Shown: piece by piece, positions 1 through 64,000 of the stretch
How the letters are laid out: every line of letters begins with the position of its first letter
Numbering within the stretch: position 1 is the first letter of the stretch
Made by a program: the position numbers and the translations under genes
Source: Gammaproteobacteria bacterium
GTDB taxonomy: Bacteria; Pseudomonadota; Gammaproteobacteria; JABABF01
Direction: 5' to 3'
Assembly: GCA_965237805.1 (NCBI GenBank)
Contig: OZ250153.1
Coordinates: forward strand, 1,440,001-1,504,000
Length of the DNA: 64,000 nucleotides
Notes under the pieces: generated by a model
What the model was told of the DNA's origin: nothing
Databases searched by the model: none
What the model saw: only the letters and a program-made list of their open reading frames with translations

Positions 1-939
1 GCCCCCTATTTGGAGCGCCCAGCTGTGCAAATCTTTATCGCCCGCATGGTGGTGGAGCATGACTTTGAGCGGGAGGCGCTGAGCGAGTTGTTGGGGGGGG
101 TGACAACACAGCACAAGGTACTGGCTTCGCTGATGCGGCCAGTAGAGAAAACTTGGGAGTGGCACGAGTACCGCCGCCTATTCGTCAAGCCAGAGCGCAT
201 TGCCGCCAGTCTCGAGTTTTGGCGACAGCACTATGTGCCCTTAGAACTCGCCCGGTGTCGTTTTGGCGTGTCGCCCGAGGTGGTGCTGTCGATCCTGGGG
301 ATCGAGAGCCGTTACGGCAAGTACAAGGGCCGCTACTCGGTCTTGGATTCCTTGGTCACCTTGGCCTTTGATGCCCCGCGGCGCTCGCGCTTTTTCCGCC
401 GCGAGCTGGAGCAATACCTGTTGTTGGTGCGCGAGCAGGGTTTCGATGCGACCGCTGTACTCGGTTCCTATGCTGGTGCTATGGGTTATGGTCAGTTCAT
501 CCCCAGCAGCTATCGCCACTACGCCATCGATTTCGATGGCGACAATGTCGTCGATCTGCTCGACAATCCCATCGATGCCATCGGCAGCATCGCCAACTAT
601 TTGTCGAAGAATGGTTGGCGACGCGACGACAAGTTGGTGGCGGTGCCCGCCACGGTGAGCGAGGGGGCGGAGCTGTCGCTGGCCAATCGTTCGCTGCGTC
701 CTCAGCAGACGGTGGCCGCTTTGGCGCAGGCGGGTTTCAAGCCGAGCCAGCCCTTGGATGCGGAGCGCAAGGCGACCCCGCTGCGCTACCAGTTAGAGGA
801 TGGCGAGGAATACTGGCTCGGCCTACACAATTTCCACGCGATCAGTACCTATAACCCCAGTCGTCTCTACACCATGGCTGTCTTTCAGTTGGCGCGTGAG
901 ATCGCTGCGGCGCGCCGTGTCGAGGAAGCGGCGCACTGA
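1..939 (+). CDS. mltB: Lytic murein transglycosylase B (5' end runs off the window)
   Basis: Motifs IGIESRYG, GSYAGAMGYGQFIPSSY, DFDGD and YN.S.LY of the SLT_2/MltB family. The frame is open from base 1 and the gene lies upstream of dacA-lipB-lipA. Confidence 0.93.
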   Translation, partial: APYLERPAVQIFIARMVVEHDFEREALSELLGGVTTQHKVLASLMRPVEKTWEWHEYRRLFVKPERIAASLEFWRQHYVPLELARCRFGVSPEVVLSILGIESRYGKYKGRYSVLDSLVTLAFDAPRRSRFFRRELEQYLLLVREQGFDATAVLGSYAGAMGYGQFIPSSYRHYAIDFDGDNVVDLLDNPIDAIGSIANYLSKNGWRRDDKLVAVPATVSEGAELSLANRSLRPQQTVAALAQAGFKPSQPLDAERKATPLRYQLEDGEEYWLGLHNFHAISTYNPSRLYTMAVFQLAREIAAARRVEEAAH

Positions 940-2144
940 TGATGTCCCGCCCCGCTATCTCGCTCCTGTGTGCGCTGAGTCTGCTGACTTGGGGGTCGCC
1001 CGCCCGCGCCCAAAGCGATGGCGAGTCTTTGTTGCCGGTGCCAGCACCACCGACACTCAGCGCCAAAGCCTATATCCTCATCGTCGCTGAGACTGGCCGC
1101 GTGCTGGTGGAGCATCAGGCCGACAAGCGCTTGCCTCCCGCCAGCTTGACCAAGATCATGACCAGTTATGTGTTGTCCAAATACTTGGTCGAGGACATCG
1201 TGTCGCCCGATGATATCGTGCAGGTCAGCTCCCGGGCTTGGGCGCAGAATCCGTTGTTCCGCGGCTCTTCGCGTATGTTCATTGAGCCATCCAAGCCGGT
1301 TAGCATCGCCGACCTGCATCGCGGTATTGTCATCAGCTCGGGTAACGATGCCAGTATGGCTGTTGCCGAGTACTTGGCAGATACCGAGGAGCAGTTTGCG
1401 GAATTGATGAATCAGTCAGCGCGTGCCTTGGGCATGTCCGACACCCGCTTCGCCAACAGCCACGGGCTGTCCGCTCCCCAGCACTACAGCTCGCCCCGGG
1501 ATCTGGCGACTCTGTCCTTGGCGATCATCAAGCAATATCCGGAGCAGTACCAACTATATAAAGAGCGCAGCTTCACCTACAACGGCATCAAACAGCGCAA
1601 CCGCAACCGCCTGCTGTGGGAGCGGCTCGGCGTCGACGGCTTGAAGACTGGCTACACCACCAGCGCTGGCTACTCGCTGGCCAGCTCGGCAAGCCGTCAC
1701 AATATGCGCTTGGTGGCGGTGGTGATGCAGGCGAAGAATGAGAACGCTCGTCTGCGCGACTCTCGCCGTCTGCTCAACTACGGTTTTCGCTACTACCAGA
1801 ACCGCTGGCTATTGCGCCGCGACCGGGATCAGATATTGCACCGGGTGCAGGTACTGGGAGGTGACCGCGGGCAGCTGCCGCTGGTGGCATCCTTGAATAT
1901 ATTGCGCACTTTGCCCAAGGAGAGTGCCGAGAATTTGCGGCGTGAAATCGAGGTGCCAGAGTACGTGCTGGCACCGTTGGCGCGCGGTGCGCAGGTCGGT
2001 CGTGTGGTGATCAAAGTCGGCGGACAACAATTGGCCGAGTCGCCGCTGTTGGCGGCGGTCGCGGTGCGTCCTTCGCCGATCTGGTGGCAGCGGATGTGGG
2101 CCCCGTTGCAGCTGCGTCTTTTGCGCTGGTGGCGGGATGGTTGA
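939..2144 (+). CDS. dacA: D-alanyl-D-alanine carboxypeptidase (PBP5/6, peptidase S11)
   Basis: Signal peptide; SxxK (ASLTK), SxN (SGN) and KTG (LKTGYT) motifs; PBP5 C-terminal domain. Confidence 0.93.
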   Translation: MMSRPAISLLCALSLLTWGSPARAQSDGESLLPVPAPPTLSAKAYILIVAETGRVLVEHQADKRLPPASLTKIMTSYVLSKYLVEDIVSPDDIVQVSSRAWAQNPLFRGSSRMFIEPSKPVSIADLHRGIVISSGNDASMAVAEYLADTEEQFAELMNQSARALGMSDTRFANSHGLSAPQHYSSPRDLATLSLAIIKQYPEQYQLYKERSFTYNGIKQRNRNRLLWERLGVDGLKTGYTTSAGYSLASSASRHNMRLVAVVMQAKNENARLRDSRRLLNYGFRYYQNRWLLRRDRDQILHRVQVLGGDRGQLPLVASLNILRTLPKESAENLRREIEVPEYVLAPLARGAQVGRVVIKVGGQQLAESPLLAAVAVRPSPIWWQRMWAPLQLRLLRWWRDG

Positions 2145-2820
2145 GTACCCCGTGCCACAGCCGGGCGAGGGGCGCTGTCTGCGCGGTATTTTTCTCGGTC
2201 GCGTGCCCTATGCTGGAGCTTGGCATGCGATGCGGCAGTTCACCGAGCGGCGCGACGACTCGACTCAAGATCAGCTGTGGTGCCTTGAGCATGAGCCGGT
2301 CTTCACGCGCGGGATATCGCACCGCGGTCGTGCGGATACGGCGCGCGATGCCGGTGCCATCCCGACGGTGCAGAGCGACCGCGGCGGGCGGCTGAGCTAT
2401 CACGGTCCCGGCCAGCTGCTCGGTTATCTGTTGCTTGATTTGCGGCGTTTGGGTCTGAGCATCAGGAGTTTGGTCACGGCGGTGGAAGGCAGCGTGATCG
2501 GTTTGTTGCAACGCGATTGGCGACTTTGTGCCCAAGGAGATCGCAGCCGTCCCGGGGTCTATGTGGCTGAGGCCAAGATCGCATCCTTGGGGCTCAGGGT
2601 GAAGCGTGGCTGTTGCTATCATGGGTGTAGCCTCAATGTGGATGTCGATCTTGATCCTTTCTCGCGCATCGACCCCTGTGGTGAGCCGGATCTGGCCGTG
2701 ACCTCGCTCCGCCGCCTGCTCGGTTCCCAAGCCGATTTGAGATTGCCACCTTTGGCGCATCGCTGGGGCGCGACCTTGGCCAAGCAGCTCGGCTACGAGG
2801 CATTGCGATGGACTCCGTAG
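2137..2820 (+). CDS. lipB: Lipoyl(octanoyl) transferase
   Basis: EHEPVFT, DRGG..SYHGPGQ, KIASLG, HG.SLN and I.PCG motifs; directly upstream of lipA. Confidence 0.96.
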
Positions 2821-3770
2821 CTGGCAGGCGCCGCCGGCTGGCGGTCGGCGAGAAGCAGCGTGGAGCCGACAAGGTGTGGCGCATCGCGGCCACCCAGCTG
2901 CCAGCTCCGCGCCGCAAGCCGGATTGGATACGGGTGCGGCTGACGGCTTCACCCAAGGTGGCCGCAGTGCGTGCCGTGTTGCGGCGCCACCATTTGGCCT
3001 CGGTCTGTGAGGAGGCTCAGTGTCCCAATCTGGGCGAGTGCTTCGGTGCTGGTACGGCGACCTTCATGGTGATGGGGGACATCTGCACCCGCCGTTGTGC
3101 TTTCTGCGATGTGGCGCATGGCAAGCCCTTGCCGCTGTCATCTGAGGAGCCGGACAAGCTGGCAGCAGCGGTCGCCGAGATGGGCTTGTCCTATGTGGTG
3201 ATCACCTCGGTGGATCGGGACGATTTGCCGGATGGTGGCGCGGCACATATCGCCGCCTGTGTGCGCGCTGTGCGTGCGCGCTGTCCGGGCATCCGCGTCG
3301 AGACCTTGGTGCCGGATTTCCGCAACTGCATGGAGCGGGCGCTACCGCTGTTGACGACCGCGCCGCCCGATGTCTTCAACCACAACTTAGAGACTGTCCC
3401 CTCACTCTATCGCAGTGTGCGACCCGGGGCGCGCTACTTGCATTCGCTATCCCTGTTGGCGGAGCATCGGCGGCGTTGTCCTGAGGTGCCGACCAAGTCC
3501 GGATTGATGTTGGGTTTGGGGGAGCGAGCTGAAGAAGTGCGAGAGGTGTTGGCCGAGCTGCGCCATCACGGTGTTGAGATGCTGACTTTGGGGCAGTACC
3601 TGCAGCCCAGCTGCCATCATTTGGCGGTGCAACGCTACCTGCCGCCCGAGGAGTTTGCCGACTTGGAGCACACGGCGCAGCAGCTGGGATTCAAACAGGT
3701 GGCCAGCGGCCCGTTGGTGCGTTCCTCATACCACGCCGATCGCCAAGCTGGCTTCGCTCAGGCGGGCTGA
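2808..3770 (+). CDS. lipA: Lipoyl synthase
   Basis: [12 protein letters not shown], radical-SAM CTRRCAFC and C-terminal VRSSYHA motifs. Confidence 0.98.
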
Positions 3771-3850
3771 GATAGCGCATGCCTTCGGTGCTGGTGCTCT
3801 AAGACCCTCGTCGGCTACAGTAGGGTCCGTTATCTGGGAGCCAGACGCAC

Positions 3851-3879
3851 TTGACAATGGTTCTCCTTTAGCATATATT
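3851..3879 (+). promoter_or_regulatory. Sigma70 promoter of feoAB with an overlapping Fur-box-like site
   Basis: TTGACA(3851-3856)-N17-TATATT(3874-3879). GACAATGGTTCTCCTTTAG (3853-3871) matches the Fur consensus at 11/19 positions, upstream of Fe2+ uptake genes. Confidence 0.7.
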
Positions 3880-3916
3880 CACTCCAGCACAGCTGTTGCA
3901 TCTGTTGAGAGATCCC

Positions 3917-4150
3917 ATGTCTGACCTTCAAAGCGTTGCCATTGGCCAAGAATTTTCCTTGCTCGGTTATCTGCCGGCTTTCGCCGAGGCGGGGCTATTG
4001 CGTGACATGGGCTTGATAGAGGGTGCGCACTTCACGGTGTGCCGTTGTGCGCCCGCTCACCACGGCGGTATGGTGGTGCGTGTCGGCCGCCGCATGATAG
4101 GCCTTGGTCGCCACGCGAAGAAGAGTCTATTAGTGGCCAGTGTGTCCTGA
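3917..4150 (+). CDS. feoA: Ferrous iron transport protein A
   Basis: 77-aa SH3-like protein with the L.DMGLIEG and AP..G.MVVRVG...IGLGR pattern; upstream of feoB. Confidence 0.85.
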   Translation: MSDLQSVAIGQEFSLLGYLPAFAEAGLLRDMGLIEGAHFTVCRCAPAHHGGMVVRVGRRMIGLGRHAKKSLLVASVS

Positions 4151-4375
4151 TGCCAATGGCGCTGGCGCGCCACATCGCCGTGCCCCATTCCCTGCACCTA
4201 GTTAGCAGCTTGGCACATCTTTTCTAGGCAGCTTTGGCTCCGCCTCTGAGCGCCGCGAGGCCCCTGTGTCCGACCTTTACAGACAAGTCCGTCGCCTTGA
4301 GACCCCGCGGTACTTCGATGCACCCGCACGCTCCCGCCGTTGGCAGTTGGCCTGTGGCGACGGCGAGCAACACTG

Positions 4376-6241
4376 ATGGCGGGCGCTCAGCTGCCGTTTC
4401 GCGTGGCGCTGGCCGGTTGCCCGAACAGCGGCAAAACTTCGATTTTCAACCTGCTCAGTGGCGGCCAGCAGCGCGTCGCCAACTACCCCGGGGTCACGGT
4501 GCAATGCCAGCGCGGTGCCATGCGTTTGACGGATGGCCACGAGCAGCTGGCGCTGGAGTTGTTGGATCTGCCCGGCTGCTACAGTCTGTCATCGACCACC
4601 GCCGAACAGCGCTTGGCCACCGAATTGCTGCGCGGCGAAGTGCTTGGAGAGGCACCGCTGGACTTGGTGCTATGTGTGGTCGACGCCTGCCAGTTCGAGC
4701 AGCAGTTGCCGCTGCTGCTGGATCTGAAACGACATGGCTTGCCCTTGCTGGTAGTCTTGAATCAGGCTGATGCCGCGCGCCGTCTCGGCGTGGATTTGGA
4801 TGCCGATCGTCTCGCCGAGATGCTCGGGGCACCAGTGGTGTTCAGTGTGGCGGTGCGGCGGGCCGGTGTCGCCGCGCTGCGTGCTGCACTGCGTCGGGCA
4901 GCGCGCCGCCAAGAGCCGATTGCCAGCGATCAGATCCCCGCATCCGGGGCTGTCGGAGCGCCTGCTGTCACGCCCTCGGCCGAGGAGGTGATCGCCGCAG
5001 TGCTGCGCGCCCGCGGTGCCGAGGAGGATGTTTGGACACGGCGTTTGGATCATTTTTTACTACACCCGCTACTGGGGCCAATCGCGCTGGTCGCGACGCT
5101 GTTCTTGGTTTTTCAGGCGGTTTTTTCTTGGTCTGGGCCACCGTCAGACTTCTTGGCCGGGGCGGTCGAGTCGCTGTCCGTAGCCGCCAGTGCTTGGCTG
5201 CCGCAGGGTCTTCCCGGCCGCGGGCTATTGCTGGAAGGCATCTTGCCAGGCTTGGGTGTGGTGCTGGAGTTCCTGCCACCGATCCTCATCTTAAACCTGA
5301 TGCTGCTATTGCTTGAGGGCTCGGGCTACATCTCCCGCATCGCTTTTTTTGTCGATGAAGTGATGGCATCAATGGGGCTCAGCGGTCATGCGGTGTTCCC
5401 CTTTCTGGCTGGTTTCGCCTGTGCCATTCCGGCGCTGATGTCGGTGCGCTCCATCCCCAGCGAGCGAGTGCGCCACGCCAGCATTTTGGCGCTACCCTTG
5501 GTCCCCTGCTCAGCACGCTTGCCGGTTTACACCTTGGTGATCGCGGCGGTGATCCCGGCGCGGGAGCTGGCTTGGGGCATTGAGTTGCAGGGTTTGGTGA
5601 TGTTCGTGCTGTACTTGGCTGGCTTCGGTGCCAGCTTGGCAGCGGCAGCGGTGATCGGCTATTTGGATCGTGGCCGCTCGGTGTTGCGCGCACCGATCGA
5701 GCTGCCAGCCTTTCGCTGGCCGGTGCCGCGCAATGTGCTGATCGGCTTGTGGGTGCGCACCGCGCACTTCCTCCGCCGCGCCGGTACGGTGATTATCGCC
5801 ACGGTGGCGGTGCTATGGTTCATGACCCAGCTGCCGGTGTCCGGGCCGGGCATCGAGGGCAGTCTGCTCGGGGTTATCGGCAGTTTGCTGCATCCACTCT
5901 TCGCCCCGCTGGGCTTCAACTGGGAGATGACCGTGGCGCTGTTACCGGGGATGGTCGCCCGCGAGGTGGCGGTGTCCTCGCTGGCGACGATCTATGCCGT
6001 GCAGGGGGGCGAGGAGGGTGTGCGCTTGGCTGTGTTGTTGGCGGAGCAGTGGTCCTTGGCCACCGGAGTGGCCTTCGCGGTCTGGTATATCTTCGCCCCG
6101 CAGTGCATGGCCACTTTGGGGACTATCCGCGCCGAGACCGGTGGCTGGACATACCCCGCCATCGCCTTTGTCTACCTGATCACGCTGGCTTGGCTGGCCA
6201 GTTTCATCGTCTACCGCACACTCAGCGCGTGGGGCTTGTAG
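4376..6241 (+). CDS. feoB: Ferrous iron transport protein B
   Basis: GTPase motifs GCPNSGKT, VANYPGVTV, DLPG.YSL and NQAD; membrane gate motifs GFACAIP, PCSARLPVY and PQC. Confidence 0.96.
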   Translation: MAGAQLPFRVALAGCPNSGKTSIFNLLSGGQQRVANYPGVTVQCQRGAMRLTDGHEQLALELLDLPGCYSLSSTTAEQRLATELLRGEVLGEAPLDLVLCVVDACQFEQQLPLLLDLKRHGLPLLVVLNQADAARRLGVDLDADRLAEMLGAPVVFSVAVRRAGVAALRAALRRAARRQEPIASDQIPASGAVGAPAVTPSAEEVIAAVLRARGAEEDVWTRRLDHFLLHPLLGPIALVATLFLVFQAVFSWSGPPSDFLAGAVESLSVAASAWLPQGLPGRGLLLEGILPGLGVVLEFLPPILILNLMLLLLEGSGYISRIAFFVDEVMASMGLSGHAVFPFLAGFACAIPALMSVRSIPSERVRHASILALPLVPCSARLPVYTLVIAAVIPARELAWGIELQGLVMFVLYLAGFGASLAAAAVIGYLDRGRSVLRAPIELPAFRWPVPRNVLIGLWVRTAHFLRRAGTVIIATVAVLWFMTQLPVSGPGIEGSLLGVIGSLLHPLFAPLGFNWEMTVALLPGMVAREVAVSSLATIYAVQGGEEGVRLAVLLAEQWSLATGVAFAVWYIFAPQCMATLGTIRAETGGWTYPAIAFVYLITLAWLASFIVYRTLSAWGL

Positions 6242-6271
6242 CAACGCTGCGTACGGCCGGGAGAGGGCGGG

Positions 6272-7254
6272 TTAGGCCCGCGCTGGGAGGCCGCAGAACT
6301 CGACGATCAGCCGCCCCAGCTCGTCCCAGGGCGAGATGCTGTGATCGCCTTGGATGGCGCGGTCGACTCGGTGAGCGCGTCGCAGCAGGCGGCTGAGGCG
6401 AGCGGGTGGCAGGCGTTTTAGGCAGCGCTGCACCAGCGGTTGACGGCGGTTCCAGACGCGCTCCAGCGCGGCGCTGTCATCTTGTACCGCACTCAGCGTC
6501 TCCAGCTCGCGGCTGAGCGCCCACAGCACCCGCTGCGGTTCGGTGCGGGTGGCGCGCAGCCGTGCCATCAGGGCGAGGCTACGCTTGGCATCGCCGGCCA
6601 GTGCCGCGTCGGCGAGTTCGAAGATATCGGTTTGGGCGTTGTCGGCGATGGCCAGCGCCACCGTCTCGGTTTCAATCTGTCCGCCGCTATCGATCAGGCG
6701 CAGCTGCTCCACCGCCTGTGCTGCCGCTGCCAGATTACCCTCGGTGCGGCTGAGCAGTAATTGCAACGCATCATCGCTGAGGCGCAGCTCGGTGGCCTGC
6801 AGCCGCTGCTGTAGCCAGCGCTCCATTTCCGCTGGCTTGAGCGACCACAGGCGCAGCACGGCACCGACGCGGTCCACCGCCTTGTACCAAGCGCTGCGGG
6901 TGGTGGCTTGCTCCAGTTTGGGGCACAGCACCAGCAGCACATCGCCCTCGGGTGGAGCTTGCAGCCAGCCTTGGATGCGGCTGACGGCAGTGATATCAGG
7001 TTTTTTCTCGAAGCGCAGCTCGATGAGGCGTCGCGATGCGAACAGGCCGAGGTTGCCAGCTGCGGTATCGAAGCTGCCCCATTCGAAGTGGCGGTCGATG
7101 TGGAACAGCTGGTGCTCGCAACCAGCGGCCTTGCAGTGCTCACGGATGGCATCGCCAGCTTCCTGCGCGAGCAGCGGCTCATCGCCGCTGATCAGGTAGC
7201 TTGGGAGCAGCTGTTTTTCAAGCTGGCGGGGGAGTCTTCGGGGCGCAGATTCAT
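6272..7254 (-). CDS. holA: DNA polymerase III subunit delta (apparent 1-nt frameshift near the start)
   Basis: MNLRPE at 7254 continues, after a frame change at about 7228-7243, as LPRQLEKQLLPSYLISGDEPLL...LGLFASRRLIEL...EGNL..A.Q. It occupies the usual position after leuS-lptE. Confidence 0.9.
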
Positions 7255-7287
7255 TAGGGATGGGGAGAGGATATAGTCGCTCCGCAC

Positions 7288-7728
7288 TTAATTACTTCCA
7301 ACTTTTCCTTCCTGTCTTCCCATGACCACTGCACCGTTTGGAGTCGCACAAAACCATCTGGTTTTTACCGCATCAGGGCGTGCAGCCCTCAATTTTTCTT
7401 TTATTCTTTCATCGCTCTCTTCCAATTGAGATTTCGCCTTGCTAATATCCCGGTCAGATTTTTTTAATTCCACCAGATCAATGTACCAGTTTCCTGTTCC
7501 TCGTCGTCTTTTGTGTACTACCACGCGATCACATTTTTTGCTTCTTTGAAATCCATGGTGGCCCTCTCCGTGTCTATAGTAGTTCTCATAATGGATAATG
7601 GCATGTTCAGATTCTGGCCCAGAAATCTTGAGTGAACATGGGCATCCGTCTGCTGCATCTGCAGTCAGTTCCTTCTTATGCCATTGCTGCCAGCTAGGCT
7701 CCACAACATCCCACCATGGTCTAGTCAT
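7288..7728 (-). CDS. Small PD-(D/E)xK-like putative nuclease, partner of the upstream ATPase
   Basis: KKCDRVVV...IDLVELKK...KAKSQL matches the D...ExK...A..Q pattern of the restriction-endonuclease-like fold. AT-rich, with a GAGG RBS upstream. Confidence 0.6.
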   Translation of the reverse strand: MTRPWWDVVEPSWQQWHKKELTADAADGCPCSLKISGPESEHAIIHYENYYRHGEGHHGFQRSKKCDRVVVHKRRRGTGNWYIDLVELKKSDRDISKAKSQLEESDERIKEKLRAARPDAVKTRWFCATPNGAVVMGRQEGKVGSN

Positions 7729-7740
7729 TGATGGCTTCCT

Positions 7741-9165
7741 CTAGTCGGCGTTTCTCTTGATACATATTGTGCCATTGCCGTTCGTGATCGGAATCAGAAT
7801 GCCATCTTTTCGGATTTCATCTGTTCCGATTTTACGGACAACAGAGCCTTTTCTAGATCCCCTTGTTTGCAAGTCAAAATGATATACTCCAATGTCTTCG
7901 GCGCGAAGCTTAATGTCCGTTGCAGGGTGATCTAGCGCCATAATATTTCTTTTCTTTCTCTTGCTCAAAGATGCAGCTCTAGCAAAGGTCGATAACTGAT
8001 CTAAAATAACAGGGCTATGCGTGGTGATAATGACAGGTATGCCTTCTGCCGCCATTCTGACCAGTAATTCTACAATGCGTCTTTGCGCCGTTGGGTGCAG
8101 ATGAGATTCTGGCTCTTCTAATATAAATATAGATTGCTTCCCAATTGATCCATCATCATTAACGAGTGCTATTGGGGCTAATTCAGTCACGGCCGATCCG
8201 GCCAACTTCAGCGGAAGCCTTAGGCCGAGGCTTGTTTGATATTCAATCTCCACTGGATTACTTTTATTTTTTACAAAGGATATTTTTCCGTCGGATATTC
8301 CCTGCAATGACGTCGATATCATGCCATGTAATTTTTTATAACCGCCCATCTCATTGGCCGTCAAGTCCTTTGAGAGCAAACGCATATTTATTTGATACGA
8401 TAAATCCACTTTTGGATTGATGATCCGCACCAGGAAATCTGCTATCGATCCTTTTGGGGACACTATTTCATTGGTCCCGAAAATAGCCCTTGGTGCATTT
8501 TTCACTATAGATGCTGCAATAGTTTCCCATGATTGCATCAGCCCGCCTCTTTCGGCTGGAAGATAAACCGGGTCGAACTGACATTCTCCTGCGTATGAAG
8601 AGACAAGTCCTTCTGATGCGAATATCATGTAGGTGCTCCTCTCGGACGATTTAATTTTCCATGCAACTTTTGCAATTTCTGATATGCCTGTCCTCCATTT
8701 TCCGTTGTCGGTTATTTTTGCGCTCGGATTTTCCACATTGGGTTCATTGATGGGGCGTAGCGCCCATTGGTCACACGAGACTTCTAGTAGTCTATCTCTT
8801 TTAGGTCGTCCCGTGGGGGTGTTGGTGATGATTTGATCGACAGGCACCCCAAAGCATCGTTGCAGCTCATCCGCCATTTCCGTGCTGAGCTCCGTGATCT
8901 CCCGTTCTATAAGATTATTTATTTTCTGCAGTATCCTTGACTTCTGGCTATTTAGGGGGGGGGTGTTTAGGCGCATTGATTCTACGAGGTAGTGCCGCAT
9001 CCACCGGGACTGTTCTGCTTTGTTGGATATGGCCTTGGCCGCAGCATATATAGCTGTTGCCATAAAGGTTTTCCCTGAATTACTTGGGCCAGCAAAAACT
9101 GTTAAGGGGTGTATTTTGACGTGACCTTCAGAAATCGGCCCGATATTTTTAACTGTAATTTCCAT
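7741..9165 (-). CDS. ABC-type/AAA_15-AAA_21 family ATPase (defence-associated type)
   Basis: N-terminal ITVKNIGPI, Walker A GPSNSGKT, YLPAER, degenerate signature LAGSAVTEL, Walker B/D-loop ILEEPESHLHP and H-loop ITTHS. Clearly AT-richer than the flanks. Confidence 0.88.
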   Translation of the reverse strand: MEITVKNIGPISEGHVKIHPLTVFAGPSNSGKTFMATAIYAAAKAISNKAEQSRWMRHYLVESMRLNTPPLNSQKSRILQKINNLIEREITELSTEMADELQRCFGVPVDQIITNTPTGRPKRDRLLEVSCDQWALRPINEPNVENPSAKITDNGKWRTGISEIAKVAWKIKSSERSTYMIFASEGLVSSYAGECQFDPVYLPAERGGLMQSWETIAASIVKNAPRAIFGTNEIVSPKGSIADFLVRIINPKVDLSYQINMRLLSKDLTANEMGGYKKLHGMISTSLQGISDGKISFVKNKSNPVEIEYQTSLGLRLPLKLAGSAVTELAPIALVNDDGSIGKQSIFILEEPESHLHPTAQRRIVELLVRMAAEGIPVIITTHSPVILDQLSTFARAASLSKRKKRNIMALDHPATDIKLRAEDIGVYHFDLQTRGSRKGSVVRKIGTDEIRKDGILIPITNGNGTICIKRNAD

Positions 9166-9215
9166 TTCTTGGCCTCATTTTGTCGTGATTTAATATCTGT
9201 CTGTATCCCCACGCA

Positions 9216-9758
9216 CTATTCTATGCCATCCACCGCCCAGCGGGCATCGGCTGCGGCTCGTGCTGCCAGCTCGGCGCGCAGCTCGGCGCGCAGCTGCCGC
9301 TCCTGCGCGGCGTCGCTGTCCGGGCGCAGTAGCACTTGGCGGCGCTGGGCACGGTATTGGCGGATGATGGCTGGCTCGCTGTTATCACCATCAAGATGGC
9401 CAATCCGCACTCGCAATTTCCCACGCAGCAACACTTCGGCCTCCCGGTTCTGGCGGCTGATGCGCAACACGCGGCGGTCCTCGCTGAATTCCAAGACTTC
9501 CAAGCGCCATTGAGCGAGGGGCGGGGCGCTCGCAGCCACTGGCACCGCTTCGGCGTCTGGCGCTACTAAGCCGTAGCCGCGCATGGCCTGAGTCAATTGT
9601 TGACGCATCGCGCCTCGCTCTATGCCATCTAGTGCCACTGTGGCCACCACTGCTGGCGCGGCGCAGCCAGCGCTGAGCAGCACCGCCACCAGATAAACAC
9701 AACGCACCGCGCTGCGCTTAATTCGTCTCTGCCATTGCATCAATATCGCTTCCATCAC
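9216..9758 (-). CDS. lptE: LPS assembly lipoprotein LptE (divergent)
   Basis: Lipobox LSAGC, C-terminal ERQLRAELR helix, position directly after leuS. Confidence 0.75.
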   Translation of the reverse strand: MMEAILMQWQRRIKRSAVRCVYLVAVLLSAGCAAPAVVATVALDGIERGAMRQQLTQAMRGYGLVAPDAEAVPVAASAPPLAQWRLEVLEFSEDRRVLRISRQNREAEVLLRGKLRVRIGHLDGDNSEPAIIRQYRAQRRQVLLRPDSDAAQERQLRAELRAELAARAAADARWAVDGIE

Positions 9759-9759
9759 C

Positions 9760-12189
9760 TCAGCCTAACACCACATTGACCAGTCGTCCCGGCACCACCA
9801 CCACCCGTCGCGGTTCGCGTCCTGCCACGAAGCGTTGCACATTCTCGTGCGCGAGTGCCGCCTCGCGCAGCGCTGCTTCGTCGATGTCGGTGGCGACGCT
9901 GATGCGGGCGCGCAGCTTGCCGTTGACCTGCACGATAATTTCCTGTGTCTTGGCGGCCAATTCCTCACCCAGCTCTGGCCACGTCGCCTCGTGCACCCAG
10001 CCCGCGCCGCCGAGCCGCTGCCACAGCGCTTGGCAGATGTGCGGTGTCATCGGTGCCAGCAGCAACACGGCGCGCTCCAGCGCGTGGCCGCGCACGGCGC
10101 GTTCGGCCTCGCTGTCGGTCGGGGCGCGGGCGATGGCATTGCACAGCTCCATCACCGCCGCCGCGCCGACATTCAGCGAGCGGCGCTCGGCATAGGCATC
10201 GCCGACCCGCATCACGGCGGCGCGGGTGGCGCGGTACAGCTGCTGCACTGTGGTGGGCAGCTCTGCCACCGGTGGCAGCGGCGGTGTCGCACCGCCTGTC
10301 ACTTGGCTGTCCACCAGTCGCCACAGGCGCTTGAGGAAGCGGTGTGGCCCCTCGACAGCGGCGTCCGACCACTCCAAAGCCTGCTCTGGCGGTGCTGCGA
10401 ACAGGATGTACAAGCGCACGGTGTCGGCCCCGTAGCGGTCGATCAGACCCTGTGGATCCACCGTGTTGCCCTTGGATTTGGACATCTTCACCCCATCCTT
10501 GAGCACCATGCCCTGGCTCAGCAGTCGCGTGAAGGGCTCGTCGCCCGGCACCAAGCCCTCATCGCGCAGTACGCGGTGGAAGAAGCGCGCATAGAGCAGG
10601 TGCAAGACGGCGTGTTCGATGCCGCCCACATATTGATCCACCGGTAGCCAGTGGTGGGCGCGCTGGTCCAGCATCGCCGTGTCTTGATCCGGGCAGCTGA
10701 AGCGAGCCTGATACCAGGAGGATGCGACAAAGGTGTCCAGCGTGTCGGTATCGCGCCGTGCCTCGCCGCCGCAGCGCGGGCAGTTCACAGCATAAAAATC
10801 AGCCTGCGATTTGAGTGGTGCGGCAGAGCTTGTGGGCAGTAGCACCGGCAGCTGATCGTCCGGCACCGGCACCGCCCCGCAGGCCGCACAGTGAATGATC
10901 GGCACCGGCGTGCCCCAGTAGCGTTGCCGCGAGACACCCCAGTCGCGCAGGCGGTAGTTTACACGCCGCTCGCCCGCCTCGCGCTGTTCCAGCTCGGTGG
11001 CTATGCGCTCGCGTGCGGCGGCCGAGCTGAGACCGTCGTAATCGCCGCTGTTCACCAGCACGCCGTCCTCGGTGTAGGCACTGTCGGCGGCTACCTCGCT
11101 GTCGTCTGTCGGGGCCACCACATGTCGCACTTCCAAGCCGTAGCTGCGGGCGAAGTCGAGGTCGCGTTCATCGTGTGCCGGCACGCTCATGATGGCGCCG
11201 GTGCCGTAAGACATCAGCACGAAATTTGCCGCCCACACCGGCAGCAGTTCGCCGCTCAGCGGATGGATGGCGCGCAAGCCGGTGTCCACGCCTTCTTTTT
11301 TGCGTGCGGCCAAGGCGGCTTCGGCCACGGTGGATCGACGCTCACGCTCGATGAAAGCGGCCAGATCGGCCCGTTCTGTGGCGGCTTGGGCCAGCGCCGG
11401 ATGCCCCGGTGCCACCGCTAGGAAGGTGGCACCGGGCAGGGTGTCGGCACGGGTGGTGAAAGTGCGCAGCTCGGCCTCGCCGTCCTCCAGTGCAAAGCGA
11501 ATTTCCAAACCCTCGGAGCGCCCGATCCAGTTGCGCTGCATGGTTTTGACCGCTTCCGGCCAGCCCGTCAGCTGGTCGATCCCGCTGAGCAGTTCTTCGG
11601 CGTAGTCGGTGATGCGCAGAAACCACTGTTGCACGAGTCGGCGCTCGACCGGTGCCCCGGAGCGCCAACCGCGCCCGTCGACCACCTGCTCGTTGGCCAA
11701 CACTGTCTGATCCACCGGATCCCAGTTGAGCTCGGCCTCGCGGTGATAGACCAAACCGCGTTCGAGCAGGCGCAGGAAGAACCACTGCTCCCAGCGGTAG
11801 TACGCCGCATCGCAGGTGGCGAATTCCCGCGACCAGTCGTAGGCGTAGCCCAGTCGGCGCAGCTGTGTGCGCATGTTGTCGATGTTGTGGCGGGTCCATT
11901 CTGCCGGTGGCACGCCGCGTTGTAGTGAGGCGTTCTCCGCGGGCAGACCGAAGGCATCCCAGCCCATCGGCTGCAACACATTGCGCCCGCGCATGCGCTC
12001 GTAGCGGGCGATGGCATCGCAAATGCTGTAGTTGCGCACATGGCCCATATGCAGCTCGCCGCTGGGGTAGGGGAACATGGCCAAGCAGTAAAACTTCTCG
12101 CTACTGTGATCGTCGGCGGCAAAGGCCTGCGCCTCTTCCCAAGCGCGTTGTATGCGCAGCTCCAGTGCTGCCGGCTCGTACTCCGTCAC
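9760..12189 (-). CDS. leuS: Leucine--tRNA ligase
   Basis: FPYPSG.LHMGH and KMSKS motifs plus CP1 editing domain. The GTG start overlaps the lnt stop (GTGA). Confidence 0.98.
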   Translation of the reverse strand: MTEYEPAALELRIQRAWEEAQAFAADDHSSEKFYCLAMFPYPSGELHMGHVRNYSICDAIARYERMRGRNVLQPMGWDAFGLPAENASLQRGVPPAEWTRHNIDNMRTQLRRLGYAYDWSREFATCDAAYYRWEQWFFLRLLERGLVYHREAELNWDPVDQTVLANEQVVDGRGWRSGAPVERRLVQQWFLRITDYAEELLSGIDQLTGWPEAVKTMQRNWIGRSEGLEIRFALEDGEAELRTFTTRADTLPGATFLAVAPGHPALAQAATERADLAAFIERERRSTVAEAALAARKKEGVDTGLRAIHPLSGELLPVWAANFVLMSYGTGAIMSVPAHDERDLDFARSYGLEVRHVVAPTDDSEVAADSAYTEDGVLVNSGDYDGLSSAAARERIATELEQREAGERRVNYRLRDWGVSRQRYWGTPVPIIHCAACGAVPVPDDQLPVLLPTSSAAPLKSQADFYAVNCPRCGGEARRDTDTLDTFVASSWYQARFSCPDQDTAMLDQRAHHWLPVDQYVGGIEHAVLHLLYARFFHRVLRDEGLVPGDEPFTRLLSQGMVLKDGVKMSKSKGNTVDPQGLIDRYGADTVRLYILFAAPPEQALEWSDAAVEGPHRFLKRLWRLVDSQVTGGATPPLPPVAELPTTVQQLYRATRAAVMRVGDAYAERRSLNVGAAAVMELCNAIARAPTDSEAERAVRGHALERAVLLLAPMTPHICQALWQRLGGAGWVHEATWPELGEELAAKTQEIIVQVNGKLRARISVATDIDEAALREAALAHENVQRFVAGREPRRVVVVPGRLVNVVLG

Positions 12190-13742
12190 GTCTCTGCCCT
12201 TGCTTTTTTCTCTGTGAGTTTCCGCCCAGCCCTTACCCCGCCAGCAGTGCCAGTGGCGAGCAACACCGCGCACAATAGTAGGATCGGCAGCGACCCGAAT
12301 CGGGAGAATGGGGTCAGCCCCTCACGCACGGCGAGCTTGCCGCTGACCACTTCGCTTTGGAACAGTCCACCGCGACGGACTAAGCGCCCGCGATGATCGA
12401 CCAGTGCCGAGATGCCACTATTGGTGCTGCGCAGTAGTGCGCGGCTATTTTCCAAGGCGCGCATTTGCGCCATCTGCATGTGTTGGTGCGGCATCAGGCT
12501 GCGCCCGAACCAAGCGTCCTCGCTGACGGTGAGCAAGAATTCCGCGCCCCGTCCCGGCGCTTCGCGCACCAAGTCCGGGAAGACAATTTCATAGCAGATA
12601 TAGGGGGCGATGACATGGTCTGCGGTCTGTAGCAATGGTTGTCTCTCAGCACCTGCGCTGTAGCCGACAACGCTCAGATCCATGAATGGCAATAGGCGGT
12701 TGAGCCAGTCCGCCAGCGGCCAGTACTCGCCGTAGGGCACGAGATGGCGTTTATGGTAGGAGCCGCTGTTGCTGCCCAGCGCCCATATGGAGTTGTAGAA
12801 GTTGAAATCCCGGTGCCGTTCGGCGATGCCGCTGAACAAGGTTGCGCTTGAGGTGGTGGCTAGGGTGCTACTCTCGTGCAGCATGTCGCGGCTGTCCGGG
12901 TACCAGTTCGGCAGGGCGGTTTCCGGCCACACCACCAGCTCATACTCGCTCCACAGCGGCGCGCTGAGCTCGCGGTAGCGGGCGATGATCTGCTCTCGTT
13001 GGGCTTTTCGCCACTTGAATTCGATCGGGATATTTGCCTGCACCAGCGCCGCTGTCATCGCGGTCTTCGGACTCGGTCTCGTCCATTCCACCGTGCGGAG
13101 TAGCGTCCCGCCGCCCCACAGCAGCGCCAGCACTATCAGCGCGGTAGCGCGGGGGCCGCCACGCTTGAGGCATAGCAGTGCGGCACCGCTCAGCGCGACG
13201 GCAAAACTCACCGCCAACACACCTCCCACTGGAGCCCACCCCGCCAGCGGTGTGTCCAAGTGGCCGTAGCCGACCAGCAGCCACGGAAAGCCTGTGAACA
13301 GCCAGCAACGCATCCATTCACCCAGTACCCACACCGCCGGGAATGCCCACAGCAACCCGCGTGCGTCGTCGGCGAGTGGTAGCCTGCGCCACAGCCACCA
13401 AGGTAGTGCGCAACAGAACAGCGCCCAACCAGCACAGAATATGGTGGTGATGGTGGCGGCGAGCAACGGCGATTCCACGCCGTGGGTGGCAACGCTGACA
13501 TAGATCCACGATGCCCCGACGCCGAACTGGGCGAAGCCGTAGCAGAAGCCGCGCACGGCAGCGCTCAGCGGCGGCAAGCTGCCGAGTAGCCATGCCAGTA
13601 CTGCGGCGCTGGCGATACCCAATGGCCACCAGTTGAGCGGAGCCAGCGACAGTGGCACTAGGGCACCAGCCAGCGCGGCAGCTACATTCCCAGCGATGCC
13701 CGGTGCCGCCAGTCGTCGCCACGACGGGCACCACGTCGTCAC
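12186..13742 (-). CDS. lnt: Apolipoprotein N-acyltransferase
   Basis: TGFPW, VWPETA, YHKRHLVPYGEY and ICYE nitrilase-fold motifs. Confidence 0.96.
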   Translation of the reverse strand: MTTWCPSWRRLAAPGIAGNVAAALAGALVPLSLAPLNWWPLGIASAAVLAWLLGSLPPLSAAVRGFCYGFAQFGVGASWIYVSVATHGVESPLLAATITTIFCAGWALFCCALPWWLWRRLPLADDARGLLWAFPAVWVLGEWMRCWLFTGFPWLLVGYGHLDTPLAGWAPVGGVLAVSFAVALSGAALLCLKRGGPRATALIVLALLWGGGTLLRTVEWTRPSPKTAMTAALVQANIPIEFKWRKAQREQIIARYRELSAPLWSEYELVVWPETALPNWYPDSRDMLHESSTLATTSSATLFSGIAERHRDFNFYNSIWALGSNSGSYHKRHLVPYGEYWPLADWLNRLLPFMDLSVVGYSAGAERQPLLQTADHVIAPYICYEIVFPDLVREAPGRGAEFLLTVSEDAWFGRSLMPHQHMQMAQMRALENSRALLRSTNSGISALVDHRGRLVRRGGLFQSEVVSGKLAVREGLTPFSRFGSLPILLLCAVLLATGTAGGVRAGRKLTEKKARAET

Positions 13743-14659
13743 GACTCGTTCTTGCGCTCCTGCTTGGTGGCGTATTCGGATTCCGGGTCGATGGTGCCGA
13801 CCCAGCGTATACTCAGCTGCGTGGCATGTCGGCTATCGGCCGCCAGCACAGTGATGTAGAAATCCTGCAGCTGCAGCTCCTCGCCGACTGCGGGCACATG
13901 CCCCAAGGCGTTTGTGACGATGCCGCCGATGGTGTCGAAATCGCCGTTGACGAACACGGCGGCAGCACCGTAGTAGTGGCGACTGTATTCGTTGAAGTCC
14001 TCTACTTTGGTCAAGGCATCGATCGACAAACGGTCCTCCAGCTGTTGGATGCGCATGCTGTCCTCTGGGCTCTCGTCGTGCTCGTCGAGGATGTCGCCGA
14101 TGATCTCCTCGAGGGCATCTTCCAGTGTCACCACGCCGGCGGTGCCGCCGTATTCATCCATGACCACAGCCATGTGGTAGCGCTGGATGCGGAACTCGGC
14201 CAGTAGGGAGTGCAGGCGTTTGCTCTCCGGCACCAGCAGGGGTGCACGCAACAGTGTGCCGCGCAGATCCGCCAGTTTCTGCGATTCGATGTCTCCCTCG
14301 TGCTTGGTGGTCAATAGCGATAACAGATCCTTGACCAGCAGGATGCCGATGATCTGGTCGGTGCTTGCACCCACCACTGGGTAACGCGAGTGGCGCGATG
14401 TGCCGACCACGCTCAGCGCTTCGCGCAGCGACAGATTGCCGCTCAACACCTGCATTTGTGTCCGTGGCACCATCACATCACGCACTTGGCGCTGTTGGGA
14501 TTCGATGGCCCGCCGAGCAATGGCCAAGACATCAAAACTGATCAAGCCGCGCTCCCGCGCTCGGCGTAGGATGCGCAATAGATCGTTCAGCGAGCGCGGC
14601 GTGCCGCCCAGCCAGCTGAGTACAGAGAAGCCATAGCGGCGGGGTGGTGCTTGCTCCAT
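13739..14659 (-). CDS. corC: Mg/Co transport-associated CBS-domain protein CorC
   Basis: VMVPR, HSRYPV, DEYGG..G.VT.ED.LEEI.G.I.DE and C-terminal CorC_HlyC domain; between ybeY and lnt. Confidence 0.93.
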   Translation of the reverse strand: MEQAPPRRYGFSVLSWLGGTPRSLNDLLRILRRARERGLISFDVLAIARRAIESQQRQVRDVMVPRTQMQVLSGNLSLREALSVVGTSRHSRYPVVGASTDQIIGILLVKDLLSLLTTKHEGDIESQKLADLRGTLLRAPLLVPESKRLHSLLAEFRIQRYHMAVVMDEYGGTAGVVTLEDALEEIIGDILDEHDESPEDSMRIQQLEDRLSIDALTKVEDFNEYSRHYYGAAAVFVNGDFDTIGGIVTNALGHVPAVGEELQLQDFYITVLAADSRHATQLSIRWVGTIDPESEYATKQERKNES

Positions 14660-14666
14660 GATTCGC

Positions 14667-15200
14667 TCAGTCTCTCCGATCCGTCGGTGCCAGCAGCGTG
14701 ATATCGACCGCTGCAACACCGAGCTGGTGCAACAGCCGCGCTTCCAGCGCTTCCATGCATGCCGCTTCGACGGCATGTTGATGATCGTGCCCGAGCAAGT
14801 GTAGTGTGCCGTGCATCGTCAGATGCGCCCAGTGTGCGCTGGGGTTGCGGCCCAGTTGACTTGCCTCGCGCCATACCACCGGTGCGCACAGCACCACATC
14901 GCCGAGCAATGGCAGTGGGATATCTGACGGCAGCTCGGCGGCGAAGGCGAGCACATTGGTTGTGCCCTGCCGCTGGCGGTAGCGCCGGTTCAGCCTGCGC
15001 ATCTCCGCTTCGTCGACGAGACGCAGGCAGAGTTGGCAATGTCCGCTGTCGACGGTGTCCAGCGCGGCTCCAGCCCAACGGCGCAGGCGCTGAGCGGAAG
15101 GATGCCGGGCGCACGTGGCGAATTGGACAGTGATGGAGTGTCTTGGCAGTGCCCTCGGTTCGGCAGCTGCTACGGCGGGGCTGGTGGCGGTAGCGCTCAC
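14667..15200 (-). CDS. ybeY: rRNA maturation endoribonuclease YbeY
   Basis: LN.RYR....TNVL.F and HG.LHLLGHDH motifs. Confidence 0.95.
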   Translation of the reverse strand: MSATATSPAVAAAEPRALPRHSITVQFATCARHPSAQRLRRWAGAALDTVDSGHCQLCLRLVDEAEMRRLNRRYRQRQGTTNVLAFAAELPSDIPLPLLGDVVLCAPVVWREASQLGRNPSAHWAHLTMHGTLHLLGHDHQHAVEAACMEALEARLLHQLGVAAVDITLLAPTDRRD

Positions 15201-16249
15201 AGCTTGCCGTCTTCCGCTGGCTCTTGCTCATAGGCCTGAACGATGCGTTGTATCAGTGGATGACGCACGATGTCACCGCCTTGGAAGCGGATTACCGAGA
15301 CCCCTTCCAACTGTCGCAGTCGCCGGGCAGCATCGCGCAACCCAGAGCAGGTTCCCGGTGCCAAGTCGACTTGGCTCAGGTCGCCGTTGGCGACGGCGGT
15401 GGAGCCGAAACCCAAGCGCGTGAGAAACATTTTCATCTGCGCTACCGTGGTGTTTTGAGCCTCGTCCAAGATGACGAAGGATCGACTGAGGGTGCGCCCG
15501 CGCATATAGGCCAGAGGTGCCACTTCGATGGTGCCGTTGTCCACTTCGCGTTGCAGGCGCTCGCTACCGAGTGTTTCGTGCAGGGCATCGTAGAGCGGGC
15601 GTAGATAGGGGTCGGTTTTTTGGCGCAGGTCGCCGGGCAAAAAACCGAGCCGCTCGCCGGCCTCGATCGCCGGTCGCACCAGCACAATACGCCGCACCCG
15701 CTCCTGCTCCAGCGCTTCGACGGCACAGGCCACGGCGAGATAGCTCTTGCCAGTGCCCGCAGGGCCCAAGCCCAAGCACAGTTCCCCGTTGCGGATGCAC
15801 TCCACATAGCGTCGCTGGCGCGCACCGCGTGGCTCAATCAGACGCCGCCGCAGCTGCAGAGGCGGGGTCGCCTTTGCTGACCCCGCCGCTGCTTCTCGCA
15901 TCACCTTGCTACCGTCGATGTCAGCTAATTGCAGGTGGATCTGCTCCGATGATAATTCTTGGGCCGTGCTGACGGTGCGCTGGTAGAGGAGGTGGAGTAG
16001 CTGGCGTCCACGGCGCACAGCATCGTCGCTGCCGCGCAGGCTGATGCGGTTGCCGCGGCGCAGGATGCGCAGTTTCAAGGTGCCCTCGATCTGGCGCAGA
16101 TTCTGGTCGTCCCGCCCGCACAGCTGTGCCAGACAGCTGTTGTCCATCGGCTCCAGCACCAGCAGGCTGTGTTGCGGCTGCAGTGTCCCGCGTGCTTTTG
16201 CGTCTGCCGCTATGGGCTCGCCGCTATGTCGTCGCTGCATATCCGTCAC
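15197..16249 (-). CDS. phoH: PhoH-family ATPase (YbeZ)
   Basis: [27 protein letters not shown] and DEAQN motifs. Confidence 0.95.
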
Positions 16250-17589
16250 GATGATGCGGTCAGCTGTCCGCGCAGGCTGTGCGCGCGGGCTCCCGTGATT
16301 GTCAATTCCGTGAATTCGCCGATTGGGGAGACCCCGTGCGGTGCTGGGAAATTGACCACACGGTTATTGGTGGTGCGCCCCTGCAGCTCACTTGGGTCAC
16401 GTCGCGATGACCCGGTGACCAAGACCAGCTGGCGGGTGCCGACCATGCTGCGGGAGCGTGCTTCGCCCTGCTCTGCCAGCAGCTCCTGTAGGCGTTGCAG
16501 GCGCTCGCGCTTGCGCGCCTGCGGGGTGTCGTCGGGCAGGCTAGCTGCTGGTGTGCCGGGTCGCGCACTGTAGAGAAAGGAATAGGATTGATCGAAGCCG
16601 ATGTCCCGCACTAGCTGTAGTGTGTCTTCGAAATCCCGCTCGCTCTCCCCCGGGAAGCCAACGATGAAATCCGAGGACAGGCTGAGCGCGGGCTGAGCCC
16701 GGCGCAAGGCGCGCGCCCGGTTGCGGTATTCGAGCGCGGTGTAGCCGCGTTTCATCAGCGCCAAGATCCGGTCGGAGCCACTCTGTGCTGGCAGGTGCAC
16801 GTGCTGAGCCAACTGCGGCACTTCGGCATGCGCCGCCACCAGATCATCATCCATCTCCAGCGGATGGGAGGTCGTGTAGCGGATGCGTCCGATGCCATCG
16901 ATGGTGGCGATCATACGGATCAGTTCGCCCAAGCGCACGACATCGCCCGCCCGGTCGCCGCGTCCGCGGTAGCCGTTGACATTCTGCCCCAACAAGCTCA
17001 GTTCGCGCACCCCGCGGGCGGCTAGCTGGCGCGCTTCTGCCATCACATCGGCCACCGGGCGGCTCCATTCCTCGCCGCGCGTATAGGGCACGATGCAGAA
17101 GCTGCAGTACTTGCTACACCCCTCCATGATCGAGAGCCAAGCCGTTGGCCCCTCGCTACAGGGTATCGGCAGCTGGTCGAATTTCTCGATCTCAGGGAAG
17201 CTGATATCGATCACGGGAACCCGCTTGCTGCGTCGTTTTGCGATCATCGCTGGCAGGCGGTGCAAGGTCTGGGGGCCGAAGACCAAGTCCACCCACGGTG
17301 CCCGTTGCTGCAATGCGGCACCCTCTTGGCTGGCGACACACCCGCCGACGCCGATCAGCAATCCTGGCTTGGCCTGTTTGAGTGCACGCCACCGACCGAG
17401 CTTGTGGAACACTTTTTCCTGGGCTTTTTCGCGTACGGAGCAGGTGTTGAGCAACAGCAGATCGGCTGTCTCCGGGCTTTGCGCCGGACTCATCCCGCAT
17501 TGTTGCACGACTAAGGCAGCAAGTCGTTCCGAGTCGTGGACATTCATCTGGCAGCCGTGCGTTTCGATGTAGAAACGGCTACTTGACAT
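16246..17589 (-). CDS. miaB: tRNA methylthiotransferase MiaB
   Basis: [14 protein letters not shown] and GCSKYCSFC motifs; TRAM domain. Confidence 0.97.
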
Positions 17590-17666
17590 AATTGGGGTGG
17601 CGACAGTGCCCGCCGACTCGATGCATTAATTGTAGCCTGATTTGGTGGCAGGAGCGGGGCGGTGCT

Positions 17667-18314
17667 TCATAGCCAGCGGCTGGAGCCGGTCATCAGCTTG
17701 GCACAGCTGCGCATGGCTCGCCGCAGCGGTACCGGCGGCAGCTGGCCACCACGCGAGAGCGCGTCGGCACCATGCCCGGTTTCCTCTGTCAACATGCGCT
17801 CGACAATGGCGCGGCTGCTGTGAGCTGCGGGGGGCAGCCGCTTCAGGTGCTCGCGCAGATGCTCGGATACCTGCTCTTCGGTGGCGGCGATGAAGCCTAG
17901 CCCCAGCGCTGTCGGCAGGCAACCAGCCGCCGCGCCCATGCCCCAAGACAGCGCGTACCAGATCGGATTCAGGTGGCTCGGGGCGCTGTGTAGCGCCGCG
18001 AGGCTCTGTTCGCACCAAGCGAGGTGATCACCCTCTTCCCGCGCCGCCCGCAACAGCGCGTCGCGTTGGCTGGCGCTGGTGGCTGCCTGTCCTCGGTACA
18101 GCGCTTGTGCGCAGACCTCGCCGCTGTGGTTGACGCGCATCAAGCCAGCGGCGAGCCGCTGCTCAGCGCTGTCCAAGCCCGCATCCGATTCTCCGCTGTC
18201 GGCTGCTGGGGCGGGACGCCCCCCGCGGCCAGTGGCCGCGGGGCATAGCGTGCGCAGTGCTTGGTCAAGCTCGTCGATGGCTCGATCCATGCCGGAGCGT
18301 CGTTGCGTGTTCAT
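17667..18314 (-). CDS. coq7: Demethoxyubiquinone hydroxylase Coq7
   Basis: MRVNHSGEVCAQALY and di-iron EEGDHL/EETGH motifs. The ATG overlaps the purD stop. Confidence 0.93.
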   Translation of the reverse strand: MNTQRRSGMDRAIDELDQALRTLCPAATGRGGRPAPAADSGESDAGLDSAEQRLAAGLMRVNHSGEVCAQALYRGQAATSASQRDALLRAAREEGDHLAWCEQSLAALHSAPSHLNPIWYALSWGMGAAAGCLPTALGLGFIAATEEQVSEHLREHLKRLPPAAHSSRAIVERMLTEETGHGADALSRGGQLPPVPLRRAMRSCAKLMTGSSRWL

Positions 18315-19588
18315 CGTGTCGCGGCACCGATGTCGCGCCGGTGGAACAGCCCTTGGCAGTCGATGGTGTCGCACAGAGCATAGGCTCGCCGGCGAGCTTC
18401 GTCGATGCCCTCGCCCAGCGCGGTGGCGCAGAGGACGCGGCCTCCGGCCGTCTCCAAGCGGCCATTGGCGGTGCTGGTTCCAGCATGGAACAGCTGGGTA
18501 TCGAGGGGCAACTGGGATGGTAGCGTGATCGCGTCGCCGCTGCGGGGGGTGCCGGGATAACCCTCGGCAGCGAGTACGACACCGACCGCATCTCGCGGTG
18601 ACCACTGCACCGTCTGCTGTGCCAACTCGCCCGCCAGCGCCGCTTGACACAGCGTGTAGAGATCACTGCGCAATCGCGGCAGGATGACTTGAGTTTCCGG
18701 ATCGCCGAGGCGACAGTTGAATTCCAACAGCTGTGGTGCCCCGGTGGCATCGATCATTAGGCCAGCGTAGAGAAAGCCAGTGTAGGGCAACCCTTCCTCG
18801 GCGAGGCCGCGAACAGCGGGCCACATCACTTCGTCGAGGATGCGCCGACCCAGCGGCTCATCGTATAGCGGTGCCGGTGAGACGGCTCCCATGCCACCCG
18901 TATTGGGGCCGGTGTCGCCGTCGCCGACGCGCTTGTGGTCGCGTGACGAAGCCAATGGCAGCAGTTGACCGGCACCGACCAAGGCAATGAAGCTCAGCTC
19001 CTCTCCCTCCAAGCACTGCTCCAACACGACCCGCTGCCCAGCCGCGCCGAAGCGCCGGTCGACCATGATTTGCTCTAAGGCCGCTTCCGCCTGTGCCATG
19101 TCGTGGGCCACGACGACGCCTTTGCCAGCGGCGAGGCCGTCGGCCTTGACGACGATGGGGGTGCCGTGGCGGTGCAGCTGCTTACGCGCCGACTCTATGT
19201 CCTCGAAAGCCTGCCAGTCGGCGGTGGGAAGCCGGTGGCGGCGCATGAATTCCTTGGCGAAGATCTTAGAACTTTCCAGCCGTGCGGCGGCGCGTGTGGG
19301 TCCCAAGCAGGGCAGGCCGCGGGCGGCAAAGGCGTCGGTGATGCCGGCGGCCAGCACGGCCTCCGGCCCGATGACGGTCAGCGCGATGTGCTTGGCAGCG
19401 GCGAAATCGACCAATTCCTCAATCGCCAGTGCGTCGATCGGCACATTGCTCAGTTTGGGGTGTTGGCCAGCGCTGGTCCCGGCATTGCCCGGGGCGACAA
19501 ACAGCTGTGAGACCGTTGGCGAAGCTGCCAGCGACCAAGCGAGCGCGTGTTCGCGCCCGCCGTTTCCTACGACCATCAGGCGATCCAC
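18311..19588 (-). CDS. purD: Phosphoribosylamine--glycine ligase
   Basis: GGREHAL, KADGLAAGKGV, GPNTGGMG and EFNCRLGDPE motifs. Confidence 0.98.
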   Translation of the reverse strand: MDRLMVVGNGGREHALAWSLAASPTVSQLFVAPGNAGTSAGQHPKLSNVPIDALAIEELVDFAAAKHIALTVIGPEAVLAAGITDAFAARGLPCLGPTRAAARLESSKIFAKEFMRRHRLPTADWQAFEDIESARKQLHRHGTPIVVKADGLAAGKGVVVAHDMAQAEAALEQIMVDRRFGAAGQRVVLEQCLEGEELSFIALVGAGQLLPLASSRDHKRVGDGDTGPNTGGMGAVSPAPLYDEPLGRRILDEVMWPAVRGLAEEGLPYTGFLYAGLMIDATGAPQLLEFNCRLGDPETQVILPRLRSDLYTLCQAALAGELAQQTVQWSPRDAVGVVLAAEGYPGTPRSGDAITLPSQLPLDTQLFHAGTSTANGRLETAGGRVLCATALGEGIDEARRRAYALCDTIDCQGLFHRRDIGAATR

Positions 19589-19604
19589 AGTAGTAGCCTG
19601 TCGC

Positions 19605-21179
19605 TCAGTGGCGGAAGTGGCGCTGGCCTGTGAACAGCATCGTCAAGCCCAAGCGGTCGGCGGCCGCGATGACCTCATCATCGCGGCGCGAGCCGCCGGG
19701 TTGCACCACACAGCGGATGTTGGCCTCGGCGGCGACTTCGACACCGTCGGCAAAGGGGAAGAAGGCATCTGAGGCCAGCACTGCACCGTCCAAGCTGTGG
19801 TTGGATTCGGCGGCGCGCAAAGCGGCGATGCGCACGCTGAAGACGCGGCTAGTCTGGCCAGCACCGATGCCCAAAGTGAGACCACCGCCAGCGCAGACGA
19901 TGGCATTAGATTTGACGAATTGGCAGATGATCCAAGCGAATTCTAGGTCGGCGAGCTCCGCTGCGCTGGCCTGCCGGGCGCTGACGCAGCGCCAGTCGCT
20001 GGCAGGCGGCCCGGCGCGGTCGCGCTGCTGTACCAACAGCCCGGCGCGGATGCGTTGCCCGTGCAGCGCTTGGCTGTGGTTCGAGCCGAGCTCGCCACAG
20101 GCCAGCACCCGCAGTGCTGGCCGCGCTGCCAGTAGCGCCAGTGCCCGTTGGTCGACTGAGGGCGCGATCAGCAGTTCTGCGAACGGGCCGTTGAGCACGG
20201 CTTGGGCGGTATCGATATCGAGTGGGCGGTTCAGGGCGATGATGCCGCCGAAGGCCGATTCGGCATCGCTGCTGAGCGCCGCTTCGAAAGCCGCTGCCGG
20301 GCGCTGACGCAGTGCCGCGCCGCAGGGGTTGGAGTGTTTGACGATGACACAAGCTGGCCCTTGCAACGAGCGCACACATTCCAAAGCGGTGTCGGCGTCG
20401 GCGATATTGTTGAAAGACAGCTCCTTGCCCTGCAATTGTTGTGCGGTGGCGGCGCTAGCTTGCTGCGCTGTGCTGTCGTCGTCCACATACAGCGCGGCGC
20501 GCTGTTGTGGGTTCTCGCCATAGCGCAGCGATGCCTTGAAGCGCAGGCGCAAGGGTTCCCGAGTCGGCCACTCATCTGCGGTGGGCTCCCGCTCCGCCAT
20601 CCAAGTGGCGATGGCCTGATCGTAGGCTGCAGTATGCGCGAAGGCTCGAATTGCCAAGCGCTGGCGCATCGCCTGATCCAGCCCCCCCGTACGCAGTGCT
20701 TCGAGTATGGCACCGTAATCATCCGGCTCGACCACCACAGCCACATCGCGGTGGTTTTTAGCCGCGGCTCGCAACAGCGATGGGCCGCCAATATCGATTT
20801 GCTCGACCACCGCTTCGGGTGTCGCATCAGTGCGCGCAGCGGTGGCGGCAAAGGGGTAGAGGTTGACGACAACCAGATCGATGGGGGCGATATCGTTTGC
20901 GGACATCACCTCGTCGTCGATGCCGCGGCGTCCCAAGATGCCGCCGACGATTTTAGGGTGCATGGTCTTGACACGCCCGCCCATAATCTCAGGGAAGCCG
21001 GTATGCTCGCTGACCGCTGTGGCGGCGATGCCGTGCTCGTCGAGCAGCTGCAGGGTGCCGCCGGTGGACAGCAACTCGCAACCCAACTCGGCCAAGCCAC
21101 CCGCCAGTTCCGCTAGACCGCGCTTGTCGCTGAGGCTGATCAGGGCGCGCCGTGCGCACCACGGCCTCTCTTCGCTCAC
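19605..21179 (-). CDS. purH: Bifunctional AICAR formyltransferase/IMP cyclohydrolase
   Basis: GGRVKT.HP, IDIGGP, LRYGENP and SDAFFPF motifs; ends RHFRH. Confidence 0.98.
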   Translation of the reverse strand: MSEERPWCARRALISLSDKRGLAELAGGLAELGCELLSTGGTLQLLDEHGIAATAVSEHTGFPEIMGGRVKTMHPKIVGGILGRRGIDDEVMSANDIAPIDLVVVNLYPFAATAARTDATPEAVVEQIDIGGPSLLRAAAKNHRDVAVVVEPDDYGAILEALRTGGLDQAMRQRLAIRAFAHTAAYDQAIATWMAEREPTADEWPTREPLRLRFKASLRYGENPQQRAALYVDDDSTAQQASAATAQQLQGKELSFNNIADADTALECVRSLQGPACVIVKHSNPCGAALRQRPAAAFEAALSSDAESAFGGIIALNRPLDIDTAQAVLNGPFAELLIAPSVDQRALALLAARPALRVLACGELGSNHSQALHGQRIRAGLLVQQRDRAGPPASDWRCVSARQASAAELADLEFAWIICQFVKSNAIVCAGGGLTLGIGAGQTSRVFSVRIAALRAAESNHSLDGAVLASDAFFPFADGVEVAAEANIRCVVQPGGSRRDDEVIAAADRLGLTMLFTGQRHFRH

Positions 21180-21508
21180 GACAATAGATTGTGGCGCTGG
21201 AGTTTTCGCCGCAGTGTGGCGCGGCTGATGCCGAGCACTTGAGCCGCCGCGCTCTGATTGTGCTCGGTGTGTTGCAAGACGCGGCGCAACAGCGGTAGCT
21301 CCACTTGGTCGAGTACCGACTGGTAGACACCGCTGACACGCTCGCCGTTTAGCAGGCTGAAATAGCGCTGCATCACCCGGTCAACGCAGTCTGTAATCGG
21401 CGGGGTGCCAGTGCTGGAGCCAGTGTGCGCTGGACTGTCACCGGGAGCTGTTGGGGTGGCGGATGTTGTGCGGGGCATCAGGCGCGGGGCGCTCGGGTCT
21501 GGACGCAA
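21176..21508 (-). CDS. fis: Fis DNA-binding protein
   Basis: VELPLL..VL and NQSAAAQVLGISRATLRRKL helix-turn-helix; upstream of purH. Confidence 0.88.
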   Translation of the reverse strand: MRPDPSAPRLMPRTTSATPTAPGDSPAHTGSSTGTPPITDCVDRVMQRYFSLLNGERVSGVYQSVLDQVELPLLRRVLQHTEHNQSAAAQVLGISRATLRRKLQRHNLLS

Positions 21509-21523
21509 ATTGTAAAGCAGTCC

Positions 21524-22885
21524 TCAGTTGGAGGTGGAGTGCTTGCCCGCGCGCTTCTCCAGATAGTGGATGTCGGTACCGCCGCGCAGCACGGCATCCT
21601 CTTGCAGTAGTTGTTGGTGCAGTGGAATATTGGTCTTCACGCCGACGATGACCAACTCGCTCAGCGCTTGGCGCATGCGCAGCTGAGCCTGGGCACGGTT
21701 TTCGCCGCTACTGATAATCTTGGCGAGCAGAGAGTCGTAGTGCGACGGCACGGTGTAGCCGCTGTAGATATGGGAGTCGACGCGCACCCCGAGTCCGCCC
21801 GGTGCGTGGTAGTAGTCGATAGCGCCGGGCGAGGGGAGGAAAGTTGATGGATCCTCCGCGTTGATACGGCATTCCAGCGCGTGCCCGCGTAGTGCCACAT
21901 CCTCTTGTCGCCATGGCAGCTTCTCGCCTTGGGCGATGCGCAATTGGGCGTTCACCAGATCGATGCCGGTCAGCATTTCCGTGATCGGGTGCTCGACTTG
22001 GATGCGGGTGTTCATCTCGATGAAGTGGAACTCACCGTCTTGGTAGAGAAATTCAAAGGTGCCAGCACCACAGTATCCTAAGCGGCGGCAGCTGTCGGCG
22101 CAGCGCTCGGCGATGGCTTGGCGCGCGCTGTCGGGGATGCCGGGTGCCGGGGCTTCTTCGAGGATTTTTTGGTGGCGGCGCTGCAGGGAGCAGTCGCGTT
22201 CCCACAGGTGGATGACATTGCCGTAGTTGTCCGCCAGCACCTGTACCTCAATGTGCCGAGGGTGATCGAGATATTTCTCGAGATAGACGCGGGCATCGCC
22301 GAAGCTGCTCTCGGCTTCGTTGCGGGTGATGGCCAGCGTCTCGGCTAAGCGGGCTTCGCTGTGTACCACGCTCATGCCGCGCCCGCCGCCGCCCGCTGCC
22401 GCCTTGATCAGCACCGGGTAGCCGATGTCGCGTGCGATGGCCGCATTCTGGTGGTCATCGTGTCCCAGCGTTGCGCCCGAGCCCGGCACGGTTGGCAGGC
22501 CGAGCTCGCGCATCGTTTTGATGGCCTGCACTTTATCGCCCATCAGGCGGATTGATTCTGGCTTGGGGCCGATGAAAGTAAAGCCGCTGCGCTCGACCTG
22601 CTCGGCAAATTCCGGTTTTTCGGCCAAGAAACCGTAGCCGGGGTGGATGGCGGAGGCATCGGTGACCTCGGCGGCACTGATCACCGCCGGGATGTTCAGG
22701 TAGCTCTCGCTGGCGGGTGGTGGCCCGATGCACACCGATTCATCGGCCAAGCGCACATGTAGCAATTCGCTGTCCACATCCGAGTGAATAGCCACGGTGC
22801 GGATGTCCAAGTCGCGGCAGGCGCGCAGGATGCGCAGAGCGATCTCGCCACGGTTGGCGATCAACACCTTGTTGAACGCGGGCAT
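21524..22885 (-). CDS. accC: Acetyl-CoA carboxylase biotin carboxylase
   Basis: [22 protein letters not shown] and [10 protein letters not shown] motifs. Confidence 0.98.
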
Positions 22886-22891
22886 GGCGGT

Positions 22892-23335
22892 TTAGGTGAT
22901 GGTCAGCAGAGCTTGGCCGAATTCCACCGCTTGACCATTTTCGATCAAGATGGCTGTGATCGTCCCGGCGCGATCGGCCTCGATGCGGTTCATCATCTTC
23001 ATCGCTTCGATGATGCAGACCACATCGCCCGGTGCCACCAGGCTGCCAACTTCGACAAAGGGTGGGGCATCCGGTACTGGTGCGCGATAGAAAGTGCCGA
23101 CCATGGGTGAGAGTAGCGCGGCATCTGAGGGTGCAACCCCCTCGTCTTCCTGCGGTGCCCGTGGCGGTTGGGCTGGCAGCTCGCCCGCTGTGTATGCTGG
23201 TGGCGGGGCGAACTGGAGTGCCGGTGCTTGCCGGCGGCTCAGGCGGATCGATTCCTCACCTTCTCGGATCTCAATTTCGTCGAGCGCACTGGCTTCTAGC
23301 ACTTCGATCAGCTTGCGAATTTTGCGGATGTCCAT
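22892..23335 (-). CDS. accB: Biotin carboxyl carrier protein
   Basis: SPMVGTFY and EAMKM biotinylation motif. Confidence 0.98.
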
Positions 23336-23365
23336 CGCTTTACCCAGTGACTGCTGATCGCGTGT

Positions 23366-23824
23366 TTAGGCGGCCTGCTCGCCTGCGCGCAACTGTTGCA
23401 AGGCGGCATCCAAAGCCAATTCATAGCCCTGCGGGCCGAGCCCGGTGATCACCCCGCAGGCGATGTCCGAGAAATAGGAGCGCTGGCGGAACTCCTCCCG
23501 TGCTTGCACATTGGATAGATGCACCTCAATGAAGGGTAGCCCCGTGGCCAGTACCGCATCGCGCAGGGCGATACTGGTATGTGTGAAAGCGGCCGGATTC
23601 AGCAACATGAAGTCGACCCCGTCCGCAACGGCCCGTTGCACTTCATTCACCAAATCGTGCTCGGCGTTGCTCTGCACACTGCGCAATTGGCAATCGGCCG
23701 CCGCCGCACGCTCGGTCAAGCGTTGGTCGATTTCACTCAGTGAGCTGTCGCCGTACCATTGCGGCTCGCGTTGCCCGATCAAATTGAGATTGGGGCCATG
23801 TAGCACCAAAATGGAGTGCGCCAT
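23366..23824 (-). CDS. aroQ: Type II 3-dehydroquinate dehydratase
   Basis: HGPNLN, NPAAFTHTS.A.RDA and EVHLSN motifs. Confidence 0.97.
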   Translation of the reverse strand: MAHSILVLHGPNLNLIGQREPQWYGDSSLSEIDQRLTERAAAADCQLRSVQSNAEHDLVNEVQRAVADGVDFMLLNPAAFTHTSIALRDAVLATGLPFIEVHLSNVQAREEFRQRSYFSDIACGVITGLGPQGYELALDAALQQLRAGEQAA

Positions 23825-23832
23825 CGCCGTGA

Positions 23833-24489
23833 TTAGCCATTCCCCTGTTGTGGCCGTAACTTGCGATCCAGCCAGTAGTCGGCGCTGAGCCACGGCCCGC
23901 CACCGATGAACACCAGTGTGATCAGCATCAGCAGATAAGTGACGGCAAATTCGATCCCGTTGTTGAGCACGACAAAATTGCCGTGCGCCGTGAACCATTC
24001 GTAATCGCCGTGCTCCCGCAACAGCTGGCGAGCCTGGCTCAGGCGCTGGCCGACCTCATCGCTGTTGCGCAGGCTTTGCCAGCCGCCGTCCAAGCCGACG
24101 GTGGCCAGTACCCGCGCCGGGCTATGGGCACGGTCGCTGGGAGCGATGGCGAACCAGCCGTATTGCCAGTGCACCGATGCCATGGCGACAATCATTGTGA
24201 AGGCCAACGGGATGGAAATCCAGCGCACGGCCAAGCCGATGACAAGCAGTAGCCCGCCGACCAATTCGGTGCTGGCGGCCAGCGCGGCCATCAGCGTGGG
24301 CAGAGGAATACCGAGACTCTCGAACCACTGCACGGTGGTAGCGAAGTCCTCGAATTTGGTCCAGCCAGCGATGATCAAAACCGGTGCCAAATAGAGCCGT
24401 ATGGCGAGCGACAGTACCCCGGTGGCACAGGGTAGGCGCTCGATTAGTCCATTGTGGAAGCAGTAGAAAGTGTCGATGATTTTAGCCAT
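23833..24489 (-). CDS. DoxX-family membrane protein (long, HvfX-like subtype)
   Basis: RLYLAPV..AG.TK, ELVGG, VHW..GWFAIAP and C-terminal LREHG.Y.W.T.HGNFVVLNNGIEFAVTY. Confidence 0.85.
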   Translation of the reverse strand: MAKIIDTFYCFHNGLIERLPCATGVLSLAIRLYLAPVLIIAGWTKFEDFATTVQWFESLGIPLPTLMAALAASTELVGGLLLVIGLAVRWISIPLAFTMIVAMASVHWQYGWFAIAPSDRAHSPARVLATVGLDGGWQSLRNSDEVGQRLSQARQLLREHGDYEWFTAHGNFVVLNNGIEFAVTYLLMLITLVFIGGGPWLSADYWLDRKLRPQQGNG

Positions 24490-24573
24490 GGCGAACCCCC
24501 TGAGACTGTGATGAGTAATGGTGTATTTAGACGAATTTAGCTACTATTCTGCTACTGATGCTAACATGTTTGC

Positions 24574-25335
24574 TCAACTTTTCCAAGCACTGGCGCACAC
24601 CGGGCAGTCGGGATCGGGCGGGATGCGCAGCTCGCGCCAGTGTCCGGCGGCACCATCGAGCAACAGCAGGCGACCGTGCAATGGTTCGCCGTAGCCGCTC
24701 AGCAGCTTGATCGCCTCCAGTGCTTGCAGGCTACCGATGATGCCGGGCACCGGTGCCAGTACCCCGCTGTCGGCGCAACTCGCCGTGCCGACGTGCGACG
24801 GTCGCTTCGGGTAGAGACAGTGGTAGCAGGGGCCGGTGGCGTGGCGGAAGTCGAAGGTGGCGAGCTGCCCCTCGGCGCGAATGGCGGCGCCGGAGACCAA
24901 GGGCACACACGCGCTGGCGGCAGCGCGGTTCAGCGCGTAGCGGGTGTCGAAGTTGTCGCTGGCATCAATGGCCAAGTCGGCGTCTGCGACAGCGCGTTGC
25001 AGTGCTGCGCCGCTCAGCATCTCGGGGAGCTGGTCGATTCGCACCGTCGGATTGAGTGCGCTGAGACGCTGGGCTGCCGAGGCTGTTTTGCTGCGATCGA
25101 TGTCTGCGGTGTCGTGGACGATTTGGCGTTGCAAGTTGCCGAGTTCAACGCGGTCACCGTCGGCCAGCGTCAGTCGGCCGACACCGGCGGCGGCGAGATA
25201 TATGCTGGCTGCGCTACCGAGCCCGCCGAGGCCGACCACGAGTACATGGGCGTCCAGCAATCGTTCTTGGCAGGCCACATCGAAGTCGGGCAACAAGATG
25301 TGCCGGCTGTAGCGCAGCAGTTCGGCATCGTCCAT
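24574..25335 (-). CDS. moeB: MoeB/ThiF-family adenylyltransferase
   Basis: RYSRHI, GLGGLG, NLQRQI, CYHC and C-terminal CPVC motifs; follows prmC. Confidence 0.9.
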   Translation of the reverse strand: MDDAELLRYSRHILLPDFDVACQERLLDAHVLVVGLGGLGSAASIYLAAAGVGRLTLADGDRVELGNLQRQIVHDTADIDRSKTASAAQRLSALNPTVRIDQLPEMLSGAALQRAVADADLAIDASDNFDTRYALNRAAASACVPLVSGAAIRAEGQLATFDFRHATGPCYHCLYPKRPSHVGTASCADSGVLAPVPGIIGSLQALEAIKLLSGYGEPLHGRLLLLDGAAGHWRELRIPPDPDCPVCASAWKS

Positions 25336-25359
25336 CAGCTCAGCTCCCGCGGTCGCCGC

Positions 25360-26220
25360 TCAGGCTGCGCACCCTAAGCTCAACCGTTCCAAGCCCGCCA
25401 AGTCGCGCAGTGTCGCCACTTCGCGGCAGCCTTGCGCACCCAGTAGCTGGCGCAGCTCGGCACCCTGCCACGGGGCGTGTTCGAGTATCAGCCAGCCGCC
25501 ACTGGCGAGTCGCGGCGGCAACTCCCGCGCCAGTCGGCGCAGGGCTGCCATGCCGCCCGCTCCTGCCGCCAGTGCGCCGCGCGGCTCGCAGTTCAGTGGT
25601 GCCCGCTCGAGGCACGGGTCGTCGCTATCCACATAGGGTGGGTTGGCGAGCAGTAAATCGAAGTGCTGCCGAGCCAGTGCGGCACCCCAGTCCGCCCGCA
25701 CCAGCTGTACATTCTGACAGCGCAGCTGGTGGCGGTTGCCCTGTGCCACGGCTAGGGCATCGGCACAGCGTTCGATGGCGAGGATGCGCCATTCGGGGCG
25801 CTCTAGCGCCAGCGCCAAAGCGATGGCACCGCTGCCGGTGCCGAGTTCGGCGCATCGTGCGCGCCGCACCGTCACCCGCTCCAGCGCTGCCTCCACCAGC
25901 AACTCGCTCTCGGGTCTGGGTACCAAGACGCGTCGATCCACCGCCAGTTGCAAGGTCCAAAAGCCCTGCCAGCCGCGCAGATAGGCCAGTGGCACGCCGC
26001 GCCGCCGGGCGGCGCTCAGCGCGCGGTAACGTCGCGTTGCGTCGGCGTTGGCCAGCTGCTCCGGGTGGGCGTACAGCTGGCCGTGGGAGCAGTCGAGGCA
26101 GTGTGCCAGTAACAGTTCGGCATCGAGGCGCGCTAGCCCCTCGGCGGTGTTGATCAAGCTGGTGACAGTGTTAGCTCCCCCACCGAGTGGCGCAGCTCGC
26201 GCCGCACCGCGAGTGTCCAC
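25360..26220 (-). CDS. prmC: Release factor glutamine methyltransferase
   Basis: P.AYL.G, VLVPRPESE, LGTGSGAIA and NPPY motifs. Confidence 0.94.
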   Translation of the reverse strand: MDTRGAARAAPLGGGANTVTSLINTAEGLARLDAELLLAHCLDCSHGQLYAHPEQLANADATRRYRALSAARRRGVPLAYLRGWQGFWTLQLAVDRRVLVPRPESELLVEAALERVTVRRARCAELGTGSGAIALALALERPEWRILAIERCADALAVAQGNRHQLRCQNVQLVRADWGAALARQHFDLLLANPPYVDSDDPCLERAPLNCEPRGALAAGAGGMAALRRLARELPPRLASGGWLILEHAPWQGAELRQLLGAQGCREVATLRDLAGLERLSLGCAA

Positions 26221-26225
26221 GGTGC

Positions 26226-27440
26226 TCAGCCCGGCTCGGCGGGTGCCGCCGGGAAGCGCTCGGCAATGATGCGCACGATGGTGGCGGCCAGTTGGGTCTT
26301 GGCGGCGCGCGGCAGTGCCTGCTCGCCGTCGCGGTGCAACAGCAGCACCTCGTTGTCTTCGCTACCGAAGCCGATACCGGGTTTGGAGACATCGTTGGCG
26401 ACGACCATATCCAGTTTTTTTTGTACCAGCTTGCGCCGTCCGCTGGCGGCCGCATCGCCGGTCTCGGCGGCGAAACCGACGAGGAAAGGAGGATCGCGCC
26501 ACGCTGCAGCCGCCGCTAACACATCCGGGGTGGGCTCCAGCGATAGAGGTGGTGGCCCCGCGGATCGGGACATCTTCTGCTCGGCTGTGTGCGTCGCACG
26601 GAAGTCGGCCACTGCCGCCGCCGCGACGAATAGCTGGCAGTCCGGCAGTTGGCTCTGCACTGCTTGCAGCATTTCTTCGGCGCTCTCCACATCGATGCGC
26701 CGCACGCGCTCGGGTGTTGCCAAGGCGACCGGCCCCGCCACCAAGCAGACATCGGCTCCGACATCCCGCAGTGCAGCGGCCATGGCAAAACCCATGCGTC
26801 CGGAGCTGCGGTTGCCGAGGTAGCGCACTGGATCCAATGCTTCCCAGCTCGGCCCGGCTGTGACTACCGTACGTACCCCTTCCAACAGGCGCGGGCTGAA
26901 CATAGCGACGACTGCGGCGAGTATTTCCACTGGTTCCAACATCCGTCCAGGGCCGTCGTCGCCGCAGGCCTGATCGCCGCTGCTGGGACCGAGCAGCGCG
27001 ACGCCGCGCTCCGCCAGCCGGGTGCAGTTGTGCTGGGTGGCCGGGTGGCGCCACATGCCCTGATTCATCGCCGGAGCAAGTGCCAGTGGTGCTGCGGTGG
27101 CGAGGCATAGTGCCGATAGCAGATCGTCGGCACGGCCTTGGCTGAGCCGCGCGATACAGTCGGCGCTGGCCGGGGCGATCAGCACCAGATCCGCCCACCG
27201 GGCCAGTTCGATATGCCCCATGCCAGCTTCGCCCACCGGATCCATCAATTCGCACCGCACCGCTTGGCCGGACAGCGCCTGCAAGCTGAGCGGGGTGATA
27301 AAAGCCGTGGCGCGTTCGGTCATTACCACTCGCACATCGGCACCATCGCGGCGCAGCAGGCGACACAGCTCCGCCGCCTTGTAGGCAGCGATGCCGCCGC
27401 TGATACCGAGCAGGATGTGTCGCTTGGTTAAATTAGGCAT
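26226..27440 (-). CDS. coaBC: Bifunctional phosphopantothenoylcysteine decarboxylase/synthase
   Basis: GGIAAYK, HIELA, PAMN, TAGP..E.LDPVRY..NRSSG.MG and VGFAAET motifs. Confidence 0.97.
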   Translation of the reverse strand: MPNLTKRHILLGISGGIAAYKAAELCRLLRRDGADVRVVMTERATAFITPLSLQALSGQAVRCELMDPVGEAGMGHIELARWADLVLIAPASADCIARLSQGRADDLLSALCLATAAPLALAPAMNQGMWRHPATQHNCTRLAERGVALLGPSSGDQACGDDGPGRMLEPVEILAAVVAMFSPRLLEGVRTVVTAGPSWEALDPVRYLGNRSSGRMGFAMAAALRDVGADVCLVAGPVALATPERVRRIDVESAEEMLQAVQSQLPDCQLFVAAAAVADFRATHTAEQKMSRSAGPPPLSLEPTPDVLAAAAAWRDPPFLVGFAAETGDAAASGRRKLVQKKLDMVVANDVSKPGIGFGSEDNEVLLLHRDGEQALPRAAKTQLAATIVRIIAERFPAAPAEPG

Positions 27441-27493
27441 CGCTTCTAGCAATTTGAACAGTGCGCAGGCACCCCGAACATCCTATTATCCCC

Positions 27494-27526
27494 GCTGTGA
27501 ACATGCTGTGAACATGCTGTGGAGAT
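27494..27526 (+). repeat. 11-bp tandem repeat, 3 copies (GCTGTGAACAT x2, GCTGTGGAGAT)
   Basis: Read directly in the coaBC/radC divergent intergenic region. Confidence 0.85.
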
Positions 27527-28217
27527 GCTGGTGCAAGCTTTCAAGATTCGCGACTGGCCCGTCGGTGACCGACCGCAGGAGAAACTGATCAGACAGGGTG
27601 CTGCTACGCTGAGCGATGCCGAGTTGCTGGCCGTGTTCTTGCGCACCGGCACCCGCGGTGCCGATGTGCTGCGGCTGGCGCAGGAAGCCTTGATTCGGCT
27701 CGGCGGTCTGCGCACCCTATTGCGCGCCGACCGCGTCACTTTCACTGCCATTCCTGGCTTGGGCGATGCCCGCTACGCACAATTGCAGGCGGCACTGGAG
27801 TTGGGGCGTCGTGCCCTGTTGGAGCCGCTGCGCCGCCGCGGTTCGGCATTGACTAATCCCGAACTGGCACAGGACTATGTGCGCTCGCGCTTACGCGACC
27901 GGCGCCGCGAGGTGTTTCTGTGCCTCTATCTGGACACGCGCCACGCGGTGTTGGACTGCGAAGAGTTGTTCGAGGGCACCTTGGACAGCGCCTGCGTCTA
28001 TCCGCGGGAGGTGCTGGAAGCCTGCCTGCGGCACAGCGCGGCGGCGGTCATCTTTGCCCACAACCACCCCTCCGGCGTGGCCGAGCCCAGCGAGGCCGAC
28101 CGCCGCATCACCGAAGTGCTGGTCAAAGCACTGGAATTGGTCGATATCCGGGTGCTGGATCATCTCGTGGTCGGCGATGGCGAGGTGGTGTCCTTCGCCG
28201 AGCGCGGCCTGCTCTGA
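27525..28217 (+). CDS. radC: RadC/YicR JAB-domain protein
   Basis: [20 protein letters not shown]...PS..D and LDH motifs; between coaBC and rpmB. Confidence 0.95.
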
Positions 28218-28253
28218 GCGGGCGGCTACGCCCTTTGCCAGCCTGCGCCCATC

Positions 28254-28282
28254 TTGCTAAACCGCCTCTCGCCCCATACAAT
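28254..28282 (+). promoter_or_regulatory. Putative sigma70 promoter of rpmB-rpmG
   Basis: TTGCTA-N17-TACAAT upstream of rpmB. Confidence 0.55.
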
Positions 28283-28320
28283 AACGCCCACCACGCCATT
28301 CGGGAGCGTGAGAGGGGGCG

Positions 28321-28569
28321 ATGATGAGTCGCAGATGCGAGGTGACGGGACGCGGGCCGATGAGCGGCAACAATGTTTCCCACGCCCACAATAAGACTAG
28401 GCGGCGTTTTCTGCCGAATCTGCACTCGCGCCGTTTCTGGTCGCCGGAGCGTAAGAGCTATGTGCGGCTCAAGGTCTCCGTGCGTGGCATCCGGCTCATC
28501 GACCGCCTTGGCATCGACCGAGTGCTGGCCGATATCGCGGCCCGCAAGCGCCGTAGCGCCCGCAGCTGA
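28321..28569 (+). CDS. rpmB: 50S ribosomal protein L28
   Basis: SRRCEVTG....[19 protein letters not shown]. Confidence 0.98.
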
Positions 28570-28589
28570 GTTCCGGGGGGACCAGAGCG

Positions 28590-28744
28590 ATGCGAGAGAA
28601 GGTCAAGTTAGAATCCACGGCCGGTACCGGCCACTTCCGCACCACGCGCAAAAGCGCCCCAATCCGAGTGGCAAATTGGAGCTGAAGAAATACGATCCCG
28701 TGGCGCGCAAGCATGTGCCCTACGTGGAGAAGAAGCTGAAATAG
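28590..28744 (+). CDS. rpmG: 50S ribosomal protein L33 (1-nt frameshift in an A-run)
   Basis: MREKVKLESTAGTGHFRTTRK joins KRPNPSGKLELKKYDPVARKHVPYVEKKLK if the A4 run at 28650-28653 is A5. Confidence 0.93.
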
Positions 28745-28805
28745 GCTGCTGACGCTGCTCCGCACCCTGTCGGCAAGCAGCGGCCCTACTCAGGCCCCCG
28801 ATATC

Positions 28806-29630
28806 ATGCCGGAGTTGCCGGAGGTCGAGACCACCCGCCGCGGCATCGCGCCGCATATTATTGGTCGCCGCATCGATGCTGTCGTCGTTCGTGTGCCGCG
28901 TCTGCGCTTCGAGCTGCCGCCCCGCCTCGCCGACCAGCTGTGCGGGAAACGCGTGCGCGCAGTGCGTCGCCGCGCCAAATATCTGCTCATCGATATCGCT
29001 GATGGCACGTTGTTGCTGCACCTCGGCATGTCGGGCAGCTTGCGCGTGTTGCGCCGTCCCCATGCGCCGCCCGGCCCGCACGATCACTTCGAGCTGCACT
29101 GCTCCGGCGGCTGCCTGTTGCGACTCAACGACCCGCGCCGCTTCGGCGCGGTGCTGTGGTTGGCTGATGCCGCCGCCGAGCACGACTGCGCTCTGCTCCG
29201 CTCCCTCGGCCCGGAGCCGCTGTCGGCGGCGCTGGATGGTGATTATCTGTACCGCTGTAGCCGCGGGCGCCGCAGCGCGGTTAAAGCCCTGCTGATGGAT
29301 GGCCGCATCGTCTCTGGCCTCGGCAATATCTATGCCGCCGAGGTGCTATTCGCAGCTGGCATCGACCCGCACCGTGCGTCCGGGCGTATCTCCGCTCGGC
29401 GCTATATCGTGCTGTCAGCGGCCATCAAACGTGTGCTGCGCCGAGCCATCACTCATGGTGGTACCACCTTGCGCGATTTCACCGCCGCCGATGGCCGACC
29501 GGGCTATTTCCGCACCCAGCTGGCAGTCTACGGACGCGGTGGGCGGCCCTGTCTGCGCTGTGGTGGCGCGTTGCGTGCCTCGCGCTTGGGTCAGCGCAGC
29601 ACGGTGCACTGCCCCAGCTGTCAGCGCTGA
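28806..29630 (+). CDS. mutM: Formamidopyrimidine-DNA glycosylase
   Basis: MPELPEVE, HLGMSG, GLGNIY and C-terminal C4 zinc finger. Confidence 0.98.
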   Translation: MPELPEVETTRRGIAPHIIGRRIDAVVVRVPRLRFELPPRLADQLCGKRVRAVRRRAKYLLIDIADGTLLLHLGMSGSLRVLRRPHAPPGPHDHFELHCSGGCLLRLNDPRRFGAVLWLADAAAEHDCALLRSLGPEPLSAALDGDYLYRCSRGRRSAVKALLMDGRIVSGLGNIYAAEVLFAAGIDPHRASGRISARRYIVLSAAIKRVLRRAITHGGTTLRDFTAADGRPGYFRTQLAVYGRGGRPCLRCGGALRASRLGQRSTVHCPSCQR

Positions 29631-29644
29631 GCCCGCAGCGCCGC

Positions 29645-32683
<3,039 letters not shown>

Positions 32684-32748
32684 TGTGGCGTGGCACTAGT
32701 CGGCTAGTCTATCATTGGAGCCGATGCCGACGTGTGGATGTTGCCACC

Positions 32749-33429
32749 TTGATCCGATTCGATCGCGTCAGCAAGCGCTATGCCAATGGTCCCGAGGCGC
32801 TGTCCGAGGTCAGCCTTGAGCTGCGTCGTGGCGAGATGGTCTTTTTGACCGGTCATTCTGGTGCCGGCAAGAGCACCTTGCTTAAATTGATCATCATGAT
32901 GGAGCGCCCGACGCAGGGCCAGCTCTTTGTCGATGGCCGCAACTTGCGGCAGACCCATCCGGCGGATATCCCGGCGCTGCGGCGCCGGATCGGCATGGTG
33001 CTGCAGAATCCCCACCTATTGCCAGATCGCAGTGTGCACGACAATGTTGCCTTGCCGCTGCTGGTCGCCGACCAGCCAGTGAGAAATATTGACCGCCGGG
33101 TGCGGGCGGCGCTCGATCAAGTTGGCCTCGGTGCTTGCGCGCAACGCATGCCGGTCTCGCTGTCGGCTGGCGAGCAACAACGGGTTGGCATTGCCCGTGC
33201 GGTGGTGAACCGACCGCAAATCCTGTTGGCCGATGAGCCCACTGGCAATTTGGATGCCGAGCTGTCGGCCGAAATTATGGAACTGTTTGCACGCCTCAAT
33301 GAGGCGGCGGTCACGGCCATCATCGCCACGCACGATGTCGGCTTGATCGAGCGGCTACCCTACCGCAATGTGTTGTTGCGCAAAGGGTCGGTGGAGCGCG
33401 ACCAGCCAGCGGGGCCGGTGGCAGTATGA
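32749..33429 (+). CDS. ftsE: Cell division ATP-binding protein FtsE
   Basis: (M)IRFDRVSKRY, GHSGAGKST, LSAGEQQRV and ADEPTGNLD motifs; upstream of ftsX. Confidence 0.95.
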   Translation: MIRFDRVSKRYANGPEALSEVSLELRRGEMVFLTGHSGAGKSTLLKLIIMMERPTQGQLFVDGRNLRQTHPADIPALRRRIGMVLQNPHLLPDRSVHDNVALPLLVADQPVRNIDRRVRAALDQVGLGACAQRMPVSLSAGEQQRVGIARAVVNRPQILLADEPTGNLDAELSAEIMELFARLNEAAVTAIIATHDVGLIERLPYRNVLLRKGSVERDQPAGPVAV

Positions 33430-34454
33430 GGCGCGTGCGCCGCAACCGTCAGCGACCGTTCGCTCAGCCCGTTCTTCACAGCGCTGGCCAGACATCGTCG
33501 ATGCCCCGGCGCGGGCGGCTCTTGAACCTCGCCTCACTACACTGGCGGATCATGCGCGAGAGCCTGCAGCGGCTGGGTGCCACGCCGTTGCCGACCGTGC
33601 TGAGCTGCCTGACCATCGGCGTGGCACTGGCTTTGCCCACAGGCCTCTACATTGTGCTTGTCAACCTCGAAACACTGGGGCGCAGTTGGGAGCGCAGTGT
33701 CGGCGTTTCGGCATTTTTGCACCTCCATGTCGATGAGTCCGACGGGCGGGAATTGGCGCGTCGCGTGGCTGAGTGGAGCGAGGTGGGGGAGGTCGAATGG
33801 CGCAGCGCGGAGGCTTCTTTAGAGGAATTTCGCACGTGGTCTGGCTTCGATGACATCCTCGAAGGGCTCGGGCAGAATCCGCTGCCCGCTGTGCTGTCTA
33901 TCCAGCCCAAAGAAGCCTTTCCGAGCGCCGAGCGGATTGCGGCGTTGCGCGAGGCGCTGGCCGCTCTGCCCGCAGTGGAGGAGGCGAGGGTAGATTTGGA
34001 ATGGGCGGAGCGCTTGCGCGAACTGACCCAGCTGGGCAGTCGTTTGGCCGCCGCCTTGGGGCTATTGCTGATGCTGGGGGTGCTGGTGGTGGTCTACAAC
34101 GCCATCCGGTCGGCCATCGCGGCGCGGCGGCTCGAGATCATCGTTCTCCAGCTGGTCGGCGGCAGCCCGGCTTTTGTGCGTCGACCCTTTCTGTACAGTG
34201 GCTTGTGGTACGGCCTCGGCGGCGGCCTCTGCGCTTGGTTGGTGGTACAGGCAAATCTGGCTTGGCTCCGTGCTCCCGTCGAGCGTTTGGTCGATTTGTA
34301 CGACAGCCAGTTCACGCTGAGCGGCTTCGGCTGGTATCCCAGTCTGCTGCTATTTGCCATCGCGGCCTCACTCGGCCTGCTGGGTGCTGGCTTCGCCGTC
34401 ATGCGTCAAGTTGGGCATATCGGCTCGGAAAGCGAGGACGAGGCCAATTTCTAG
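33426..34454 (+). CDS. ftsX: Cell division permease FtsX
   Basis: Four transmembrane segments; NPLP, EI.V..LVG and FVRRPFLY motifs. Confidence 0.94.
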   Translation: MRRVRRNRQRPFAQPVLHSAGQTSSMPRRGRLLNLASLHWRIMRESLQRLGATPLPTVLSCLTIGVALALPTGLYIVLVNLETLGRSWERSVGVSAFLHLHVDESDGRELARRVAEWSEVGEVEWRSAEASLEEFRTWSGFDDILEGLGQNPLPAVLSIQPKEAFPSAERIAALREALAALPAVEEARVDLEWAERLRELTQLGSRLAAALGLLLMLGVLVVVYNAIRSAIAARRLEIIVLQLVGGSPAFVRRPFLYSGLWYGLGGGLCAWLVVQANLAWLRAPVERLVDLYDSQFTLSGFGWYPSLLLFAIAASLGLLGAGFAVMRQVGHIGSESEDEANF

Positions 34455-34502
34455 CGTCTGTCAGTAACGATCGGGCTGTCCACCTGCTATAATTGAGCTG
34501 TT

Positions 34503-35453
34503 ATGGGAAATACGCCCACTCAAGCTGACAAAAAAGTTGGCTCTGGCAAGTCGCTAGTTAGCAATGCCACCTTAGCCTTGGTGCCGGGCGCTGACATTGC
34601 CACTTACACCCGCCGTGTGCAATCTATTCCGACGCTGAGCCAAGAGCAGGAATTGGAGCTGGCACGGGCCTACTACGAAGAGCACGATTTGGAGGCGGCA
34701 CGGCAGTTGGTGCTGGCCAATTTGCGTCATGTCGCCTATTTGGCACATCGCTATGCTGGCTACGGCCTGCCGCAGGCCGACCTGATCCAAGAGGGCAACA
34801 TTGGCCTGATGAAGGCGGTAAAGCGCTTCAATCCCTCAAAGTTCAAAGTGCGTTTCATCTCTTTCGCCATCCACTGGATTCGGGCGGAGATGCAGGAGTA
34901 CGTGTTGCGCAACTGGCGCTTGGTCAAGATTGCCACGACCAAGGCCCAGCGGCGTTTGTTCTTCAAGTTGCGCGGTGAGCGCAAGCACTTGGGAGGGCTG
35001 TCGGACGAAGATGCGCGCGATATGGCTGAGAAATTGGCGGTGCCACTGCGCGAGCTACGGCAGATGGAACTGCGCATGGCGGCACCGGAGGTGTCCTACG
35101 ACGGCACTACCGAGGCAGCTGATGCCGACGACACGGGTGGCGGCACCCGCCGGCTCGCGCCAGCCGAGTACCTGGCGGCACCGGATGCCGACCCGGCCGA
35201 GGAATTTGAGGCGCTGCACTGGCGGCAGAGCCAAGCCGAGCAGCTGCATGGTGCCCTAGAGTGTTTGGACGAGCGCAGCCGGGACATTATCAGAGGTCGC
35301 TGGCCAGCTGCTGATGTCAAGCGCGCCACCTTGCAGCAGCTGGCCGATCGTCACGGCATTTCGGCCGAGCGTGTCCGCCAACTCGAGAAGCGCGCCCTGC
35401 GTCAGCTGCGCGGGCAGCTGCAACCGAAGAGCGAGCAGAGGCTGATTGCCTGA
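34503..35453 (+). CDS. rpoH: RNA polymerase sigma-32
   Basis: DLIQEGNIGLMKAV and RpoH box VKIATTKAQRRLFFKLR; follows ftsEX. Confidence 0.96.
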   Translation: MGNTPTQADKKVGSGKSLVSNATLALVPGADIATYTRRVQSIPTLSQEQELELARAYYEEHDLEAARQLVLANLRHVAYLAHRYAGYGLPQADLIQEGNIGLMKAVKRFNPSKFKVRFISFAIHWIRAEMQEYVLRNWRLVKIATTKAQRRLFFKLRGERKHLGGLSDEDARDMAEKLAVPLRELRQMELRMAAPEVSYDGTTEAADADDTGGGTRRLAPAEYLAAPDADPAEEFEALHWRQSQAEQLHGALECLDERSRDIIRGRWPAADVKRATLQQLADRHGISAERVRQLEKRALRQLRGQLQPKSEQRLIA

Positions 35454-35889
35454 ACAGCTGCGCGGCTCGCCAGTGCCGCATCTGGGCAGGCTGGGAAAGC
35501 ACTGTAGAGCGGGGCTGATGTCCGCTGCTTTTTTGGCTTTTGCCGCCGTCAATGGTTTCATCGCTACGGCTGTTGCCGCCGCCGCTTCCCATGTGCTACC
35601 CAAGCAGTTGTCAAGCGCTGAATTGGCGCTGGTGGAGACGGCGTGGCCGTTGCAGTTCACCCACGCCTTGGCGCTGATCACCGTCGCGCTACTGCTTGAG
35701 CGCAGCCCGGCGAGCGAGTGGTTGCTGGCGGCTGCTTGGCTGTTCTCCTTGGGTTTGGTCATGTTCAGTTGGGCGTTGTATTTGACGGCCTTCAGCGGTG
35801 TGCGCTCGCCGTTGCCGCCGCTGGGCGGCGTGTGCCTGATGCTGGCTTGGCTGGCGCTGGCGGTGGCGGCGTTGCGTGGATTGCACTGA
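35446..35889 (+). CDS. DUF423 (YgdD-like) membrane protein
   Basis: SH.L, ETA..Q..HALAL, FS..LY and PLGG....AW pattern; between rpoH and trmB. Confidence 0.75.
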   Translation: MPEQLRGSPVPHLGRLGKHCRAGLMSAAFLAFAAVNGFIATAVAAAASHVLPKQLSSAELALVETAWPLQFTHALALITVALLLERSPASEWLLAAAWLFSLGLVMFSWALYLTAFSGVRSPLPPLGGVCLMLAWLALAVAALRGLH

Positions 35890-36562
35890 GCGCCGCGCGC
35901 CGCGTTCCTATGTGCTGCGCTCGGGTCGGATGACTGTGGCGCAACGACGCGCCTTGGAGAGCGGCTGGCATCGGTGGGGACTCGATGTGACGGCTGGCGA
36001 AATCGACTTCGAGGCGGTTTTCGGTCGTCGTGCGCCGCGGGTACTCGAGCTCGGATTTGGTGGCGGCGAATCACTGCTGGCCATGGCCGCCTCAATGCCA
36101 GAGCAGGATTTTATCGGTGTCGAAGTCTATCCGGCGGGTATCGGCAAGCTGTTGCTCGGCGTGGAGCGGGAGGGTGTGGGCAATCTGCGTATCTACCGCG
36201 CCGAGGCTGGCGAGGTATTACACCGCTGCATCGCTACGGCCATGTTGGACGCGGTGCAGCTGTTTTTCCCGGATCCTTGGCCCAAGCGGCGCCACCACAA
36301 GCGCCGATTGGTCGCTGGCGACTTCCCCGCCTTGGTTGCCGACCGACTGCGGGTCGGTGGGTTGTTCCACGCCGCCACCGATTGTGCGCACTACGCGCAG
36401 CAGATGCTCGATTCGGTGGAGCGGACTGGAGCTTTTGTCAATCTGGCGCTGGCGGGTGGTTTTGCGCCGCGCCCATGGTGGCGTCCATGCACCCGTTTTG
36501 AGCGCCGCGCCATGGTGGCGGGCCGGAAGGTGTGGGATGTGCTATTCCAGCGCTGCGCCTAG
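35876..36562 (+). CDS. trmB: tRNA (guanine-N7)-methyltransferase
   Basis: RSYVLR.GR, LELGFG.G, FFPDPWPKRRHHKRRL, ATD and TRFE motifs. Confidence 0.97.
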   Translation: MDCTERRAPRSYVLRSGRMTVAQRRALESGWHRWGLDVTAGEIDFEAVFGRRAPRVLELGFGGGESLLAMAASMPEQDFIGVEVYPAGIGKLLLGVEREGVGNLRIYRAEAGEVLHRCIATAMLDAVQLFFPDPWPKRRHHKRRLVAGDFPALVADRLRVGGLFHAATDCAHYAQQMLDSVERTGAFVNLALAGGFAPRPWWRPCTRFERRAMVAGRKVWDVLFQRCA

Positions 36563-36664
36563 TCGCTGGAGGCTCGGTGCTATTCTGTTCCAGCACCGTG
36601 GCCAATGTGCTGTTTGCCTCCCGCTATAATGCCGCCACCGATATTGTGTCGTCGTCCCATCACC

Positions 36665-37096
36665 GTGAGCTCTCGTCTCCTCCAATGCCTGTCGCTGTGC
36701 TGTTGCGCCGCTGTGCTGTGGCCGGTTGCAACCGCCGCCCTCTCCGAGAGCCAGCGTGAGCGCATCGCCGAGCGGCTAGCTCCCGTTGGTGCGCTGTGCA
36801 TTGAGGGCGAGGCCTGCGCTGCCGACATCGTGGTGGCCCCCAGTGTCCCGCGCGATGGTGCCGAGATCTATCGCATGTACTGCACCGCCTGCCACGATAC
36901 TGGCATCGGTGGCGCGCCGCGCATTTCGGAGCGAGCCGATTGGCCGGCGCGTTTGGCGCAAGGTGACGAGCTGATCTACCAGCACGCCTTGCAGGGTCTC
37001 AATGCGATGCCAGCGCGCGGGGCCTGTCCGAATTGCACGGATGGGGAAATACGTGCCGCTGTGGACTATATGCTCGATTCCTTGCCAGCTCGCTGA
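36665..37096 (+). CDS. Cytochrome c5
   Basis: Signal peptide, ERLAPVG, CTACH heme motif and MPARG.C..C. Start placed after the TATAAT at about 36625. Confidence 0.9.
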   Translation: MSSRLLQCLSLCCCAAVLWPVATAALSESQRERIAERLAPVGALCIEGEACAADIVVAPSVPRDGAEIYRMYCTACHDTGIGGAPRISERADWPARLAQGDELIYQHALQGLNAMPARGACPNCTDGEIRAAVDYMLDSLPAR

Positions 37097-37119
37097 GCGC
37101 CGCTGCGTTTGTGTGCCGC

Positions 37120-38061
37120 TCAGCTGCCCCAGCGGAGCTGCACCAAGCTTTCGCTGAGCTGCCACAGTCGCTCCGCCGCTTTATCTGAGCGAGCGTAGGC
37201 TTTGGTACGGCACACTGCACGATTGCGGTAATAGCCGCCGTTGGCACTGCTCAGCGCCGCTTCGGTGCACAGCCAGACAGCGGTGTCGGCACCCTGTGCC
37301 GGGCTGTTTGTCAACGGGCTGATCAGCCACATCGCCATCCGTGCGGGCAGACTATGACCGATGATGCCGCTGTTGACCACGCCCGGTGACATGGCGTTGA
37401 CCGTGATGCTACTGCCTTTGGCTCGCCGCGCCAAGGCGTGCATGAACAGCAGGCCGCACAGCTTGGCACGGCAATAGTTGCCGATGCTGAAGTAGGGCGA
37501 GCGATCGCGCATCAGGTCATTGAAGTCTAGGGACGGAGCCAGTCGGTGGGCGAGAGAGGAGATGACGATGATGCGTGCTGGAGCTGATGCCTGTAGCCGC
37601 GGCCACAGCAGGCCGGTGAGCAGGAATGGGGCCAAGTGATTGACCGCTATGCTGGCTTCATGGCCCTCGGCACTGCGCTGCCGGGTGGCGAATAGGGCTC
37701 CAGCGTTGTGCACTAGCACATGCAGGGCTTGCCCGCTGTCTAAATAGCCTTGGGCGGCGCGCCGTAGCGCGGACAGCGACTTGAGATCGCAGCAGAAAGC
37801 TGCGGGTCGCTGTCCAGTCTCGTCGGCGATTTGTTGCTGCACCGCTGCGATGCGACTGGCGTTGCGGCCGCCGACCACGACTTTGGCACCGGCCCGCGCC
37901 AGCGCCAAGGCGATTTCGCGCCCAATACCGTTGGTCGCACCGGTCACGAGACAGCTCTTGCCAGCGATGTCCCAAGGAAGGCGTATCACCCCACTGGTGT
38001 CCGCTAGCTGCCCCATCACCGATTTGCCGCTTCTGGGTGGTGCTTGTTCACCAGTTGCCAC
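37120..38061 (-). CDS. Short-chain dehydrogenase/reductase (retinol-DH/WWOX-like), paralog 2
   Basis: TGATNGIG, HNAG, NHLAPFLL, YCRAK and GADT.VWL motifs. Confidence 0.92.
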   Translation of the reverse strand: MATGEQAPPRSGKSVMGQLADTSGVIRLPWDIAGKSCLVTGATNGIGREIALALARAGAKVVVGGRNASRIAAVQQQIADETGQRPAAFCCDLKSLSALRRAAQGYLDSGQALHVLVHNAGALFATRQRSAEGHEASIAVNHLAPFLLTGLLWPRLQASAPARIIVISSLAHRLAPSLDFNDLMRDRSPYFSIGNYCRAKLCGLLFMHALARRAKGSSITVNAMSPGVVNSGIIGHSLPARMAMWLISPLTNSPAQGADTAVWLCTEAALSSANGGYYRNRAVCRTKAYARSDKAAERLWQLSESLVQLRWGS

Positions 38062-38145
38062 GACCTGGAAGCAGACCCCGCAATCGGCAGCATGGCTTTA
38101 GCTCTGCGGGTGTGCCACTGGATCGCTGCAGTCAGCCGAAAAATT

Positions 38146-39045
38146 TCAGTCGCTCCAGCGATGATCGACCAAGTCTTCGCTGGCTTGCCACAGCTGCTCT
38201 GCGATCTCGTCCGAGCGGGCATCGGCGCGGGGCTTGTGTGGGGCGCGATTGAAGTAATAGCCGCCGTTGGCAGCGCTCAGCGCAGGGTCGGTGGCCAGCC
38301 AGACGGCGGTGTCGGCACCCTGTGCCGGGGTGCGCGCAAACGGTCGGAGCAGCGCCATCATCAGGCGCCCAACCCATTGTTTTCCAGCGAGTCCGGTGGC
38401 GACCAAGCTCGGGTGCATGGCGGTGACGGTGACGCCGCTGCCCTCGATGCGTTTTGCCAAGGCGTGTGTGAATAGCAGGTTGCACAGTTTGGAGCGCCCG
38501 TAGCTCTCCATATTGAAATAGAACGCTTGCTCGCGCATCAGGTCGTCGAAATCCAGTGACTTGCTCGAGCGGTGGGCATCGGAGGCGACGATGACAATGC
38601 GCGCCGGTGCCGATTCCTTGAGTCTGGGCCACAGCATGCAGCTGAGCAGAAAAGGTGCCAAGTGGTTGATAGCCATGCTGGCCTCATAGCCGTCGGCGCT
38701 GTGTTGCCGGCGGCCGAAGACGGCACCAGCGTTGTTCATCAGCATGTGTAGTGGTCGACTACTGTCCAAATACTCGTTGGCGGCGCGGCGCACATCCGCC
38801 AGCGAGTTAAAGTCGCAGCACATCGCATCGGGGCGTTGCCCGGTCTCGTCGGCGATTTGGTCTTGCACGGTCGCGCAACGTTCGGGGCTGCGTCCACCGA
38901 TGACGACTTCGGCACCGGCCTTGGCCAGTGCCAAGGCGGCGGCACGTCCGATGCCATTGGTCGCACCGGTCACAAGGCAGACCTTGCCAGCGATATCCCA
39001 CGCTGCCTCGGTCGTCTGTGCCGTCTCTTTGGGCTGTTCTGTCAT
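38146..39045 (-). CDS. Short-chain dehydrogenase/reductase (retinol-DH/WWOX-like), paralog 1
   Basis: TGATNGIG, NNAG, NHLAPFLL, YGRSK and GADT.VWL motifs. Confidence 0.92.
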   Translation of the reverse strand: MTEQPKETAQTTEAAWDIAGKVCLVTGATNGIGRAAALALAKAGAEVVIGGRSPERCATVQDQIADETGQRPDAMCCDFNSLADVRRAANEYLDSSRPLHMLMNNAGAVFGRRQHSADGYEASMAINHLAPFLLSCMLWPRLKESAPARIVIVASDAHRSSKSLDFDDLMREQAFYFNMESYGRSKLCNLLFTHALAKRIEGSGVTVTAMHPSLVATGLAGKQWVGRLMMALLRPFARTPAQGADTAVWLATDPALSAANGGYYFNRAPHKPRADARSDEIAEQLWQASEDLVDHRWSD

Positions 39046-39091
39046 CCGCTGTTTTCCTCGCAACCGCAGTTTGGCACCAGTGTGACTGTGA

Positions 39092-40609
39092 TTATAGGGT
39101 AGCGCTGTGCTCTTCCAGCGCCAGCCGGTAGCCGAGTGCCTCCTGCAGATGGTGTTGCCGCACGGTTGCGACCGCTTCTAGATCGGCGATGCTGCGCGCC
39201 ACTCGCAGCACGCGGTGGCAGGCGCGCGAGGACAATCGCATACGCTCGGCGGCCAGCGCCAAGCAGCGTCGCTCGCCCGCTCCCAGCTGGCAGTACTGTT
39301 CCAATGCAGCTGGGCTCAGCTCGGCATTGGTGGCGTTGCGGGTGTGTTGGCGGCGGCGCGCCTCGGAGACGCGGGCTGCCACCTCGGCGCTGGATTCGAT
39401 GCCCGCGCCGGATCCGAGCATTTGTTCTGGGTTGATGCGCGGCAGATCTACCTGCAGGTCGATACGGTCGAGTAAGGGTCCCGATATCCGCTGGCTATAG
39501 CGCCGCAGCTGCGCGCTACCGCAGCGGCAGCTGCGCTCGGCATCGCCTCGGTAGCCGCAAGGGCAGGGGTTCATCGCCGCCACCAGCTGGAAACGCGCCG
39601 GGAAGTTGCAGCGTCGCTTGGCTCGTGCGATGCTGACAGCACCCGATTCGAGCGGCTCCCGCAATACTTCGAGTACTCGGCGCGGAAATTCTGGCAGCTC
39701 GTCCAAGAACAGCACACCGTGATGCGCCAGCGATACCTCTCCCGGTTGCGGTGTCGAGCCGCCGCCGATCATCGCCGCCGCCGAGCTGGTGTGGTGTGGG
39801 GTGCGAAACGGCGGTTGATGCCAGTGCAGCGGCTCCACCGCTTCGCCAGCCACCGAGCGCAGTGCCGCCACCTCCAGTGCCTGCTCTCGGCTCAGCTTTG
39901 GCAACAGGCTGGGCATGCGTGTGGCCAGCATGGTTTTACCGGTACCCGGCGGTCCGACTAATAGGAGATTGTGTGCTCCAGCGGCGGCAATTTCTAAGGC
40001 CCGCCGTGCCTGTGCTTGACCGCGCACCTCAGACAAGTCTGGCAGCTGATGTGGTGGTGTGTTGGGCAGTGGCGGCGGCACGGCCCTAGGTAGCATGGCG
40101 GAACCGTGGAGTTGGCGACAGACCGTTGTCAGCTGGTCGGCCACAAAGACAGCGGTTCGGTCGGCCATCGCCGCCTCGGCGGCATTGCCAACCGGCACGA
40201 TCAGCTGCCGACCCGCATCCCCGCAGTGCAGGGCGGCTGGCAACGTCCCCGGCACGTCTCGCAGAGCACCCGACAAGGCCAGCTCACCGAGTAATTCCCA
40301 GCCGTCCAGCGCTGCCACCGGCACTTGCCCCGAGGCGGCGAGGATGCCGATGGCGATGGCCAGATCGAAGCGCCCGCCTTCCTTGGGCAGGTCGGCCGGA
40401 GCCAAGTTGATGGTGATGCGGCGCGCCGGGAAATCGAAGCGCGTGTTGAGAATGGCACTGCGCACCCGCTCCCGACTCTCCCGCACTACAGTCGCAGGAA
40501 GGCCGACGATCGCTAGGCAGGGCAGGCCGTTTGACAGGTGAACCTCGACCGTGACGAGTGGTGCACTGACCCCCTGGGCTGCACGCGAATTGACGATGGC
40601 TAATGGCAT
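39092..40609 (-). CDS. comM: YifB/ComM Mg-chelatase-like AAA ATPase
   Basis: VEVHLSNGLP, NLAPADLPKEG, GPPGTGKT, FLDELPEF and MNPCPCG motifs. Confidence 0.95.
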   Translation of the reverse strand: MPLAIVNSRAAQGVSAPLVTVEVHLSNGLPCLAIVGLPATVVRESRERVRSAILNTRFDFPARRITINLAPADLPKEGGRFDLAIAIGILAASGQVPVAALDGWELLGELALSGALRDVPGTLPAALHCGDAGRQLIVPVGNAAEAAMADRTAVFVADQLTTVCRQLHGSAMLPRAVPPPLPNTPPHQLPDLSEVRGQAQARRALEIAAAGAHNLLLVGPPGTGKTMLATRMPSLLPKLSREQALEVAALRSVAGEAVEPLHWHQPPFRTPHHTSSAAAMIGGGSTPQPGEVSLAHHGVLFLDELPEFPRRVLEVLREPLESGAVSIARAKRRCNFPARFQLVAAMNPCPCGYRGDAERSCRCGSAQLRRYSQRISGPLLDRIDLQVDLPRINPEQMLGSGAGIESSAEVAARVSEARRRQHTRNATNAELSPAALEQYCQLGAGERRCLALAAERMRLSSRACHRVLRVARSIADLEAVATVRQHHLQEALGYRLALEEHSATL

Positions 40610-40742
40610 GTTGCCCTCCTTGGCTAGTCCGTGCGCCCGACCTCCTGTCAAACGCGTCCAGTGGTGGTTTTGCTCCTGATATCGTTTGCGCTATTGCCCA
40701 CTTCGCGCCGCCCGCATCATCTTGTGTTGGCCAGCATCCGCT

Positions 40743-40761
40743 TTGTGGAAGCGTTCCACAA
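40743..40761. promoter_or_regulatory. Perfect palindrome TTGTGGAA-GCG-TTCCACAA, operator-like
   Basis: 8-bp inverted repeat with a GCG centre in the comM/torF divergent region. Confidence 0.5.
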
Positions 40762-40804
40762 TTGGGGAATAGGGTAGCACAGTGGCTGGTGCCGATCGTT
40801 GGGC

Positions 40805-40834
40805 TTGACAGAGTCGATTGCACTCATTTAGAAT
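40805..40834 (+). promoter_or_regulatory. Sigma70 promoter of torF-glnK
   Basis: TTGACA-N18-TAGAAT in AT-rich DNA. Confidence 0.6.
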
Positions 40835-40999
40835 TAATTGCATCTGTAAGCGTTTGCCGATTTTCTTAGTGGCATCATTGCCGCCAAGGCAATTTAGCCG
40901 ATCTTGTCAAGGGCTTGCAAATTGTCAGTTGTGGTTCCAGAACCCTAATGCGGGGAAGTGGGACAAACATCTCAAAGGCTTGTGATTAGGGAGAACATC

Positions 41000-41806
41000 A
41001 TGCTGAGCGTGACAAAGTTAATGGTTTGGAATGCCGATCGGTTGAGCGCGGGCTTGGGAGTGATCACCAGTCTCTGTCTTGGCCGTGGCTTAGGGGTGGG
41101 GCTGTGCCTGATGGCTGTGGCGATGTTCTCGCCCGCGCGCTCCGAGGCGCTCGCCTTAGGCGAGGAGGCAGACTTGCTGATCGAGGTGGTTGTGGTGAGC
41201 GACTATGTCTTCCGTGGCATCTCGCAGACTGGAGAAGATCCCGCTGTGCAGTTGAGCTTGGAGTTGGAATTGCAGGAGATCCCGGTATCTTTCGGCATCT
41301 GGGGCTCGCAGGTAGACTTTGACGATGTGGGCACTGGCACGCTTAGTCCGATCGATTACGAGCTCGACTTTTGGGTTCGTGTCAGCGTGCCTGTGTTCGA
41401 GGATCTCGATCTCGATTTCAGCATCATCCAGTACTACTATCCCAGCAGTACGGGGGACGAGGACTACACAGAATGGCTGATCGGCACTGAAGTGGGCAAT
41501 GTTTATATCGAAGGGGTGTACAGCGAGGATTACGGCGGCCAAGGGGAGTTTTACCGCCTGAGCGCCGAGTATGTCCATAGCTTTGATGCCATCGATGTCG
41601 GTGTGCACTACGGTTGGAATCATTACGCCCGTCCGCAGTCCCTGCTCAATAACGACAACATCTATATGGATTGGGGTGTTTCCGCTTCGATTGAATGGTC
41701 CGGCATCAAGCTCGGTGTCGAGTATACCGATGTCAGCCGTTGTAGCGCAACTGGTGGCGATGCTTGCGATGCGAGAATGCTCGGCTCGATTTCTTATTCT
41801 TTCTGA
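41000..41806 (+). CDS. TorF-family putative porin (TIGR02001/Gcw_chp type)
   Basis: SDYVFRGISQT...PAVQ, G.WGS.VDF, ELD, Y.YP, Y.DW and C-terminal Phe; upstream of P-II. Confidence 0.9.
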   Translation: MLSVTKLMVWNADRLSAGLGVITSLCLGRGLGVGLCLMAVAMFSPARSEALALGEEADLLIEVVVVSDYVFRGISQTGEDPAVQLSLELELQEIPVSFGIWGSQVDFDDVGTGTLSPIDYELDFWVRVSVPVFEDLDLDFSIIQYYYPSSTGDEDYTEWLIGTEVGNVYIEGVYSEDYGGQGEFYRLSAEYVHSFDAIDVGVHYGWNHYARPQSLLNNDNIYMDWGVSASIEWSGIKLGVEYTDVSRCSATGGDACDARMLGSISYSF

Positions 41807-41882
41807 AGTGATCTAATGCTGAGGCTGGACGACGGCTGAGTCCAAAGACAGATACCCCCAAGACCGACACATGGTGTTCTCT

Positions 41883-42221
41883 ATGTATTTCATTATCGCG
41901 GTGATTAAGCCGTTTAAATTAGACGAAGTGCGTGCCCGCTTATTGGAAGCCGGTATCAGTGGTCTGACTGTCAGCCATGTCGACGGCTTTGGCAATCAGC
42001 GCGGTTTGACAGCGAGCTACCGGGGACAAGAGTCTGCGGTAATCATGCATCCAAAGATCAAACTCGAAGTTGCGGTCAGTGGCGATCAACTCGACAGCAC
42101 CATTGCAGTGATCCAATCGGCGGCTAAAACCGGTGAGATCGGAGACGGCAAGATTTTTGTGTTGCCGATGCAACAGATGGTGCGCATTCGCACTGGCGAT
42201 ACCGGCTCAGACGCTTTATAA
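41883..42221 (+). CDS. glnK: P-II nitrogen regulatory protein (GlnK position), Tyr51 replaced by Ser
   Basis: 112 aa; IKPFKLDEV, GFG.Q.G, YRG, TGEIGDGKIFV and VRIRTG motifs. Confidence 0.93.
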   Translation: MYFIIAVIKPFKLDEVRARLLEAGISGLTVSHVDGFGNQRGLTASYRGQESAVIMHPKIKLEVAVSGDQLDSTIAVIQSAAKTGEIGDGKIFVLPMQQMVRIRTGDTGSDAL

Positions 42222-42351
42222 GCCCTGGCCTCTGCCGCGGCGATGCCGCCGCAAAAGTGGCTGCCCAAGGGGATTGATGCGGCTCGCTTTGCGAGTTTGC
42301 GTCCCGGCCTGAGGTGGCGCACTTGATGCAGGCTGTTTCGGTGTTGTAGCA

Positions 42352-43149
42352 GTGGTCGAACTGGCCAAGAATTTCGTCGATTTTTGCTCCGATTTCCTGC
42401 TTCTGGGCCTGTCGCTTTGCGCTGTTGGTGGGCTGTTGCTGGCGTTGTGGAGCGCGGTGTCCCGCCGTTCATCGTGGCTGTTGGTGGTGGCTTGCTCGGC
42501 GCTGGCCTTGGGTGTGCTGGCAGTGGTCGGCGGCGCCGTTCCCCGCTTCGTCGCGCCAGCGGTGCATCGCTGGGAGGGGCGACATCCAGTTTTTGAGCGA
42601 CCGATGCATTGCGTTTCCTTGGATGCGGCGGGCGAGCGCCGGGTCGTGGTGCTCGGCTCTGCTACCGATGACGAGCCAGCGCGACCAGCGCTCTCCCAGC
42701 TCAGCCGACCGAGCCTTGCACGCTTGGCCGAGGGCGTAGCCATCTTCCGCAGCTGCGGTGCCGCGGCGATGTGGTTCACAGGGGATGCCTCTGCCCGGGT
42801 GTCGATGTTGGCGGCTGTGGCGCTGGGGGTGCCAGCAACGGTAGTGCACATCATGCCCGGTGGCGAGACCACGGCGACGGAGGCGGCGGTGTTGCGTCCT
42901 GTCTTGGGCGACGAGCCCTTTGTGCTGGTCAGCTCGGCGCTGCATATGCCGCGAGCGATGGCGCTGTTTGAGGCGCGCGGCATGGTGCCGGTGGCGGCAC
43001 CCACCGACTTTCTTGGCTCGGCCACCCGGCCCCATCGTGCGCTATTGCCCAATGCCCGCAGCTACGAACTGTGGATGAAGTATCTGCACGAGCGCATCGG
43101 CCTGCTGTGGGCGCGACTCAACGGCGAGCTGGACTCAGCGCCTCAATGA
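42352..43149 (+). CDS. YdcF/ElyC (DUF218) envelope protein
   Basis: N-terminal transmembrane segments; VVVLG, RLAEG, T..EA, LVSSALHMPRA and HE.IG motifs. Confidence 0.85.
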   Translation: MVELAKNFVDFCSDFLLLGLSLCAVGGLLLALWSAVSRRSSWLLVVACSALALGVLAVVGGAVPRFVAPAVHRWEGRHPVFERPMHCVSLDAAGERRVVVLGSATDDEPARPALSQLSRPSLARLAEGVAIFRSCGAAAMWFTGDASARVSMLAAVALGVPATVVHIMPGGETTATEAAVLRPVLGDEPFVLVSSALHMPRAMALFEARGMVPVAAPTDFLGSATRPHRALLPNARSYELWMKYLHERIGLLWARLNGELDSAPQ

Positions 43150-43837
43150 GGCGGGGCAGCTCGCGCCAGTGGCGTATTTCCCCATCCGGGCGCGGTGTGC
43201 CAAAGCGCCATGCCATGCCGTCGAAATTGGCCCAGATGGCATGGCATCCAGCCTGCAGAGCCCCCTGTATATCGTCCTCTGGGCTGTCGCCGATATGGAC
43301 GATCTGGTGGGCCTCAAGGCCAGCGCGGCGGCGCACGGCCTCGAAGGCGGTGCGATGCGGCTTGCCGTGTGGCAGTTCCTCGGCACGCAATGCAAAATCG
43401 AAATGGCGCGAGCAGGGCAGACGCCACAGCTCGGCGTTGCCATTGCTCAGTGCGGCCAGCCTATAGTGTCGAGCCAACTGCTCCAGCACCGGTTCTGCAC
43501 CGTCGTAGAGTCTGAGCTGGTGGCGCAGCTCAAGGAAGACGCCAAAGGCCGCCGCGGCTTCGAGACGACTCTGTTGTCGCGTGCGCCCGAAGTGGCGCAG
43601 CAATCGTCGCAACGACAGCTGCCGCAAGCGGCTGAGTTGGTGGCGCAGCTGCGGGCGGCACCGACTCAGGGCGATGCGTTGCTCGCGCAGGCTGGCGCTG
43701 TCCAGTTCCTCGGCGTGTTCTGGGAAACGCTCGCGCAACCATTGCGACAATCGCTCATCGGCGCAGCGCAGGGTATGCTCTGTCTCCCACAGCGTGTTGT
43801 CGAGATCAAGGCAGATGAGGTGCAGCTGCTCGCTCAC
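43118..43837 (-). CDS. HAD-superfamily hydrolase (YigB-like)
   Basis: DLDNTLW, SNGN, KP and HIGD..DDI.GA motifs; after xerC. Confidence 0.92.
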   Translation of the reverse strand: MSEQLHLICLDLDNTLWETEHTLRCADERLSQWLRERFPEHAEELDSASLREQRIALSRCRPQLRHQLSRLRQLSLRRLLRHFGRTRQQSRLEAAAAFGVFLELRHQLRLYDGAEPVLEQLARHYRLAALSNGNAELWRLPCSRHFDFALRAEELPHGKPHRTAFEAVRRRAGLEAHQIVHIGDSPEDDIQGALQAGCHAIWANFDGMAWRFGTPRPDGEIRHWRELPRLIEALSPARR

Positions 43838-43839
43838 CG

Positions 43840-44739
43840 CTACCGCTTGCGTTGTGCTCTAGGGTGCGCGGCATCGTAGACCCGCGCTAAGTGGTCGAAG
43901 TCCAAGTGGGTATAGATCTGTGTGGTGGAGATGTTGGCATGGCCGAGCAATTCCTGCACGGCGCGCAGATCGCCGCTGGATTCCAGCAGGTGGCTGGCAA
44001 AAGAATGGCGCAGGGTATGTGGGTGTATACCCTGCGGTAGTTGCCGTTGCCGCCCGCGCAAGGCGCAGCGTTGCTGAATGGCGCGTGCGCTGATGCGCCT
44101 GCCGAGACGGCTCAGGAACAGCGCTTGGGATGACTCGCCAGCGCGCAGCTGAGCGCGTTGGGCAAGCCACAAGCGTAGCGCTGCGATGGCGGTGCCGCCG
44201 ATCGGTGTCAGCCGCACCTTGCCTCCCTTACCCTGCACCCGGGCCAAGCGTTGCGACATGTCCAGATCGTCTAAGTTCAGCGCCCTCAGCTCGGCGAGGC
44301 GCAGACCGCTGGAATACATCGTCTCCAGCATCGCCTGATCGCGCACTTCCAGCCAGCTGGCACCCTCGCCGCCGCCGCGCAACAGCTGCCCGACCTGCTC
44401 TCGGCTCAGCGCATCGGGCAGGCGCTTGATGGACTGCGGCGCACGGATGCCAGCGGTGGGATCTCGCTCAAAGTCCTCGTGGCGGATCAGGTAGCGGAAC
44501 ATCGAACGCAGTGCCGACAGGCTGCGTTGGATGCTGCGTCCAGAGCGGCCTTGGCGATGCATGGTCGCAGCAAAATCGCGCACCAAGATGGTGTCCACTT
44601 GCTCAATTTCGCGCACCCCCCGCTGTGCGCAGTGCTGGCGGAAGCATGCGAGATCGTGTTGGTAGGTGGTGCAGGTGGCCACCGCCAGTCGGCGGATATT
44701 GCGTATGTGGGCCAGAAAAGCCGCTATTGCCTGCTCCAT
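43840..44739 (-). CDS. xerC: Tyrosine recombinase XerC
   Basis: SGLRLAEL, GKG.K.R, HPHTLRHSFASH and LLGH...TTQIYTH motifs; dapF-DUF484-xerC-yigB context. Confidence 0.95.
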   Translation of the reverse strand: MEQAIAAFLAHIRNIRRLAVATCTTYQHDLACFRQHCAQRGVREIEQVDTILVRDFAATMHRQGRSGRSIQRSLSALRSMFRYLIRHEDFERDPTAGIRAPQSIKRLPDALSREQVGQLLRGGGEGASWLEVRDQAMLETMYSSGLRLAELRALNLDDLDMSQRLARVQGKGGKVRLTPIGGTAIAALRLWLAQRAQLRAGESSQALFLSRLGRRISARAIQQRCALRGRQRQLPQGIHPHTLRHSFASHLLESSGDLRAVQELLGHANISTTQIYTHLDFDHLARVYDAAHPRAQRKR

Positions 44740-44746
44740 TGCAGTC

Positions 44747-45469
44747 CTAGCGCTGCCGGGTGGGCAATAGGCGCCCGATAATTTCGCCCAGATAGGATAG
44801 GAACAGAGTATCCATGCTGGATTGAAAACGCTCTGGATCCTCGCTACCCAGCGCCAGCACGCCGAGCAATTTATCGTCGTTTCCGCGCAATGGGGAGATG
44901 GCGACCGAACTGATCTGACGATTGGCCGGGAAGAGAAACTCCAGTGCTGGCTCGCTCAGGTTGCCGCACAGCGCCCGCTGTTCTTCGAATAGCTGGGGCA
45001 GAGTGGCGCGCGCTTGCTGTTCTGGTGCCACGCGCAATACAGTTTCCTCCCCTTCGGAGGCCTCGAATAGCAACAGGCTACAGGTGTCCACGCGCAATTC
45101 CTCGCGGCAGCGATCGTGCATTTGGCGATTGAACTCGTCGAGATCGGTTGCTTCGATCAGTGCCAAGGCGATGTGGCGCACACTTTGGAATAGCGCCTCG
45201 TTGGCCTCTGCATTGGCTGTCAATTCTTCCAAGCGGCGGCGCAGGGTAGCGTTGCCCTGCTGCATCGCTTCGATGCGGCGGTCGGCCAGCTGCACCACTT
45301 GGCCGGAGTCGCTGCCCTTAGCTTTGGGCTCCACCAACTGCAGCTCGTCGAGTAGCTCAGGGTGGCGCAGCAGGAAATCGGGTTGGCGGCGCAGGTAGCC
45401 TGCGACCTGAGCTGCGTCCAATGGTGGTGGGGAGCCTTGTGTGGCGGTGTCAGCGCTGGACATGGTCAT
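44747..45469 (-). CDS. DUF484 (YigA) family protein
   Basis: YL...PDF..RHPELL and LGS.D..RF...MDTLFL.Y motifs; between dapF and xerC. Confidence 0.9.
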   Translation of the reverse strand: MTMSSADTATQGSPPPLDAAQVAGYLRRQPDFLLRHPELLDELQLVEPKAKGSDSGQVVQLADRRIEAMQQGNATLRRRLEELTANAEANEALFQSVRHIALALIEATDLDEFNRQMHDRCREELRVDTCSLLLFEASEGEETVLRVAPEQQARATLPQLFEEQRALCGNLSEPALEFLFPANRQISSVAISPLRGNDDKLLGVLALGSEDPERFQSSMDTLFLSYLGEIIGRLLPTRQR

Positions 45470-45497
45470 CAGTCTCCTAGTGCGACGCGGTATTTGA

Positions 45498-46334
45498 TCA
45501 GTAGTGGTGGATGAAATGGCCGTGCATCTGGGTGGCACCAGTCAGCGCCACGGCATCAGTTGTCCCATCGGGCCATTCGACCCGTACATCGCCGCCCGGC
45601 ATCGAGACCTGTGTCACCGCATCAATCAGGCCGCGCTGTTTGGCGGCGATGACGGCGGCGGCAGCGGCGCTGCCGCAGGCTTTGGTCGCGCCGGCTCCGC
45701 GTTCGTAGATCCACAGCGCGATGTGTCCCCGGTCGTGAATCTGCGCCAAGCCGACATTGACCCCGTCCGGAAAGTCTGGGTGGTGCTGCATGGCGTCACC
45801 AAGTTGCGCCGCGGTCTGTGCTGCGTCGGTCGGCTGGTCTGCCAGCTCATCGACAAAGATGACGGCGTGGGGGTTGCCGAGGGAGACGGGGTGGAAAGGC
45901 GGGTACTCAGCGCTGCCCTTGTGTGCTGCGTTAGCGGGATGTGGCGGTACCGGTAGCTGAGTGCGGACTTGGCCATCAGCCAACAGCTGGCCGCGGAAGT
46001 CGCCAGCGAGGTTGTTCACTGTCAACTGAGGACCGGGTGTCAATTCCTGCTCGATGGCGAAGCGGGTGATGCAGCGTGCGCCATTGCCACACTGCTCCAC
46101 CTCGCCGCCGTCGACATTGAATATGCGCAATGAAAAATCGACGCTCTCCGAGGCTGGTGGCAGCAACAGCAATGCTTGGTCGAAATCGCGCTCGGCGCTA
46201 AGCGTGGCGAAAAACTGCCCCAGCTGAGCTGCTTCGACATCAAGCTGTTGGGTGACTGCATCGACAACGATAAAAGTGTTGCCGGTTCCGTCCATCTCGG
46301 TGCAACGCAGTTCGCGCCGCTGTGGTGTTGCCAT
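45498..46334 (-). CDS. dapF: Diaminopimelate epimerase
   Basis: G.GN.F, FN.DG.E.EQCGNGARC, GNPH and ERGAG.T.ACGS motifs. Confidence 0.95.
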   Translation of the reverse strand: MATPQRRELRCTEMDGTGNTFIVVDAVTQQLDVEAAQLGQFFATLSAERDFDQALLLLPPASESVDFSLRIFNVDGGEVEQCGNGARCITRFAIEQELTPGPQLTVNNLAGDFRGQLLADGQVRTQLPVPPHPANAAHKGSAEYPPFHPVSLGNPHAVIFVDELADQPTDAAQTAAQLGDAMQHHPDFPDGVNVGLAQIHDRGHIALWIYERGAGATKACGSAAAAAVIAAKQRGLIDAVTQVSMPGGDVRVEWPDGTTDAVALTGATQMHGHFIHHY

Positions 46335-46370
46335 GGTTGGTGCCGAGTCGACGATACAACGCTCCCGCGA

Positions 46371-47633
46371 TTATAGCGGCGGTGCGTCCAGTTCGCCCCG
46401 CATCAGATCGTCGTAAGTCTCTCTGGAGCGTGCCAAGTGGTGGTTGCGCCCAGCCACCATCAGCTCCGCTGCCCGCGGTCGGCTGTTGTAGTTGGAGGAC
46501 ATCGACGCGCAGTAGGCTCCCGCCATGCCGATGGAGATCAGCGCATTGGGGGTGAGTGCCAAGGGGCGGCGTTGACCGAGTACATCGACGCTCTCGCAGA
46601 TTGGACCGATCACGTCGATCGGGTCAGCTGCTCCGGCGGCTGCCTGTTCTATCGGGTCTATGGGGTGCCAGCTTTCGTACAGTGCCGGGCGCTGGAAATC
46701 GTTCATGCCAGCATCCGCCACCGCCAGCTGCCGTCCGTCGGCAGTTCGCTTGCAATACAAGATACGGCTGATCAATACTCCGGCGGCGGCAGCGATAGAG
46801 CGCCCCGGTTCCACCACCAATTCCACGCCACTGCCCGCGATGCCTTGCCGCAGCGCCGAGCAGAGTGCCGCCGGTTCTGGTGCTGTGTCCTCGGGGTGAT
46901 AGTTGACGCCGAGCCCACCACCCAAATTGAGCACACGCACAGCGATGCCCTCGCCCCGTAGCGTTTCGCACAGTGCCAGCAACTGTTTGAGGGCCTCTCC
47001 CAGCGGCTCCAAACGCATCATCTGTGAGCCGATGTGGCAGCTGAAGCCGAGGAAGTCCAAATCTTCCAGCGCGATGGCGCGGCGCGCCGTGTCGAGTGCC
47101 TCCCCGACGGGGATGCCGAATTTGCTGTGCGCGAGGCCGGTGGTGATGTGCGGGTGCGTGTCAGCGTCAATGTGGGGGTTGAGACGCAATGCAACTCCGG
47201 CACGTTTTCCACAGAGTTTGCTCCGCACCGCCAGCAGTGCCAGTTCCTGCTCCGATTCGACATTGAAGCAAAAGATACCCGCCGCCAGTGCCTCGTCGAT
47301 TTCTGCTGTGTGTTTGCCGACCCCAGAGAATACGATGGTGTCGGCTCGACCACCGGCGCGCAGCACGCGGGCCAGCTCGCCGCCCGACACCACATCGAAG
47401 CCGCATCCCGCCTCGGCGAGGCAACGCAGCACGGCGAGATTGCTGTTTGCCTTGACTGAGTAGCAGATACGGTGTGGGATGTCGGCCAGCGCATTCTGGT
47501 AAGCTGCCAAGGCCGTGCGCAGGATGGCTGAGGAGTAAATATAGAGGGGGGTGCCGTAGCGGCGCACCAATTCCGTCACCGGCAGCTGCTCGGCGTGGAG
47601 TTGTCCGTTGCGGTAGTGAAAGCCGATGCTCAC
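46371..47633 (-). CDS. lysA: Diaminopimelate decarboxylase
   Basis: YSVKANS, HIGSQ, GGGLG, EPGR, GPICES and SSNYN motifs. Confidence 0.97.
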   Translation of the reverse strand: MSIGFHYRNGQLHAEQLPVTELVRRYGTPLYIYSSAILRTALAAYQNALADIPHRICYSVKANSNLAVLRCLAEAGCGFDVVSGGELARVLRAGGRADTIVFSGVGKHTAEIDEALAAGIFCFNVESEQELALLAVRSKLCGKRAGVALRLNPHIDADTHPHITTGLAHSKFGIPVGEALDTARRAIALEDLDFLGFSCHIGSQMMRLEPLGEALKQLLALCETLRGEGIAVRVLNLGGGLGVNYHPEDTAPEPAALCSALRQGIAGSGVELVVEPGRSIAAAAGVLISRILYCKRTADGRQLAVADAGMNDFQRPALYESWHPIDPIEQAAAGAADPIDVIGPICESVDVLGQRRPLALTPNALISIGMAGAYCASMSSNYNSRPRAAELMVAGRNHHLARSRETYDDLMRGELDAPPL

Positions 47634-47761
47634 CGGGCAGTGGACGGTGGCAATTCAAGTGGCCCTTTGAGCCCGCAGGCCGACAGTGCCGCCACGTTTG
47701 CTAGCAGCGCGGCGCACAGCAACAGTGCTGGCAGGCTGCAGCTTTTGCAGACTCTCGCCAC
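47630..47761 (-). CDS. lptM: Small lipoprotein LptM (YifL/LppL)
   Basis: LSACGLKGPLELP signature directly upstream of lysA. Confidence 0.85.
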   Translation of the reverse strand: MARVCKSCSLPALLLCAALLANVAALSACGLKGPLELPPSTAR

Positions 47762-47766
47762 GCCGC

Positions 47767-49038
47767 CTACTTGCTTCGCATCGATTTGAAGAATTCCTCG
47801 TTGTTTTGGCATTTGCGCAGACGTGAGATCAGGAACTCGAGGGCGGGCAGGTCTTCCATGTCGTGTAGCAGCTTGCGCAATATCCACACGCGCCGCAGGG
47901 CATCTTCTTCGATCAGCAATTCCTCGCGGCGGGTGCCGGAGCGGCGGATGTTGACCGCTGGGTAGACACGCTTCTCAGAGATCTTGCGATCCAAGTGCAA
48001 TTCCATATTGCCAGTGCCTTTGAATTCCTCGTAGATCACCTCGTCCATTTTGGAACCGGTGTCGATTAGCGCGGTGGCGATGATGGTCAGGCTGCCGCCG
48101 TTCTCGACATTGCGTGCGGCACCGAAAAAGCGCTTCGGTCGCTCCAGTGCGTGGGCGTCGATGCCGCCGCTCAGCATCTTGCTGGACGAAGGAACGACGG
48201 TGTTGTGGGCGCGTGCTAGACGGGTGATGGAGTCGAGCAACACCACCACATCACCGCCTTCTTCGGTCAGACGCTTGGCCTTTTCGTTGACCATTTGGGC
48301 CACTTGGACATGGCGTGTCGGCGGTTCGTCGAAGGTGCTGGCCACGACTTCGGCTTTGCGCACTGTGCGCCGCATGTCGGTGACTTCCTCAGGTCGTTCG
48401 TCGATCAGCAACACGATGACATAGCACTCGGGGTTGTTGCGGATGATCGATTGGGCGATGTGCTGTAGCACATAGGTTTTCCCGGCCTTGGGCGGCGATA
48501 CGATCAGGCCGCGCTGCCCTTTGCCGATCGGGGCGGCCAAATCGATGATGCGTCCCGGCAAATCTTCGGTGGCACCATTGCCGACCTCTAGTTTGAGATG
48601 CTCGGAGGGGAATAACGGTATCAGATTCTCGAAGGGGATTTTGTGTTGTCGTTTCTTGTCCTGTTTGTCCTTGAAATTGACCTGCTCGATTGAGACCACT
48701 GAGAAGAAGCGTTCCCCAGATTTGGGAGGTCGGACTTTGCAGGAGACGAAATCGCCAGTGCGGATGCCGAAGCGGCGGATTTGATTTGGTGACACATAGA
48801 TGTCGTTTGGCCCGGCGACATAGGATTCGGTCGCTGAGCGCAGGAAGCCGAAGCCGTCCTGCATGATTTCGAGCACCCCCTCGCCATTGATATCTTCGCC
48901 CTGCTCGGCTCGGCTCTTCAGCACTTCAAAGATGATATCTTGGCGGCGCAGTTGCTGATTGTCCTCGTTGATGCCAGCAGCTTCGGCGATGTCCATCAGC
49001 TCTGGCATGGATTTCTGTTTGAGTTCCGATAGGTGCAT
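47767..49038 (-). CDS. rho: Transcription termination factor Rho
   Basis: [30 protein letters not shown] and [11 protein letters not shown] motifs. Confidence 0.98.
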
Positions 49039-49199
49039 AGTGGGATTGCTTGGTCGGTTGTGAGTGGATGGCAGGGTATGCTGCTGTGTTGGTCGATAGC
49101 TTGCGCGTGGCTGGGGCGCGGTGATCAATGATCGGCAAAGGCGGGAGCCGAGGAGCCGGTGCTTCGCTGTCTGCTACTCGGTCTGTCTTTAGCGGGGGT
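49039..49199 (-). promoter_or_regulatory. C-rich trxA-rho leader (possible rut site for Rho autoregulation)
   Basis: About 160 nt that is C-rich and G-poor on the coding strand. Rho autoregulation through its leader is known in E. coli. Confidence 0.35.
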
Positions 49200-49544
49200 T
49201 CAGGGGCGTTGTAGCGCCTCGTCGATGAATTGGCTGAGGTCGGTTCGTGACAGGGTTCCGGAACGCGCATCCAACACCTTGCCCCCCCGGAACAAGATCA
49301 GCGTCGGTATGCCACGCACACCATAGAGTGCTGGGGTCTGCGGGTTACCGTCTACTTCCATTTTGCACACTTCGATTTTACCAGCATAATCTCGCGCCAC
49401 TTCCTCGACAATCGGTGCCACCATCAGGCACGGGCGGCACCACGGTGCCCAAAAGTCGACCAATACCGGTTGCTCGGATTGCAACACGGTCTGCGCGAAG
49501 TCGTTGTCGCTCACTTCTGCCATGGTCGCCACATTGTCATTCAT
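49200..49544 (-). CDS. trxA: Thioredoxin (WCRPC active site)
   Basis: VLVDFWAPWCRPC and YGVRGIPTL motifs; upstream of rho. Confidence 0.95.
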   Translation of the reverse strand: MNDNVATMAEVSDNDFAQTVLQSEQPVLVDFWAPWCRPCLMVAPIVEEVARDYAGKIEVCKMEVDGNPQTPALYGVRGIPTLILFRGGKVLDARSGTLSRTDLSQFIDEALQRP

Positions 49545-49817
49545 TTGCTGATTTGATCCCCTGATTCATGAGCTGCATCGCCGTCGATGGGTGCGTCGTT
49601 TGCGCTGTGCCCATCGGGCTTCCCAGTGCTGGGTGTGACCCGGCTAAAGCCGATCCAACGTGCCATCAAAATCGGCGCGGGCAACATTTGACTTGAGTAC
49701 AAGCTCTGCACTATAGCAGCTCCGCTACCGCTGTGCAAGCAGTGCTGGTGGCATCCTGCTAGGGCGGGGCCAGCACGTTGGGGTTAAACTGCCACTTCAA
49801 ATCGGCGCTAGGAGGGG

Positions 49818-50483
49818 ATGGTGATGCGGGTCGCGGTCGTGTTATCAGGTTGCGGCGTCTACGATGGCGCCGAAATCCACGAGAGTGTGTTCACACTTTT
49901 GGCGCTTTCGCAGCGTGGCGCAGAGGCGGTGTGCTTGGCACCAGATATCCCCCAGCAGGTGGTCATCGACCACTTGTCGGCTGAGGAGCAAGCGGGGGAG
50001 CAACGCAATGTGCTGGTCGAGGCGGCGCGCATCGCCCGCGGTGCGGTAGGCGATCTCGCCACTTCCGAGCCGGGCGATTTTGATGCTGCCATCCTCCCGG
50101 GGGGGTTTGGTGTGGCGCGCAATCTCAGCGACTATATTTCGGCTGGCAGCAACTGCCGGATGTTGGCTCAGCTGGAGGCTTGGCTGGGGAGTTTTCGCGA
50201 TGCGCGGCGACCGGTGGGCCTGTTGTGTATCGCGCCGGTATTGGCTGCGCGCATCTACGGTGCCGGGGTGCGTTGCACCATCGGCGACGATGTTGGCACG
50301 GCGGTGGATTTGGAGACGATGGGTGCGCGCCATCAAGACTGCACCGTGGCCGAGCGCTGCGTCGATACCGGGCACCGTTTGGTCACATCGCCCGCCTATA
50401 TGCTCGGGCAGAGTCCTGCCGAGGTGTGGCAGAGCGTGGACGGCTTGGTGGCCGATGTGCTGGCCTTGGCCGGCGAGTCCTGA
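49818..50483 (+). CDS. elbB: ElbB (ES1/DJ-1-like) glyoxalase
   Basis: LSGCGVYDG.EIHE, RNVLVEAARIARG, PGGFG, CIAP and TSPAYM motifs. Confidence 0.95.
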   Translation: MVMRVAVVLSGCGVYDGAEIHESVFTLLALSQRGAEAVCLAPDIPQQVVIDHLSAEEQAGEQRNVLVEAARIARGAVGDLATSEPGDFDAAILPGGFGVARNLSDYISAGSNCRMLAQLEAWLGSFRDARRPVGLLCIAPVLAARIYGAGVRCTIGDDVGTAVDLETMGARHQDCTVAERCVDTGHRLVTSPAYMLGQSPAEVWQSVDGLVADVLALAGES

Positions 50484-50521
50484 ATACGGCTGGCTGGCAT
50501 CATCGCCGAGGCAACGCTCAA

Positions 50522-51324
50522 GTGCCCGTTTTCCGCCACACCGAGCGTCCCTGCTTGGTGCTGAACAGCCTCAAGGTCATGTACTCGACTTTGTGCGCTG
50601 TGCCGCAGCTGCGCCACTGCTTGTTACGCGATGCCTTGTTGGGGGCCTTGCTGGCTCGGCCCCGCCTCGAGGCGTATTGGGTGGTGCGCGACCCTTATCA
50701 GCGCCTGCAGTCCTGCTTCCGCGACAAATTCCACAATTGCCCCCCCCCCAAGTGGAGGGCGAGCGCAAGTCATACGCGCTGCAGATGGATCTGCTGTCCA
50801 TACGGGAGCACGGCCATATGGGGAGATTTGATCTGATGCCCTTGGATGCGCTGTGGCGGCGGTGCCGCGAACTGGAATTTGAGGATTTCATCACCCTATT
50901 GCCAGAGTATTACCACATCAACCGGCATTTTTGGCCGCAGCACTGGGAGGCGCATCCAGCGCTGTTCTACAGGCAGTGGTGTCGTCTCGCTGCGCTGCAG
51001 GCTCCTCGGTCGTGGCGCCGACTAGGGCGATTGCTTGTTGCGCTGGCATATCCGGATCGCTTCCCGCGCGTGGAACTGCGCGTCCTGCGGATGGAAAATG
51101 CCGGTGACATCGCGTTGTTGGGGCGTGCCATCGGCTACGATTTGGCATCCCTCAAGCTATGCAGCACCGCCCATTTGCAGGTAGACACCCGCTACAGCCG
51201 CCGGACGCTGGCGATTGTCAATGAGCTGTACCGCGAGGATTTCCGTCGCTTAGGCTACGCGATGTACAGCGAGCCAGCGCAGTTGGCGGCTGCAGAAAAG
51301 GCGGCGAGCACCGTCGCAGTCTAG
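50522..51324 (+). pseudogene. Sulfotransferase family 2 protein split by a frameshift in a C10 tract
   Basis: One frame holds KVMYSTL and VVRDPYQRLQSCFRDKF (PAPS motifs). After C10 (50740-50749) another frame holds F..FI, NRHFWPQ and LYREDF..LGY. Confidence 0.75.
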
Positions 51325-51773
51325 CTGGTGCTGTCTGTCGTACCTGCGTCGCCGCTTGTGGCGGCGGCCTCTGTCGCCGCTAGCTCTACCGCCAAGTAGG
51401 CGCGCTTGGCCGCCCGTCCGTTGCGTTCGGCGAACCAGTCGCCGAGGCGCATCTGCCAGCCATATTTGTCTCGCAGCGCGGTGTGTGCCAGCTCTCTGTC
51501 TGCCGGGTCTGTCAAGATGCGTGCCGTCGCTGGCAACCACGGACCGCGTAGCTTCCCCCACGCATTGCAGCTGGCAACCCGCGAGCGCGAGGAGTTGCGC
51601 AGGCGCTTGACCTTGCCAGCATTGCCAGCACTGAAGAGATACAAACTGCCGTTGCATTCGGCAAACCACACCGGTGTGTCGACCGCCACCCCGCTTTTGC
51701 GGTAGCTGCTGAAGTTGATGAAGCGGCTGTCGCGCGGCAGCTGCAAAGTCATCGCGGCATCAGATGAAGACAT
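51321..51773 (-). CDS. PPOX-class (F420/flavin-binding split-barrel, Rv2061-like) oxidoreductase
   Basis: FSSYRKSG..V.TPVWFA, AGKVKRLRN, C.AWG and AL..KYGW motifs. Confidence 0.85.
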   Translation of the reverse strand: MSSSDAAMTLQLPRDSRFINFSSYRKSGVAVDTPVWFAECNGSLYLFSAGNAGKVKRLRNSSRSRVASCNAWGKLRGPWLPATARILTDPADRELAHTALRDKYGWQMRLGDWFAERNGRAAKRAYLAVELAATEAAATSGDAGTTDSTS

Positions 51774-52965
51774 CGCTGTTGTCTTGCCCCAGCAGCATGG
51801 CACCGTAGTTGCGCGCAAAACTGGTCGGGTTGTTGGCCACGTGACTGCGGCTGGTCAGCAGATCCAAATAGGCTTGCTGGATGTCGCTGCCGAGGAAGAC
51901 CGAGCGCCCGCCCGCCGTCGCGATCAGGGGCTGTGCTGCTGCCAGACAGCGAGCGACCACGATGGAGGCCTGATAGCGGTAGCGCGCGCGGACATCCATC
52001 GGCATTGCGTCGTCATTTTCGACGTACTGTGCGAGCCGCTCCATATTGCGGTGCAGCATCATTGCCAGTTCGTCGACGGTATTGCTGGCGTGGGCGAGCA
52101 GCTCCTGCGTGGCAACATCTTCTGCCAGCTTGGTGGGGTCGCCACTGTGGCGGCTTTTGGCACCGTCGATGCGCAGCTCGACGATGCGCTTGAGCAGGCT
52201 GATCGGCGTGGTGGCCACGGCACGCACAAAGATCTGCCCCCACGGGATACGGTAGACCGGATTGTCGTGGATTTTGTAGCCGGGATTGGTCAAATTGAAG
52301 CCATCCATTTGGTGGTGGGTGCGGTACTCGGGGACAAAGCAGTCCGCGACCACGATGTCTTTGCTACCCGTGCCCTGCAAGCCCATCACGTGCCAAGTGT
52401 CGTCGATCTTGTAGTCGGAACGTGGGACTAGGAAGGTGCGGTAGTGGGTATCGCCTTCATCGAAGACGAGCCCGCCGAGCAGGGCCCATTCGCAGTGGTC
52501 GCAACCACTGGACCAGCCCCAGCGTCCGCTGAAGCGGAAGCCGTCGTCGCAGCGCTCCACCTTGCCCATTGGCGCGTAGGAAGAGGAGACCAGCGTGTCG
52601 GGGTCGTCGCTCCACACCTCTTCTTGGGCGCGCTGATCGTAGAGAGCCAACTGGAAAGGGTGGACACCGATCACGCCGCAGACCCAGCCGGTCGCAGCGC
52701 AGCTCTCGGAGATCATCAGAACGAGCTGGCCGAAATCGGCGGGCTCCAATTCCAAGCCGCCGTAGCGTTGTGGCTGGAGCAGGCGAAAATAGCCAGCTGC
52801 TTTGAGCTCGGCGATGCTTGCCGCTGGCAGCATGCGCTGCTTGCGGGCGACGTCTGAGCGTTCCTGAAACTTGGGCAAAAGCGCCTCTACTGCCTCGTAG
52901 ACCGCGTGCCGGGTGGCGGCCTTTTCATCGGGGTCGCGCACTGCTGTCTTCGCCACCGTAGCCAT
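51760..52965 (-). CDS. hsaA: Flavin-dependent monooxygenase, acyl-CoA-dehydrogenase fold (HsaA-like oxygenase)
   Basis: LLQPQRYGG, GVH..LAL.DQRAQEEVW, SSSYAPMG, WSSGCDH and W.V.GL.GTGS motifs closely resemble HsaA. Confidence 0.72.
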   Translation of the reverse strand: MATVAKTAVRDPDEKAATRHAVYEAVEALLPKFQERSDVARKQRMLPAASIAELKAAGYFRLLQPQRYGGLELEPADFGQLVLMISESCAATGWVCGVIGVHPFQLALYDQRAQEEVWSDDPDTLVSSSYAPMGKVERCDDGFRFSGRWGWSSGCDHCEWALLGGLVFDEGDTHYRTFLVPRSDYKIDDTWHVMGLQGTGSKDIVVADCFVPEYRTHHQMDGFNLTNPGYKIHDNPVYRIPWGQIFVRAVATTPISLLKRIVELRIDGAKSRHSGDPTKLAEDVATQELLAHASNTVDELAMMLHRNMERLAQYVENDDAMPMDVRARYRYQASIVVARCLAAAQPLIATAGGRSVFLGSDIQQAYLDLLTSRSHVANNPTSFARNYGAMLLGQDNSDVFI

Positions 52966-53098
52966 ATTGCGCCGCCTCTCTGGCGTGTTTAACTCGTAGT
53001 TTTTAATTATCACCCGGTGCTTGGGGACTGTCAATTGAAGCCGGCCGTTTGGCTCTTGCGTTACACTGGGTCTAGGCAGCTATGCGATGTGCTGAGCC

Positions 53099-55363
53099 AT
53101 GAAAGAACGTGCGCTCGATGTGCCCGACTACGAGCGTCTGCCGCTGGCGCGCTACGCCGAGCAGGCTTATTTAGACTATGCCATGTATGTGGTCTTGGAT
53201 CGGGCACTGCCTTTTATAGGCGATGGCCTCAAACCGGTGCAGCGGCGCATTGTCTATGCCATGTCTGAATTGCGCCTCGCTGTAGCCGGTGCCCAATACA
53301 AGAAATCTGCCCGCACCGTCGGTGATGTCATCGGCAAGTTCCATCCGCACGGCGATGCGGCGGTCTACGAGGCCATGGTGCTGATGGCGCAGCCTTTTGC
53401 CACCCGCTATCCACTGATCGATGGCCAAGGCAACTGGGGCGCGACCGACGAGCCGCACTCCTTTGCCGCCATGCGCTACACCGAGGCGCGCCTGACACCG
53501 ATAGCTGGTCTGTTGTTGGCGGAGCTGGGGCAAGCCACCACCGCATGGACAGAGAATTTTGATGGCACCCTGCCTGAGCCCAGTGCTTTGCCAGCGCAGC
53601 TGCCGCAGCTGCTACTCAACGGTGCCACTGGCATCGCCGTCGGCATGTCCACCGATATCCCGCCGCACAACTTGCGCGAAGTCGTCGCCGCCTGCCTCAC
53701 CCTGCTCGACGATCCCAAAGCTGATGTCGCGACGCTGTGTCAGCATATTTTGGGGCCGGATTTCCCCTCTGGTGCCGAATTGATCAGCTCCCCGGAAGAT
53801 ATCCGTCAGCTCTACCAGTGCGGCCACGGCTCGCTGAGGATGCGGGCCGTGTACAGCATTGAGGGCGACAGCATCGTCATTACCGCACTACCGCATCAAG
53901 TGTACTGCGGGCGCGTGCTGGGACAGGTGGCGGCGCAGATGGAGGCGCGCAAGCTGCCGTGGGTTGTGGATGCCCGCGACGAATCCGATCACGAGCACCC
54001 CACCCGCTTGGTCCTATTGTTGCGCAGCGCCCGGGTTGATCGAGAGCAGCTGATGTCCCATCTCTTTGCCACCACCGATCTCGAGTCCAGTTGTCGCGTC
54101 AATTTCAATGCCATCGGCCTCGACGGATGCCCCCGGATCTACTCGCTACCGTCCTTTTTGGGCGAATGGTTGCGCTTTCGTCGCGAGTTGGTGCAGCGTC
54201 GCCTGCGTCACCGGCTCGCGCAGATCGCATCCCGTCTGCACTTGCTGGCAGGTTTCTTGATCGCCTACTCGCAGCTCGATGAGATGATCGCTTTGATTCG
54301 TAGCGCCGAGCGGCCAGCCGAGGCGCTGCGCGAGCGCTTCACTTTGGATGAGGCGCAGGCCGAGGCGATTTTGAACCTGCGCCTGCGCCAATTGGCGCAC
54401 CTTGCAGAAGATGCATTGCGTGCGGAGCAGGCTCAGCTGCTCGCCGAACAGACATCACTCCAAGCGGTACTCGGCTCCTCTCGCAAACTCAAAACTTTGA
54501 TCAAAACGGAACTGCGCGCGCTCGCCGAGAAATACGGCGACGAGCGGCGCTCGCCAGTGGTGCATCGTGCGGCAGCTCAGCAGCTGAGCGAGGAGGCTGT
54601 GCTACCGGTAGAGCCGCTGACGGCGGTACTGTCGCAAAGCGGCTGGATCCGTGCGGCCCGAGGCCATGATATCGACCCGGAGGCGCTGACTTACAAGTCG
54701 GGGGATCGCTTGTTGTGTATGGTGCACAGCCGCTCGGATCGCTTGCTGATCGCGCTGGACTCCACCGGGCGCGTCTACACGGTAGCCGCTCGTGGCCTGC
54801 CCTCGGCGCGTGGGCACGGCACACCGCTGAGCAGGCTGGTGGTGCCGCCCTCCGGCGCACATTTCATCGGCATGGTCGCAGCTTGCGACGGCGGTGGGGC
54901 GTTGTTAGCATCGGATCTCGGCTCGGGATTCATCGCCCCCTGCGAGGCCTTGCTCGGCAACCGCCGGGTCGGCAAGCAGCTGTTCATCCTGCCGGACGGA
55001 GCCTCGGCGCTGATGCCCTTGGCGGTGCCGGAGGACAGCGGGGACTGGCTGGTGGCGGTCGCCAGCAGTGCTGGCCACTTGCTGCTCTTCGCGCTGAGCG
55101 AGCTGCCGCGCCTGCGCCGCGGGCGCGGCGTGCGCTTGATGGCACTGCGTGGCGACGAGCGCTTGGCGGCGGTGCAATTGTTGCCGGTGACGGCCTGTTT
55201 GCGCATCCATGCAGGCAATCGCCACTACAGCCTGACAGCGCGCGACCTACCATTGTGGCGCGGTGCCCGTGCGCGACGCGGGCGAATCTTGCCGCGTGGC
55301 TTCCGCTCGGTGCGTGGCCTCAGCGTGGCAATGCCAGCTGCTAGCGAGGTGGTCGATGCCTGA
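53099..55363 (+). CDS. parC: DNA topoisomerase IV subunit A
   Basis: [31 protein letters not shown] and FAAMRYTE motifs; length and serB context fit ParC. Confidence 0.96.
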
Positions 55364-56576
55364 GATCCTGCTGTTGTCAGCGAGCGGGGCGGCATCTTCG
55401 GATGCCAGCACCGCGCTGTGCCAGCTGATCGGCGAATACAGTGGGCGAGTCCTCGACATCAGTTATAGCGCGGTGCATCGCCACGCCCATCTGGGCATGG
55501 TGGTGGCCTTGCCAGAGCAGGCTGACGGTGATGCCTTGCGCGGGCGTCTACAACGGGCGGCGGAGAGTCTCGAGCTGCGTTTGGATATTCGCGGTATCAC
55601 TGCCCAAGATTATCTGAGCTGGGCCATTCCAGGCGATGCGCCGAGCTATGTGTTGACGGTGTTGTCGCCGGACATCGAGGCCGGCACGCTGGCACGGGTT
55701 GCCGCCGCCGTCAGCGAGCACGGCTTTTCCATCGACCAGTTAGAGCGGCTCTCCGACCGCGTGGCGATTGAGCGCATCGACCCTTGTGCCAATATCTGTT
55801 GCTTGGAGTACAGCCTGCGCGGCACTGGCGATGCCCTGCCATTGCGCCGCCAGCTGTTGCAGCTGGCGGGCGATCTCGGCATCGACATCGCCCTGCAACG
55901 CGATGATCTCTACCGCCGCAACCGGCGGCTGGTGGCTTTTGATATGGATTCCACCCTGATTCAAGTCGAGGTGATCGACGAGTTGGCGCGCACCGCCGGT
56001 TGTGGCGAGGAAGTCGCGCGCATCACCACCGAGGCGATGGCTGGTGCCTGCGACTTCACCACCAGCCTGCGCCGCCGCGTGGCACTGCTCAAGGGGCTGC
56101 CCGAGTCGGTGTTGCGCGAGGTGGCCGATCGATTGCCTTTGACCCCTGGTGCCGAACAGCTGTTGCGCACACTGAAGGCACTGGGTTACCGCACAGCGAT
56201 TCTTTCCGGCGGTTTTGAGCTTTTTGGCGAGCGCTTGCGCACCCAGCTCGGCATCGATCACCTGCGTGCTAATCGCCTTGAATGGGACGGCGATCGCCTG
56301 AGTGGTCGGGTGCTGGATCCGGTCATCGACGGTGAGGGCAAAGCACAGCTGCTACGCGAATTGGCCACGCACGAGAATGTCGCGCTCGAACAGGTCATCG
56401 CTGTCGGCGACGGTGCCAACGACTTGCCGATGCTGAGCATCGCCGGGCTCGGCATCGCCTTCCGCGCCAAGCCCTTGGTTGCGCGTGAAGCCGGTCATTC
56501 TCTGTCCACTTGCGGGCTCGACGCCATTCTCTATCTGTTGGGGCTCAGGGCAGCCCAAGCTTTGCCCGTCAGCTGA
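55356..56576 (+). CDS. serB: Phosphoserine phosphatase (ACT-HAD)
   Basis: Two ACT domains; [17 protein letters not shown] and GDGANDL motifs. Confidence 0.96.
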
Positions 56577-56699
56577 TGGTGGCGGCGCTTTGGCGCCATC
56601 GCCGGGGTTGTCTGGTGGCGTTCACAGGCGGCAAAAGGCTATAATCTGCCGTGTTTTGCGTCCCGCCGTGATGGTCGGGATCGTCTGGCTGGTGGCAGA

Positions 56700-56771
56700 G
56701 GGCGCGTAGCTCAGGGGGAGAGCGCTGCTTTCACACGGCAGAGGTCGCTGGTTCAATCCCAGCCGCGCCCA
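56700..56771 (+). tRNA. tRNA-Val (anticodon CAC), CCA not encoded
   Basis: Acceptor GGGCGCG/CGCGCCC-A, D arm GCTC/GAGC, anticodon stem CTGCT/GGCAG with loop TT-CAC-AC, T arm GCTGG-TTCAATC-CCAGC. TATAAT at 56640. Confidence 0.96.
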
Positions 56772-56782
56772 CGGCTCCAGCT

Positions 56783-56831
56783 GCTGATTCCATTTTCCAT
56801 GTTCGACGTGGCATCCGCTTCGATACCGGTG
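56783..56831 (+). repeat. Degenerate direct copy of a ctpA internal segment (57220-57269)
   Basis: gctgattccattttccatgttcgacgtggc-atccgcttcgataccggtg aligns with gctgattccatttcccgtgttcgacgtggatatccggttcgataccggtg. Confidence 0.9.
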
Positions 56832-57007
56832 CTGAGCACCCGATGGCACGAGCGGGGGTGTGGCGGGGAACATCTATACGGGCCCGATACCCACCGACGT
56901 GCACCGACAGGGATCGGGCGGATCTTTGAGGCAGTGTCGGTGCAATGCCGACACCAATTTGTCTGGTGGCAGCTCCGGTTCGTTGTCTACGGGCCGCGCC
57001 TGTGCGC

Positions 57008-58321
57008 TTATTGCGGTGGTAGCTTGCGGGTGGGGGCGAAGGTTTGGGACAAGTCCATGCCACGCAATATCAGCAAGGCCGCATGCAGCTGATAGTCCTC
57101 GCGGGCCACGTGATCCAGCTGGGGGGACGGGGATACTGGCACTTTGCCATCAGCGGTGGTGTCGGGTGGCGGCAGATGGCCGGGCAGATCTTGCTCGCGG
57201 AGGAACGACGGTAGTGGTCGCTGATTCCATTTCCCGTGTTCGACGTGGATATCCGGTTCGATACCGGTGGCTTGGATCGACCGCCCGTTGGGCGTGTAGT
57301 AGAGCGCGGTGGTCATTTTCAGCGCCTGACCCTGCGGCAGTGGGATGATTGATTGCACCGAGCCCTTGCCGAAGCTTTGGTTCCCGACCAACAACGCACG
57401 TCGACGGTCTTGCAGCGCTCCAGCCACCACTTCCGCCGCCGAGGCGGTGCCCGCGTTGATCAACACGACAATGGGCAGGCCATGGCTTAGATCGCCGCGG
57501 CTGGCGCGGATTATTTCCAGCGACTTGCCGCCGCGCCCGCGAGTAGAGACGATATCACCACCATCCAGCAACAGATCGGCCACTGCCACCGCTGCTGCCA
57601 TCAGTCCACCGGGGTTGTCGCGCAGATCCAGCACCATACCGCGTGCTTTGTGCGCATCATTGTCGAGCTCGACCCGCAGGATCTTGTGCATCTCTGCCGC
57701 CGTATCGTTCTGAAAGCGCGCGATGCGCAGGTAGACATGCTCCGGTGTCGGGAAGCTGTGCTGCACACTGCGGATTTTCACCACCTCACGCTGCAGCTCG
57801 AATGACAGGGGATCCACGACGCCCCGGCGCTGGATTGAGAGCTGCACCATGCTGCCGGGAGGGCCGCGCAGTAGCGCGGATGCGCGCTCGAAGCGCAGCC
57901 GATCGATCGGCTGCTTGTCGATGGCGATGATGCGGTCACCGCTCTTGATGCCGGCTCGTGCGGCCGGTGTGTCGTCGATCGGGGCGATGATCAGCAGCTT
58001 GCCGTCCCGCCATTCGATTTCGATACCGATGCCGCCAAAACGACCCTCGGTGTCGATTTGCAGCTCGCGCCGCTCCTCTTTGTTCAGATAAGCCGAGTGC
58101 GGATCCAAACCGTCCAACATGCCGCGAATAGCGTTTTCTAGCAGCTGGGCATCCGAGCTCTCATACAGATAGTTGCGCTGAATTTGGTGGAAAGCGAATG
58201 AGAAGAGCTTCAGCTCCTCCAGCGGCACCTTGGGATACCTGTCTGCGGCCTGTGCGACGGCGGTGTTAAGGCACAGTGCCAGCGCGATGCTCAAGCCGTT
58301 GCAGACACTATATTTTCGCAT
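57008..58321 (-). CDS. ctpA: Carboxyl-terminal processing protease (S41)
   Basis: LDPHSAY, PDZ FGGIG, DLRDNPGG, TASAAE, FGKGSVQ and GIEPD motifs. Confidence 0.95.
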   Translation of the reverse strand: MRKYSVCNGLSIALALCLNTAVAQAADRYPKVPLEELKLFSFAFHQIQRNYLYESSDAQLLENAIRGMLDGLDPHSAYLNKEERRELQIDTEGRFGGIGIEIEWRDGKLLIIAPIDDTPAARAGIKSGDRIIAIDKQPIDRLRFERASALLRGPPGSMVQLSIQRRGVVDPLSFELQREVVKIRSVQHSFPTPEHVYLRIARFQNDTAAEMHKILRVELDNDAHKARGMVLDLRDNPGGLMAAAVAVADLLLDGGDIVSTRGRGGKSLEIIRASRGDLSHGLPIVVLINAGTASAAEVVAGALQDRRRALLVGNQSFGKGSVQSIIPLPQGQALKMTTALYYTPNGRSIQATGIEPDIHVEHGKWNQRPLPSFLREQDLPGHLPPPDTTADGKVPVSPSPQLDHVAREDYQLHAALLILRGMDLSQTFAPTRKLPPQ

Positions 58322-58369
58322 GATGATAGCTGGCACGACCAGCAGCTCTATAGCCGGGAAATGATTATA

Positions 58370-59500
58370 TCAATCTGACTCAAACCACTGCAGGGGGTTG
58401 CGCGGTTTGCCTTGGTGGCGCAATTCGAAGTACAGGCCGCTGTTGCGTTGGCCGCCGCTACGCCCTACCGTGGCGATGGTCTCGGCGCTGTCCACCTCGT
58501 CGCCGACCGATCGGAGTAGGCTTTGGTTGTTGCCGTAGACCGACAGGTAGCCCGCACCGTGATCCAAGATCATCAGCAGGCCCATATCGGCGAAGGATTG
58601 GGCGAATACCACCCTGCCAGCGTGTAAGGCGCGCACTGGGGTACCATCGGGCGCGTCGATACGGATACCGCGCCAGCGCAACATGCCGCCAGCGCGGCGG
58701 GTGCCGAAGTGCTTGCTGATGGTGCCCTTCACCGGGCGCGGCAAGCGGTGGCGCAGCTTGGCGATGCTGGAGCGGCGTGGCGGCAGCTGCTGTTGCACAC
58801 CCTCCAGCAGCTCCTGCAGCTGCCGCTGCTCGCGCTCGAGCTGCTTTAGCCGCTTGTTGCGGCTGAGCAGGGTGCCGTCCACTGCCCCCAGTGCAGCCCG
58901 ATGCTTGGTGATGAGCTTTTGCAATTTGCCGCGTTGCTCACGCTGTATAGCACGGCGACTGCTGATGTGTTGTGCCAGCTGGCGGCTCTGCTGCTCGGCG
59001 GCGCGCAGCTGCCCGATGCTGGTGCGAAAGCGGTCGATGCGCTGGTGTCGCAAGCTGCTGAGCCGGCGGTGGTAGTAGTGTAGGCGCACGAGGCGGCGCG
59101 GGGTTTCGGCATTGAGCAACAGCCGCAGTTGCTCGCCGGGACCGATACGGTGCAGGTGGCGCATGATATCGCGCATTTGGCCGCGTTGCGTGGCGATGTG
59201 CCGCTCCAGCGCTTCGATGTTGTCGTGCAACAGGCGCTGATCTTCCGCCTGCTTGGCCAGCGAGCTGCGGCTTTGACGCAGGGTGGTGGCACTGTGGTCG
59301 ATCGTGCGCTCAATGGTGTCGAGCTGTTGCTGTAGAGCCGAGCGTTCTCCTTGGCGCTTGCTGATATCAGTTTGCAACTCGGCGATGCCATCTTGCAGGG
59401 ACTGCAGCTGGCGCAGCTGTTCCGCGCTGTGCTGTGCGGCTGCTGTGCTGGCCGCGAGTAACAGCGCGGGTAACAGCGCCGCAGACAGGCGCTTAGTCAT
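58370..59500 (-). CDS. envC: Murein hydrolase activator EnvC
   Basis: Signal peptide, coiled coil and degenerate M23 domain (W.GI, DHG.GY, LYFELR). Confidence 0.93.
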   Translation of the reverse strand: MTKRLSAALLPALLLAASTAAAQHSAEQLRQLQSLQDGIAELQTDISKRQGERSALQQQLDTIERTIDHSATTLRQSRSSLAKQAEDQRLLHDNIEALERHIATQRGQMRDIMRHLHRIGPGEQLRLLLNAETPRRLVRLHYYHRRLSSLRHQRIDRFRTSIGQLRAAEQQSRQLAQHISSRRAIQREQRGKLQKLITKHRAALGAVDGTLLSRNKRLKQLEREQRQLQELLEGVQQQLPPRRSSIAKLRHRLPRPVKGTISKHFGTRRAGGMLRWRGIRIDAPDGTPVRALHAGRVVFAQSFADMGLLMILDHGAGYLSVYGNNQSLLRSVGDEVDSAETIATVGRSGGQRNSGLYFELRHQGKPRNPLQWFESD

Positions 59501-59512
59501 GCGATATCCGCA

Positions 59513-61063
59513 TCAGGCATCGGCAAATAGGGGACGTCCACTCATCTCGGCCGGGGGCTCTAGGCCAAGCAACCACAGCGCCGTGGGAGCCACATCGGCG
59601 AGCGAGCCGTGGGGCTGTTCCCAGTCGCCGTTGGCAGTCGCCGGGCGCAGCTGCCGCGGCCCGGCGTAGAGCAGTGGTACTGGCCCCAGCGTGTGGGCGG
59701 TATGGGTGCCGCCGCCGGGTGCCGACATGCTCTCGCAGTTGCCGTGATCCGCGGTGATCAGGCAGTGACTGCCGCTGGCGTCGATCGCCTCGAGCAGCTG
59801 TCCCAACGCCCGGTCGATGCATTCCACCGCCGCCACGGCGGCATCGAGCTTGCCGGTATGGCCGACCATATCGCCATTGGCGTAGTTGCAGATCAGCACA
59901 TCGTGTCGACCGGCCGCGATCGCATCGACCAATTTCCGGCTCAGCTCGGGCGCACTCATCTCTGGTTGCAAATCATAAGTGGCGACTTTGGGGGAGGGAA
60001 CCAACTGCCGTTCTTCACCCGGGAAAGCGGCCTCGCGTCCGCCGTTCAGAAAATAGGTGACATGCGCGAATTTCTCGGTTTCGGCAAGGCGCAGCTGGCG
60101 CAGCTGGTGTTGAGCCAAGCAGGCTCCCAAGGTGTTCTCCGGTTGCTCGGATCGAAAAGCGACCGCCGCCGGTAGCGTGTCGTCGTAGAGTGTGGCGGTG
60201 ACAAAGCATCCCGCTCGCAATGCCGTCTGTCCAGGGCGCGGAAAATGATCGAATTGCTCATCGAGCAGGGCGTGGCTCAGCTGGCGGGCGCGGTCGGCGC
60301 GAAAATTCATGAACAGCATGCTGTCGGTGACGCCGATGGCTCGAGCCACACCGATTGTGGTCGGCAGCACGAACTCGTCATCTTCGCCGCGCTGGTAGGC
60401 GGCTTCGAGCGCTGTTTCGGCGCTGTCGGCGCACTGCTCGGCCAGTCCTGCCACCAGTCGCCAAGCCCGTTCGGTGCGCTCCCAGCGTCGATCCCGATCC
60501 ATCGCGTAATAGCGCCCGACGACGCTGGCAATGCGCGCCTGACCGCCGCTGAGCTGGCACTGTCGCTCCAGCTCGGCCAGCGAGGTGGCGGCGCAGCGCG
60601 GCGCGGTGTCGCGACCGTCAAGAAAGGCGTGGATCTGCACTTGGGCACCGCGCTCCAAGGCTAGCTGCAGGGCGGCGTGCAGGTGGCGTTCGTGGCTGTG
60701 CACCCCGCCGGGTGACAGCAGGCCGAGCAGATGTACTGCGCCGCCGTCGTCGCGAGCTCGGTCGATCGCCTCGCACAGCACTTGGCAACGGGAAAAAACA
60801 CCATTTTCCAGCGCTTGGTCAATCTGTGCCAGCTGCTGTGGGAGCACCCGCCCGGCCCCGATGCAGCTGTGTCCGACTTCAGAGTTTCCCATTTGACCCG
60901 CGGGCAGGCCGACGGCGGGGCCGGAACATGACAGCAGGCGTTTGGGTGCGGTGCGCCACAGGCGATCGTAGACTGGAGTGTGGGCGATGGCGATGGCATT
61001 GCCCTCGCGCTGCTCGCTGTGCCCCCAGCCGTCGAGCACGATCAACGCCAACTGTGTCGCCAT
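59513..61063 (-). CDS. gpmI: 2,3-BPG-independent phosphoglycerate mutase
   Basis: LDGWG, QMGNSEVGH, GRYYAMDRD, AETEK, DMVGH and TADHGN motifs. Confidence 0.98.
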   Translation of the reverse strand: MATQLALIVLDGWGHSEQREGNAIAIAHTPVYDRLWRTAPKRLLSCSGPAVGLPAGQMGNSEVGHSCIGAGRVLPQQLAQIDQALENGVFSRCQVLCEAIDRARDDGGAVHLLGLLSPGGVHSHERHLHAALQLALERGAQVQIHAFLDGRDTAPRCAATSLAELERQCQLSGGQARIASVVGRYYAMDRDRRWERTERAWRLVAGLAEQCADSAETALEAAYQRGEDDEFVLPTTIGVARAIGVTDSMLFMNFRADRARQLSHALLDEQFDHFPRPGQTALRAGCFVTATLYDDTLPAAVAFRSEQPENTLGACLAQHQLRQLRLAETEKFAHVTYFLNGGREAAFPGEERQLVPSPKVATYDLQPEMSAPELSRKLVDAIAAGRHDVLICNYANGDMVGHTGKLDAAVAAVECIDRALGQLLEAIDASGSHCLITADHGNCESMSAPGGGTHTAHTLGPVPLLYAGPRQLRPATANGDWEQPHGSLADVAPTALWLLGLEPPAEMSGRPLFADA

Positions 61064-61142
61064 TCTTGGGTTCCGTTTACGCTCAGGCTAAACTGTTATT
61101 TTACGCGCCGCAACGGCGGCATTCTGCGCACGGTTCTCGGCT

Positions 61143-61565
61143 ATGTCTACATTCAGTGCCTTCGCTGTGCAGCAATGGCCGTTATTTGCGGCATTGTGCC
61201 TGCTGCTCGCGTTGTTGTGGCGGCACGAGAGCCGCAGTGGTGGCCCGGCCATTTCGCCCCATCTGTTGACCGTGTTGGTCAATGGCGAAAGCGCCCGCAT
61301 GATCGACCTGCGTCCGGCGGCCGACTTTGCGGCTGCCCATATCGCTGGTGCCGAGAACATCCCGTGGAGCGATTTCCAAAGCCGCCTGCCCGAGCTGCAG
61401 CGCGACACTAGCACACCGTTGGTGCTGGTCTGCGCCATGGGGCAACAGTCCCCGTCGGCGGTGCGGCAGCTGCGCGCCGCCGAGTTCAAGTCGCTCTCCC
61501 GCCTCGGCGGGGGCATTGCCGAATGGCGACACCAGCGCTATCCGTTGGTGAGCGCCAAGCGCTGA
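61143..61565 (+). CDS. Membrane-anchored rhodanese (YibN-like)
   Basis: N-terminal transmembrane segment; IDLR...F..HI.GA.NIP, VC..G and L.GGI..W motifs; divergent from gpmI. Confidence 0.9.
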   Translation: MSTFSAFAVQQWPLFAALCLLLALLWRHESRSGGPAISPHLLTVLVNGESARMIDLRPAADFAAAHIAGAENIPWSDFQSRLPELQRDTSTPLVLVCAMGQQSPSAVRQLRAAEFKSLSRLGGGIAEWRHQRYPLVSAKR

Positions 61566-63496
61566 TGGTGCGGGCGCTGTGGCTGGTGGCCGCCATGGCC
61601 GCAGTCTGGCCGCTGTCCGCAGCGGCCGATGCCGCGCTGGGCGGGGTTGTCTCAGCTCCTGCCTTGTTGCCGGTGGAGCAGGCTTTCGTCATGCGGGCGG
61701 AGCGGCTCGACGGGCAGCGGGTGGCCGTGCAGCTATTACCCGCTCCCGGCTATTACCTGTATCGCGAGCGGCTCAATTTCAGTGCGGTGCCGCCGCTCGT
61801 TTTGAGTGGTGCGGTGCAGCTGCCAGCGGCGCGGATCATCGACGATCCATTTATGGGACGTACCGGCATCTACGAGGATTTTGTCACCGTCGAATTGGGG
61901 CTGGACGAGGTACCGAGTACGAGCCGCTGGCTGGAGTTGGAAGTCTCCGCCCAGGGTTGCTCCAGTGCGCCAGCCGTGTGCTATCCGCCATTCAAGCGCC
62001 GTCTGAAGTTTCTGAATACGCGCTCTGGTAGCGCCTCTGTTATGGGTGGCGGTGCCCCCGATGTCGAAGCGCCAGCGGCGTTGGAACTGGTGGCGACGGC
62101 GAGTGAGGCGAAGCGGCAGGCTGCTGTCCCCGCCGCAGCTCCGCCGGAGCGTTGGAGCAACCCCACTTCGCGCTGGCTACCATCGCAATTGGCCGATCGT
62201 TTGGCGCGTGGCGGCGGCACAGTTTATGGCATGCTGGCGCTGTTCTTTGGGCTCGGCCTGTTGCTCGCCTTTACGCCCTGTGTACTGCCGATGTTGCCGG
62301 TGGTTGCAGCCATGGTGGTCGGCGTGTCGGCGGACAATCCCGGCCGCGGCGGGCAGTGGCGAGGCACCGCTTTGGTGCTGGCCTATGTGTTGTCCTTGGC
62401 CTTGGCATGGGCTGTGGCAGGCCTCGCTGCTGGCGCGGTTGGCAGCAGCTTGCAGGGCCTGTTACAACAGCCTGCGGTGCTGATTGGAACCGCACTGTTA
62501 TTGCTGCTGTTGGGGGTGGTCGCGATCGGTCTGCTCAAGATCGATCAGTGGTTGGTGCCGCGCCATGTCAGCAGCAGCAAGTGGCCGCCGTTGCGGGGAG
62601 TGGGCGGTGCGGTGGTGATGGGTGTGCTGTCTGCCTTGGTCCTGAGTCCCTGTGTCAGTCCGGCCTTGGTCGGGGCGCTGCTTTATCTGGCGCAGGGTGG
62701 CAGTGCCCTGCGGGGTGGAGCCGCGCTGTTTGCGATGGGGCTGGGTATGGGGCTGCCGCTGCTGTTATTGGCCGCCGGTGGTCAGCGCTTTGTGCCACGG
62801 CCAGGGCCTTGGTTGAAAGGCGTGCAATGTTTTGTCGGCCTGTTGTTGGCAACGCTCTCGCTGTGGTTGCTATCGCGGGTTTTGTCAGCCGAGGCCATTT
62901 TGGCGGTGTTGGCCACCTTGTGCGTGGTATTTGCCGTTTGGTGGAGTGGCTCAGTGCGCTGCAGTGCGACCGGTCGCCTCGTCGGCATGCTGGTGCTGAT
63001 CGCCCTCAGCGCTGTGTTGTTCTACGCCGCCACCGGTCGCTGGAGCGCCTCCCTGCCGGGTGCATCGTCGGTTGGGACGGTCGCCGAGACACGCTTGGGC
63101 GATCACTGGAGCCGCGTCCGCGTCGCCGACACTGAGGCATTGCGGCGCAGCGTGGCCGCCGCCGGGCGACCGGCGCTGCTCTTTGTCAGCGCGGACTGGT
63201 GCACGGTATGCCATCGTATGGAGCGTAGCACCTTTGCCGATGCCACCGTGCGCGACTTGCTGGCCGAGGCGCGGCTACTCTACCTTGATGTCACCCGTAA
63301 CGGCGCATCCGAGCGCCGTTTGATGACCGAGCTGCAGCTGTTCGGGCCGCCAGCGCTACTGTTTTTCGATGATGCCGGGCGGGAGCTGCTGTGGGCGCGG
63401 CGGGTCGGCTATGTTGCTGCCGCCGAATTGATCGATCTCGCCGAGTCTGTGTTCGGCGCGGGTTCAGTCCTTGCTGGTCAGGTTGAAACGCCTTAG
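61565..63496 (+). CDS. dsbD: Thiol:disulfide interchange protein DsbD
   Basis: DsbD-alpha GYYLY and QGC...CYPP, membrane TPCVLPM and SPC, C-terminal WCTVC thioredoxin domain. Confidence 0.95.
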   Translation: MVRALWLVAAMAAVWPLSAAADAALGGVVSAPALLPVEQAFVMRAERLDGQRVAVQLLPAPGYYLYRERLNFSAVPPLVLSGAVQLPAARIIDDPFMGRTGIYEDFVTVELGLDEVPSTSRWLELEVSAQGCSSAPAVCYPPFKRRLKFLNTRSGSASVMGGGAPDVEAPAALELVATASEAKRQAAVPAAAPPERWSNPTSRWLPSQLADRLARGGGTVYGMLALFFGLGLLLAFTPCVLPMLPVVAAMVVGVSADNPGRGGQWRGTALVLAYVLSLALAWAVAGLAAGAVGSSLQGLLQQPAVLIGTALLLLLLGVVAIGLLKIDQWLVPRHVSSSKWPPLRGVGGAVVMGVLSALVLSPCVSPALVGALLYLAQGGSALRGGAALFAMGLGMGLPLLLLAAGGQRFVPRPGPWLKGVQCFVGLLLATLSLWLLSRVLSAEAILAVLATLCVVFAVWWSGSVRCSATGRLVGMLVLIALSAVLFYAATGRWSASLPGASSVGTVAETRLGDHWSRVRVADTEALRRSVAAAGRPALLFVSADWCTVCHRMERSTFADATVRDLLAEARLLYLDVTRNGASERRLMTELQLFGPPALLFFDDAGRELLWARRVGYVAAAELIDLAESVFGAGSVLAGQVETP

Positions 63497-64000
63497 CAAC
63501 ATGGGCATCGTCGGTGCCTGTACCAGCAAGCTGAACAACACCACGCCGTAGCAGATGGATTGCACCGTCCACCAGTAGGGCAAATCGTGTGGCAGCGACA
63601 GCGCCAAGGCCAGTGCGACACCGCCGCGCAGACCGCCCCACACCAAGATTGGCTGGTAGTGTGCGGGCAGCTTGCGCTTGGTGATCAGCGTGCCCAGCCA
63701 GACACTGCCGTAGATGGCAATGACGCGCGCCAGCAGCACCGCCACGATGCCGATGATCATGGCGAGCCAGCGCTCGCGGAACATATTCACCGTGATTGTC
63801 AGCCCCATCAGGGCGAAGACCAAGGCGTTGAATAGGTGGGCGAGGGCGACCCACACGGTGTGTAGTCGCTGGTGCTCTTCGGCGTCGATCGTTTTTTGGT
63901 GATTGCGGTGCAAGAGCAATGCTGCGGTCAGCACCGCCATGACACCGGACACATGGCACAGCGCCTCGGCGATGTAGAAAGCACCGTAGGCGGTCAGCAA
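63464..64000 (-). CDS. CPA1-family Na+/H+ antiporter, C-terminal part
   Basis: AE...VSGVMAV, NALVF.LMG, WGGLRGG.ALALAL and VV.FS.LVQ motifs; runs off the window. Confidence 0.9.
   Translation of the reverse strand: MLTAYGAFYIAEALCHVSGVMAVLTAALLLHRNHQKTIDAEEHQRLHTVWVALAHLFNALVFALMGLTITVNMFRERWLAMIIGIVAVLLARVIAIYGSVWLGTLITKRKLPAHYQPILVWGGLRGGVALALALSLPHDLPYWWTVQSICYGVVLFSLLVQAPTMPMLLRRFNLTSKD

Follow-up and report, generated by a model that had tools for sequence, protein, structure and literature searches.

Gene order and composition at the lptE-holA junction

The window, that is, the whole stretch of 64,000 nucleotides that was analyzed, carries on its minus strand, in this order, leuS, lptE, an open reading frame (ORF) of 474 aa, an ORF of 146 aa and holA. 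The features discussed below are the following.

9760..12273, minus strand: leuS, the operon context, matching TIGR00396 over positions 1-842 of 843 with 1011.5 bits
9216..9758, minus strand: lptE, the upstream flank, matching Pfam LptE at E 3.9e-4 with 21.5 bits, slightly below the 23-bit cut-off
7255..9215, no strand assigned: foreign insert from the lptE stop to the holA ATG, recognized by its GC contrast
7741..9165, minus strand: 474-aa ABC-type ATPase (AAA_15/AAA_21) with no nuclease domain, from Pfam, PADLOC and PDB profile matches
7288..7728, minus strand: 146-aa ORF, the PD-(D/E)xK-like partner, with putative catalytic residues D67, E87, K89 and Q101
7254..7334, minus strand: displaced C-terminal segment of the small gene (...EVIKCGATISSPHP) in another frame, from the family HMM and the tail of the relative P0077
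6272..7254, minus strand: holA, the downstream flank, from TIGR01128

The sequence-only reading had described an AT-rich islet of about 2 kb that is co-oriented with the operon and splits lptE from holA, and our analysis agrees with it. The insert comprises 1,961 nt, exactly fills the space from the lptE stop to the ATG of holA, and has the same orientation as both genes. Its GC content is 0.449, compared with 0.634 in the remaining window, and in the profile of the 64-kb window this region is the sole 1-kb bin with GC below 0.54. The GC3 values of the two islet genes (0.44 and 0.37) also differ from those of lptE, leuS and holA (0.69-0.79). The placement of lptE after leuS is the same as in E. 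coli, where the two genes lptE and holA share 1 nt (one chromosome examined). Therefore, the islet splits a normally contiguous pair. By its composition, the insert is foreign DNA, probably acquired horizontally. The search for direct or inverted repeats and att-like sites flanking the islet gave short, chance-level matches only, and the ORF list contains no integrase or transposase within the insert. A promoter/terminator scan of positions 6800-9900 remained at the level of shuffled sequence (3 versus 3.0 +/- 1.9 and 3 versus 3.8 +/- 1.9) and is uninformative for co-transcription.

The ATPase, the small ORF and their relatives

The ATPase gene follows the lptE stop after a 50-nt spacer, with GAGG located 7 nt upstream of its ATG. 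The motifs noticed earlier in this protein of about 474 aa are all in place: Walker A (GPSNSGKT, residues 26-33), Walker B/D-loop (EEPESHLHP, 350-358) and the H-loop (TTHS, 381-384). In an alignment of 33 ATPases, G26, N29, G31, K32, E351-L356, P358 and T381-S384 are invariant. The window ORF is intact and keeps all 26 invariant family positions. Its nearest relatives are only about 28% identical. Pfam assigns AAA_15 (65.7 bits, cut-off 32.1) and AAA_21 (60.1 bits, cut-off 27) to the protein and finds neither TOPRIM nor any second domain in its 474 residues, as had been claimed for TOPRIM.

The best PADLOC match of the ATPase is PD-T4-4_A (PDLC04033) at E 3.3e-29, which aligns residues 1-451 with model positions 1-429 of 460 at a modest score. 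Other PADLOC matches are AriA (2.4e-21), PDC-M47A (1.2e-20, partial, residues 285-430), and Old, GajA and PtuA (1e-10 to 1e-14). The matches to the Old and GajA models are restricted to the Walker B/H-loop region, and the fused C-terminal TOPRIM nuclease by which OLD and GajA are recognized is absent from the window ATPase. All 33 aligned relatives match both PD-T4-4_A (best 3.3e-47) and PDC-M47A (best 6.8e-35). Against the PDB, the family profile identifies OLD (6p74) at 1.5e-12, followed by PtuA, GajA and FtsE. Judged from these profile matches, the window protein belongs with the ABC ATPases of OLD/PtuA/GajA type and carries no nuclease domain. A tblastn search with the ATPase yielded seven partial matches in plasmids, with coverage of at most 23%, and one partial match in phages.

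The small ORF begins 12 nt after the ATPase stop, and this gap contains GGAAG. Its motifs, which had been reported as CD...ELK...QL in a 146-aa protein, are C66-D67, E87-L88-K89 and Q101-L102. A word-index search with this ORF against 5.8 billion proteins returned nothing, not even the ORF itself, and the ORF has no significant match in Pfam, PADLOC, PHROGs or NCBIfam (in PADLOC, no family at E up to 1). The PADLOC check named in the sequence-only reading thus places the ATPase with a known family and the small ORF with none. Among 1.84 billion representatives searched, P0077 is the sole close relative, with 46% identity at E 6.2e-27. A relative at this distance indicates that the small ORF is a real gene. 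The 785-aa repeat protein P0078 (E 4.3e-4 to the small ORF) was judged to be a spurious match. A profile built from 60 partner genes recognizes the small ORF with 35.3 bits (E 4.4e-13, one target).

Across the aligned partners, E87 never varies, and D67, K89, G91 and Q101 each show conservation of 90% or higher. In the model of the small ORF (pLDDT 75.8), D67 lies at the start of strand 68-73, E87-x-K89 at the end of strand 81-88, and Q101 on the helix at 92-114. The order of D, ExK and Q along strands and helix is the same in the model of a full-length relative, the partner at locus L008 (pLDDT 95.1). The small ORF thus displays the arrangement of the PD-(D/E)xK superfamily, with the motif placed on core strands two and three and a helix after them. 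Almost all PDB structures that match the L008 model are PD-(D/E)xK nucleases, including BsmI (E 0.013), NucS (2vld, probability 0.97), FokI (probability 0.90), EndoMS, Can2, EcoO109I, BspD6I, Cap4 and MspJI. None of the Foldseek matches reaches E 0.001, and the TM-scores normalized to query length are 0.3-0.4. The best structural match of the small ORF's own model has E 0.042, with Hjc among the matches, and the partner-family sequence profile has no meaningful match in the PDB. On the basis of the models, we assign with moderate confidence a restriction-endonuclease-like (REase-like) fold to the partner. The PD-(D/E)xK identity proposed earlier is thus upheld by the conserved D...ExK...Q core and by the kind of fold matched, but not by any structural match at E 0.001. 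A prediction of the 1:1 complex of ATPase and small ORF from alignments built for this analysis scored 0.00 against a mark of 0.32, which is uninformative on binding.

The expectation that homologues of the two genes co-occur was borne out. A partner-family gene accompanies the ATPase relative in 75 of the 80 fetched loci; in 73, a fixed distance window places it immediately downstream of the ATPase gene in the same orientation, and at L021 and L067 it was counted too, its reading frame opening earlier. At L068 there is only a partner fragment, 1.1 kb away, and four loci have no partner. The family consensus contains four conserved Cys positions. At least 211 partner clusters have no Pfam domain or informative name, a few partner relatives weakly match Cas4, VRR-NUC or HSDR_N, and the neighbors in a protein atlas are unnamed "hypothetical protein" clusters only (158-185 aa, scores 0.90-0.91). 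A tblastn search of plasmids with a partner gave no match. Mobile-element genes are present in four loci.

The genomic surroundings give a divided answer to the question of defense neighborhoods. The nearest neighbors are of defense type in 15 of the 75 loci, six of which lie between Hma-type genes (SNF2+NOV_C helicase, DUF1156). In the other 60, the nearest neighbor is not of defense type, and many of these pairs lie between housekeeping genes. The distribution of the pair is patchy, extending over many phyla and three archaeal bins with an identity of only 23-32%. These observations bear on the idea that the cassette is a housekeeping accessory of DNA repair or replication, in which an SMC/RecF-like ATPase and a NucS/Hjc-like nuclease were recruited beside the clamp-loader gene holA. 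The structural matches to NucS/EndoMS, and to Hjc for the window ORF model, are consistent with such a role, as is the position next to holA. However, the strongly foreign composition and the patchy spread argue against it; lptE and holA are absent from all 80 related loci, where the only trace of the operon is a distant leuS-like match at L035, and the overlapping lptE and holA of E. coli have no gene between them. We therefore consider a housekeeping role very improbable.

Frame breaks between the small gene and holA

As read, the small ORF is devoid of the family's C-terminal block, which bears a near-invariant Cys-Gly. A counterpart of this block is found in the displaced frame. Positions 126-151 of the family HMM match this frame weakly, with 3.7 bits (E 0.007, three frames compared), and the P0077 tail scores 39 against it, a value reached in 4 of 2000 shuffles. 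When the gene is read through with X at the break, the family score increases from 35.6 to up to 40.8 bits, and the alignment reaches HMM position 151 of 157. The displaced frame stops at TAA 7256-7254, overlapping the holA ATG (TAATG). The segment LSAERLYPLPIP in the holA frame was also considered as the lost C-terminus and was dropped, the Cys-Gly being carried by the other frame.

A second break affects holA itself. Its ATG (7254-7252) and the body of the gene are in different reading frames, and the break is located in or near a C5 run at 7228-7232. The listed holA ORF (222 aa) spans only TIGR01128 positions 96-316 of 316, while the holA frame from 7243 spans positions 2-315 of 316 with 214.8 bits; the alignment to E. 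coli HolA starts at window position 7243 with HolA residue 6. The two breaks are about 100 nt apart. The sequence-only reading had missed both frame problems, the one at the 3' end of the small gene as well as the one at the start of holA. In genome annotation, these breaks would make holA appear truncated or a pseudogene.

The frame breaks represent either decay of the effector or assembly errors at the junction. Of the 46 other genes scanned in the window, 40 match an NCBIfam model with an E-value of at most 1e-40, and almost all of these matches span the full model, which indicates that the assembly is not generally error-ridden. The apparent frameshift in the effector gene weakens the case for an active module. 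Unless an assembly error accounts for the break, the window copy of the cassette may have reduced activity or none.

It is possible, although on balance unlikely, that the islet is dead cargo: a former defense module in decay, with a truncated and inactive nuclease and an ATPase heading to loss, kept because expression of holA requires a precise excision. The C-terminal block with its Cys-Gly in the other frame points in this direction, as do the lower pLDDT of the window ORF model relative to the full-length relative (75.8 versus 95.1), the second break in holA and the soundness of the assembly elsewhere. Conversely, the ATPase ORF is intact with its 26 invariant positions, and the small ORF retains D67, E87, K89 and Q101. 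Additionally, holA is essential in E. coli. That an essential gene also appears broken suggests local errors in the consensus sequence more than true decay.

The clustering of the two breaks at one junction could also suggest an assembly chimera, with the AT-rich 2 kb truly located elsewhere in the genome, in a contig that is probably metagenome-derived (a guess from its relatives). However, both boundaries coincide exactly with the spaces (50 nt and 0 nt) that separate operon genes adjacent in E. coli, the cassette is co-oriented, and the displaced frame ends in the TAATG overlap with holA. Since this is unlike a random chimera, such an origin seems to us the least credible of all.

Comparison with known systems and a proposed mechanism

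The closest named system by ATPase match is PD-T4-4, which is described as two genes encoding a P-loop NTPase and a PD-(D/E)XK nuclease (PMC10952713; bioRxiv 10.1101/2025.07.10.664194). It is reported from E. coli ECOR58 as a validated phage defense located in an ICE-like element (Vassallo et al. 2022, PMC9519451). The window pair likewise combines an AAA_15/P-loop ABC ATPase with a putative PD-(D/E)XK nuclease, and its ATPase matches PD-T4-4_A over the full length. However, the score of this A protein is far under that expected of a close member, the small ORF matches no PD-T4-4_B model, and the cassette resides in an essential operon instead of an ICE-like element. With respect to the PADLOC definition of PD-T4-4, the window pair thus has a match to the A component and no adjacent match to the B component. 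Among the 60 partner relatives, two match the PD-T4-4_B model PDLC04037 (best E 0.017) and one matches PDLC04034 (E 0.054).

WonAB, from the WASA-1 prophage of Vibrio cholerae, is described as an OLD-type ABC ATPase without TOPRIM together with a small variant PD-(D/E)xK nuclease (PMC12137116). According to this source, defense requires both genes, the ATPase motifs and the nuclease Lys, and proceeds by lysis-independent abortive infection; WonB is lost when the WonA ATPase is inactivated, so that the ATPase controls nuclease stability (PMC12137116). Operons of the type "OLD-ABC ATPase + novel REase" appear in an ABC-ATPase survey that the same paper cites (its ref. 33). The window pair is likened to WonAB by this description, a TOPRIM-less OLD-type ATPase with a small PD-(D/E)xK nuclease, and WonAB serves here as the working model. 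The four conserved Cys are a feature of the window partner family, WonB having been compared by description only.

A third pair, PDC-M47, is a candidate listed in PADLOC-DB v2. PDCs are phage defense candidates described in bioRxiv 10.1101/2024.01.29.577857; the name PDC-M47 did not occur in the literature searched. PDC-M47B is the only recurrent library match of the partner family: 30 of the 60 partner relatives match PDLC04668 (E up to 0.1, best 3.1e-7) and 15 match PDLC04665. Furthermore, the six Hma-embedded loci represent the type of surroundings that gave rise to such candidates. In contrast, the B matches of the relatives are weak, and the window B protein matches none. A connection of the window pair to PDC-M47 may be drawn from the partial A match and, for the B protein, from the 35.3-bit profile of the relatives. 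Septu (PtuA+HNH), PARIS (AriA+AriB), Gabija and OLD share the ABC ATPase clade with the window pair, but the latter differs in its putative effector, a small protein of its own with a probable REase fold and of neither HNH nor TOPRIM/DUF4435 type.

Pairs of an ABC ATPase and a PD-(D/E)xK nuclease are therefore already published, PD-T4-4 and WonAB as validated systems and PDC-M47 as a listed candidate, and the window pair is, as far as sequence can place it, a very divergent member of this kind. The description of the system as new does not hold in view of these pairs and of the PDC-M47B matches of the partner family, and the set of known partners with which it had been compared (HNH, TOPRIM, RloB) was incomplete, with known REase-fold partners missing.

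We consider it probable that the islet is an acquired two-gene cassette of this known kind, in which an OLD/Septu-type ABC ATPase is paired with a stand-alone PD-(D/E)xK nuclease, as in PD-T4-4, WonAB and PDC-M47. By analogy with these systems, a defense function of the window cassette is inferred. The ATPase would probably dimerize and, as proposed by analogy with PD-T4-4 and WonAB, hold or control the nuclease. Through binding and hydrolysis of ATP, a signal derived from the phage would lead to the nuclease being released or activated. The nuclease would then cut nucleic acid and halt the infection, most likely as abortive infection. The cassette appears to have been inserted seamlessly at the lptE-holA junction, with the presumed ancestral stop of the nuclease gene overlapping the holA ATG (TAATG). 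With such an insertion and overlap, holA can be transcribed only through the cassette or from a start point within it. As proposed in the sequence-only reading, the module may be constitutively co-transcribed with the operon and hard to lose. As sequenced, the nuclease gene would have lost its conserved C-terminal block by the frame break. If active, the cassette would extend the defenses that combine an ABC ATPase with an REase-fold nuclease (PD-T4-4, WonAB) by a very divergent branch, and it would indicate that such cassettes can lodge, with neither integrase nor repeats, in an operon that is essential and translationally coupled.

The same gene pair could act as a selfish addiction (TA-like) module with no anti-phage role, in which a nuclease toxin is curbed by the ATPase and the module persists through post-segregational killing and its lodging in an essential operon. 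The Pfam label of AAA_21, "putative AbiEii toxin, Type IV TA system", the control of nuclease stability described for the WonAB ATPase (PMC12137116), and the many relatives that stand alone amid housekeeping genes with tiny gaps are in line with this possibility. We nevertheless regard it as improbable, as the nearest characterized pairs, PD-T4-4 and WonAB, are described as found and validated as phage defenses, and six related loci are Hma-embedded among the 15 of 75 with defense-type neighbors. Addiction and abortive-infection defense are compatible with each other.

Beyond the preferred reading as a divergent defense cassette of known kind, a bolder proposal can be formulated, which we hold to be rather doubtful. 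The pair would form a distinct clade of ABC ATPases with four-Cys REase-fold nucleases, spread over more than 10 bacterial phyla and archaeal bins, that habitually inserts seamlessly into housekeeping operons ("addiction by operon embedding"), and the junction frame breaks would be real. If this were true, with the cassette's stop fused to the holA start (TAATG), the host would express holA only by transcribing the cassette. A defense or selfish module would thereby secure its expression and resist deletion, and both frame breaks would be signs that decay of the cassette is still in conflict with the expression of holA.

The window partner ORF is invisible to Pfam and PADLOC, whereas half of its relatives are not. 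The new profile ties this orphan 146-aa ORF to a family of at least 211 clusters, which could be added to defense-finding tools.

The islet between lptE and holA

An AT-rich islet splits lptE from holA, as the sequence-only reading had described, and GC content, gene order and spacers all confirm this. The islet fills the space between the lptE stop and the holA ATG (7255-9215, 1,961 nt), and the genes in and around it are arranged as follows.

9760-12273, minus strand: leuS (family model match)
9216-9758, minus strand: lptE (family model match)
7741-9165, minus strand: ATPase ORF, 474 aa (ORF listing and Pfam)
7288-7728, minus strand: small ORF, 146 aa (ORF listing)
7254-7252, minus strand: ATG of holA, downstream of the small ORF (TIGR01128)

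The GC content of the islet is 0.449 versus 0.634 for the remaining window, and it forms the sole 1-kb bin with GC below 0.54 across the 64 kb. At third codon positions, the two islet genes have GC values of 0.44 and 0.37, compared with 0.69-0.79 for lptE, leuS and holA. Short spacers separate the genes. The ATPase ATG comes 50 nt after the lptE stop, and GAGG precedes it by 7 nt; 12 nt, containing GGAAG, lie between the ATPase stop and the small ORF, and an AT-rich 34 nt lie between the small ORF stop and the holA ATG. lptE and holA overlap by 1 base in the single E. coli chromosome examined, so the islet interrupts a pair that is normally contiguous. No repeats above chance flank the islet, and no integrase or transposase was found inside it. 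A second, milder GC dip occurs at 40958-42221 (GC 0.542 in 41001-42000), holding a 282-aa ORF of no assigned family and a 116-aa ORF that appears PII nitrogen-regulatory-like by eye.

The ATPase and its partner family

The 474-aa protein belongs to the OLD/Septu/Gabija clade of ABC ATPases and carries no fused nuclease. Pfam AAA_15 (65.7 bits) and AAA_21 (60.1 bits) both match above their cut-offs, and no second Pfam domain was detected. The top PADLOC match is PD-T4-4_A (3.3e-29), over the full length (residues 1-451 on model positions 1-429 of 460), followed by NsnB, AriA and PDC-M47A (1.2e-20); the Old, GajA and PtuA models match solely near the Walker B motif and H-loop. A PDB search with the ATPase alignment profile returned OLD (6p74, 1.5e-12), PtuA, FtsE and GajA. 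The closest non-self relatives share only about 28% identity with it (76 matches; 5.8 billion proteins searched). In an alignment of 33 relatives, G26, N29, G31 and K32 of Walker A, E351-P358 and T381-S384 are invariant, and all 33 match both PD-T4-4_A (best 3.3e-47) and PDC-M47A (best 6.8e-35).

One scan of genome contigs with the ATPase alignment confirmed 397 loci, and the following refers to the best 80. All come from metagenome bins, and none from plasmid or phage collections. Their labels include 12 Poribacteria, 17 Dehalococcoidia, 10 Gammaproteobacteria or Pseudomonadales and 3 archaeal bins, together with Acidobacteria, Latescibacterota, Spirochaetia, Paracoccaceae and others. Many of the 80 belong to lineages typical of marine sponge microbiomes, such as Poribacteria, Entotheonella, 'Poriferihabitaceae' and Dehalococcoidia.

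The small ORF itself gave no match in Pfam, PADLOC, PHROGs or NCBIfam, nor in a word-index protein search. In an exhaustive search of 1.84 billion representatives, P0077 (164 aa) was the one clear relative, with 46% identity and E 6.2e-27. In a first pass over the best 80 loci, an ORF of 118-208 aa directly follows the ATPase in 60, and all 60 fall into one BLAST cluster. The profile of these partners matches the window small ORF at 35.3 bits, its K-C-D, E-L-K and Q-L aligning to the profile's 'CDylf', 'ElKsG' and 'veQLq'. Judged by its sequence, the small ORF is a real gene of a conserved partner family. When the partner profile was searched against six-frame stop-to-stop pieces of the best 80 loci, 73 had a same-strand partner piece starting -200 to +700 nt from the end of the ATPase match, and in two more (L021, L067) the partner reading frame opens earlier. 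L068 has only a partner fragment, 1.1 kb away, and the search found no partner in L003, L024, L061 and L062. The partner thus accompanies the ATPase in 75 of the best 80 loci, and the two genes therefore form a conserved module. Second partner copies occur in L010, where a second AAA_15 ATPase and partner directly follow the first as a tandem pair (8029-9750), and in L033, where an additional partner gene lies upstream of the ATPase (5296-5769).

The sequence-only reading had guessed a PD-(D/E)xK-like nuclease, and the guess was a good one: from motif conservation, strand order and fold matches we read the partner, with moderate confidence, as a restriction-endonuclease-fold nuclease. E87 does not vary in the 60-row partner alignment; conservation is at least 90% for D67, K89, G91 and Q101, and likewise for the N-terminal C31 and a C-terminal Cys. 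The family's four conserved Cys may form a structural metal site. In the model of the window small ORF (pLDDT 75.8), D67 starts strand 68-73, E87-x-K89 ends strand 81-88 and Q101 lies in the next helix (92-114), which is the canonical order. Foldseek gave no significant match for this model (best E 0.042); Cas4, AddAB, NucS, Hjc and cap-snatching endonucleases were among the non-significant ones. A full-length relative, the L008 partner, was modelled at pLDDT 95.1, and its top PDB matches are nearly all REase-fold nucleases: BsmI (E 0.013), NucS (prob 0.97), FokI (prob 0.90), EndoMS, Can2, EcoO109I, BspD6I, Cap4, MspJI and Hna. All of these stay above E 0.001, with query-normalised TM-scores of 0.3-0.4. 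Single members of the 60 partners also match Cas4, VRR-NUC and HSDR_N.

Frame breaks at the downstream junction

The window small ORF stops 18 residues before the end of P0077 and lacks the last block of the family. This block, including the conserved Cys-Gly, is found in a different frame (...SWEDRKEKLEVIKCGATISSPHP) at 7254-7340 on the minus strand. Partner profile positions 126-151 align weakly to the displaced frame (3.7 bits), and the score of the P0077 tail against it was equalled by 4 of 2000 shuffles. When the break is bridged by an X, the profile scores up to 40.8 bits instead of 35.6, in one domain reaching position 151 of 157. The displaced frame ends with TAA (7256-7254), overlapping the holA ATG (7254-7252) as TAATG, a stop-start overlap of the same kind as in E. 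coli lptE-holA.

A second break, at 7219-7254 on the minus strand, affects holA: its sole plausible ATG, at 7254-7252, does not share the frame of the gene body. The listed ORF of 222 aa covers only TIGR01128 positions 96-316, while the frame from 7243 covers positions 2-315 at 214.8 bits, and E. coli HolA aligns from its residue 6. The frame switch lies in or near a C5 run (7228-7232), and gene callers would report a truncated 222-aa holA or a pseudogene.

Two frame breaks thus fall within about 110 nt of one junction. Of 46 other window genes scanned, 40 match an NCBIfam model with E no worse than 1e-40, almost always over its whole length, and the assembly is therefore not generally indel-ridden. 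Besides holA, one matched gene has clearly incomplete model coverage, a GGT-like ORF (29645-31549, 634 aa) whose match to the gamma-glutamyltransferase model is confined to positions 2-442 of 518. Both breaks may be consensus errors at a site where the population is polymorphic for the islet. Both may also be real, in which case the effector is truncated and the translation of holA is unexplained.

Known systems, proposed action and genomic setting

PD-T4-4 was isolated via selection against T4 and is located in an ICE-like element (PMC9519451). Its proteins are described as a PD-(D/E)XK nuclease and an AAA_15/P-loop NTPase (PMC10952713; 10.1101/2025.07.10.664194), and it is counted among ABC-ATPase defences (10.1101/2024.01.29.577857). 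WonAB, from the V. cholerae WASA-1 prophage, combines an OLD-type ABC ATPase with a variant PD-(D/E)xK nuclease; it depends on the nuclease Lys and four ATPase-motif residues as well as on both genes, and inactivating the ATPase destabilises the nuclease (PMC12137116). Its authors link it to PD-T4-4 and to an 'OLD-ABC ATPase + novel REase' operon described earlier in silico, and a section heading names lysis-independent abortive infection (PMC12137116). The architecture is therefore of a known kind, and the description of the pair as an undescribed system, drawn against HNH, TOPRIM and RloB partners without this kind, does not hold.

As the PADLOC models define these systems, the window pair agrees with PD-T4-4 on the ATPase (A) side but not on the partner (B) side, and with PDC-M47 in part on the A side but not on the B side. 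Its small ORF is connected to PDC-M47B weakly, via relatives: 30 of the 60 partners match PDLC04668 (PDC-M47B) with E values of 0.1 or less, the best being 3.1e-7, and PDLC04665 is matched by 15. The PD-T4-4_B models are matched weakly, PDLC04037 by two partners and PDLC04034 by one. WonAB, compared by description, has an OLD-type ABC ATPase and a variant PD-(D/E)xK nuclease, a build that the window pair probably shares. We therefore place the pair, as a new and divergent member, in the kind 'ABC ATPase + stand-alone REase-fold nuclease' rather than in PD-T4-4 or PDC-M47 in the strict sense. The name PDC-M47 was not found in the literature searched; PADLOC gained 145 untested candidates, termed PDCs (10.1101/2024.01.29.577857).

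We propose that an ATPase dimer would bind the nuclease and restrain or stabilise it, and that a phage cue would shift the ATP-dependent state, whereupon the nuclease would use D67, E87 and K89 to cleave nucleic acid and most likely abort the infection. It is possible that transcription of the leuS-lptE operon continues through the cassette; a consensus scan, overall no better than chance, found no terminator-like site on the minus strand within the islet. The cassette may be 'constitutive' and 'hard to lose', as the sequence-only reading inferred.

The nearest ORF on each side of the pair was scanned in 75 loci (148 ORFs, greedy longest-ORF rule), leaving out five of the 80 whose ATPase ORF was missed by the coordinate rule. 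Defence-type domains adjoin the pair in 15 of the 75: DNA methylases, Eco57I, GmrSD_N, S_4TM, SLFN_AlbA_2, further AAA_15/21 ATPases, SNF2+NOV_C helicases, DUF1156 and DUF499+HEPN. Six of the 15 (L011, L038, L049, L051, L053, L073) carry SNF2+NOV_C and/or DUF1156, which are Hma-system genes. The pair there lies between or beside the SNF2+NOV_C helicase, DUF499 (+HEPN_Swt1) and DUF1156, and is embedded in Hma-type systems, as are other ABC-ATPase cassettes (10.1101/2024.01.29.577857).

Transposase or integrase genes adjoin the pair in 4 of the 75 loci. In L069, from a Paracoccaceae bin, IS4/5-family DDE transposase genes lie on both sides (4957-5718 and 8364-9224), and this composite-transposon-like bracketing might explain mobility. 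The neighbours in the remaining scanned loci are without annotation or plainly housekeeping, often co-oriented with gaps of 8-55 nt, such as DNA ligase (L018), RecJ (L079) and, in L005, a TPP enzyme together with gamma-glutamyltranspeptidase. The family thus habitually settles close among housekeeping genes, and the window is no special case.
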